Positions 1 through 32,000 of a DNA stretch of 32,000 nt are shown here, one piece after another. Positions within the stretch are counted from its first letter, which is position 1. Each line of letters begins with the position of its first letter. The position numbers and the translations under genes are program-made. The notes beneath the pieces were generated by a model, which saw nothing but the letters and a program-made list of their open reading frames with translations, searched no databases and was not told where the DNA came from. The stretch is taken from contig LT962688.1 of the NCBI GenBank assembly GCA_900234795.1, positions 3,150,001 to 3,182,000 of the forward strand, read 5' to 3'. Origin of the DNA: Methylorubrum extorquens. GTDB lineage: Bacteria > Pseudomonadota > Alphaproteobacteria > Rhizobiales > Beijerinckiaceae.

Positions 1-111
1 CGCCCTTGAGACACCCTTGGAGGCACGGGCGCGCTGGGGAACGGTTGGGCCGTCCGCTTCGGGCGGCCTTTGTCGTTGGCCCGGCTCCATATTTTACAAA
101 AGGATCACGCC

Positions 112-799
112 ATGAGCGCCACCAAGACGCTTGAGGCCGTGGCACGCGACCGGGTCGGCAAGGGGGCCGCCCGGGCCGTTCGTCGCCAGGGCCAGATTCC
201 CGCCGTCATCTACGGCGGCAACCAGGCCCCGCAGGCCATCGCCATCGACCTCATCCGCGCCCGCACCCTGATCTACGCCGGTGGCTTCAAGACCACCGTG
301 TTCGAGATCGATGCTGGCGGCAAGAAGACCCGCGCGATCCCGCGCGACTACCAGCTCGATCCGGTCAGCGGCGTGCCGCTGCACGTCGACTTCCTGCGCG
401 TCGTCGCCGGCCAGACCGTCACGGTCGATGTCCCCGTTCACTTCGTGAACGAGGATCAGGCCCCGGGCATCAAGCAGAAGGGCGGCACCCTCAACGTCGC
501 GCTGCACACCGTGTCCCCTCGAGGTCGCGCCCGACCAGATCCCCGACGCGATCGAGGTCGACCTCGCTGGCCGCGAGATCGGCGACGTGATCCACGCCTC
601 CGACCTGCGCCTGCCGGCCGGCACCTACACGGGTGAGCCGACTGACACGGTCGCCAACCTCCTGCCGCCGACGGTGCTCGGCGCCGATGTCGAGGCCGAG
701 GAAGCCGCGGTCGCCGAGGCGCAGTCGGCCGAGTCCGCCGAGGGTAAGGCGGAAGCCGAGGCCGAGGCCACCAACGAGAAGAACAAGAGCGAGGCGTAA
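112..799 (+). pseudogene. rplY: 50S ribosomal protein L25 / general stress protein Ctc; reading frame broken by an apparent 1-nt insertion in the C-run at 515-518
   Basis: ATG at 112 follows aaagga. The N-terminal part MSATKTLEAVARDRVGKGAARAVRRQGQIPAVIYGG... is typical L25. After ...NVALHTVS the frame degenerates into an Arg/Pro tail ending at 636. Frame +1 from 518 reads LEVAPDQIPDAIEVDLAGREIGDVIHASDLRLPAGTY... and ends at TAA 797-799, which is the expected Ctc C-terminal domain. The span is 688 nt, i.e. 3n+1. It is the first gene of the conserved rplY-pth-ychF order. Confidence 0.85.
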
Positions 800-901
800 G
801 CCGCAGCGGGCGCCGCGAGCGCCCGCCCTGCGAAAATACGCGATGCCCCGGCCACCCGGCCGGGGCATTTGCATTTGTCGGGGCTGAGATCGGGAGCGCA
901 C

Positions 902-1534
902 ATGCGGCTCATCGTCGGATTGGGAAATCCCGGCGCGCGCTACGCGCGCAACCGCCACAACATCGGCTTCATGGCCGTGGACGAGATCGCCCGCGTCCAC
1001 CGCGCGGCCCCGTTCCGCCGCCGCTTCCAGGGCGAGGCGGCCGAGGTGATGCTCGGCTCGGAGCGCGCAATCCTGCTCAAGCCCCAGACCTTCATGAACG
1101 AATCCGGCCGCTCGGTCGGCGAGGCGCAGCGCTTCTTCAAGATCCCGCTCGCCGACGTGATCGTGCTGCACGACGAACTCGACCTCGCGCCGGCCAAGCT
1201 GCGGGTGAAGCTCGGCGGCGGCAATGCCGGGCATAACGGCCTGCGCTCGATCACGGCGCTGTGCGGCAACGAGTACCGGCGCGTCCGCCTCGGCATCGGC
1301 CATCCCGGCGACAAGGCGCTGGTGCACGCCTACGTCCTCAACGACTTCGCCAAGTCTGAGGAGCCCTGGGTCGAGGATCTCTGCCGCGCCACCGCCGACC
1401 ACGCGCCGCTGCTGGCGGCGGGCGAGGATGCGAGCTTCCAGAACAAGGTGCATCTCGCCATGGCCGGCCGTGGCTGGGAGACGGTGAAGACGCCGGCCGA
1501 GGCCGGCAAGGCGAAAGCGCGCGACGCGAATTGA
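902..1534 (+). CDS. pth: peptidyl-tRNA hydrolase
   Basis: [30 protein letters not shown]...[11 protein letters not shown]...HNGLRSI is the classic Pth signature. The ATG at 902 lies inside the longer ORF 869..1534. 210 aa. Confidence 0.93.
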
Positions 1535-1613
1535 CACGAGCCCGCCGGACCCCGATGCAGCGGGTTTCCGGGCGCGGCTCCCGACCGATCACAACGGATT
1601 TCTAGGACCAGCC

Positions 1614-2711
1614 ATGGGCTTCAAATGCGGCATCGTCGGCCTGCCGAACGTCGGCAAGTCGACCCTCTTCAACGCCCTGACGCAGACCGCTGCGGCCCAG
1701 GCCGCGAACTACCCATTCTGCACCATCGAGCCGAACGTGGGCGAGGTCGCGGTGCCCGACCCGCGCCTCGATGATCTGGCCCGGATCGCGTCGTCGAAGG
1801 AGATCATCCCGACGCGGCTGACCTTCGTCGACATCGCCGGCCTCGTGCGCGGTGCATCAAAAGGCGAAGGCCTCGGCAACCAGTTCCTCGCCAACATCCG
1901 TGAGGTCGATGCCATCGCCCACGTGGTGCGCTGCTTCGAGGACGGCGACGTCACCCATGTCGAGGGCAAGGTCGATCCGATCGCCGACATCGAGACCATC
2001 GAGACCGAGCTGATGCTGGCCGATCTCGACAGCCTGGAGAAGCGTGTCGTCGCCCTGGAGAAGCGCGCAAAAGGCGCCGACAAGGAGGCCAAGGAGTTCC
2101 TCGACCTCGTCAACCGCGCCCTGCCGCTCCTGCGCGAGGGTAAGCCGGCCCGGCTCGTGGAGCGCAAGCCCGAGGAGGAGCGGCTGTTCCAGCAGCTCGG
2201 CCTGATGACGGCCAAGCCCGTGCTCTACGTCTGCAATGTGGACGAGGGCGACGCCGACAAGGGCAATGACAGGTCACAGGCCGTGTTCGACCGGGCCAAG
2301 GCGGAGGGCGCGGTCGCCGTGGTCGTCTCGGCCAAGATCGAGAGCGAGATCGCGGTGATGCCGGAAGCGGATCAGGCCGAGTTCCTGGAGGCGGTCGGGC
2401 TGTCCGAGCCCGGCCTGAACCGGGTGATCCGCGCCGGCTACGACCTGCTCGGCCTCGTGACCTACTTCACGGTCGGCCCGAAGGAGGCCCGCGCCTGGAC
2501 CATCACGAAGGGCACCCGCGCCCCGGCGGCGGCGGGCGTGATCCACACCGACTTCGAGAAGGGCTTCATCCGCGCCGAGACCATCGCCTTCAAGGACTAC
2601 ACCGCCTTGAACGGCGAGGCCGGCGCGCGCGATGCCGGCAAGCTGCGGCTGGAGGGCAAGGAATACGTGGTGCAGGACGGCGACGTGCTGCATTTCCGCT
2701 TCGCCAACTGA
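1614..2711 (+). CDS. ychF: ribosome-binding (redox-regulated) ATPase YchF
   Basis: [23 protein letters not shown] (P-loop), then [20 protein letters not shown], and a C-terminal TGS-like domain ...[13 protein letters not shown]. 365 aa, located downstream of pth. Confidence 0.95.
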
Positions 2712-2724
2712 CGGGAGGCCCGGC

Positions 2725-3387
2725 ATGGAGCTTCACCCGCGCCATGCCTGGGACCTGACGCCCGCTGAGGCCGTCGCGCTCCAGCGCCGGCTCCGCAGCG
2801 AGATCGTGGCCGACCAAGCCATCGATCTCGGCGCGGTGCGGCTGGTGGCCGGCGTCGATGTCAGCGTGAAGAACGAGCGCTCCCGCGCCGCCATCGTCGT
2901 CGTGACCTTTCCGGGCTTTCTCCTCGTCGAGACGGCCTTCGCCGAGCGGCCGACGCCGTTTCCCTACATCCCCGGCCTCCTGAGCTTTCGCGAGGGGCCG
3001 GTGCTCGAGGAAGCCTTCGGGCGCCTGCGCGCGGAGCCGGACGTGTTCCTGTTCGACGGCATGGGCATCGCCCATCCGCGCCGCATCGGCATCGCCAGCC
3101 ATATGGGCCTGTGGTTGGAGCGCCCGACCATCGGCGTCGGCAAGACGCGACTCGTCGGCACGAACGCGCCCCTATCCGAGGAGAAGGGCGCGCACGTCCC
3201 CCTGATCGATCGGGGCGAGACCATCGGCGCCGTGGTCCGCACGCGCACGGCCACACTCCCGCTGTTCATCTCGCCGGGCCATCGTGCCGACATCCCGAGC
3301 GCGGTCGAACTGGTACTGGCCTGCTCGCCGAAATACCGCCTGCCGGAGCCGATCCGCCTCGCGCACAAGGCGGCGGGCGACTTCTGA
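2725..3387 (+). CDS. nfi: endonuclease V (deoxyinosine 3' endonuclease)
   Basis: MELHPRHAWDLTPAEAVALQRRL...VAGVDVS...YIPGLLSFREGP...DGMGIAHPRRIGIASHMGL...TIGVGKTRL. The ATG at 2725 is preceded by gggagg. 220 aa. ORF 2632..3387 extends upstream into ychF. Confidence 0.9.
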   Translation: MELHPRHAWDLTPAEAVALQRRLRSEIVADQAIDLGAVRLVAGVDVSVKNERSRAAIVVVTFPGFLLVETAFAERPTPFPYIPGLLSFREGPVLEEAFGRLRAEPDVFLFDGMGIAHPRRIGIASHMGLWLERPTIGVGKTRLVGTNAPLSEEKGAHVPLIDRGETIGAVVRTRTATLPLFISPGHRADIPSAVELVLACSPKYRLPEPIRLAHKAAGDF

Positions 3388-3428
3388 TCGACCGATCCTG
3401 GCGATTAGGACGATCCTCACTCCGAGGT

Positions 3429-3446
3429 GCCGAGCGCAAGCTCGGC
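3429..3446. terminator. GC-rich hairpin between convergent nfi and polA (possible bidirectional terminator, no U-tract)
   Basis: gccgagc-gcaa-gctcggc: a 7-bp perfect stem with a GCAA tetraloop in the 183-bp convergent intergenic region. Confidence 0.25.
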
Positions 3447-3570
3447 CTCGAAGCACGCCTGAACGGTCGATCCGGCGGCAACGATCTGCCGGGAAAAGCG
3501 GGGCGGCGTTCTTCGAGGCTGCTGACACAGTGCCTCAATGAGGAGCGTTGTGACTTCCGGAATCGAGCCC

Positions 3571-6500
3571 TCAGTGCGCCTCTTCCCAGTTGCCCGCCGC
3601 CCGGGCCTCGACCACCAGCGGCACCCTCAGCGTCAGGGCCGGCGCGGGGGCCTCTTCCATCACCCCGGCGATCACGGGGATCGTCGCCTCCACTTCGTCG
3701 TCGGGCACCTCGAACACGAGCTCGTCGTGCACCTGCAGCAGCATGCGCGCGGTGAGCCTTTTGGCCTCCAGCGCATCCTCCATCCGCGTCATGGCGCGGC
3801 GGATGATATCGGCGGCAGTGCCCTGGATCGGGGCGTTGATGGCTTGGCGCTCCACGCTCGCCCGTTCGGACGGGTTGTTCGAGCGGATTTGCGGGTAGTG
3901 GCAGACGCGCCCGAACAGGGTCGTCACGTAGCCCTTCTCGCGGCACGAGCGCTTGGTGGTGTCGATGTAGTCGCGGATGCCGGGAAACCGCTCGAAATAC
4001 TGCTTGATGAAGGCTGATGCCTCCTCGCGTCCGATGCCGAGGCGGTCGGCGAGGCCGAAGGCCGAGATGCCGTAGATGATGCCGAAATTGATGGTCTTGG
4101 CCCGGCGCCGCAGGTCGCCGGTCATCTGATCGAGGGCGACGCCGAACATGGCCGACGCCGTGGCTGCGTGGATGTCGATTCCCTGCTCGAACGCTTCGCG
4201 CAATTGCGGGATGTCGGCGATGTGGGCGAGCAGGCGCAGCTCGATCTGGCTGTAATCGGCCGAGATCAGCTTCTTACCCTCGGGCGCGACGAAGGCGCGG
4301 CGGATGCGCCGCCCCTCCTCCGTGCGGATCGGGATGTTCTGCAGGTTCGGATCCGAGGAGGAGAGCCGGCCGGTCGTCGTCGCCGCGAGGGCGAACGAGG
4401 TGTGGACCCGGTTCGTACCGCGGTCGGCGTGCTGCTGCAGCGAGTCGGTATAGGTCGATTTCAGCTTGGAAAGCTGGCGCCAGTTGAGAATCTTCTTCGG
4501 CAGGTCGTGGCCGGCCTGGGCCAGCTCTTCGAGAAGCGTCGCGGGCGTGGCCCACTGGCCGGACGGTGTCTTCTTCGCGCCGGGCAGGCCCATCTTGCCG
4601 AACAGCACGTCGCCGATCTGCTTCGGCGAGGAGACCTGAAACCGCTCGCCCGCGTCTTCTTGAATCTCCTCCTCCAGCCGCGCCAGGATCTGCGAGAAGT
4701 CGCCGGAGAGGCGGCTCAGCATGTTGCGGTCGATGGCGATGCCGGCCCGTTCCATCCGCGCCAGCACCGGCACCAGCGGACGCTCCAGCGTCTCGTAGAC
4801 CGTCACCCGGTGCTCGGCGACGAGGCGCGGCTTCATCATCCGCCATAGCCGTAAGGTGACGTCGGCGTCTTCCGCCGCGTAGGCGGTCGCCTTGTCGATC
4901 GCCACGCGGTCGAAGGTGACCTTGTTGCGGCCGGTGCCGGCGACGTCGGCGAAGGTGATCGGCTGATGGCCGAGATGGCGGCGGGCGAGTTCGTCCATGC
5001 CGTGCCCGCCCTTGCCGGCATCGAGCACGTAGGAGATCAGCATCGTGTCGTCGAAGGGCCTCACGTCGATGCCGTAGCGGTGCAGCACCGAGAGGTCGTA
5101 TTTCAGGTTCTGGCCGACCTTGAGCGTGCCGGCATCCTCGAGTAGCGGCTTGAGCAGCTTGAGGGCGGTGTCGAAATCGATCTGGCCGGGCTGCTTGTCG
5201 GAGGCATCGGCCCCTGCCCCGCTCTCGCCGAACAGGTCGCCGCCCTTCACCTCGGGCTTGACGTGGGCGAGCGGGATATAGGCGGCCCGCCCCGGCGCGG
5301 TGGCGAGCGAGACTCCGACGAGTCCCGCCTTGGCCGCGTCGAGCGCATCGGTCTCGGTATCGACCGCGATCACGCCGGCCTCGTAGCTCTCGGCGATCCA
5401 GGCCTCGAGCTGCGCCACGGTGGCGATCGTCTCGTAGGCGGCCGTATCGAACGGCTTGACCGATTCCGCCGCGCGGGCGGCCACGAGGGTCGCGGGCGTC
5501 GGCTCGTTAGAGCCGCGCTTCTTCTTCGGAGCCTGATCCGGCAGGTCGAGATCGGCGAAGGGATCGGCCTCGCCCGCCTCGGGCGGGGCTTCCCCATCCG
5601 TCCGCTCGGGTGCGGCGGCGGTCTCGGGATCGACCGGCACGGCGTCGCCGAAGAACGGCACGGCGTCACTGCCGCCGGCCGCGTTGGAATAGGCGTGGGG
5701 CTGTGCGCCCGGCAGCAAAGCCGGATCGGGCTTTACCGCCTCGGGATCGACATGGAGCATTTGCGCGATACGCCGCGTCAGGGTGTTGAACTCCATGGCC
5801 TTCAGGAAGCCGACCAGCTTTTGCGGATCGGGCTGCGGCACGCCGAGTTCGTCGAGCGGCACTGGCACCGGCACGCTCTCCTCGAGCGCGACGAGGCGGC
5901 GCGAGAGCTTGGCCTGATCGATGTTGGCGAGCAGCATTTCCCGGCGCTTGGGCTGCTTGATCTCGCTGGCCCGCTCCAGGAGCTGCTCCAGGCTGCCGTA
6001 TTCCTTGATGAGCGCGGCCGCCGTCTTCAGGCCGATGCCGGGCACGCCCGGCACGTTGTCGGAAGTGTCGCCGATCAGTGCCAGCGCGTCGCCGATCTGC
6101 TCGGGCGCGAGGCCCTCCCACTTGGCGATGATCGCCTCGCGGTCGAGGTTGCGCTCGGGCCGGTAGCCGGGCTTGCCCTTGGCGCCCGACTCGAAATCGT
6201 AGAACCGGATCTTGTCCGAGACGAGCTGCATCAGGTCCTTGTCGGAGGACACGATGATGACCTCGGCGCCACGCGCCTCGGCCTGGCGCGCGTAGGTCGC
6301 GATCAGGTCGTCGGCCTCGTAGCGCACCAGCTCGACCGCATGCAGCCCGAAGGCGCGGACGGCGTCGCGCATCAGCGGCATCTGGCGCTTGAGGTCGTCC
6401 GGCGCGTCGGGGCGGTGGCCCTTGTAGTCCGGGAACAGCTCCTTGCGGAACGAGCCCTCGGACTTGTCGAAGACGATGCCGAGATGGGTCGGCTTCACAC

Positions 6501-6714
6501 CCGCCGCGCCCTCCTGAAGGAACTGCGCGATCTTGGTGCAGAACAGGCGCACCGCGCCGGTCGGCAGACCGTCGGAGGGCCGCGTGTTGTACTTCTGGTC
6601 CTGATTGATCGACTGGAAGTACGCTCGGAAGATGAAGGACGAGCCGTCAACGAGGATCACCCGGTCATCGGCGCAGACGGGCTTGGCCGGTTGCGGTTGC
6701 GTCTCTTCGGTCAT
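3571..6714 (-). CDS. polA: DNA polymerase I
   Basis: N-terminal 5'-3' exonuclease (VILVDGSSFIFRAYF...), a 3'-5' exonuclease region (VDTETDALD), and polymerase motifs (DYSQIELRLLAH, RRRAKTINFGIIYG, QVHDELVFE). I chose the start MTEETQ (ATG 6712-6714), giving 1047 aa. The alternative MAVRP start at 6729 cannot be excluded. The ORF's further extension to 6939 has no homology-like sequence. Confidence 0.95.
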   Translation of the reverse strand: MTEETQPQPAKPVCADDRVILVDGSSFIFRAYFQSINQDQKYNTRPSDGLPTGAVRLFCTKIAQFLQEGAAGVKPTHLGIVFDKSEGSFRKELFPDYKGHRPDAPDDLKRQMPLMRDAVRAFGLHAVELVRYEADDLIATYARQAEARGAEVIIVSSDKDLMQLVSDKIRFYDFESGAKGKPGYRPERNLDREAIIAKWEGLAPEQIGDALALIGDTSDNVPGVPGIGLKTAAALIKEYGSLEQLLERASEIKQPKRREMLLANIDQAKLSRRLVALEESVPVPVPLDELGVPQPDPQKLVGFLKAMEFNTLTRRIAQMLHVDPEAVKPDPALLPGAQPHAYSNAAGGSDAVPFFGDAVPVDPETAAAPERTDGEAPPEAGEADPFADLDLPDQAPKKKRGSNEPTPATLVAARAAESVKPFDTAAYETIATVAQLEAWIAESYEAGVIAVDTETDALDAAKAGLVGVSLATAPGRAAYIPLAHVKPEVKGGDLFGESGAGADASDKQPGQIDFDTALKLLKPLLEDAGTLKVGQNLKYDLSVLHRYGIDVRPFDDTMLISYVLDAGKGGHGMDELARRHLGHQPITFADVAGTGRNKVTFDRVAIDKATAYAAEDADVTLRLWRMMKPRLVAEHRVTVYETLERPLVPVLARMERAGIAIDRNMLSRLSGDFSQILARLEEEIQEDAGERFQVSSPKQIGDVLFGKMGLPGAKKTPSGQWATPATLLEELAQAGHDLPKKILNWRQLSKLKSTYTDSLQQHADRGTNRVHTSFALAATTTGRLSSSDPNLQNIPIRTEEGRRIRRAFVAPEGKKLISADYSQIELRLLAHIADIPQLREAFEQGIDIHAATASAMFGVALDQMTGDLRRRAKTINFGIIYGISAFGLADRLGIGREEASAFIKQYFERFPGIRDYIDTTKRSCREKGYVTTLFGRVCHYPQIRSNNPSERASVERQAINAPIQGTAADIIRRAMTRMEDALEAKRLTARMLLQVHDELVFEVPDDEVEATIPVIAGVMEEAPAPALTLRVPLVVEARAAGNWEEAH

Positions 6715-7218
6715 CGGTCGAACAGCCATCGGCGAATGGAGACCCAAAGGCGGGGCCGCCGATCCATAGAGCATTTTCGCCGCTTCAGAACATCGCCCTG
6801 GCGCCGGGAAATGCCGCAGGTCCCCGGTTCTCTGGCCCCCGACGGCTGGCATGAGAGCGAGCCGGTCCTGTCCATCGCGAGAGCACTTGAGCCGCGCGAG
6901 TGGCGAAACGCTTAAAAATTTGTCGGGCCCAGAGTCCATGTGCGCTCGTGCACCGGGCAGAATCGAGTGGCGGCTTTCGCAGCAACACCCTCATAATCAT
7001 GACCTTTTTCGGCTGCGCGCAATGTCGCTGCATGAAAGTTCGAGTGCGATTGGCGCTTTCGAAATATAACGATGGTGCAGTGCGACAAACCGGCTATTGT
7101 CCCCGAAGAGTTCGGCCCCAAATCCCGTTCATCGAAGACGGGCGACAGCCTATCCTGATCGATCGAAAGATCAGGCCAAGTGCATCCGCGCCCGCATGAA
7201 TAGATATGAGGACCCATT

Positions 7219-7611
7219 ATGAATCATCGCACCAAGATCACCGCCGCCCTCGCTCTGGCCCTCGGCCTGGCCGCGACCCCGAGCCTTGCTCAGGGCATCG
7301 CTTCCGACAGCGCCAGCTACAACCGTGACGGCACGCTTAACGTATGGGGCGCACATATCGACCCGGTGCGCGAGCGCGGCGGCCTTCTCGGCGGCGTCGG
7401 CAATGTCGTCGGCGGCACGCTTGGCGCCGCCGGTAATATCGTCGGTGGAACCGTGGATGCGGCCGGCAACGTCGTCGGCGGTGTCGTGGGCGGCACGGCC
7501 AATGCGGCCGACAGCATCGTCACGGGCTCGGTCCGCCGCCCGGCGGGTTACAGCGCCTACGGCACTCAGCCGGTCGATCGTGCCGGCGCCTACGGCCGCG
7601 CCGCCTACTGA
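7219..7611 (+). CDS. secreted Gly/Val/Ala-rich repeat protein (hypothetical)
   Basis: ATG is preceded by gagga. It has a Sec-type signal peptide MNHRTKITAALALALGLAATPSLA/QG and three 11-aa repeats of the form GN(V/I)VGGT(L/V)(G/D)AA. A strong intrinsic terminator follows. Confidence 0.7.
   Translation: MNHRTKITAALALALGLAATPSLAQGIASDSASYNRDGTLNVWGAHIDPVRERGGLLGGVGNVVGGTLGAAGNIVGGTVDAAGNVVGGVVGGTANAADSIVTGSVRRPAGYSAYGTQPVDRAGAYGRAAY
7399..7497 (+). repeat. 3 x 33-nt imperfect in-frame tandem repeat inside the Gly-rich gene
   Basis: The units 7399-7431, 7432-7464 and 7465-7497 encode GNVVGGTLGAA / GNIVGGTVDAA / GNVVGGVVGGT. Confidence 0.7.
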
Positions 7612-7640
7612 GACCGGTCCACTCTTCAAGTTTGACGAAG

Positions 7641-7669
7641 CGGTGGGGCGCGAGCCCCGCCGTTTTTTT
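7641..7669 (+). terminator. rho-independent terminator of the Gly-rich protein gene
   Basis: cggtggggc-gcga-gccccgccg (9-bp stem including one G-U pair) followed by ttttttt at 7663-7669. Confidence 0.8.
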
Positions 7670-7678
7670 GTGCGCTAG

Positions 7679-7936
7679 GCATCGGAAGCACGGGGAAGCG
7701 TCCCGTCGAAGGCCGAGACTCTGACGATCCTGTCGGGCTCGTTCGATCACCAGCGCGGCACTGCGATCGAACAGGCCCGGGCCAACGCGTTGCGGACGGA
7801 CGGCCTCGTGTTCCTGCCCGGGAACACGCTGCAGGACCTCCGGACGACCAACGAACCGGACGTCCTTCAAGGGTACGGAAGCGGGCCGGTTGGCGTGAAC
7901 GACCCGCATCCGGCCGACGACGCGAGCAAGGCGTAG
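7679..7936 (+). pseudogene. start-less ORF remnant with strong coding-type codon bias (unknown family)
   Basis: An open frame of 85 codons runs from just after TAG 7676-7678 to TAG 7934-7936: GIEARGSVPSKAETLTILSGSFDHQRGTAIEQARANALRTDGLVFLPGNTLQDLRTTNEPDVLQGYGSGPVGVNDPHPADDASKA. About 85% of third positions are G/C (72/85 by hand count), like genuine genes here. There is no ATG, and the only GTG leaves 42 aa. It is absent from the ORF track. Confidence 0.35.
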
Positions 7937-7958
7937 AACTGATGGAGGGGGGCCGCCG

Positions 7959-9152
7959 TCAGGCGGCCGCCCCCACCGTGTCCGCCATGCGGGCGTCACG
8001 CGTGCCGAGCGGCTTCGGCGCACCGACCGTGGTGTCCTTGGCGGTCTGGTGTTCGAGTTCGGCGTTGAGCTGCGCGCCGAGCAGCACGATCGTGGTCGAG
8101 AGCCAGATCCAGGTCATGAAGCCGATCGCGGCGCCGAGCGAGCCGTAAGTCTTGTCGTAGCTGCCGAAATTCGAGACGTACCACGAGAACAGCAGCGAGC
8201 CGACCAGCCACAGGAAGGCGGCGAACATGCCGCCCGGCGTCACCCAACGCCATCGCGGCGCATCCCGGCTGGGACCGTAGCGGTAAAGCACGGCGAGCAT
8301 CAGGATGACGATCACGAACAGGATCGGCCAGCGCAGAAGCGCCAGCCACCACGCGTCGCCCGACAGACCCAGAAACTGAATCGCCACGGGTACCGCGACG
8401 ATGCCGGCAAGCGCGAGCACGACGAAGAGCAGCGCGCCCGCGGTGAAGGCCAGCGAGACAAGGTTGAGCTTGAAGAAGCCGCGTTGCTCGCGCTCGTTGT
8501 AGACGAGATTGAGCGCGTCGAAGACGTGTTTCACGCCGCCATTGGCGCTCCAGACGGAAAGGGCGATGCCGATGAGGGCGGTCAGCCCCAAGGTCGTATC
8601 CCCCTTCTCCGTCAAACGCTTCACCTGCTCGGCGACGATGTCGACGCCCCCCGAGGGAAGGACGCCGCGCAACGCTTCGATCTGGTGGTTGATGGTCGAG
8701 ACGTCGGCGATCAGCCCGTAGACGGAGACCAGCGCGGCGATGGCGGGGAAGATGGCGAGGAGGACGAAGAAGGTGACGCCCGCCGATACCAGAGTCAGGC
8801 GGTTTTCGCCGATATCCCGGTAGGTCCGCTTGAGGACATCCTTCCACCCTTCGACCGGCACCTCCGTCGGCTTGTCGGCGGACCGGCCGCGATCCTGCTC
8901 GGTCTGCGCGACCCGATGGGCGTCGGCGCCCTCATGCGAGGGGGATTCCTTGCGCGCCCCATCGCCGTTCGACGCGCCGCGCGAGTGATCCCCGTCACGG
9001 TCCGCCGCACGATCCGCGGGCTGTGCCGACCGGCGTGGGAGTGCGACGATCCCAAGGAGCGCCGTCGCCAGTGCCATGGTCCACAAAGCCGGGTAGCGGG
9101 GGTTGTCCGTCGCGGCAGCGGCGTCGGGAACGACGCGATCGGATGTAGGCAT
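7959..9152 (-). CDS. YihY/virulence factor BrkB family membrane protein
   Basis: GWKDVLKRTYRDIGENRLTLVSAGVTFFVLLAIFPAIAALVSVYG...LSVWSANGGVKHVFDALNLVY...GSLGAAIGFMTWIWLSTTIVLLGAQLNAELE is a typical YihY/BrkB multi-TM core. I prefer the ATG at 9152. The ORF's TTG at 9200 is an alternative start. Confidence 0.85.
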   Translation of the reverse strand: MPTSDRVVPDAAAATDNPRYPALWTMALATALLGIVALPRRSAQPADRAADRDGDHSRGASNGDGARKESPSHEGADAHRVAQTEQDRGRSADKPTEVPVEGWKDVLKRTYRDIGENRLTLVSAGVTFFVLLAIFPAIAALVSVYGLIADVSTINHQIEALRGVLPSGGVDIVAEQVKRLTEKGDTTLGLTALIGIALSVWSANGGVKHVFDALNLVYNEREQRGFFKLNLVSLAFTAGALLFVVLALAGIVAVPVAIQFLGLSGDAWWLALLRWPILFVIVILMLAVLYRYGPSRDAPRWRWVTPGGMFAAFLWLVGSLLFSWYVSNFGSYDKTYGSLGAAIGFMTWIWLSTTIVLLGAQLNAELEHQTAKDTTVGAPKPLGTRDARMADTVGAAA

Positions 9153-9387
9153 TGCGGGATTGGCTCCGTCCAGCGCGCGAAGAGGCGGCGCTGACAGCAA
9201 CCCTTTGGCCCGACTTTCGGTTCACAGGGACGTGAGCCTGCGGGCAAAAGCGTTTCGCCGCTGCGTATTCGAACGGCGCACTCATGAAAAATTCACATTC
9301 TCGCCAAGTTCTCGCCGGAACCGTTAAGATCGGCTCCGGTTGACAGCGCACCGGTCGAACGCGACCGCCTCGCTTCAGGAGCCGTCG

Positions 9388-10089
9388 ATGCCTTCGACCC
9401 CGCGCCGCTCCAGACGACGCCTCGCGCTCGTCCTGGCCTCTTCCGCCTTCATCCTCTCCACTGCTGCCGGCGTTCACGCTCAAGAGGGCGGACTTGGCGG
9501 CTTATTTCAGCAACTCTTTTCCCCGCAGCGGGCCGCGCCCGCTCCGGTGGTGGCCCCGATTCAGGTTTACGGCGGCGGCGAGGTCAACGAGCGTTATCGC
9601 TGGCGCCGGCATCGCAGTACGGCGGATCGGAGCCGGCCGAAGGTGCGTTACGCTGCCCTGCCGAAGGATGACGGTCTCGGGATCAGCGGCAAGCAGCCGG
9701 TCGATTCGAAAGCGATCGCCGCAAATCCGACCGCGGCGCTCCTGCGCGACGAAACCCTTCGCCCCGGCGACATCGTGGTCATGCCGGGCGGCCCAAAGGT
9801 CTTCAAGGGCCATGACGATCGCGGTCGCGGCGCCAAGGCGGCCCGCCACCGGATGAGCGACTTCGAGGATGTGAAGCACTCGCGCACGATCAATGCCAAG
9901 ACCCGCAGCCAATTGATGGCGATGATGCTTCCACACGGCGCTATGCCGGCCGAGGAGGCCCGCAAAGTGCTCGCCAAAGCCCGCCGTCTGGCCCCGCAGG
10001 AGGCAATCGAGCCGCTGACCCGACAGGCGCGCGCCGAGACCGACCCGAAACCCACCCGCATCATCAGCCCCTGGCAGATCGCCCGCTAG
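9388..10089 (+). CDS. hypothetical exported protein
   Basis: The ATG at 9388 lies 6 nt after caggag. The N-terminus MPSTPRRSRRRLALVLASSAFILSTAAGVHA/QE looks like a signal peptide. GC3 is high. I recognise no family. Confidence 0.6.
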   Translation: MPSTPRRSRRRLALVLASSAFILSTAAGVHAQEGGLGGLFQQLFSPQRAAPAPVVAPIQVYGGGEVNERYRWRRHRSTADRSRPKVRYAALPKDDGLGISGKQPVDSKAIAANPTAALLRDETLRPGDIVVMPGGPKVFKGHDDRGRGAKAARHRMSDFEDVKHSRTINAKTRSQLMAMMLPHGAMPAEEARKVLAKARRLAPQEAIEPLTRQARAETDPKPTRIISPWQIAR

Positions 10090-10352
10090 GGTCCAGGGGA
10101 AGCAGCGAGACCCGATCGGGCATCAAACGGCGGTCACAGGATGATCGACCCCATCCCGAGAGGGACCTGCTGAGCAGAGCCCTCGAGACTCGCGCTGCGG
10201 ACCATGCGCGATGGTGGCGGGGGGCCAATGGACTTGAGTGGTGAGGGCTGTGCCTACGGTACTTCGTCCGAGCGAACATTCAAGCCACGCCGCGGCGTTC
10301 GGCGTTGTCGCCTGAACCGCTCGTTCGCTGTGTCATTCTCGGGTAAGTATGA

Positions 10353-10428
10353 TGGTGGAGCCTAACGGGATCGAACCGATGACCTCTTCCATGCCATGGA
10401 AGCGCTCTCCCAGCTGAGCTAAGGCCCC
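10353..10428 (-). tRNA. tRNA-Ala (anticodon GGC)
   Basis: The reverse complement is GGGGCCTTAGCTCAGCTGGGAGAGCGCTTCCATGGCATGGAAGAGGTCATCGGTTCGATCCCGTTAGGCTCCACCA (76 nt). It has the G3:U70 Ala identity pair, an anticodon loop AT-GGC-AT, a GGTTCGATC T-arm and an encoded CCA. Confidence 0.93.
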
Positions 10429-10682
10429 ATCATTTTGGCCGTGACCGTTTCCGGTCTCTGGCCTCGCCGGCGGCGCTGAGTGCGTCGGCGATGAGCGGTT
10501 CTATACGGAGAGGATCGGCGGGACTCAACCCCCTTTTTTGAGGCGGAACCGAATTTTTGAGCCGCCTCCTCATCTCCAAGCGGTGCCAGCACGAAACATC
10601 GGTCAACCAGCCTCAGCCCGACGGCGGATCTTCCTTGGAGCCGCCGAAACCCCGCTTGCACGCCAATCCCGGCTATGCCCGG

Positions 10683-11477
10683 CTACTGCTGAGCCCGAAC
10701 GACGTAACGCTCCATCAGAAGCCTGATGGTAAGGCTGCCGAACACCCAACCAAAGAGATATAGATAATCGATCTGAGCAGGGATCGTCGGGTCGTATCCC
10801 AGGTGCACCCATTCGACGATCTGTGTGATCGGATTCCATTTCATGTAGTAGTAAATTTCATCTGGCATATAACATGCCATGAAATAAACACCGCTCGTCA
10901 AATACAAAGTCAACGTTACCAAGATGTAGCCCAGCGCCCATCCCGGAAAGACCGAACAGATCCCGACATTGATCGTCCCGACACCGATCCCGAGCGCGAT
11001 CGCCGTCAGGTAGCCGGTGATAGCCATCATCATGTCGGTGGGAACGGGATCGGCACCGAAGCAGATGAGCACGACACCAACGAGTCAGACGCCCAAGAAG
11101 CTGCTGACGATCTCGACAAGGATGCGTGCGACAACGGTATCGAAGCGCTTCACTTGCGGGAAGTACGTCAGCGGCTTGTGAACCATGTAACCTTTCATCA
11201 CCTCGCGGGAGATGTACTGAAAGGCGAGAGCCGGCAATGCGCCGGAGGCGACGAAGACCATCGAATCGTCGCCCATGAGCGACTTGATTCCACGGAATGT
11301 CATGGCGCCGACGATGATGCCGAGATGCACGCAGGGCCAGAGAACCTGCACGAGGTAGCCCCAGTAGGTTCCGCCGAAGCGGCTGCGCATGTCGCGCAGC
11401 ATCAGGGCACTGAGGACGCGCAGGTAGACGTCGAGATGGCTCTGACGGCGCGGCAGAGACGAGGCGTGGGCGTTCAT
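10683..11477 (-). pseudogene. KpsM/CtrC-type ABC-2 polysaccharide-export permease, interrupted by an in-frame TGA (11085-11087)
   Basis: ORFs 11085..11477 and 10683..11072 are in the same frame, reading ...EIVSSFLGV*LVGVVLICFG.... By eye they align with E. coli KpsM: LMLRDMRSRFGGTYWGYL vs FLREIRTRFGKFRLGYL; VKRFDTVVARILVE vs VKPIDTIIARALLE; WNPITQIVEW vs WNPLVHVVEL. GC falls to about 40-55% here against about 70% in the flanks. There is no adjacent KpsT-like ATPase. Confidence 0.75.
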
Positions 11478-11545
11478 GGTATCCGTCGCAACAGGGCGGT
11501 CGCGCCGTTATGCCCGCCTGCAATCGCGACGAAATCGAAGACGGG

Positions 11546-13612
11546 TCAGGTGTCGCCGCGGCGGCCCGCCTCGTCCGTGCGCGAAGCGATGCGGTAGAAG
11601 GCCGCCAGCACCAGCAGGAAGACGACGGGGCCGAGCCACGGCCCTGCCCCGCCCAGCGCACCGGCCGCGAAGGCGAGGGAGCCGCCACGTCCGCTCAGCG
11701 TGTCGGCGGCGGCGAGCAGGACGCCGACAACGCTCTCGCCCACGAGGAAGCCCGAGGCCAGCAGCACGCCGCGGCGACGCCCTCCGGCCCGCGCCGCCTC
11801 GCCCGCCTGGCGCAGCCGGCGCTCGGCGAGGCGTCCGACGAGGCCGCCGCAGGCGATCGTCACCACCACCTCCAGCGGCAGGTACATGCCGATCCCGACG
11901 GTGAGCGCCGGGAAGGAACGGCCGCTGCGGCGCAGACGCGCCTCCACCGCAACGAGGATCGCTCCGAGGCCGGCCCCCGTCGCCACCATCGACCAGGGCA
12001 ACTCGTTGCGCACGATGCCGCCGGCGATCTGCGTCATCAGCGCGGCCTGGGGCGCCGGAAGCGCGGCCGCCTCGTCCATCCCCTCCCGCGGCAGGGCACC
12101 GACGAAACCGTAGGCGTTGTAGAGCAGGTCGAGCAGTGGGGCGATCACCAGGGCGCCGACCGCGACGCCGGCCGCCAGCGCCATCTGCTGGCGCCACGGC
12201 GTGGCATCGACGAGCTGACCGGTCTTGAGATCCTGAAGGTTGTCGTTGGCGATCGAAGCCGTGGTGACGACGATGGCTGACAGGAGCAGCACGGCGGCAA
12301 CGACGAAGCGCTCACCCTCCGGCCCGGCGGAGCGGCCGAGCAGGAGCGGGAGCAGTAGGGCGGCGAGGAGCGTCGTGAGGATGCCGATGCCGGAGATCGG
12401 GCTGGAGGACGAGCCGAGAAGTCCCGCGAGATAGCCGCAGGCGGCCGCCATCAGGAAACCGAAGCCGACCGTGAAGACGGTGGCGACTGCGACCAGCCCG
12501 AAACGCAGACCACCCAGTTCGGCCTCCGCGCTGAAATGGAAGAACAGCCAAGCCAGGGGCAGCGCGAGCAGGAGCGAGCTGCCCGCAACCCAGGTGATCG
12601 GCAGGTCGCGCTCCTGGCGCGGCAACTGGCGCAAAGCCTTCCCGCCGCCCTGCGCCGCACCGAAGGCGGAACGGATGCTTCCCAGGATCGAGCGGCCGAG
12701 GGAGGCGACCGTCCAGATCGCGCCGACGGCGATGATGCCGGCGCCGATGAGTCGGACCTTCTCCGACCAGACCACCCTCGCCGTCGCCTCCGCCGAGCCG
12801 GCGCCGGCCCCGTCACCGAAGGCCGTCAGCAGCGGCACCGCGGCGCCCCAGGCCAGGGCGACGCCGGCCAGAAGGGCGAGGCAGGCGCCGAGCCCAACGA
12901 GATAGCCCACCCCGACCAGGGCGGGGGAGAAGCCGGTGGCGAGCCGAAACAGGGCCGGCCCCACGGCCAGGGTGGTGTGGAGGCCCTCAGTGAGGAGGCG
13001 CAAGCCGGTGGTGGCGAACCCGATCAGCCCGCCCGCTCCCGCCGCGCCCAGCAGGATGCGCAGACCGCCCCGGTCGCCGGCCTCACCGGCATGGAGCACT
13101 TCGGCCGCGGCAGTGCCCTCGGGATACGGAAGCCCGGCTCCCATCACCAGGGCGCGGCGGAGGGGGATCGAGTAGACGAGGCCGATCAATCCGCCGATCA
13201 GGCAGACGGCCGTCGTCTGCCAGAACGGGAAACCGTGCCAATGGCCGATCAGCACGAGGCCCGGCAGGACGAGGATGACGTTGCACAGCGTCCCGGCCGC
13301 CGACCCCTGGGTCTGGACGATGTTGTTCTCGAGGATGCCGGAGCCACCGAACAGGCGCAGCAACCCCATCGACAGCATCGCCGCGGGGATCGAGGTCGAG
13401 AAGGTCACGCCCGTCTTCAGCCCCATATAGAGGTTGGCGGTCATGAACACGACGGTGATCACCGCCCCGAGCAGAAGCCCGCGCAGGGTGAGTTCAGCGG
13501 CATGGCGAGGGTGAGTCCCGCCGGCCTCGCCGTGCGGGGTTGAGCGTTCGTCGGATCGTGCGTCCACGGGCAGGCGTCTCCGGTGCCGCCCCGCGGCTCG
13601 GGACGTCGACAT
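11546..13612 (-). CDS. OPT-family oligopeptide transporter
   Basis: It is a polytopic membrane protein with typical OPT blocks: LTLRGLLLGAVITVVFMTANLYMGLKTGVTFSTSIPAAMLSMGLL, NNIVQTQGSAAG, LQDLKTGQLVDATPWRQQ. I chose the ATG at 13612 (688 aa). The ORF extends to 13672. Confidence 0.88.
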   Translation of the reverse strand: MSTSRAAGRHRRRLPVDARSDERSTPHGEAGGTHPRHAAELTLRGLLLGAVITVVFMTANLYMGLKTGVTFSTSIPAAMLSMGLLRLFGGSGILENNIVQTQGSAAGTLCNVILVLPGLVLIGHWHGFPFWQTTAVCLIGGLIGLVYSIPLRRALVMGAGLPYPEGTAAAEVLHAGEAGDRGGLRILLGAAGAGGLIGFATTGLRLLTEGLHTTLAVGPALFRLATGFSPALVGVGYLVGLGACLALLAGVALAWGAAVPLLTAFGDGAGAGSAEATARVVWSEKVRLIGAGIIAVGAIWTVASLGRSILGSIRSAFGAAQGGGKALRQLPRQERDLPITWVAGSSLLLALPLAWLFFHFSAEAELGGLRFGLVAVATVFTVGFGFLMAAACGYLAGLLGSSSSPISGIGILTTLLAALLLPLLLGRSAGPEGERFVVAAVLLLSAIVVTTASIANDNLQDLKTGQLVDATPWRQQMALAAGVAVGALVIAPLLDLLYNAYGFVGALPREGMDEAAALPAPQAALMTQIAGGIVRNELPWSMVATGAGLGAILVAVEARLRRSGRSFPALTVGIGMYLPLEVVVTIACGGLVGRLAERRLRQAGEAARAGGRRRGVLLASGFLVGESVVGVLLAAADTLSGRGGSLAFAAGALGGAGPWLGPVVFLLVLAAFYRIASRTDEAGRRGDT

Positions 13613-13739
13613 TTTGTTGGGAACCCAACGGGCCCCTCGTCCGATCCCCCGTGGTGACGCGGCGGCGGCCAAGCTTGGGGCCGTTGCTCATCGGCGCGCG
13701 AACCCGCGGGCCTGATCCGCTGCAAGGAGAGAACGACGG

Positions 13740-14336
13740 ATGAGCCGACCGGTGCGCCATGAGATCCCGCCGCGCTCGGGGGCGGCCTTCACGCTCGATC
13801 GCGGCCAGCGCCTCACCGTGATCGACCCCCAGGGCGAGCAGGTGGCCGACCTCGTGGCCTTCCGCCGAGACGATCTCGATGAGGTGATCTCCTCGGGCCG
13901 CACCATCGACTACGCCTCGCGCATCTTCCTGACGACGGGCGACCCGATCTACTCCAACCGCTCCAACGTGCTCCTGCGCATCGTGGAGGACACGGTGGGC
14001 CGGCACGACTTCCTGCTCACGCCCTGCTCGGCCGACACCTTCCGGATCATCTACGGCGACGAACACCCCCACCGGGGTTGTTTCGGCAACCTCGCCGAAG
14101 CGCTGGCGCCCTACGGGATCGAGCCGGACCGCATCCCGGTCGCCTTCAACGTGTTCATGCATGTCACCGTCGATGGGCAGAGCGGCGAGATCGCGGTGCG
14201 CCCACCGCTCAGCCAAGCCGGCGACCGGGTGAGTTTCGTGGCCGAGACCGACCTCGTCGTCGGCCTGACGGCCTGCTCGGCCCTGCAGTCGAACAACTTC
14301 TCCTTCAAGCCGATCCATTACGAGATCGAATCTTGA
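13740..14336 (+). CDS. DUF1989 domain protein (urea-carboxylase-associated family)
   Basis: aaggagagaacgacggATG. IPPRSGAAFTLDRGQRLTVIDPQGEQVADLVAF...GDPIYSNRSNVLLRIVEDTVGRHDFLLTPCS...FNVFMHV...LTACSA matches my memory of the DUF1989 pattern. 198 aa. Confidence 0.8.
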   Translation: MSRPVRHEIPPRSGAAFTLDRGQRLTVIDPQGEQVADLVAFRRDDLDEVISSGRTIDYASRIFLTTGDPIYSNRSNVLLRIVEDTVGRHDFLLTPCSADTFRIIYGDEHPHRGCFGNLAEALAPYGIEPDRIPVAFNVFMHVTVDGQSGEIAVRPPLSQAGDRVSFVAETDLVVGLTACSALQSNNFSFKPIHYEIES

Positions 14337-14380
14337 GGCTCCGCCGCGAAGACACGGTCATCAGCCGATAGATTACTGCG

Positions 14381-14432
14381 CTACGATGCCGCGGCGGACC
14401 AAGACAATACATAGATGAAACCGGCATCGTAG
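14381..14432 (+). promoter_or_regulatory. 11-bp perfect inverted repeat with a 30-nt AT-richer spacer, upstream of the YcgG-like operon
   Basis: ctacgatgccg (14381-14391) ... cggcatcgtag (14422-14432), with spacer cggcggaccaagacaatacatagatgaaac. It sits in the 275-bp gap between the DUF1989 gene and the next gene. Confidence 0.4.
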
Positions 14433-14612
14433 CCCTCTGGTTATCCCCAGACCCGGCGGAACAATGGTCACAGACCGAGGTTCCCCCGCGCAGTTCACCT
14501 TCTCCGAGGGTTGGCGGACTGCATCACGGTCGCCTTCTCTCCCACGATCTTCCCCGTACCGGGTCGACAGGCTCGGTCGCGTCGTTCGTTTGCCTGCGTT
14601 CCACGAGGTGTC

Positions 14613-15368
14613 ATGCTGCTGCCTACCGACGACACCGGCCATCCGCTCGCTGAGCGTTTCCGGCACTTCATCCGCCAACAGCCCTTCCCTTGTGTCGGCG
14701 CCAAATCCGCTCTGTCCCGTGGCCAGCTGAAGGTTCTGGTCGCCCGAGACGTCGCCTCCGACAGCGACGACGCGCGGATCTATCCGGCGCTGCTGGCCTT
14801 CATCTGCCGCTATCGCGCCCGGCGCGACCAGTTCCAGAGCTTTGCCGTCGTGTTCGAAGGCCCGCACCACCTCTCCGAGGAGGCGTTCGAGGCCGCACTC
14901 TGGCGGCGGATGCAGTCGCTGTCCGACCGCGACAGTGAGCTGGGACATGCCCAGGATCCGCGCGTGTCGGCCAACCCGGAAGACACGCATTTCTCGATGA
15001 GCCTCGGGGGCGAAGGCTTCTTCATCGTCGGGCTGCATCCCGGCGCGAGCCGCAAGGCGCGCCGCTTCGAGCACCCGGTGCTGGTGTTCAACCTGCACGA
15101 CCAGTTCGAGCGCCTGCGGGCCGAGGGGCGCTACGACCGGCTGCGCGACTCGATCGTCGAGCGGGACGTGGCTTGGACTGGGTCAGTCAACCCGATGCTC
15201 GCGCAGCACGGCGAGCGCTCCGCGGCCCGGCAATTCAGCGGACGCGCCGTGCCGGACGATTGGGTCTGCCCCTACCACCGTCAGGAGGGAGCGGTGGAAT
15301 GGGATGCGCAGCAGGTCGCGGCGGATCTGCGCTCGGGTGCCTTTCTCGCCGGACAGATGGAGGGTTGA
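14613..15368 (+). CDS. YqcI/YcgG family protein (GntA-like, putative heme-dependent N-oxygenase)
   Basis: The ATG at 14613 follows gaggtg. FRHFIRQQPFPCVGAKSALSRGQL...FQSFAVVFEGP...FFIVGLHPGASRKARRFEHPVLVFNLHDQFERLR is the conserved YqcI/YcgG core as I remember it. 251 aa. Confidence 0.75.
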   Translation: MLLPTDDTGHPLAERFRHFIRQQPFPCVGAKSALSRGQLKVLVARDVASDSDDARIYPALLAFICRYRARRDQFQSFAVVFEGPHHLSEEAFEAALWRRMQSLSDRDSELGHAQDPRVSANPEDTHFSMSLGGEGFFIVGLHPGASRKARRFEHPVLVFNLHDQFERLRAEGRYDRLRDSIVERDVAWTGSVNPMLAQHGERSAARQFSGRAVPDDWVCPYHRQEGAVEWDAQQVAADLRSGAFLAGQMEG

Positions 15369-15370
15369 GC

Positions 15371-16396
15371 ATGACGATCGCCGACGCTCCATCGCATCCC
15401 ACTGCCTCCCAGGGGCCGGACGCCTGCCATGAGGACCGCGAGGACGCGTTCCTCGCCCTCGCTCGCGCGGTGCGGGACACCGGCTACCGGTTCACCACCG
15501 TCACGCCGGCCACCCACGCCCGGGTGAACGCCCGGCCCGAGAACGCCCTCGCGCGATCGCTACGGGACGTGCTGGGCTGGAGCCGCCCGTTTCGCGACGG
15601 CCTGATCCCGGCGGAACTGACCGACCTGATGGAGCGGGCGGGCGTGCTGCACCGTTCGGAGGGGCCGGATGGTTCTCTCCTGAAGGCGCAGATCCGGCTG
15701 TCGAGCCTCGACGACACGTTGTTTGTGCATGCGGCCTACCCGCCGCTGGCGGCGGATTCCGTGTTCTTCGGCCCCGACACCATGCGCTTCGCCGAAGCCG
15801 TCCTTGCCCATCTCGAAGAGCGGGCCAGAGCCGGACACCCGGCGCCGCGGCGGGCGGCCGATATCGGCTGCGGCTCGGGCGCGGCGGGCATCCTTGTCGC
15901 CAGGCGGTTACCGGAGGCCGAGGTCGTCCTCGTCGACATCAACCCGGCCGCCCTTCGCGCCGCACGCATCAATGCCCGGCTCGCAGGCGTCGACAACGTG
16001 CGCCCCGTTCACAGTGACATGCTGAGCAACGTCGAGGGATCGTTCGATCTCATCGTCTCGAACCCGCCCTTCATGGTGGATTCCGGCGGTCGGGCCTACC
16101 GGCATGGCGGCGGACCGCTCGGAGCCGGGTTGTCGCTGCGCGTGGTCGAGGCGGCGACCGAGCGATTGGCGCCGGGTGGCAGCCTTGTCCTGTTCACCGG
16201 CTCGGCCATCGTCGAAGGCCATGACGGTTTCCGGGAGGAGGCGAGCGCGATCTGCGCGCGGGCCGGTCTGGAGGTCTCGTACCGCGAGTTCGATCCGGAC
16301 GAGTACGGCGAGGAACTCGACGATCCGGGCTACGCGGCGGCCGAGCGTATCGCGCTCGTTGTCCTCACCGCCACCCGCCCGACCGGACCGCGATGA
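15371..16396 (+). CDS. class I SAM-dependent methyltransferase (MTS / small-domain type, NPPF motif)
   Basis: The ATG at 15371 is 2 nt after the upstream stop and is preceded by ggaggg. Motif I is ADIGCGSGAAGILVA; VDINPAAL follows; the catalytic-type motif is LIVSNPPFM. An N-terminal domain of about 150 aa has unknown function. 341 aa. Confidence 0.8.
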   Translation: MTIADAPSHPTASQGPDACHEDREDAFLALARAVRDTGYRFTTVTPATHARVNARPENALARSLRDVLGWSRPFRDGLIPAELTDLMERAGVLHRSEGPDGSLLKAQIRLSSLDDTLFVHAAYPPLAADSVFFGPDTMRFAEAVLAHLEERARAGHPAPRRAADIGCGSGAAGILVARRLPEAEVVLVDINPAALRAARINARLAGVDNVRPVHSDMLSNVEGSFDLIVSNPPFMVDSGGRAYRHGGGPLGAGLSLRVVEAATERLAPGGSLVLFTGSAIVEGHDGFREEASAICARAGLEVSYREFDPDEYGEELDDPGYAAAERIALVVLTATRPTGPR

Positions 16397-17340
16397 GCGC
16401 GGCAGAGGCAGCGGCCGGCGAGCGTGCCGAGTTCCTTCGGGACGCGCTCGCGGGCCTGTCGGGCGAGGTGAAGACCCTACCCGGCAAATACCTCTGGGAC
16501 GAGACTGGTTCGGATCTGTTCGACCGGATCTGCGCCCATCCGGACTACTACCCGACGAAGCGGGAAATGGCGCTTCTGCCGCGGGTCGCGGCAGAGGTGG
16601 CAGCCCTCGTCGGCCCGGGCGTCAGCGTCGTGGAATTCGGCAGCGGCGCGAGCCGGAAGATCAGAACCCTGCTCGACGCCCTGGAGGCGCCGGCCGCTTA
16701 CCTCGCCCTCGACATCTCGGGAGCCTATCTCGAAGCGGCGATCGCGCGCCTCGCCCCGGATTATCCGGCCGTGCCGATGATTCCGGTCTGTGCCGATTAC
16801 TCGAAGCCGATCCGCCTGCCGCCGGGGGCTGCCGTGCCGCCGATCCTCGGTTTCTTTCCCGGCACCAGCATCGGCAACTTCACGCCGGAGCAGGCGGAGG
16901 GCTTCCTGGCGCGGGCGCGGGAGACGCTGGGGCCAAGCCACTTCCTGGTCGGGGCCGACCCGACGCACGACCCGGCCCGCTTACGCCGCGCCTACGGTGA
17001 GGCGGGCGGGCTGATGCCGGCGCTACACCTCAACCTCATCGAGCGGATGAACCGGGAACTCGGCAGCGATTTCGACCGGAGCCATTTCCGCCACGAGGTA
17101 CGGCTTGCCGACGACCCGTTCCGGGTGGAAGCTCATCTCGTGGCAACCCGGCCCGGCGCCTACCAGCTCGGCGACCGGACGATCCGCTTCGCGGCCGGCG
17201 AGAGCATCCGCACCGACACCTCCCACAAATACGCGCCGGACACGTTTCGGGCCCTGGCCTCGGCTCAGGGCTGGGAGCCGGTCCGCCTCTGGGTCGATGA
17301 GGACAGCGGCTTCAGCCTCCACCTGTTCCAGGCGCGATAA
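16393..17340 (+). CDS. EgtD-family (Methyltransf_33) amino-acid N-alpha-methyltransferase homologue
   Basis: It has an ATGA start/stop overlap with the upstream gene. By eye it is collinear with mycobacterial EgtD: LPGKYLWDETGSDLFDRICAHPDYYPTKRE; VEFGSGASRKIRTLLDAL; LALDISG; FFPGTSIGNF; LVGADPTHD...LRRAYGE; NLIERMNRELGSDFD; ESIRTDTSHKY. 315 aa. Confidence 0.8.
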   Translation: MSAAEAAAGERAEFLRDALAGLSGEVKTLPGKYLWDETGSDLFDRICAHPDYYPTKREMALLPRVAAEVAALVGPGVSVVEFGSGASRKIRTLLDALEAPAAYLALDISGAYLEAAIARLAPDYPAVPMIPVCADYSKPIRLPPGAAVPPILGFFPGTSIGNFTPEQAEGFLARARETLGPSHFLVGADPTHDPARLRRAYGEAGGLMPALHLNLIERMNRELGSDFDRSHFRHEVRLADDPFRVEAHLVATRPGAYQLGDRTIRFAAGESIRTDTSHKYAPDTFRALASAQGWEPVRLWVDEDSGFSLHLFQAR

Positions 17341-17351
17341 GCCCACGCCGC

Positions 17352-18589
17352 TCAAGCACGGGCCGGCGCGTCGGCGAGATAGGTCAGGAGCGCGAGCCAA
17401 GTCGGCAGGCAGTGACGCCGCCGGTCGTAGCGGTCGATCACCGTCCGCCGGGCCGCCTCCCGCAGGGGCCGCCACCGTTCGGGCGTGCGGCAGGCGTCGA
17501 TGAGCGCTTCCGCCAGGGCGTCGGCATCAAAGAAATCGCGGACGATCCCGTTCACGCCGTCCCGCACACCTCCCGCACCGGCGCGGTGTCCGAGGCGATC
17601 ACAAGGCATTCGCACGCCATCGCCTTCAGGAAGACCCGCGAAAGCGAGAAGGGATAGGTGTAGGCGACATGCGCCGTGGCCACCGAGAGGGCGGCCACCA
17701 TCTCCGCGTGCGTGAGCCGCTGGAGGAAGTGGAGGCGATCGAGATCGAGCCGGCCGTCCAGCTCGGCCAGCAGGCGTTCCTTCCACGTCTGCAATTGGGC
17801 CCCCTTTGCCACGCCATTCCCGCGCCCGTCGCTCCCAATCACCAGGATCTCGGCCTGGGGCACGGCTTCGAGCAGCGCCGGTAGGGCACGCATGAAGGTC
17901 GGGAAGCCGCGCAAAGGCTCCAATTGCCGGGCGATAAAGGTGATGACCGGCCAAGCCTTGGTCAGCTTTCGCCCGTTCGGCAGATGCACGACGGCATGGG
18001 GATCGTAGCGGACCTCATCCGTATCGATGCCTTCGTGTATTACACTGGCCTGCGCCCGCAAGCCCGCCGGCAGCAGGCTGCGCTGGAACTCCGTCGGGCA
18101 GACCAGCCGCTCGGCCTCGGCATAGGCCATGGCCAACGCCGCATTCCCGGCGCGGTCGCGCACGCGGTCTTCGAGGTTGGGCGGGCGCGTCCACTCGGAA
18201 TCGAAGCCGAGCGCATCCCCGTCCGCCCGGTAATACGGCGCGTAGGCGAACCGACGCGCCCGCGGAAAGACTTGGTTGAGCAGCAGCGATTCACCGCGCC
18301 CCGGATGCCCGACGATGACGGCCGGGTCGAAGCCGTGCTTGCGCAGGTCGAGCGCGCATCGCAGGGCGGCGGTGGCGTTGATGAATGCTGCTTCGGTCGG
18401 ATGGGCCAGCGGGAACAGGCCCGGCGTCACCTTCCGCCCCGGACGCCATCGCAGGATCGGCAAGCCGGCCAAGCCCGGTGCGGCCTCTCCGGCGATGGCC
18501 GCGCAGCGATGCCTTCGATCCATCAGCGCCTCGGCGAGAAAGCCGAACGGGCCTGGGAAATGGTCGTGAACGAACAGAAAATCCGTCAT
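17352..18589 (-). pseudogene. GT4-family (group 1) glycosyltransferase with an apparent 1-nt deletion near 17565-17569
   Basis: The upstream frame (ORF 17552..18820, real start MTDFLFVHDHFPGPFGF at 18589) ends ...CLVIASDTAPVREVCGTA*. The downstream frame (ORF 17352..17954) continues VRDGVNGIVRDFFDADALAEALIDA.... Joined, they give the GT4 motif ...PVREVVRDGVNG.... The span is 1238 nt, i.e. 3n+2. Confidence 0.75.
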
Positions 18590-19198
18590 TCCGGAGCGCC
18601 GGTACCCTCTCGTCCAACGGCGCAACGCAGCGGGCGCTGACATGCGCCTTCTTCTGCACCAAAGGGTTGAGCGGCTCAGCTGGGGCAATTCATCCGCGTC
18701 GGCGCTTCGCCAGTGCAAAAAATCTGCGTCGGACGACGGCGCTTCGTCGCGGAAGCGGGTGCCGCAGCCGATTAAGCGCGGCCTAGCCTGCGTCGCAAAG
18801 GCGCGGCGCCCGTGCGGCAAAGCGCGGCGGCGTGAATTTTGGGACGTACAGTCAATGCGTCGAGAGAGTTCGCGGTTAGCGTCCGGGGCCAGTCAGCCAG
18901 ACGTCACCGTGAAGAATGACCATGTGTGGAAAAGAAACCGTCCAGTATGGACGTCCTCGGCGCCGCCGGCACGAGGCCTGGATCTACCGGCGCTCGACGC
19001 GCATCGTGCCGCTGTTGCTTCGCGGGAAAGAGAAGACCGATCGGGCCGGAGATACGAGGCTTCAGCCCAGCGACAACGACAATGCGGCGGCACGGGACGC
19101 CTCGAGCCGGTACGAGCCGCGCGATCGGCAGGCGTCGCTCGCATCGCGGTGAACCGCGTGGCGGGGCCCAAGGCCCCTCCCCTCCGGCGCGATAGATG

Positions 19199-19306
19199 TC
19201 AGCGCGGCTCCCTCCGCGCCTTCGCCCAGGCGGCAAACAGGTAGCCGACGCCGCTCAACCCCAGGATGCCGGCGATAATGCCGAGCCAGATCAACCCACC
19301 TTCCAT
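19199..19306 (-). CDS. unlisted small membrane protein (35 aa, single TM helix, basic C-terminus)
   Basis: MEGGLIWLGIIAGILGLSGVGYLFAAWAKARREPR*. The ATG at 19304-19306 is preceded by gagcggggaatgac, with the Shine-Dalgarno-like gggga about 6 nt upstream. 31/35 third positions are G/C. It is too short for the ORF track. Confidence 0.45.
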   Translation of the reverse strand: MEGGLIWLGIIAGILGLSGVGYLFAAWAKARREPR

Positions 19307-19535
19307 GTCATTCCCCGCTCATGCCTGAACGAGGAACGCGGATAGGGCCTCTGGTTTCAGTTTTCGCCTGCACCGGACAATGCGGTTCGTCCGCACGCCC
19401 CCGGAGCGGGATGTTCAGGCGTGGAGCCTACATCGATCGCGGACGAGCTTCGTGACAGAGGTGTTCCGTCGGAGACGCTTGTTCCGAGCCGGCAGGCACT
19501 GGTGGGCCCGCCTCTGAATCATCCTGCGCCCGGAT

Positions 19536-19611
19536 TGGTGGGCGGTGACGGGCTCGAACCGCCGACCCTCTCCGTGTAAAGGAGACGCTCTACCAACTGA
19601 GCTAACCGCCC
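19536..19611 (-). tRNA. tRNA-Val (anticodon TAC)
   Basis: The reverse complement is GGGCGGTTAGCTCAGTTGGTAGAGCGTCTCCTTTACACGGAGAGGGTCGGCGGTTCGAGCCCGTCACCGCCCACCA (76 nt). The anticodon stem-loop is TCTCC-TT-TAC-AC-GGAGA, and CCA is encoded. Confidence 0.93.
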
Positions 19612-19691
19612 GATCCGGCGCCGCGAAGCGTTACGGAAGGGATTGCGGCTGCGCAAGGTGGGGCTCGCCCTCTTCCCCCGATCCGCGCACG

Positions 19692-19721
19692 AAAAAGGCC
19701 CCAGAGCGGCGCTCCGGGGGC
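19692..19721 (-). terminator. rho-independent terminator downstream of lon
   Basis: The minus strand reads gcccccggagc-gcc-gctctggggcc followed by ttttt, about 30 nt after the lon stop. Confidence 0.65.
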
Positions 19722-19748
19722 TTCGTTCGTTCGATACGAGCGAGAGGA

Positions 19749-22169
19749 TTAGTGGGCGATGACCGCCGCGCCGTCCTCATCCCGCTTCGGCGTCTTGGCC
19801 GGGAGGGGCTCGTCCCACTCGATGGGCTCGGGCTGACGCACGAGGGCGTGCTGCAGCACCTGATCCATCCGCGAGACGGGGATGATCTCCAGACCGTTCT
19901 TCACGCTGTCGGGCACCTCGGCGATGTCCTTGGCGTTCTCTTCCGGGATCATCACCGTCTTGATGCCGCCGCGGAGTGCGGCGAGCAGCTTCTCCTTCAG
20001 ACCGCCGATCGGCAGGACGCGACCGCGCAGGGTCACCTCGCCGGTCATCGCCACATCGCGGCGCACCGGGATGCCGGTGAGCGTCGAGATGATCGCGGTG
20101 GCCATGGCGATACCGGCCGACGGACCGTCCTTCGGGGTCGCCCCCTCCGGAACGTGGACGTGGATGTCCCGACGCTCGAACAGCGGCGGCTCGATGCCGA
20201 AATCGATGGCCCGCGAGCGGACGTAGGACGCCGCCGCCGAGATCGACTCCTTCATCACGTCGCGCAGGTTGCCCGTGACCGTCATCTTGCCCTTGCCGGG
20301 CATCATGACGCCCTCGATGGTCAGCAACTCGCCGCCCACCTCGGTCCAGGCCAGACCCGTCACCACGCCGACCTGATCGTCCGCGTCGATCTCGCCGTAG
20401 CGGAACTTCGGCGGGCCGAGGAATTCCGGCAGCGTCTCGGGATTGGCCTCGACCTGCTTCACCTTGGTGATCAGGATCTCCTTCACCGCCTTACGGATCA
20501 GGTTGGAGATCTCGCGCTCCAGGTTACGGACGCCCGCCTCCCGCGTGTAGCGGCGGATGAGCATCATCAGGCCGTCATCGGTGATCGACCACTCGTCGGG
20601 GGTGAGCCCGTGCTTCTTGACCGCCTCCGGGATCAGGTGGCGGCGGGCGATCTGGAGCTTCTCCTCCTCGGTGTAGCCGGCGATACGGATCACTTCCATC
20701 CGGTCCATGAGCGGGCCGGGGATGTTGAGCGTGTTCGCCGTCGTCACGAACATCACGTTCGACAGGTCGTAATCGACCTCGAGGTAATGGTCGTTGAAGG
20801 TGGCGTTCTGCTCGGGATCGAGAACCTCGAGGAGCGCCGCGGACGGATCGCCGCGGAAGTCCATGCCCATCTTGTCGATCTCGTCGAGCAGGATGAGCGG
20901 GTTCGAGGTCTTGGCCTTGCGCATCGACTGGACGATCTTGCCGGGCATCGAACCGATATAGGTCCGGCGGTGACCGCGGATCTCGGCCTCGTCACGCACG
21001 CCGCCGAGCGACATCCGGACGAATTCGCGGCCCGTGGCCTTGGCGATCGACTTGCCGAGCGAGGTCTTGCCGACGCCGGGCGGGCCGACGAGGCAGAGGA
21101 TCGGGCCGGTGAGCTTGTTCGCCCGCTGCTGCACGGCGAGGTACTCGACGATCCGGTCCTTGACCTTGTCGAGGCCGAAGTGATCCGAGTCGAGGACCTG
21201 TTGGGCCCCGAGCAGATCCTTCTTGATCTTCGAGCGCTTGCCCCACGGGATGCCAAGCATCCAGTCGAGGTAGTTGCGCACGACCGTGGCCTCGGCCGAC
21301 ATCGGCGACATCTGCCGCAGCTTCTTCAGCTCGGCGGTGGCCTTCTCGCGGGCCTCCTTCGTCAGCTTGGTCTTCTCGATCTTGTCTTCCAGTTCGGCCA
21401 GCTCGTCACGACCGTCCTCGTCGCCGAGTTCCTTCTGGATCGCCTTCATCTGCTCGTTGAGGTAGTACTCGCGCTGGGTCTTCTCCATCTGCCGCTTGAC
21501 GCGGGTGCGGATGCGCTTCTCCACCTGCAACACGGAGATCTCGCTCTCCATCAGCGACAGCACGCGCTCGAGGCGCTGCGCCACCGTGGGGATTTCGAGG
21601 ATCGCCTGCTTGTCGGCGATCTTGACCGCGAGGTGCGAGCCGACGGTGTCGGCGAGCTTGGACGGCTCGTCGATCTGCGTGACGGCGGAGACGACCTCGG
21701 GGGAGATCTTCTTGTTGAGCTTCACGTAGTTCTCGAACTCGGAGATCACCGAGCGGGCGAGCGCCTCGGCCTCGACGCGATCACCGAGGTCATCGGTGAG
21801 CGTGAGAGCCTGCGCCTCGTAATACTCGTCCGAGCGCACGAAGGACTCGATCTGCGCACGGCCTGCGCCCTCGACCAGCACCTTCACGGTGCCATCGGGC
21901 AGCTTGAGAAGCTGCAGCACGGAGGCAAGCGTACCGATCGTGTAGATCGCGTCGGTGGCCGGATCGTCGTCGCTGGCATTGATCTGCGTCGCGAGCACGA
22001 TGTGACGGTCCGAGCGCACAGCCTCTTCGAGCGCGCGGATCGACTTCTCGCGGCCCACGAACAGGGGCACGATCATGTGCGGAAAGACGACGATGTCGCG
22101 CAGCGGCAGGACGGCGTAGGAGCCCGTCGAACCGGGAACGACCGGCTGGCGCGATTTCGACTGGGTCAT
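19749..22169 (-). CDS. lon: ATP-dependent endopeptidase Lon
   Basis: 806 aa. [24 protein letters not shown] (LON N-domain), [15 protein letters not shown] (Walker A), [12 protein letters not shown] (Walker B), and [11 protein letters not shown] with the catalytic Ser. Confidence 0.97.
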
Positions 22170-22338
22170 GGGTTCTTCCCTTATGTGTTGACGCCGGGCA
22201 GTCGCTCCTCAACGGCGAGCAAGCATCTTGCCAGGTGCCGACCGGGCCGCGAAGGGTCGGAAGCGGATAATCAGTTTGCGGCTGGTGGCGCGGGCCCGAC
22301 CTTTCGGGGGATGAAGCGTGGAGCCCTGCGTTGAGCCT

Positions 22339-22368
22339 GAAATGGTCGTTGCGGGGGGCGCTTTCAAG
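22339..22368 (-). promoter_or_regulatory. candidate RpoH (sigma-32)-type heat-shock promoter upstream of lon
   Basis: The minus strand reads CTTGAA-(17 nt)-CCATTTC, about 170 nt upstream of the lon ATG. This resembles the CTTGAA...CCCCATnT / CYTATnT heat-shock consensus. It is a match by eye only. Confidence 0.4.
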
Positions 22369-22388
22369 CGCGGGCGTCCCCCGGAACG

Positions 22389-22423
22389 AAAAAGGGCCGC
22401 CGGCTTAAAAACCGTGCGGCCCC
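22389..22423 (-). terminator. rho-independent terminator downstream of clpX
   Basis: The minus strand reads gggccgc-(15-nt loop)-gcggccc followed by ttttt, starting 14 nt after the clpX stop. Confidence 0.6.
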
Positions 22424-22436
22424 GGATGTTTGCCGG

Positions 22437-23708
22437 TCAGGCGCTGACGCTGGCCGGGGCTTCCTTATTGCGGTCGCCGTGGATGAAGAGCGGCCTGGAT
22501 TTGCCCTCGACCACCTCCGGGCCGATGACCACCTGCTCGACGGATTCGAGACCGGGCAGGTCGTACATCGTGTCGAGGAGGATGGTCTCCAAGATCGATC
22601 GGAGGCCGCGGGCGCCGGTCTTGCGCTCGATGGCCTTGCGGGCGACGAGGCTGAGCGCCTCGTCCTGGAAGGTCAGCTCGACGTTCTCCATCTCGAACAG
22701 GCGCTGGTACTGCTTGACCAGCGCGTTCTTGGGCTCCTGCAGGATCTTCTTGAGGGCCTCCTCATCGAGATCCTCCAGCGTCGCCAGAACCGGCAGACGG
22801 CCGACGAATTCCGGGATCAGGCCGAACTTCAGCAGATCCTCGGGCTCGACCGAGCGGAACACCTCGCCGGTGCGGCGATCGTCGGGCGCCTGGACGCTGG
22901 CACCGAAGCCGATCGAGGTCCCCTTGCCGCGCTGGGAGATGATGCGCTCCAGCCCGGCGAAGGCACCGCCGCAGATGAACAGGATGTTCGTGGTGTCGAC
23001 CTGCAGGAACTCCTGCTGCGGGTGCTTTCGGCCGCCCTGGGGAGGCACGGAGGCGACGGTGCCTTCCATGATCTTCAGGAGTGCCTGCTGCACGCCCTCG
23101 CCCGAGACGTCGCGGGTGATCGAGGGGTTGTCCGACTTGCGGGAGATCTTGTCGATCTCGTCGATGTAGACGATGCCGCGCTGCGCCCGCTCGACGTTGT
23201 AGTCGGAGGCCTGGAGCAGCTTGAGGATGATGTTCTCGACGTCCTCACCGACATAGCCCGCTTCGGTCAGCGTGGTGGCGTCGGCCATGGTGAAGGGCAC
23301 GTCGAGGATGCGGGCGAGCGTCTGCGCGAGCAGCGTCTTGCCCGAGCCCGTCGGCCCGATCAGCATGATGTTGGACTTGGCCAGTTCGACGTCGTTGTGC
23401 TTCGTCGCGTGGGCCAGCCGCTTGTAGTGGTTGTGCACGGCGACCGAGAGAACCTTCTTGGCGAAGTCCTGGCCGATGACGTAGTCGTCGAGGACGCGCC
23501 GGATCTCCTTCGGGGTCGGCACCCCGTCGCGGGACTTCACCAGCGAAGACTTCGATTCCTCGCGGATGATATCCATGCACAGCTCGACGCACTCGTCGCA
23601 GATGAACACCGTCGGGCCCGCAATCAGCTTGCGAACCTCGTGCTGGCTCTTGCCGCAGAACGAGCAGTACAGCGTGCTCTTCGAGTCGTTGCCGCCTGTC
23701 TTGCTCAT
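22437..23708 (-). CDS. clpX: ATP-dependent Clp protease ATP-binding subunit ClpX
   Basis: 423 aa. Zinc-finger N-terminus [27 protein letters not shown], Walker [16 protein letters not shown], and [10 protein letters not shown]. Confidence 0.97.
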
Positions 23709-23774
23709 GTCGGTCTCCGGTTCGCGGGCGCGGCCCCAGCCAGGAGGACACGCGCGTCGTTCATACGATGTAAG

Positions 23775-23813
23775 CGCATCCGCCTAAAGAAACAGTCACA
23801 CAGGGCGGATGCG
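23775..23813 (-). promoter_or_regulatory. 10-bp perfect inverted repeat in the clpP-clpX intergenic region (possible attenuator or processing hairpin)
   Basis: cgcatccgcc (23775-23784) ... ggcggatgcg (23804-23813) with a 19-nt loop. There is no U-tract. Confidence 0.3.
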
Positions 23814-23959
23814 TCGGGATTGAGGCACTGTCATCCCGATGCAATCATGCAGCCGGCTCGGGATCAACCGGCCTCTCGGCTGGGGCGGGCGCCCAAAAGA
23901 CGCATGACCCGACAAGGTCGGGCCAGCTGACCCCGGGCGCCTCAGGTATCTCGTCCTAA

Positions 23960-24586
23960 TCAGGCGGCGGCCGGCTCGGGACGCTTGTGCAGGATGTCGT
24001 CGATCAGGCCGAACTCCTTGGCCGCGTCGGCGGTCATGAAGTTGTCGCGCTCGAGCGCCTGATGGATCGTCTCGTACTCGCGGCCGGTATGCTTCACGTA
24101 GATCTCGTTCAGGCGCTTCTTGAGCGCCTCGATCTCGCGGGCATGGATCAGGATGTCGGTGGCCTGACCCTGGAAGCCGCCGGAGGGCTGGTGCACCATG
24201 ATCCGGGCGTTCGGCAGGGCGAAGCGGTGGCCGGCCTCGCCTGCGGCCAGCAGGAGCGAGCCCATCGACGCAGCCTGGCCGACGCAGAGCGTCGTGACGG
24301 GGCAGCGGATGAACTGCATCGTGTCGTAGATCGATAGGCCCGAGGTCACCACGCCGCCGGGCGAGTTGATGTAGAAGGAGATTTCCTTCTTCGGGTTCTC
24401 GGCTTCCAGGAACAGGAGCTGGGCGACGATCAGCGACGCGCCCTGGTCCTCGACGGGGCCGGTGAGGAAGATGATCCGCTCGCGCAGAAGCCGCGAGTAG
24501 ATGTCAAACGCGCGCTCGCCGCGGCTCGACTGCTCGACCACCATGGGCACGAGCGAGTTGTGGAAGTAATCGACCGGATCTCTCAT
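23960..24586 (-). CDS. clpP: ATP-dependent Clp protease proteolytic subunit ClpP
   Basis: 208 aa. [43 protein letters not shown] (active-site Ser), and MVHQPSGG. Confidence 0.97.
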
Positions 24587-24717
24587 TTCAGCCCTCGGCT
24601 CCGGGTCCGGCCCCGGGGCGAATCGCCCGAGGCCGGATGGTTACAGCGAACACGGCAAGCGTTAACGCCGCCTGATCTCAAAGATCGCCGCCCGCCGCGG
24701 AGCCGGTGGGTCGGCGA

Positions 24718-26154
24718 TCAGCCGGCAGCCTTGTCGGCCGCCGCCTCGTTGTTGGACTCGCTCGGCTTCTCGTCCGTCGCGGCCCCGCCGGTCACGGCGT
24801 CGGCCTCGTCGTCTTCGGCGAAGAGCGCCTCCTTGGAGACGGGTTCCTCGACGACTTGGACCTGACCGAGGACATGGTCGACGACCTTCTCCTCGAACAG
24901 CGGCGCGCGAAGCTCGGCGAGCGCCTGCGGATTGTTGCGGTAGAAGTCGTAGACCTGCTTCTCCTGACCCGGGAACTGCCGGATCCGGGCGAACAGGGCC
25001 TGATTGACCTCGTCATCCGAGACCTTGATATCGGCGGTCTCGCCGACTTGCGCAAGCACCAGACCGAGCCGCACGCGGCGCTCGGCGATCTTGCGGTACT
25101 CCGCCTGCGAAGCCTCCTCGGTCGTGCCCTCGTCCTCGAAGGTCTTGCCGCGAGTCTTCAGGTCCTGCTCGACCTGCGCCCACACGGCGGCGAACTCCTG
25201 GTGGACAAGGCTCGGGGGCAGGTCGAAGGCGTACTTGCCGTCGAGCGCGTCGAGCAGCTCCTTCTTGAGCTTGCGACGGGACTGGGCCTCGTAATCGGAG
25301 CCGACGGCCTTGGAGACGGCTTCCTTCAGCTTCTCGAGGTCGTCCATGCCGAAGCGCTTGGCGAGTTCGTCGTCGATCTTGGTCTCGCCGGGGGCTGCGA
25401 CGGCCTTCACGGTCACGTCGAACTCGGCGTCCTTACCGGCGAGCTGCTCGGCCTGGTAATCGGCCGGGAAGGCCACCTTTACGAGGCGGCTGTCGCCGAC
25501 CTTGGCGCCGACGAGCTGGTCCTCGAAGCCGGGGATGAAGGTGTTGGAGCCGAGCTCCAGATCGACGTCCTCGCCCTTGCCGCCCTCGAACTCGGTGCCG
25601 TCGATGCGGCCGACGAAGTCGATGGTGACGCGGTCGCCGGACTGCGCCTCGGCGCCCTCCTCGCGCGGCTCGAAGGAGCGGCTGTCCTTGGCCATCCGCT
25701 CGAGCGTCTCATTGACCTCCTCGTCGGAGGGCTTGAGCACGAGCTTCTTGATCGAGACGTCGGAGAGGTCGGCGAGTTCGAAGCTCGGCAGCACCTCGAG
25801 CTTCACCTTGAAGGCCAGATCGCCCTTGGCATCGAGCGCGCGCTCGATGATGGTCTGCTCCTCGTCCTTCGGGAACTCGATCTGGGGCTCGAGCGCGAGG
25901 CGCAGGCCCTTGTCGGTGACGATCTGCTGGTTGGCCTCGTTGACGGCGTTCTGCAGCACGTCGGCCATCACCGACTTGCCGTAGACCTTGCGCAGATGCG
26001 CGACCGGCACCTTGCCGGGGCGGAAGCCCTTGATCTGGACCTTGCCCTTGATGTTCGAGAGCTCGGTGTTGAGGCGATCCTCAAGCTCGTTCGCGGGGAG
26101 GAGCACCTGAAACTCGCGCTTCAGCCCCTCGGAGGTCGTCTCGGTCACCTGCAT
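24718..26154 (-). CDS. tig: trigger factor
   Basis: [25 protein letters not shown]...[20 protein letters not shown] (the ribosome-binding GFRxGxxP motif), a PPIase-like middle region and an acidic C-terminus. I chose the ATG at 26152-26154 (478 aa). The ORF extension to 26316 runs into the tRNA. Confidence 0.95.
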
Positions 26155-26274
26155 CGTCGTTCGTCCGCTGTTTTCTAAAACCGCAATCTCGTCTTCGCGT
26201 GTCGCTGCGCCGGGGAAGCCCCCTTGCGGAAGCTCCGGCGGGAACCGTTCGGGTTCCTGACGCCGATACGGACA

Positions 26275-26359
26275 TGGTGCGGGCGGAGGGGCTCGAACCC
26301 CCACGTCTTGCGACACTGGAACCTAAATCCAGCGCGTCTACCAGTTCCGCCACGCCCGC
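26275..26359 (-). tRNA. tRNA-Leu (anticodon TAG)
   Basis: The reverse complement is GCGGGCGTGGCGGAACTGGTAGACGCGCTGGATTTAGGTTCCAGTGTCGCAAGACGTGGGGGTTCGAGCCCCTCCGCCCGCACCA (85 nt). It has the long variable arm typical of Leu and the anticodon stem-loop CTGGA-TT-TAG-GT-TCCAG. Confidence 0.92.
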
Positions 26360-26522
26360 AAGCGCCATCGACACGAGCCCGGATACCGGGCCGTCGAAGC
26401 GCGCGTCTATAGCACGCGCACCCGAGCCCGCAGCAAAAAACTTGCGGGGCGCCGCGTGCGGTGGCGGGCCGGACGAAGCCTGTCTACAACGCGAGCCCGA
26501 CCGAACGACGACGCGAGACGCC

Positions 26523-27962
26523 ATGCGAAATCCCGACCCGACGGCCCAGCCCGCGCCGGGATCGTTCTCACGGCGCGAACTGTTCGCGGGCAGCGCCTCC
26601 CTCGCCCTGATGCCGCGGACAGCCTCGGCCCAAGCGCCGGCCGGGAAGGCCCCGCCCTCGGAGCCGAAATCGATCAAGGCGGCACCGGCCACGCTCCGCC
26701 TGAAGCCCAGGCCCGCACCCGAGACCGCCGTATGGCGTCTCGGCGAAGCGGAGGCGCCGATCCTGCGGGTCAAGCTCGGCGAGGCAATCCGCCTGCGCGT
26801 CGAGAACGGGACCGACAAGCCGCTCTCGCTCCACTGGCACGGGGTGCGGATCGTCAACGCCATGGACGGCGTCGGCGGCGTCACCCAGGAGCCGATCAAG
26901 CCGGGGGCGAGCTTCACCTACGACTTCACGCCCCCGGATGCCGGCAGCTTCCTGATCCGCGCGCTCGTCGTCGGCGGGTCGAGCGAGCCGTCGGGCCGGG
27001 GCATCGCCGGCATGCTGATCGTGGACGAGCCCTCCCCGGCCCCGGTCGATGGGGATCTCGCGCTGCTCGTGCAGGATTGGCGGCTCGACGAGGCCGGCGC
27101 GCTGCAACCCTTCGGGCAGGTCGCCTTCGCCGCGGCGGCCGGGCGGCTCGGCAGCGTCGTGACGCTCAACGGACGGCCGATCCCGCTCGCGCTCGACGCG
27201 CGGCCGGGCAGCCGTCTGCGCCTGCGGCTCGCCAATGCCTGTAACGCACGCAGCCTGCGCATCCGCTTCGACGGGCTGAAGGCTTATGTCGCGGCCGTGG
27301 ACGGCCAGCCGACCGACACTTTCGAGCCTCTGAAGGCGACGCTCCCCTTCGCACCAGGCACGCGCTACGACCTACTCCTCGATCTCCCGGCGCAGGCGGG
27401 ACCGGCCGGCACGATCACCGCGCTGGTTGGGCAAGGCCTGCCGCTGGCGACCCTGACCGCCTCCGGCGAGCCCGTGGCGCAATCCGGCCGCGCCGCAATC
27501 GGCTCGATCCCCGAGAACAAGCGCCTGCCGGCCGAGATCCGACTGCAAAGCGCCCTTCGCCGCGAACTCGTGCTGACGGGCGGCGTGCGGCCCGACAAGG
27601 CGAAGCCCGGCGCCGAGACGCCCTATTCCGGCGATCCCGCCAAGATCTGGCAGATCAACGGCGCGAGTGGGACGGCGGGGGCGCCTCCCCTGTTCTCGGT
27701 CAAGCGCGGCGGGGTCGTGGTGCTGTCGATCCGCAACGACACCGGATTCATCCAGAGCCTGCACCTGCACGGCCACGTCTTCCGCCTGCTGCACCAGCTC
27801 GATGACGGCTGGGAGCCCTACTGGCTCGACACCGTGCAGATCCCGGAGGGCAAAAGCGCCCAGATCGCCTTCGTTGCGGACAATCCCGGCCGCTGGCTGC
27901 TCAGCGCGACCGTGCTGGAGCGGTTCGACACGGGGCTGTGGACGAGTTTCGAGGTGAGTTGA
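26523..27962 (+). CDS. TAT-exported multicopper-oxidase-fold protein with incomplete copper-ligand set (FtsP/SufI-like?)
   Basis: The ATG at 26523 gives a twin-arginine signal GSFSRRELFAGSASLALMPRTASA/QA. Cupredoxin motifs LSLHWHGVR and SLHLHGHVF are present. 479 aa. The ORF's upstream extension (26199-26522) overlaps tRNA-Leu. Confidence 0.8.
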   Translation: MRNPDPTAQPAPGSFSRRELFAGSASLALMPRTASAQAPAGKAPPSEPKSIKAAPATLRLKPRPAPETAVWRLGEAEAPILRVKLGEAIRLRVENGTDKPLSLHWHGVRIVNAMDGVGGVTQEPIKPGASFTYDFTPPDAGSFLIRALVVGGSSEPSGRGIAGMLIVDEPSPAPVDGDLALLVQDWRLDEAGALQPFGQVAFAAAAGRLGSVVTLNGRPIPLALDARPGSRLRLRLANACNARSLRIRFDGLKAYVAAVDGQPTDTFEPLKATLPFAPGTRYDLLLDLPAQAGPAGTITALVGQGLPLATLTASGEPVAQSGRAAIGSIPENKRLPAEIRLQSALRRELVLTGGVRPDKAKPGAETPYSGDPAKIWQINGASGTAGAPPLFSVKRGGVVVLSIRNDTGFIQSLHLHGHVFRLLHQLDDGWEPYWLDTVQIPEGKSAQIAFVADNPGRWLLSATVLERFDTGLWTSFEVS

Positions 27963-27973
27963 ACGCCCTTAGA

Positions 27974-28072
27974 GCATCATCCCGAAAGGTGGCCTCCGGC
28001 TTTCGGAAAAAGATGATGCAAAACGAAAGCCTAGAGCATCGTCCTGGATATCAGATCCAGGACGATGCTCTA
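27974..28072. repeat. composite palindromic intergenic element: two hairpins between the convergent MCO gene and the radical SAM operon
   Basis: Hairpin 1 pairs gcatcatc+ccgaaag (27974-27988) with ctttcgg (28000-28006) and gatgatgc (28012-28019), with an A5 bulge. Hairpin 2 is a perfect 18-bp palindrome, tagagcatcgtcctggat (28032-28049) - atcag - atccaggacgatgctcta (28055-28072). The motif tagagcatc also occurs at 27970-27978. Hairpin 2 overlaps the stop codon (28070-28072) of the radical SAM gene. Confidence 0.7.
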
Positions 28073-29383
28073 GCGAGGCGGCGGGAAGGTCCAGAAGAAC
28101 TCGCCCGAGCGTCCGCCCTGGAGCGAGACCTGCCGGGTGAGGAAGCGGCACTCCGCCGCCAGCGCGGCCTCGCTCCAGCCGGTGCAGGACAGCATCTTCA
28201 GGGAGACCGGGTCGTAGTCGAGACGATGCTCGGGGGGCGAGCGCACCATCAGGCCCGAGGGCAGCACGACGCAGTGATAGACCCGGAGCGCGCAGGGAAG
28301 CCGACGGGCGCGCTCGAAGTTGCGGCGAAAGGTTTCGGGATTGTCGCCGGGCAAACCCAGGATGATCTCGACGGCGAGGCTGGCCACCGCATCGAGCTTG
28401 GCGAAGGTCTCGTCGAAGCGCCGTTCGTCGTACGTGCGATCGACATGGGCCAGCACCGCGTTGTCGAAGCTCTGCAAGCCGATGCCGACATAGGCGTTGC
28501 TGACGGTGGCCAGGAAATCGAGATGCTCCTGCCGCACCGCTGCCGGGTAGACCTCGCAGATCAGCCCGTGACGCTCGAAGAAGCTGCTCTCCTCGGCGGC
28601 GCGCCGGAGGTTGAGGAAGGCATTGCGGTTGAGGTTCAACCCGGCATCGACGAGGAGCGCCGCGTAGACATCGTGGCCGGCGATGGCCTCGAACTCCTGG
28701 GTCAGATGATCGACCGCGCGCACGCGTTTGGGTGATTCCATCGTGCCCCACTCGCAGAACGAGCAGGTGAACGGGCAGCCCCGGTAGGTCTGGAGCACGC
28801 CGAGGCCGCCATGCTGCACGAGGTTCAGCGCGTAGGGCGAGGCGAGGCTGTCGAGATTGGCCAGCGGCCGGGCCGGGGTCTCGCGCCAGCCCGCGCCGTC
28901 TCGGACAGCGACGCCGCGCAGCGTACCGAGCGCGGCCGGGGTGCGCTGTTCGAGCGAGACAATTTCGAGGAAGGTCTCCTCGCCCTCGTTGATGACGAGG
29001 ACGTCGATGTCGTCCGCCGCCTTCGAGAACGGCGGACGCGCGAACATGACCGGCCGGGCCGAGGGTCCGCCGAAGACGACGAGCCGGGCCGGGTCGTCTT
29101 GCTTGATCAGCGCGGCGACGCGGCAGAGGAACGGCAGCGACCAAAGATAGGCCGAGAAGCCGACGATGTCGGGGTCAAAAGCGGTGATCTCGCGGGCGAC
29201 CCGCTCGGGGTCGCCACCGTTCAGATCCCAGACCCGGCAGACGAGACCGGGAAGGGCGGCGGCGCGCAGGGTGGCCTCGACCATGCGCAGGCCGAGATTG
29301 GGCACGAAGCTCGGCATCGCCGGATCGCGCTCCGGGTACTGCGCCACCAGCGCGATGCGCAGGCCGGAGCGGGCCGCTTTCAT
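28070..29383 (-). CDS. B12-binding-domain (class B-like) radical SAM protein, paralogue B
   Basis: 437 aa. The N-terminal Rossmann-like domain has DIVGFSAYLWS...VVFGGPSARP. The radical SAM cluster motif is YRGCPFTCSFCEWG (CxxxCxxC). The C-terminal signature is GEFFWTFP. Its ATG (29381-29383) overlaps the stop of the upstream paralogue (ATGA). Confidence 0.85.
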   Translation of the reverse strand: MKAARSGLRIALVAQYPERDPAMPSFVPNLGLRMVEATLRAAALPGLVCRVWDLNGGDPERVAREITAFDPDIVGFSAYLWSLPFLCRVAALIKQDDPARLVVFGGPSARPVMFARPPFSKAADDIDVLVINEGEETFLEIVSLEQRTPAALGTLRGVAVRDGAGWRETPARPLANLDSLASPYALNLVQHGGLGVLQTYRGCPFTCSFCEWGTMESPKRVRAVDHLTQEFEAIAGHDVYAALLVDAGLNLNRNAFLNLRRAAEESSFFERHGLICEVYPAAVRQEHLDFLATVSNAYVGIGLQSFDNAVLAHVDRTYDERRFDETFAKLDAVASLAVEIILGLPGDNPETFRRNFERARRLPCALRVYHCVVLPSGLMVRSPPEHRLDYDPVSLKMLSCTGWSEAALAAECRFLTRQVSLQGGRSGEFFWTFPPPR

Positions 29384-30759
29384 CGCGCGGCGGCCTGCCG
29401 CCACGAAGCGCGGGCTTGGGTGACGCGCTCGGGCTGACGGGGAAACGCCCACCAGAACTCGCCCGCCTTGCCGCCGGCGGCGAGCGCCCGGCGTCGCAAT
29501 TCTGCGCGGGTGCGCGCCACCGCGTCCTCGCTCCATCCCTCGCAGGAGCGCATCGTCAGCGTGTGCGGGTCGAAGCGGACATTCCATTCGGGCCGGCTGC
29601 GGGTCAGCAGCGCGTCGGGCAGGACGAGGCAGTGATAGACCCGGACGCTTGCGGGCAGCGACAGGGCGTAGTCGAGGGTGCGGAAGAAGCCCTCCGGCGT
29701 ATCGCCGGGCAGAACCGCGATGATCTGCAGCTCGATATTGGTGACGCGAGCCAGCGCCCGCACCGCCGCCTCGAAGCGGGGCGAGTCCGAGGGGCGGTCG
29801 TGCAGGCGCAAAACCGCCGGGTCCATCGATTGCATTCCGACGCCGAGATAGGCGGTGCCGATCTCCTCGATGAAGGCGAGATGCTCGTCGCGCACGATCG
29901 ACGGATAGATCTCCGCCCAGAGCAGGGTTTCCTTGAGAAAGCCCGAGCGCTGGTTGGCGAGCCGCAAGTTGCGGAAGGCGCCGATATTCAGGTTGAGGCC
30001 GGCATCGAGCAGGAACACCGCTGGCGCTTCCAGGGTGCGGAAGGCGTCGAGCTCGCGGGCGATGTAGTCGGCCGAGAACGAGGCCTTGCTGTTCTCCTTC
30101 GTGCCCCACTCGCAGAAGCGGCAGGAGAGCGGGCAGCCGCGGAAGCTTTCGAGATAGGCCACGCCCCCCTGCGGCATCAGCCCGTGCGCGTAGGGCGAGG
30201 CGATCCGGTCGAGGGCGGTGATGGGCGGGCGCCGCTCGGTCCGCTGCCAGCCGGTTGCCGTCGGCAGCGTCAGCCCGCGCACCCGCTCCCACGCGGCACG
30301 GTCGAGCTGCGGCAGCCGCGCGATTTCGCAGATGATCTCCTCGCCGTCGCCCTCGACCACGGCGTCGAGATAGGCATGGGCCGGGCGGTACGGTTCGAGA
30401 TCGAAGAAGGCGGATCGCGCCGAGGGACCGCCGAAGACGATGGCAAGCGAGGGGCGGCGCGCGCGCAGGGCCCGCGCTACCGCGATCATGGCCGGCGCCG
30501 ACCAGACATAGATCGAGAAGCCGACAAGGTCGGGCTCGAAATCCAGGATGTCCGCGACGTAAGCCTCGATATCGGCGGTGCGCCGGTCGAACAGTCGCAC
30601 GGACGCGTCGGCGAGATCGGGGTCGCCGAGCAAAGCCGCGTAGATGCGCCGGATGCCGTAGCTCGGCAGCAGCAGCTCGCCGAGTTCCTGCGCATCGGGG
30701 CGCGGCGTCATGCAGACGAGGGCGATGCGCCGATGCGTGGGGGAGGACGGCTCAAGCAT
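29380..30759 (-). CDS. B12-binding-domain (class B-like) radical SAM protein, paralogue A
   Basis: 459 aa. DLVGFSIYVWS...IVFGGPSARS, FRGCPLSCRFCEWG (CxxxCxxC), LPGDTPEGF, RVYHCLVLP and GEFWWAFP. It is collinear with paralogue B over its whole length. Confidence 0.85.
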   Translation of the reverse strand: MLEPSSPTHRRIALVCMTPRPDAQELGELLLPSYGIRRIYAALLGDPDLADASVRLFDRRTADIEAYVADILDFEPDLVGFSIYVWSAPAMIAVARALRARRPSLAIVFGGPSARSAFFDLEPYRPAHAYLDAVVEGDGEEIICEIARLPQLDRAAWERVRGLTLPTATGWQRTERRPPITALDRIASPYAHGLMPQGGVAYLESFRGCPLSCRFCEWGTKENSKASFSADYIARELDAFRTLEAPAVFLLDAGLNLNIGAFRNLRLANQRSGFLKETLLWAEIYPSIVRDEHLAFIEEIGTAYLGVGMQSMDPAVLRLHDRPSDSPRFEAAVRALARVTNIELQIIAVLPGDTPEGFFRTLDYALSLPASVRVYHCLVLPDALLTRSRPEWNVRFDPHTLTMRSCEGWSEDAVARTRAELRRRALAAGGKAGEFWWAFPRQPERVTQARASWRQAAAR

Positions 30760-30897
30760 GGTTTCGCGATGACCGGAGGGATGCCCAATGCGATCAGGCG
30801 TGAGGGAAGCGAATTTAAGGCCTTGGCAGAACTCGGGAGATCTAATCGACGCGTGCCGCCTTCACATCGTCTCAAGGCCTCAGCAGACTGATTCGGG

Positions 30898-31719
30898 TCA
30901 TCGCTTGTCGAGGCGACAATAGAGGTAGTGCAGGCAGCCGAGACGGTGCAGTTCCCGCAAGATGTCACCACCAGTCGGCTGGCCCCGTCGATCCGAGGCA
31001 ATGGTGTGATAGCTCGGCTCGGTGTTCGCGGTGGCGTCAGTCACCCGGAGGGTGAAGCCGGCGGCCTCCGCATCGCGGCGGATCGCGTCGAGCCCCGTCC
31101 ATTTGTCCGGCCAGGGGCCGAAGGCGGCTTCGAGCCCATCCGCGAACAGCGCGACCCGCTCCGGCGGCAGCGGCGGCCGGGTCAAGACGATGTCGCTCAT
31201 CACGAGAACGCCTTCCCGGGTCAGGACGCGCTGCGCCTCGCCGAAGAACGCGCGCCGGGAGGCGAAGTGGAACGCCGCCTCGACGCAGAGAAGCCGATCG
31301 AATGCGGCTTCCGCGAAGGGCAGACGGCAGGCATCGCCCGCGACCCAGGCAGCGTTGCGCGGCCGGTCATCCTGACGAAGTCCGACCGCGAGTTGGCGCG
31401 GATCGAGGTTGAGCCCGATCACGTCCACCTCGGGATCGCTCCGCCGGATCGCCCGCAGGGTGCCGCCGAAGCCGCAGCCGACATCGAGCACGCGGTGGCC
31501 CGGCGCGAGGTCGAGCCATGCGACGAGCGCCGCGCTCAACCGTTCCTGCGACTGCGCGAAACCCGCCCGCGCCCGGGTCGGCCCGACCGCCCCCGGCTCG
31601 TCCCAGTGGCCGAGATGGACATGATCGATCGCAGCGCCCTCCGCGACCGCCGCGAGGAACGCATCGAAATAGGCCGGAATCCGCGCCACTCGCCTAACCC
31701 CAGCAATGAACGGCGTCAC
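30898..31719 (-). CDS. class I SAM-dependent methyltransferase (Methyltransf_11/25-like, natural-product type)
   Basis: Motif I VLDVGCGFGGTL; acidic loop VIGLNLD; GDACRLPF; RVLTREGVLVMSD; and an upstream HLGHWDE motif. The GTG at 31719 overlaps the upstream gene by 26 nt. An alternative GTG at 31689 would start 4 nt after that gene's stop. Confidence 0.8.
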   Translation of the reverse strand: MTPFIAGVRRVARIPAYFDAFLAAVAEGAAIDHVHLGHWDEPGAVGPTRARAGFAQSQERLSAALVAWLDLAPGHRVLDVGCGFGGTLRAIRRSDPEVDVIGLNLDPRQLAVGLRQDDRPRNAAWVAGDACRLPFAEAAFDRLLCVEAAFHFASRRAFFGEAQRVLTREGVLVMSDIVLTRPPLPPERVALFADGLEAAFGPWPDKWTGLDAIRRDAEAAGFTLRVTDATANTEPSYHTIASDRRGQPTGGDILRELHRLGCLHYLYCRLDKR

Positions 31720-32000
31720 CGGTGCGGGATCGGGCCATGAAGGAGCAGGCGGTCCAGCGCAGGCGGGCGCCTTCCACCGGTGTCACCTGATGGAGGAAGC
31801 GGCCCGAGCGCAGGAGCACGATGGTCCCCGCCTCGACGTCGAAGGCGTGGCGGGCAAAGCGCGCGAGGTCGGGCTTTTCTCGCGCGCGATCGCGATTCTG
31901 GAACCGGCCCGACCACGCCTCCGCCTTGGCGTCGAAGACTTCCAGCATCCCGCCGCGCTCGGCCTTGGACAGGGTCAGCACGAAGGAGAAGATGTCGCCC
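31694..32000 (-). CDS. 2OG-Fe(II) oxygenase superfamily protein, C-terminal part (5' end lies beyond the window)
   Basis: The frame is open to the window edge: GDIFSFVLTLSKAERGGMLEVFD...GTIVLLRSGRFLHQVTPVEGARLRWTACSF. The distal His and Arg pattern (H-x-V-x-P-V...R-x-x) is typical of the jelly-roll 2OG oxygenase C-terminus. The HxD part would lie outside the window. Confidence 0.6.
   Translation of the reverse strand, partial: GDIFSFVLTLSKAERGGMLEVFDAKAEAWSGRFQNRDRAREKPDLARFARHAFDVEAGTIVLLRSGRFLHQVTPVEGARLRWTACSFMARSRTGDAVHCWG

Follow-up and report, generated by a model that had tools for sequence, protein, structure and literature searches.

Three adjacent genes in a 32,000-nucleotide stretch of Methylorubrum extorquens DNA (the window) encode a YqcI/YcgG-family protein, a methyltransferase with an NPPF motif and a relative of the ergothioneine enzyme EgtD. 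The question they raise is whether they form one pathway and, if so, what that pathway produces. A preliminary description of the DNA took them for a self-contained route to an N-methylated and N-oxygenated amino-acid derivative, and knew of no described pathway of that composition. Full-text literature searches likewise found no characterised cluster of this kind, and the best reading is that the three genes are one operon, specific to Methylobacterium/Methylorubrum.

Organization and conservation of the locus

The trio occupies positions 14613-17340 on the + strand, with the following features in and around it:

13740-14336, + strand: DUF1989 gene (198 aa; PF09347)
14458-14482, + strand: putative sigma-EcfG-type promoter, the sequence motif GGAAC-N16-GGTT, 131 nt 5' of the YcgG start codon
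14613-15368, + strand: YqcI/YcgG gene (251 aa; PF08892)
15371-16396, + strand: NPPF methyltransferase gene (341 aa; PF05175 in part)
16393-17340, + strand: EgtD-like gene (315 aa; PF10017)

The open reading frames and junctions agree with the layout first described. After the YcgG stop codon (TGA, 15366-15368), GC forms a 2-nt gap to the methyltransferase ATG at 15371, with a GGAGG Shine-Dalgarno sequence before that ATG; the methyltransferase and EgtD-like genes overlap by ATGA (16393-16396). The motifs FPCVGAKSA, GCGSG and NPPF were each found in trio proteins. Eleven nucleotides separate the TAA of the EgtD-like gene from the stop of a converging GT4 gene, which is indeed frameshifted in the M. 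extorquens sequence, by loss of 1 nt near 17566, as comparison with the unbroken 412-aa allele of related assemblies shows.

Neighbourhood comparison showed the trio to be conserved as a unit, within limits. It is intact in at least eight Methylobacterium/Methylorubrum species and at least four distinct neighbourhoods (M. extorquens, as in the window, M. zatmanii, M. aminovorans, M. oxalidis, M. sp. 4-46, M. mesophilicum, M. frigidaeris and a MAG), and was found in no other genus. The adjacency exceeds chance, since the trio and the identical 4-nt overlap between the methyltransferase and EgtD-like genes recur in Methylobacterium species with differing flanks and a protein identity of only 63-69%. 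The trio is nonetheless a mosaic of modules that have different partners elsewhere. The EgtD-like subfamily stands alone in Microvirga, Salinarimonas, a second MAG and M. gnaphalii, and in the last the EgtD-like and methyltransferase genes lie at separate loci; thus the three activities are not necessarily obligatorily linked.

A putative stress promoter

The preliminary description did not mention the GGAAC-N16-GGTT motif. It agrees with the published M. extorquens consensus GAAC-N16,17-C/GGTT (PMC4814048), and the YcgG gene is on this basis preceded by a putative sigma-EcfG (general stress response) promoter. The motif lies 5' of YcgG in all seven Methylobacterium loci with the gene order of the window, and five aligned Methylobacterium intergenic regions all keep GGAAC and GGTT but differ in the 16-nt spacer; a strict search of about 277 kb of related sequence, both strands counted, gives only six further matches. 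A motif of the same type precedes YcgG in one locus each of Sphingomonas and Skermanella. In a Sphingopyxis granuli ecfG1 ecfG2 mutant, a urea-carboxylase-associated gene is down 24-fold and its upstream neighbour 9-fold; SGRAN_3301 of that species is a putative YcgG protein. In the window the DUF1989 gene sits 5' of the motif, and no sigma-EcfG-type motif of its own was found upstream of it.

The YcgG protein and its probable DUF1989 partner

Profile searches place the first gene in the YqcI/YcgG family, as proposed (PF08892, E 3.4e-56, full length). The earlier link to GntA and guanitoxin stands only at the level of the family; no other gnt genes are present, and the "GntA" label attached to NCBIfam NF041366 (252 bits; cut-off 145) over-reaches for this protein. 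A profile of its clade matches AglA (9UB3) at E 8e-6. Cys27, in FPCVGAK, aligns with the axial Cys44 of AglA, R150 with the heme-propionate Arg166, and F137 and F165 with the gate residues Phe152 and Phe182, while AglA Arg179 is replaced by His162. PMC12866846 assigns these roles to the AglA residues and has all six characterised family members hydroxylating a guanidine nitrogen of arginine derivatives. The window protein is predicted from these alignments to be a thiolate-ligated heme N-hydroxylase of a guanidine or amine nitrogen.

The trio is not, however, self-contained. YcgG enzymes need an external ferredoxin and reductase, as ChmN does (PMC10849742), and no gene for either lies within the cluster. 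In addition, the same-strand upstream gene is a DUF1989 gene, as described (PF09347, E 7.6e-57, full length), and in other bacteria DUF1989 regularly accompanies this YcgG clade, in translational coupling: the closest YcgG homologues lie directly 5' of DUF1989 in Sphingomonas, Skermanella, Novosphingobium, Comamonas and Deinococcus, five genera of three phyla. In M. frigidaeris, where the cluster is rearranged, DUF1989 remains with YcgG. The protein matches PDB 3ORU (E 4e-25) and the Tdm structure 9Q59 (E 2e-15), with the three Zn-binding cysteines aligned, and is probably an accessory partner of the YcgG enzyme.

This partnership invites a catabolic explanation, in which a system centred on YcgG and DUF1989 would degrade or detoxify guanidino or methylated nitrogen compounds (for example guanidine, methylguanidine or plant arginine analogues) and the methyltransferases would be accessory. 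To the Zn-Cys3 DUF1989 family belong the metal domain of TMAO demethylase and the carboxyguanidine deiminase CgdAB, whose C-N deimination allows guanidine to serve as a nitrogen source (PMC12560246, PMC11271267). The pair forms a stand-alone two-gene unit, free of other biosynthetic genes, in many bacteria, and the host is a methylotroph. Yet catabolism would hardly call for two SAM-consuming methyltransferases in translational coupling with YcgG, and no guanidine/urea carboxylase, allophanate hydrolase or guanidine riboswitch was found at the locus. The DUF1989 protein also falls far short of the scores that NCBIfam requires of urea/guanidine UAAP equivalogs, and the promoter motif is of the stress rather than the nitrogen-regulated type, so that this explanation is unlikely, if the least so of the alternatives.

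Alternatively, the same pair could generate reactive nitrogen: YcgG would make an N-hydroxyguanidine and DUF1989 would cleave it, and the hydroxylamine, methylhydroxylamine, HNO/NO or hydroxyurea set free would act as an antimicrobial or a stress signal, with the methyltransferases tuning the leaving group. The DcsA pathway is said to proceed by way of N-hydroxy-arginine, its proposed product, with subsequent hydrolysis to hydroxyurea. DcsA, a YcgG-family protein, binds heme and is needed for D-cycloserine biosynthesis (PMC10849742). The pair is moreover widespread and compact, of three alphaproteobacterial plasmid loci examined, two have the stress motif 5' of it, and the carboxyguanidine chemistry of DUF1989 enzymes offers a precedent. 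Direct evidence for such cleavage in DUF1989 proteins is lacking, however; the alpha-N-methyltransferase is left unexplained, and DUF1989 is dispensable, being missing beside the trio in M. mesophilicum. We regard this proposal as improbable.

The EgtD-like paralogue

The third gene belongs to the EgtD family, as first stated (PF10017, E 3.5e-88, full length), but is a paralogue with a changed substrate pocket and not the ergothioneine EgtD. It shares 36% identity with M. smegmatis EgtD and 42% with the egtB-adjacent EgtD of M. aquaticum. The residues that bind the backbone of the alpha-amino acid (Y56, N166, Y206, S284) are kept. The pocket, by contrast, carries Y39W, F142Y, T213M, N217H, M252A and E282D, and the resulting set (W39, Y142, M213, H217, A252, D282) is present in all 31 subfamily members examined, whereas canonical Methylobacterium EgtDs retain Y, F, T, N, M and E. 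These proteins form an orthologous subfamily of their own in Hyphomicrobiales. An amino-acid alpha-N-methyltransferase with a pocket of non-histidine type is predicted.

Could the locus instead be a second ergothioneine or hercynine route, with another histidine N-alpha-methyltransferase whose neighbours modify histidine or hercynine, or are unrelated? The protein passes the TIGR03438 EgtD cut-off (304 bits against 290.9) and PGAP names the gene egtD. E282D is conservative, so that histidine is a possible substrate. Ergothioneine is a stress and UV protectant in Methylobacterium (PMC4621440), and egtBD of Sphingopyxis belongs to the general stress regulon. Against this, the canonical egtB-egtD, with its complete histidine pocket, occurs in the same genomes (in M. 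aminovorans 0.9 Mb from the trio, on the same chromosome), and M. aquaticum without canonical egtBD loses ergothioneine completely (PMC4621440). The six pocket changes in the trio copy are concerted, T213M and M252A among them, and no EgtB, EanB or MES-type sulfur-transfer gene lies near the trio loci examined. A histidine route is thus a doubtful account of the operon.

The NPPF methyltransferase

As described, the middle protein combines GCGSG and NPPF motifs with an unassigned N-terminal domain: PF05175 (MTS) covers residues 145-274 only (E 6.8e-22), and the first ~140 residues have no Pfam assignment. Its family comprises 341 representative clusters (full length, E<=1e-30) with the invariant motifs FFGPD, NPP[FY] and YRxGG. 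The best fold matches of the AF2 model (pLDDT 93) are AerE (TM 0.62-0.65, over both domains), GenN, RsmC and PrmC, all of them N-methyltransferases, and the GPD and NPPF motifs align with AerE D141 and N231.

A gene for a heme-oxygenase-like diiron enzyme (HDO, PF14518) adjoins the methyltransferase gene or lies within ~1 kb of it in 60 of 80 species-level genome loci (in one more it lies at 5.6 kb), and a methyltransferase-HDO fusion protein exists in P0247. In Legionella, one homologue carries a fused arginine-deiminase/DDAH-like domain, and the next gene encodes an HDO. One type of HDO partner, type 2, matches HrmI, a lysine N-oxygenase, at E 2e-45 and SznF at 1.6e-4. The two-domain class I methyltransferase is predicted, from sequence and model, to be a side-chain N-methyltransferase, the family being large, normally paired with HDO and without a characterised member. 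Since its partners are small-molecule N-oxygenases, it is more likely to act on a free amino acid than on a peptide or protein.

That the neighbours are unrelated and the middle gene a housekeeping protein or rRNA methyltransferase is very improbable: the catalytic domain is closest in sequence to HemK/PrmC, RsmC and PrmA, and JGI labels homologues "release factor glutamine methyltransferase", but the PrmC score is 82 bits against a cut-off of 199, an N-domain and motifs peculiar to the family are conserved, its distribution is patchy, 68 of the 80 loci show tight coupling or fusion to HDO or YcgG, and the ATGA overlap is kept across the genus.

A possible pathway

The idea of an N-methylated and N-oxygenated amino-acid derivative has gained in strength, because N-oxygenase-type HDO enzymes accompany the methyltransferase family almost everywhere else, the fold and motifs of this methyltransferase agree with those of N-methyltransferases and the EgtD-like protein keeps its alpha-amino-acid binders; the product itself we infer. 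Our preferred reading, held with about even confidence, is that the operon is a stress-induced route in which the nitrogens of one free amino acid, basic and possibly guanidino, are tailored to give an N-methyl/N-hydroxy betaine.

The sigma-EcfG promoter would drive the trio as a single operon. The EgtD paralogue would methylate the alpha-amino group of an amino acid other than histidine, probably to the trimethyl betaine. The YcgG thiolate-heme enzyme, fed by housekeeping ferredoxin and reductase, would hydroxylate a nitrogen of the side chain; the precedent of its family makes a guanidino nitrogen, in arginine or a near analogue, the most likely target. The NPPF methyltransferase would methylate a planar side-chain nitrogen before or after this step; an order mirroring the SznE/SznF logic would have arginine methylated and then N-oxygenated. 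DUF1989 would probably act on the N-hydroxylated C-N group, for instance by deimination or hydrolysis. The cluster may have arisen when YcgG replaced the HDO diiron partner of the methyltransferase in Methylobacterium. Under stress the pathway would yield, as its end product, a small N-methyl/N-hydroxy amino-acid betaine, a possible protectant or metal-binding or redox-active metabolite alongside ergothioneine.

A guanidino substrate is possible by analogy with characterised family members and in view of a single domain fusion. What counts against it is that HrmI, the known enzyme to which an HDO partner is best matched, uses lysine and not arginine.

Relation to known systems

The YcgG hydroxylases AglA, GntA, DcsA, ChmN, AmbT and Mhr24 share with the window protein the full-length PF08892 domain, axial cysteine, propionate arginine and phenylalanine gate, and side-chain N-H hydroxylation with external ferredoxin/reductase is expected of it also. 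It differs from AglA in being a distant relative with histidine in place of the gating arginine, and its context of DUF1989 and two methyltransferases is not that of the guanitoxin, argolaphos, cycloserine or graminine clusters. The DUF1989 protein has the full-length domain and Zn-binding cysteine triad of CgdAB and the Tdm metal domain, but is a single small subunit rather than a CgdA/CgdB pair, and the carboxylase, allophanate hydrolase and GcvT domain of those settings are absent.

With the EgtDs of M. smegmatis, M. tuberculosis and the Methylobacterium egtBD loci, the paralogue shares the full-length Methyltransf_33 fold and the SAM- and alpha-amino-acid-binding residues, whereas it is not egtB-adjacent and co-exists with canonical egtBD. 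The side-chain amide N-methyltransferases of AerE/PoyE type and the glutamine N5-methyltransferases HemK/PrmC are the top structural matches of the NPPF enzyme. The FxGPD, NPP[FY] and Y..G.G motifs are shared, but identity is about 20%, AerE Tyr137 is Phe here and neither a proteusin precursor nor a radical-SAM epimerase lies nearby; HemK/PrmC are set apart by their cut-offs.

In logic the cluster resembles SznE/SznF (streptozotocin) and ChmN/ChmM (chalkophomycin), in which a methyltransferase and an N-oxygenase act on a basic amino acid, so as to combine N-methylation of arginine with N-oxygenation of its guanidine. ChmN is a functional substitute for an HDO domain (PMC10849742), and the same HDO-to-YcgG exchange of partners is seen across genomes of the window methyltransferase family. 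Where those systems have a cupin or N-nitrosating domain, NRPS or sugar-attachment genes, which the window lacks, the window adds an alpha-N-methyltransferase and DUF1989.

Organization of the gene cluster

The YcgG, NPPF methyltransferase (MT) and EgtD-like genes, hereafter the trio, form a compact series downstream of a DUF1989 gene on a Methylorubrum/Methylobacterium chromosome. The observation that opened this study is confirmed, because every family named in the preliminary description was borne out by Pfam and NCBIfam (PF08892, PF05175 and PF10017, with PF09347 upstream).

Features of the cluster and its flanks (window coordinates)
Upstream of DUF1989, - strand: OPT transporter
13740-14336, + strand: DUF1989 gene (PF09347)
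14458-14482, + strand: sigma-EcfG-type promoter motif GGAAC-N16-GGTT, by alignment and consensus match
14613-15368, + strand: YcgG, YqcI/YcgG family (PF08892)
15371-16396, + strand: MT, NPPF methyltransferase (PF05175)
16393-17340, + strand: EgtD-like gene (PF10017)
17352-18590, - strand: GT4 glycosyltransferase (PF12000 and Glycos_transf_1)
Beyond GT4, in this order: tRNA-Val, lon, clpX, clpP, tig

YcgG matches all 211 positions of the PF08892 profile (190.8 bits, cut-off 27; E 3e-56) and the EgtD-like protein covers the full-length PF10017 domain (E 3.5e-88), while the PF05175 match of MT is limited to residues 145-274. Direct reading gives TGA-GC-ATG at the YcgG/MT junction, with a GGAGG ribosome-binding site ahead of the MT start, an ATGA overlap between MT and the EgtD-like gene, and 11 nt between the stop codons of the latter and the converging GT4 gene. 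An identical copy of the EgtD-like protein is encoded by CP021054.1 (GCA_002117815.2) and more than 20 further assemblies, and the order of the genes is unchanged. Compared with the intact 412-aa allele that related assemblies carry (loci L003 and L103), GT4 has lost 1 nt near 17566 and is split as a result; it could be a pseudogene, or a sequencing error in a homopolymer could be responsible. At two indel positions in GT4 the window also differs from the NCBI assembly at locus L001.

Two further features of the window deserve mention. An ABC-2 type permease gene (10683-11477, - strand) contains an in-frame stop (...SSFLGV*LVGVV...) that yields ORFs of 130 and 129 aa, and in M. aminovorans the orthologue is one uninterrupted protein of 264 aa. 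ARAGORN predicts a tRNA-Ser(cga) at 25746-25839 (+ strand), antisense to the trigger-factor coding sequence; it was not reported by Rfam at the gathering threshold, so the prediction is probably spurious.

Distribution of the trio

Each of the 120 best MT homologues is at least 65% identical and comes from Methylobacterium or Methylorubrum. Gene tables and ORF searches located YcgG, MT and the EgtD-like gene together in the window strain, M. zatmanii, M. aminovorans, M. oxalidis, M. sp. 4-46, M. mesophilicum and a related MAG. Their flanks differ: at some loci OPT and DUF1989 precede the trio and GT4 and lon follow it, while at others patatin and DUF1989 stand upstream, or Imp-YgjV with no DUF1989. 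The trio persists as a unit in other genomes, across Methylobacterium and Methylorubrum species with differing surroundings. In M. frigidaeris the order is MT-EgtD-like-YcgG-DUF1989, so that MT and the EgtD-like gene form one pair and YcgG and DUF1989 another. M. gnaphalii departs from the pattern, having the EgtD-like gene alone beside OPT and MT alone at another locus. Outside Methylobacterium the trio was found neither among 80 species-level MT-family loci nor on PLSDB plasmids. Searches of the accessible literature yielded no paper describing the trio, the pairing of MT with a heme-oxygenase-like diiron enzyme (HDO, PF14518) or the YcgG-DUF1989 pair, and the trio was not found to correspond to any already characterized cluster.

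A methyltransferase family that partners oxygenases

An exhaustive search at E<=1e-30 returned 341 representative clusters of the MT family, mostly full length and at 37-55% identity, in which the motifs FFGPDxxRF, NPP[FY] and YRxGG are invariant. The JGI annotation of MT homologues is release-factor methylase. For a survey of neighbours, one genome per species was scanned with the MT-family alignment, giving the 80 loci. At 44 of these an HDO gene of about 450 aa lies immediately upstream of MT on the same strand, usually overlapping it (Pseudomonas, Halomonas, Stutzerimonas and others); at a further 16, among them Acetobacteraceae and myxobacteria, a type of about 290 aa adjoins MT or lies within about 1 kb, mostly just downstream. 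An HDO partner is therefore present beside MT at 60 of the 80 loci, and one more has an HDO gene 5.6 kb away. Such loci fall in the range L011-L088, for example L046 (6550-8999) and L018 (7983-9866), and a further one is L096 (5046-6858); the pairing also occurs on Komagataeibacter and Legionella plasmids, and one representative protein, P0247, is an MT-HDO fusion.

No HDO gene was found in the window or at the other Methylobacterium loci. Among the 80 loci, YcgG, EgtD-like or DUF1989 neighbours of MT occur only in Methylobacterium, where YcgG takes the partner position in seven of eight species, the other being M. frigidaeris. In the genomes examined the partner is swapped: HDO stands beside MT in most taxa, and YcgG in Methylobacterium. 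A precedent exists in ChmN, which, when supplied with a ferredoxin/reductase, can take over the function of the HDO domain in an SznF-like enzyme (PMC10849742).

The profile of the 290-aa HDO matches the lysine N-oxygenase HrmI (E 2e-45) and SznF (1.6e-4); for the Pseudomonas type no informative PDB relative emerged, even by profile search. On a Legionella sainthelensi conjugative plasmid (L095, 4068-6841) a 609-aa fusion of an ADI/DDAH-like domain to MT is followed by an HrmI-like HDO gene, and this arginine-deiminase/DDAH-like fusion ties the MT family to guanidino substrates. Fluopsin FlcA-E was considered as a possible template for the MT-HDO pair of Pseudomonas and rejected, neighbour clustering having given HDO as the only widely conserved neighbour.

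The AlphaFold model of MT (pLDDT 93) has as its best structural matches AerE (TM 0.62-0.65, over both domains), gentamicin 3''-N-methyltransferase, RsmC and PrmC. AerE methylates the side-chain amide nitrogen of asparagine, and in a profile alignment the GPD aspartate and NPPF asparagine of the MT family fall on its D141 and N231. In light of these fold matches and the motif alignment, MT is best read as a putative methyltransferase for a planar side-chain nitrogen, with an N-oxygenase as its normal partner.

YcgG and its association with DUF1989

A direct PDB sequence search with YcgG gave no match, and the characterized enzyme AglA (9UB3) was reached by the profile of the YcgG clade only (E 8e-6). 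In that profile alignment Cys27 of YcgG (FPCVGAK) coincides with the axial Cys44 of AglA, and R150 with the heme-propionate Arg166; the axial thiolate ligand of ChmN is Cys47. Both YcgG residues are invariant in nine homologues. The two Phe gate residues of AglA are conserved in YcgG, Arg179 is replaced by His, and Lys196 and Arg200 fall outside the aligned stretch. According to one report, all six characterized YqcI/YcgG enzymes use a Cys-ligated heme to hydroxylate a guanidine N-H of arginine derivatives (PMC12866846). By analogy, YcgG is predicted to bind heme and to N-hydroxylate a guanidine.

The nearest homologues outside Methylobacterium are 35-59% identical to the window protein. A DUF1989 gene lies directly 3' of the homologue in Sphingomonas, Skermanella, Novosphingobium, Comamonas and Deinococcus, overlapping it by 4-8 nt in four of these genera and separated by a 4-nt gap in Deinococcus, so that the pair spans Alphaproteobacteria, Betaproteobacteria and Deinococcus. 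Such pairs lie at L093 (Sphingomonas, 4989-6292), L094 (Skermanella, 4947-6309), L097 (3477-4765), L099 (3489-4791) and L100 (3372-4854). Because DUF1989 partners this YcgG clade elsewhere, the window joins two modules, one of MT with an oxygenase partner and one of YcgG with DUF1989. The window DUF1989 protein matches PDB 3ORU and TMAO demethylase, and its Zn-binding Cys triad is present.

A divergent EgtD paralogue

Y56, Y206, S284 and N166 of EgtD (M. smegmatis numbering) bind the alpha-carboxylate and alpha-amine (PMC8593015), and all four are conserved in both the EgtD-like protein and canonical EgtDs. The histidine pocket, in which Thr213 positions the imidazole-binding water and to which Glu282, Met252 and Tyr39 also contribute, is altered.

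Pocket residues of canonical EgtD and of the trio copy (M. smegmatis numbering)
Position 39: Y in canonical EgtD, W in the trio copy
Position 142: F in canonical EgtD, Y in the trio copy
Position 213: T in canonical EgtD, M in the trio copy
Position 217: N in canonical EgtD, H in the trio copy
Position 252: M in canonical EgtD, A in the trio copy
Position 282: E in canonical EgtD, D in the trio copy

The trio-type pocket is present in all 31 EgtD-like subfamily members examined, and the M. smegmatis residues are kept in six of six canonical Methylobacterium EgtDs. Judged from these residues, the pocket argues, though not strictly, against histidine as substrate.

Canonical EgtD orthologues occur in species that carry the trio; in M. 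aminovorans, one and the same chromosome has egtB-egtD at 2.81 Mb and DUF1989-YcgG-MT-EgtD-like at 3.69 Mb. Unclustered egtB and egtD are noted for M. populi and M. oryzae (PMC4621440); in the other species that were checked, canonical egtBD accompanies the trio, and for these the idea that the EgtD-like protein is the sole EgtD was rejected. In M. aquaticum an egtB-egtD tandem lies on plasmid pMaq22A_1p, and its EgtD is 42% identical to the EgtD-like protein of the window; deletion of the tandem, placed on the largest plasmid, abolished ergothioneine (PMC4621440). For strain 22A, Table S3 of that paper lists a chromosomal EgtD homologue, Maq22A_c02975, while its text puts the tandem on pMaq22A-1. 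Two EgtD-family genes are evidently present in this strain, and the trio copy may be one of them.

The EgtD-like subfamily stands alone in Microvirga, Salinarimonas, a MAG and M. gnaphalii. For this reason the EgtD-like protein is read as an alpha-N-methyltransferase that acts autonomously on some common amino acid and was recruited into the Methylobacterium operon. In a Microvirga MAG (L106, 1985-5954) the solo gene lies about 2.5 kb from genes for an ecfG-type sigma factor, nepR and a response regulator, the core general-stress locus; a search within 350 nt of the start of the solo gene gave no GGAAC motif.

A predicted general-stress promoter

In the aligned intergenic sequences that precede YcgG in five species, GGAAC and GGTT are invariant and the 16 bases between them vary. 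All seven Methylobacterium loci with the window gene order have this motif 93-147 nt ahead of YcgG, and it also precedes the YcgG-DUF1989 pairs of Sphingomonas and Skermanella. Elsewhere in about 277 kb of related sequence, both strands included, there are six other strict occurrences, and none precedes DUF1989. The motif equals both the M. extorquens sigma-EcfG consensus, GAAC-N16,17-C/GGTT (PMC4814048), and the sphingomonad general-stress motif (PMC7083833). In an ecfG1 ecfG2 mutant of Sphingopyxis granuli, a urea-carboxylase-associated gene is down 24-fold and its uncharacterized upstream neighbour 9-fold; the two are probably orthologous to YcgG-DUF1989. By its promoter motif the trio is a candidate member of the sigma-EcfG (PhyR/NepR) regulon. 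Neither a guanidine nor any other riboswitch was detected upstream of YcgG or DUF1989, at Rfam gathering thresholds or at E<=5, and a scan for sigma-70 promoters and terminators was uninformative.

The one other strict motif in the window, at 9317-9341 (+ strand), stands 47 nt before the ATG (9388) of a 233-aa protein that matches no Pfam family, and is a candidate second general-stress promoter. Upstream of the trio in M. mesophilicum (L091, 1-5800; L092, 1-5900) lie about 12 small genes of 55-130 aa, one of them DUF2171. L091 contains four strict motifs and L092 three, one in each preceding YcgG, and the run looks like a general-stress gene island.

A proposed pathway and its implications

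Taken together, the sequence data support a single stress-controlled operon whose three enzymes would all act on nitrogens of a small amino-acid substrate. By family precedent, the EgtD-like enzyme would methylate the alpha nitrogen to give a betaine, YcgG would carry out heme-dependent N-hydroxylation of the side chain, and MT would methylate a side-chain nitrogen; DUF1989 might act on the C-N group once it is hydroxylated. A guanidino, arginine-type substrate is suggested by three hints that are independent of one another, namely the known YcgG substrates, the chemistry of the DUF1989 family and the ADI/DDAH fusion. The HrmI-like partner of MT elsewhere acts on lysine, and arginine itself is for that reason given at best about an even chance. 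It is conceivable, if rather doubtful, that Methylobacterium makes, under general-stress control, a new N-alpha-trimethyl betaine of arginine or another basic amino acid bearing an N-hydroxy/N-methyl guanidine, serving on leaves beside ergothioneine as a second protectant or as a redox- or metal-active metabolite.

Methylobacterium is a dominant leaf-surface bacterium, and its stress tolerance derives in part from ergothioneine. A stress-promoter operon built around an EgtD paralogue hints at another protective or signalling amino-acid betaine, so far unsought. More broadly, there are two widespread two-gene modules for which no published study was found: MT with a diiron or heme N-oxygenase, in Pseudomonas, Halomonas, Acetobacteraceae, Legionella and others, and YcgG with DUF1989. 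If the proposal is correct, the chemistry of both would be new, namely N-methyl-N-hydroxy amino acids and the cleavage of N-hydroxyguanidines. The exchange of HDO for YcgG, documented so far only for graminine-type pathways, recurs here with an MT partner, which makes the pairing rule testable. Testable hypotheses also follow for a divergent EgtD subfamily whose pocket signature is defined, a large family of NPPF methyltransferases currently mis-annotated as release-factor methylase, a YcgG clade that carries an automated 'GntA' label, and DUF1989 proteins that exist outside guanidine carboxylase operons.

Relationship to characterized systems

MT shares the NPPF motif with the HemK/PrmC glutamine N5-methyltransferases, but falls below both equivalog models (82 bits against 199 for TIGR03534; 66 against 115 for TIGR00536), and the match covers the catalytic core alone (residues 135-237), without the HemK N-terminal helical domain. 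The DUF1989 family includes the carboxyguanidine deiminase CgdAB; unlike CgdAB and the urea-amidolyase-associated proteins, the window member scores below the equivalog cut-offs of TIGR03424/5 (107 bits against 285 and 84 against 206) and has no carboxylase linkage, no urea or guanidine carboxylase gene being found in the window.

YcgG passes the score of the NCBIfam 'GntA' model NF041366 (252 bits; cut-off 145), yet no guanitoxin cluster surrounds it: other genes of gntA-J were found neither in the window nor at any homologous locus. In PGAP annotation the YcgG gene of the DUF1989-linked pairs in Sphingomonas, Comamonas and Deinococcus is likewise called GntA, and since the guanitoxin label thus falls on organisms without guanitoxin genes, NF041366 over-annotates as an equivalog. 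The EgtD-like protein scores marginally above the EgtD equivalog cut-off (TIGR03438; 304 bits against 290.9) and shares the backbone binders, but departs from EgtD in its histidine pocket and in lacking the sulfur-transfer linkage (EgtB, EanB/MES), with no FGE-sulfatase/DinB_2 gene within 10 kb. MT resembles the proteusin asparagine N-methyltransferases AerE and PoyE in fold and motifs, at about 20% identity and with Phe in place of AerE Tyr137; the gene tables of the loci show neither a proteusin precursor gene nor an epimerase gene.

What the first reader, a model, noticed from the sequence alone, without database searches (positions are those of the whole stretch)
28070..32000. Uncharacterised operon: 2OG-Fe(II) oxygenase, class I methyltransferase and two tandem, translationally coupled B12-type radical SAM paralogues
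Seen: four same-strand (-) genes. The two radical SAM proteins (459 and 437 aa) are collinear paralogues. Their shared blocks are RIALV; D(L/I)VGFS.Y.WS; VFGGPSAR; ASPYA; RGCP..C.FCEWGT (canonical CxxxCxxC); DAGLNLN..AF.NLR; AY.G.G.QS.D.AVL; LPGD.PE.F; RVYHC.VLP; GWSE; and a C-terminal GEF.W.FP. The N-terminal third looks like a B12-binding Rossmann domain. The stop of A overlaps the start of B (ATGA, 29380-29383).

Upstream, after a 138-nt gap, is a methyltransferase with VLDVGCGFGG and an HLGHWDE motif. I associate that motif with natural-product methyltransferases of the EryG type. It overlaps or abuts a 2OG-oxygenase gene that runs off the window.

Established: class B (cobalamin) radical SAM enzymes mostly methylate unactivated carbon or phosphorus. 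Sets of B12-rSAM enzymes plus a conventional methyltransferase plus an Fe/2OG hydroxylase are the tailoring logic of proteusin RiPPs (polytheonamide PoyB/C, PoyE, PoyI) and of some phosphonate and aminoglycoside pathways.

Inference: this is a dedicated modification cassette for an unknown substrate (peptide, lipid or small molecule). No precursor peptide, transporter, regulator or cobalamin riboswitch is visible in the part I can see. The duplicated coupled rSAM pair suggests two successive or heteromeric radical steps. This is the best candidate in the window for an undescribed system.
Basis: partly seen in the sequence, partly recalled or inferred. Interest (0 to 1): 0.8.

Follow-up and report, generated by a model that had tools for sequence, protein, structure and literature searches.

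The report
Uncharacterised B12 radical-SAM tailoring operon
Four Methylobacterium genes (a hydroxylase, a methyltransferase and two vitamin-B12 radical enzymes) form a widely conserved but unstudied tailoring unit that sits directly after the gene for a 15,700-residue secreted repeat protein, which may be its target.

Summary
On the minus strand lie a cut WelO5-fold Fe/2OG oxygenase gene, a class I methyltransferase gene, and two 42%-identical B12-binding radical SAM genes joined by an ATGA overlap. A strong hairpin terminator ends the unit.

No protein reaches the cut-off of any characterised NCBIfam family. The nearest structures are the iterative C-methylases CysS and TokK. The oxygenase has a His-Asp-His triad, so it is a hydroxylase type, not a halogenase.

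The rSAM pair was confirmed in 127 species genomes from at least three phyla. A is followed by B in 77 of the 80 loci kept. The oxygenase–methyltransferase pair is adjacent in 29 of 38 fully flanked loci, in several gene orders.

No precursor peptide or cobalamin riboswitch was found.

Beyond the window edge lies a gene for a 15,774-aa RTX-repeat protein, directly upstream on the same strand. In other lineages the cassette abuts other giant proteins, or a five-gene export and processing module (DUF3467, GAF-HlyD, PqqD-M50-HlyD, SecA-like, HlyD). That module usually follows giant repeat-protein genes.

Best reading: a hydroxylation and methylation cassette tied to giant secreted proteins. The substrate is unproven, and small-molecule tailoring is the main rival.

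The parts
28031..28073 (-). Intrinsic-terminator hairpin that starts at the rSAM-B stop codon and ends the operon. It lies between the convergent rSAM-B and multicopper-oxidase genes, so it may serve both.
   Evidence: A 19-bp stem (10 G-C pairs), a 5-nt loop and a T-rich tail. The sequence is shown.
28070..29383 (-). rSAM-B: a 437-aa cobalamin-type (class B) radical SAM protein. It is the second of the paralogue pair.
   Evidence: PF02310 52.1 bits and PF04055 49.9 bits. The CxxxCxxC motif (RGCPFTCSFCEWG) is invariant in 67 orthologues. The nearest PDB sequence is TokK 7kdx, E 5e-20. The best NCBIfam hit is KedN5, 93 bits against a cut-off of 700.
29380..30759 (-). rSAM-A: a 459-aa cobalamin-type radical SAM protein. 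It is the first of the pair, and its stop overlaps the rSAM-B start (ATGA).
   Evidence: PF02310 41.9 bits and PF04055 44.3 bits. The AlphaFold2 model has pLDDT 83.9. The best Foldseek hits are CysS 9n1b (E 2.5e-21, TMq 0.69) and TokK 7kdx. Orthologues at 50-98% identity were confirmed at 127 places in the species-genome collection. The overlap is confirmed.
30760..30897 (-). The 138-nt spacer between the methyltransferase and rSAM-A genes. No function is assigned.
   Evidence: No Rfam match, no unusual fold (z-score 0.77) and no promoter-like site. In other taxa this spacer runs from about -19 to 147 nt.
30898..31719 (-). Class I SAM-dependent methyltransferase. It is 273 aa from the GTG at 31719, or 263 aa from the GTG at 31689.
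   Evidence: Methyltransf_11 62.9 bits and CMAS 39.9 bits. The best NCBIfam hits are the DVU_1556 family (77 bits against 155), fatty-acid O-MT Mtf2 and the phthiotriol O-MT, all below cut-off. It follows the oxygenase gene in every locus where one search found both.
31694..32000 (-). The 3' end (last 101 codons) of a 271-aa Fe(II)/2-oxoglutarate oxygenase of the WelO5 fold, hydroxylase type.
   Evidence: The fragment hits PF22814 at E 1.3e-20. The full protein, L001:4433-5248, scores 187.9 bits. In the alignment to WelO5, H-F-D lies on WelO5 H-V-G166. His, Asp and the distal His are invariant in 55 orthologues.

Best explanation
The locus is one operon of four tailoring enzymes. It has its own terminator and belongs to a widespread family with no characterised member.

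Shown:
- The genes are real, co-transcribed in layout and conserved as a unit.
- Both rSAM paralogues keep the [4Fe-4S]/SAM motif and a B12-binding domain.
- The oxygenase keeps a His-Asp-His iron triad.

Inferred, with moderate to good support:
- rSAM-A and rSAM-B are cobalamin-dependent radical C-methyltransferases. They act one after the other, or as a hetero-oligomer, on unactivated carbon, as the iterative methylases CysS and TokK do.
- The WelO5-fold enzyme hydroxylates a C-H bond.
- The class I methyltransferase methylates a heteroatom, most simply the new hydroxyl group.

Inferred from gene context only (weakest step):
- The cassette serves the giant secreted RTX-repeat protein of 15,774 aa encoded directly upstream. 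It would decorate that protein, or a piece of it, much as PoyB/C, PoyE and PoyI decorate polytheonamide precursors.
- In other bacteria the same cassette is one of several optional tailoring sets. These sets are attached to giant repeat-protein genes and to their export and processing module: DUF3467, GAF-HlyD, PqqD-M50-HlyD, a SecA-like ATPase and HlyD.
For: Operon and unit:
- A is followed by B in 77 of 80 loci. The oxygenase-methyltransferase pair is adjacent in 29 of 38 fully flanked loci.
- At least six gene orders occur across Alpha-, Beta- and Gammaproteobacteria, Planctomycetota and Acidobacteriota.

Chemistry:
- Nearest sequences and structures are CysS, TokK, TsrM and MgmA, all cobalamin-dependent methylases.
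- CysS extends a methoxy group by repeated methylation (PMC12846815, found).
- The catalytic motifs are invariant in both paralogues.
- The HxD triad is shown.
- Natural fusions exist among more distant relatives: a B12-rSAM with a PhyH dioxygenase (P0326), and two or three B12-rSAM modules in one chain (P0347, P0354).

Link to giant proteins:
- In long-read Methylobacterium assemblies, a gene for a 15,774 or 15,713-aa protein ends 178 nt before the oxygenase gene on the same strand. It is an RTX protein (HemolysinCabind, E 5e-129).
- Other giant ORFs flank the cassette in L016, L020 (over 3138 aa), L050 (RTX, over 2082 aa), L043 and L063.
- 13 of 38 fully flanked cassette loci abut the export module.
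- That module follows a giant ORF on the same strand in 22 of 28 loci with at least 3 kb of upstream sequence.
- The Methylobacterium giant protein is 41% identical over 1364 aa to the giant protein of L089, which precedes such a module.
- Other tailoring genes (a small rSAM, a P-loop protein, an O-methyltransferase, SapC) occupy the same slot between giant gene and export module in L136, L138, L101 and L110.
- The M50 protease carries a PqqD domain, a peptide-recognition fold (27.1 bits against 23.4). It resembles the daptide and YydH leader proteases.
Against: - No enzyme-substrate evidence exists. The link to the giant protein rests on gene neighbourhood alone.
- A hairpin follows the giant gene's stop codon, so the cassette is probably its own transcript.
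- The nearest characterised relatives act on small or pantetheine-tethered molecules (CysS, TokK, WelO5), not on proteins.
- The RiPP C-methylase models score lower than KedN5: TIGR03975 gives 50 and 32 bits and ApyD gives 53 and 66 bits, against 91 and 93 bits for KedN5.
- The A-B pair stands alone among housekeeping genes in 8 of 38 loci. Examples are Maricurvus L048, L052 and L067.
- About half of the fully flanked loci show neither a giant ORF nor the export module within 10 kb.
- The five Methylobacterium loci with the RTX gene probably reflect a single evolutionary event.
- No SecA-like module named as Methylobacterium appeared among the top 120 relatives of the Enterovirga copy.
- The N-terminus of the giant protein could not be fetched.
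Confidence: 0.42

Rival explanations
1. The cassette tailors a small molecule, either free or carrier-tethered, in secondary metabolism. The oxygenase hydroxylates a carbon and the methyltransferase makes a methoxy group. The two B12-rSAM enzymes then extend a methyl group into ethyl, isopropyl or larger alkyl groups, following the CysS/TokK logic. The neighbouring export genes would secrete this compound, and the giant proteins would be bystanders.
For: - The closest sequences and structures are CysS and TokK. The best NCBIfam model is KedN5, a small-molecule C-methylase family.
- WelO5-family enzymes act on free-standing small molecules, and the oxygenase scores 187.9 bits on PF22814.
- The best methyltransferase hits are lipid and small-molecule O-methyltransferases.
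- No precursor peptide was found in 80 loci.
- In Betaproteobacteria an AMP-ligase and a TonB-dependent receptor lie next door.
- In Planctomycetes and some Alphaproteobacteria, Trp-halogenase-like, SapC and O-methyltransferase genes accompany the cassette. Iyer et al. (PMC2938197) predicted that this kind of neighbourhood makes a siderophore-like compound.
- The distribution within Methylobacterium is sporadic, only 7 species genomes, which is typical of secondary metabolism.
Against: - No scaffold-forming enzyme (NRPS, PKS, terpene synthase or carrier protein) recurs in any of the 80 loci.
- A and B lack the roughly 200-aa C-terminal domain of CysS and TokK (TMt about 0.5).
- The associated protease carries a PqqD peptide-recognition domain and an M50 leader-protease-like core. 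That points to a peptide or protein cargo.
- The export module is tied to giant proteins in 22 of 28 loci.
Confidence: 0.3
2. It is a conventional RiPP maturation set, proteusin-like, whose short precursor peptide is encoded elsewhere in the genome or was missed.
For:
- There are weak hits to RiPP rSAM models: ApyD at 53 and 66 bits, TIGR03975 at 50 and 32 bits.
- PqqD-M50 proteases resembling the daptide and YydH leader peptidases lie next to the cassette in 13 of 38 loci.
Against: - No conserved ORF of 25-140 aa lies in the intergenic parts of 80 loci, and the clusters are tightly packed.
- No NHLP or Nif11 family hit was seen.
- All RiPP family scores are far below their cut-offs.
- The A-B pair occurs alone in several genomes.
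Confidence: 0.1
3. It modifies a housekeeping lipid or cofactor. Candidates are hopanoid methylation (HpnP/HpnR-like), bacteriochlorophyll side-chain methylation (BchQ/BchR-like), and the C7/C9 methyl groups of dephospho-tetrahydromethanopterin.
For: - There is a weak HpnR hit of 70 and 56 bits.
- Many host lineages make hopanoids or use H4MPT (my own knowledge).
- The archaeal candidate pterin methylase MJ0619 has been reassigned as tetraether synthase (PMC9433317), so the pterin methylases are still open.
Against: - Scores are far below the HpnR, HpnJ and BchE cut-offs.
- No hopanoid, bch or H4MPT genes lie nearby.
- Only 7 Methylobacterium or Methylorubrum species genomes carry the pair. 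A universal methylotroph cofactor or lipid step would be present in all of them.
- The cassette also occurs in Rhodobacteraceae and Cellvibrionales, which are not known for these pathways.
Confidence: 0.05

Closest known systems
CysS (cystobactamid) and TokK/ThnK (carbapenem): cobalamin-dependent radical SAM iterative C-methyltransferases of the KedN5 family, NF033712
   Same: - An N-terminal B12 Rossmann domain followed by a radical SAM barrel.
- They are the best sequence hits in the PDB (E 6e-16 to 5e-20).
- They are the best structural hits (CysS E 2.5e-21, TMq 0.69).
- The logic of successive methyl additions fits a tandem paralogue pair that sits beside a hydroxylase and a methyltransferase.
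   Different: - Only 19-20% identity.
- 437-459 aa against 624-681 aa, because the C-terminal substrate-binding domain is missing.
- 91-93 bits against a family cut-off of 700.
- There is no NRPS or carbapenem context.
- Here two dedicated paralogues are present rather than one iterative enzyme.
Proteusin (polytheonamide) maturation enzymes PoyB/PoyC, PoyE and PoyI
   Same: The same four enzyme classes occur: two B12-rSAM C-methylases, a SAM methyltransferase and an Fe/2OG hydroxylase. The possible substrate is a repeat-rich polypeptide that forms a beta-helix or beta-roll.
   Different: - No NHLP or Nif11 precursor gene and no epimerase were seen in the loci.
- The RiPP C-methylase model TIGR03975 scores 50 and 32 bits against 281.85.
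- The candidate substrate is a protein of about 15,700 aa, not a 49-residue core peptide.
- The resemblance lies in enzyme classes only. I recalled it from knowledge and it was not shown here by homology.
WelO5, the carrier-protein-independent Fe/2OG halogenase (PF22814)
   Same: Full-length Pfam match of 187.9 bits. It is the best PDB sequence hit, E 1e-13.
   Different: WelO5 has Gly166 where this protein has Asp (H-F-D). The alignment matches the engineered G166D hydroxylase variant 5iqu. The triad is invariant in 55 orthologues. It is therefore a hydroxylase or oxygenase, not a halogenase.
Type 1-secreted giant RTX adhesins and S-layer proteins (LapA type; Campylobacter fetus sapCDEF)
   Same: The upstream neighbour is a giant HemolysinCabind repeat protein. 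SapC-family genes recur in the extended clusters. HlyD-type adaptors are present.
   Different: The associated export module has no ABC transporter. It has a SecA-like ATPase, three HlyD-type proteins (one fused to GAF, one to PqqD and an M50 protease) and DUF3467. My full-text searches found no description of such a module. It is not present in the window.
Daptide and YydH/LiaK intramembrane M50 leader proteases with an RRE (PqqD) domain
   Same: The 715-aa neighbour in other taxa has PqqD, an HExxH M50 core and HlyD. It hits daptide_HExxH at E 2e-44.
   Different: It scores below cut-off (152 bits against 300). It is fused to an HlyD adaptor. It is paired with giant proteins rather than short precursors. 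It is absent from the Methylobacterium locus.

Membership tests
Class B (cobalamin-binding) radical SAM enzymes | N-terminal B12-binding Rossmann domain (PF02310) | tested here: met
   A scores 41.9 bits and B scores 52.1 bits against a gathering score of 32.1. The AlphaFold2 model superposes on the cobalamin enzymes CysS, TokK, TsrM, MgmA and OxsB.
Class B (cobalamin-binding) radical SAM enzymes | Radical SAM core with a CxxxCxxC cluster motif | tested here: met
   PF04055 scores 44.3 and 49.9 bits against 29.5. The motif RGCP(L/F)(S/T)C(R/S)FCEWG is invariant in 79 A and 67 B orthologues.
Class B (cobalamin-binding) radical SAM enzymes | Actual cobalamin binding and methyl transfer | not testable with these tools
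   This needs anaerobic reconstitution with cobalamin and SAM.
KedN5/TokK/CysS C-methyltransferase family (NF033712) | Score at or above the curated cut-off of 700 bits, with full-length architecture of about 624 aa including the C-terminal domain | tested here: not met
   Scores are 90.8 and 93 bits. The proteins are 459 and 437 aa. Foldseek TMt is only 0.48-0.53 because the target's C-terminal domain has no counterpart.
Hopanoid and bacteriochlorophyll B12-rSAM enzymes (HpnR, HpnJ, BchE) | Score at or above the equivalog cut-off (650, 577.6 and 481 bits) with pathway genes nearby | tested here: not met
   HpnR scores 70 and 56 bits, HpnJ 20 and 26, and BchE 32 and 54. No hpn or bch neighbours occur in the 80 loci.
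Proteusin-type RiPP system | NHLP or Nif11-type precursor gene in the cluster | tested here: not met
   No conserved ORF of 25-140 aa was found in the intergenic parts of 80 loci. Gene spacing leaves no room.
Proteusin-type RiPP system | rSAM C-methylase matching TIGR03975 (at least 281.85 bits) | tested here: not met
   Scores are 50.1 and 31.9 bits.
WelO5-type halogenases | PF22814 fold | tested here: met
   187.9 bits against 27 for the full protein.
WelO5-type halogenases | The carboxylate ligand is replaced by Gly or Ala (HxG/A) so that halide can bind iron | tested here: not met
   H-F-D aligns on WelO5 H-V-G166. The Asp is invariant in 55 orthologues.
Anti-phage defence systems (PADLOC) | A specific match to a defence-system protein model | tested here: not met
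   Only generic domain-level hits appeared: PDC-M51A at 62 and 51 bits, the mad2 methyltransferase domain, and 2OG.
Cobalamin-riboswitch-controlled operons | An RF00174-type riboswitch upstream | tested here: not met
   Rfam at gathering threshold found only tRNAs in the window and in six related loci.

The most novel reading that the evidence does not exclude
The four enzymes are maturases of a giant secreted protein. They would C-methylate, hydroxylate and methylate residues in the repeats of a 15,700-residue RTX-type protein. That would be polytheonamide-style chemistry applied to a protein hundreds of times larger than any known RiPP.

They would be one optional tailoring set of a widespread, undescribed secretion and maturation system. 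In that system giant proteins carry an N-terminal leader with a (L/F)E.LEPR.LLSAD motif. A PqqD-M50 protease would recognise and cut the leader. A SecA-like ATPase, three HlyD-type adaptors and DUF3467 would export the protein.
Probability: 0.3. Interest if true: 0.9.

Novelty: new variant of a known kind. Interest (0 to 1): 0.68.

Why it matters
Cobalamin-dependent radical SAM enzymes carry out some of the hardest reactions in biology, such as methylating unactivated carbon, and few of them have a known function.

This work defines a discrete, strongly conserved family. Orthologues of each paralogue are 50-98% identical across at least three phyla. The two enzymes always occur in tandem, usually with a fixed hydroxylase–methyltransferase pair, and no member has been characterised.

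If the gene-context inference holds, the family would show radical methylation of a giant secreted adhesin-like protein. It would also draw attention to a common five-gene export and processing module that my literature searches did not find described. That module has a SecA-like ATPase, a PqqD-M50 protease and HlyD adaptors, and it gave at least 600 metagenome matches.

If the target is instead a small molecule, the cassette would be a portable unit for building alkoxy or branched alkyl groups, which is useful for genome mining and biocatalysis.

Methylobacterium is genetically tractable and its giant protein can be detected by mass spectrometry. The question is therefore directly testable.

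Tried and rejected
1. dH4MPT C7/C9 pterin methylases. The host range looked suggestive and MJ0619 has been reassigned. I rejected the idea because only 7 Methylobacterium or Methylorubrum species genomes carry the pair.
2. Hopanoid, BChl, PhpK and other named rSAM families. All score far below their cut-offs.
3. WelO5-like halogenase. Rejected because of the invariant HxD triad.
4. Precursor peptide search. I clustered all ORFs of 25-140 aa outside the conserved genes in 80 loci and found only low-complexity noise.
5. A-B fusion protein P0028 (781 aa). It is a frameshift artefact, not a true fusion.
6. Cobalamin riboswitch. None was found in the window or in six related loci.
7. The 138-nt spacer between the methyltransferase and rSAM-A genes. 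It has no unusual fold.
8. Defence system. Only generic PADLOC hits appeared.
9. The unknown neighbours unk250, unk300 and DUF3467. They have no informative Pfam or NCBIfam assignment (only DUF3467 matches a family, one of unknown function) and no PDB sequence match.
10. 'big814' (L030) and cluster c12 as extra conserved partners. c12 is only the antisense ORF of SapC, the small rSAM and unk300.
11. Reaching the N-terminus and upstream region of the 47-kb giant gene. It lies beyond the 10-kb flank, the protein exceeds the 5000-aa look-up limit, and a search with its C-terminal part returned only three partial proteins.
12. Finding the SecA-like module in Methylobacterium. None appeared among the top 120 of 7322 hits, which is not conclusive.
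13. Literature searches for DUF3467, for the SecA/PqqD/HlyD/M50 combination and for the LEPRLLLSA motif. They found nothing relevant.
14. The M. segetis upstream giant ORF. It is a PATR autotransporter on the other strand and is unrelated.

Full report
**Observation**

- rSAM-B lies at 28070-29383 (437 aa).
- rSAM-A lies at 29380-30759 (459 aa).
- A methyltransferase lies at 30898-31719 (GTG start). Public gene callers place it at 30898-31689 (263 aa).
- The last 101 codons of an oxygenase run off the window.

The ATGA stop/start overlap at 29380-29383 is real, and the methyltransferase–rSAM-A gap is 138 nt. The oxygenase stop either overlaps or lies 4 nt before the methyltransferase start. 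A 19-bp hairpin with a T-rich tail begins at the rSAM-B stop codon (28073-28031). It separates the operon from a convergent multicopper-oxidase gene. The rest of the window is ordinary chromosome: tig, clpP, clpX, lon and tRNAs. The organism is a Methylobacterium, 99% identical to a protein of Methylobacterium sp. Leaf90.

**What the proteins are**

- Both rSAM proteins pass the Pfam thresholds for B12-binding and Radical_SAM. They are 42% identical over their whole length.
- No NCBIfam model comes near its cut-off. The best is KedN5 at 91-93 bits against 700. HpnR, HpnJ, BchE, PhpK, ApyD and TIGR03975 are all far lower.
- The nearest solved sequences are TokK and CysS.
- An AlphaFold2 model of rSAM-A (pLDDT 83.9) is closest to CysS (E 2.5e-21, TMq 0.69). 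TokK, TsrM, MgmA and OxsB follow.
- A and B are about 200 residues shorter than CysS and TokK. They lack the C-terminal domain of those enzymes.
- A Logan contig (L001) supplies the full 271-aa oxygenase. It matches the WelO5 family over its whole length (187.9 bits).
- The oxygenase has H-F-D where WelO5 has H-V-G166. His, Asp and the distal His are invariant in 55 orthologues. It is therefore a hydroxylase type, not a halogenase.
- The methyltransferase is a class I enzyme. Its best, sub-threshold relatives are lipid and small-molecule O-methyltransferases.

**Conservation**

- A pattern scan of one genome per species confirmed 127 places encoding a relative of rSAM-A, and the best 80 were kept.
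- The hosts are Methylobacteriaceae, Xanthobacteraceae, Beijerinckiaceae, Acetobacteraceae, Rhodobacteraceae, Burkholderiales, Sulfuritalea, Nitrosovibrio, Cellvibrionales, Planctomycetota and Acidobacteriota. Identity is 50-98%.
- rSAM-B follows rSAM-A on the same strand in 77 of 80 loci.
- Where one search found both genes, the oxygenase gene precedes the methyltransferase gene. This pair adjoins A-B in 29 of 38 loci with full flanks.
- At least six gene orders occur: OXY-MT-A-B, A-B-OXY-MT, a divergent MT-OXY with A-B, and others. This argues for selection on linkage.
- The catalytic motifs are invariant in both paralogues, so both are probably active.
- Against 1.84 billion representatives the family is discrete, with 187 hits at E ≤ 1e-30.
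- More distant relatives include natural fusions. One joins a B12-rSAM to a PhyH dioxygenase. Others join two or three B12-rSAM modules in one chain.
- Only seven Methylobacterium or Methylorubrum species carry the pair. It is an accessory trait, not a core one.

**Context**

No conserved short ORF, and so no precursor peptide, was found in 80 loci. No cobalamin riboswitch was found either. Three recurrent neighbour sets emerged.
1. A five-gene module: DUF3467, GAF-HlyD, PqqD-M50-HlyD, a SecA-like ATPase and a short HlyD.
   - The M50 protein hits the daptide leader-protease model at E 2e-44.
   - The module is next to the cassette in 13 of 38 full loci.
2. A P-loop kinase-like protein and an unknown protein of about 250 aa.
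3. A small rSAM, an unknown 300-aa protein, an O-methyltransferase, Trp-halogenase-like flavoproteins and SapC.

The A-B pair stands alone among housekeeping genes in 8 of 38 loci.

**The giant protein**

- Long-read Methylobacterium assemblies show that the gene ending 178 nt upstream of the oxygenase, on the same strand, encodes 15,774 or 15,713 residues. The part I hold is an RTX protein (HemolysinCabind, E 5e-129).
Only two of the 80 carry parts of the cassette.
- In 22 of 28 of these loci with at least 3 kb upstream, a giant ORF lies directly upstream of the module on the same strand. These ORFs run from 700 to over 2800 aa and leave the locus.
- The Methylobacterium giant protein is 41% identical over 1364 aa to one such protein, that of L089.
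- In L136, L138, L101 and L110 other tailoring genes lie between the giant gene and the module. The cassette holds the same position in Methylobacterium.
- Giant ORFs also flank the cassette in L016, L020, L050 (RTX), L043 and L063.
- Several of these giant ORFs carry an N-terminal motif (L/F)E.LEPR.LLSAD. So do ORFs just after the export module in L127, L143, L149 and L150. I found no literature on this motif.

**Interpretation**

Firmly shown: this is a real, conserved four-gene tailoring operon of known enzyme superfamilies with no characterised member.

Well supported by homology: there are two cobalamin-dependent radical methylation steps, one hydroxylation and one SAM-dependent methylation.

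Context only: the cassette is one of several optional tailoring sets attached to giant secreted repeat proteins and their export machinery. Here it would decorate the upstream RTX giant protein.

Evidence against the context-based reading:
- The closest characterised relatives act on small molecules.
- There is a hairpin between the giant gene and the cassette.
- The A-B pair occurs alone in several genomes.
- No SecA-like module was detected in Methylobacterium.
- There is no biochemical evidence of any kind.

The main rival is small-molecule tailoring in the CysS manner: hydroxylate, O-methylate, then extend the methyl group. PMC12846815 describes the CysS chemistry. A conventional RiPP and a housekeeping lipid or cofactor role are less likely.

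**Verdict**

The locus is a new variant built from known enzyme kinds, with an unexpected and testable link to giant secreted proteins.

Noticed in passing
Just beyond window position 32000 (L164:1-8072, L166:1-8072, L001:1-4254): A single gene directly upstream of the cassette, on the same strand, encodes a 15,774 or 15,713-aa RTX (HemolysinCabind) repeat protein with repeats of about 57 aa. The gene is about 47 kb long. Its N-terminus and upstream neighbours could not be fetched.
   Followed up: partly
L012, L014, L016, L022-L034, L030 and L083-L162 (for example L090:7729-14938): A conserved five-gene module: DUF3467, GAF-HlyD, PqqD-M50-HlyD, a SecA-like ATPase of about 600-670 aa and a short HlyD, often with an OMP beta-barrel. 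The module usually lies directly after a giant repeat-protein gene. My literature searches found no description of it. NCBI names some of the SecA-like proteins 'prepilin peptidase'.
   Followed up: partly
L020:11880-, L050:15062-, L043:-4770, L063:-4620, L073:-6879, L127:16388-, L143:6315-, L149:11574-, L150:15016-: These giant ORFs share a motif (L/F)E.LEPR.LLSAD, which ends a basic N-terminal stretch about 20-160 residues into the open frame. It may be a leader or sorting signal for the PqqD-M50 export module. No literature hit was found.
   Followed up: partly
C-termini of the giant ORFs in L088, L101, L110, L130, L150 and L100, and the DUF3467 proteins (L012:2042-2386, L030:20346-20705): Many giant proteins end with an xIDW(S/N) or VNWND-like motif. 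It resembles the V.WND that opens the conserved part of DUF3467. The meaning is unknown.
   Followed up: no
window 25746-25839 (+): ARAGORN calls a tRNA-Ser(cga) inside the trigger-factor ORF (24718-26316, minus strand). Rfam does not support it, so it is probably a false positive.
   Followed up: partly
window 26275-26359 (-): A tRNA-Leu(tag) gene lies upstream of tig, between it and the multicopper-oxidase gene that precedes the cassette. It could be an integration site for the accessory region (oxidase, cassette, giant gene). This was not tested.
   Followed up: no
window 10001-11000: This kilobase has the lowest G+C in the window (0.594 against about 0.67-0.70). It lies next to tRNA-Ala (10353-10428) and two small membrane-protein ORFs (10683-11477). 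It may be foreign DNA.
   Followed up: no
L048:7514-12675 (Maricurvus nonylphenolicus): Here the rSAM A-B pair lacks the oxygenase and methyltransferase. It starts 6 nt after two ORFs that I judged from their sequences to be ubiH/visC-like FAD monooxygenase genes, within a ygfB-pepP-ubiH-type operon. This may be coincidence or an alternative hydroxylase partner.
   Followed up: no
P0326, P0347, P0354 (distant relatives found): Natural fusions occur among distant relatives. One joins a B12-rSAM to a PhyH Fe/2OG dioxygenase (883 aa). Others have two or three B12-rSAM modules in one chain (1048 and 1499 aa). Their genomic contexts could not be looked up.
   Followed up: partly
L136:1280-6944, L138:3427-7011, L139, L158: A second tailoring set (small rSAM, unknown 300-aa protein, P-loop kinase-like protein, O-methyltransferase) is attached to the export module without the B12-rSAM cassette. 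L136 has two DUF3467 copies flanking this set.
   Followed up: no
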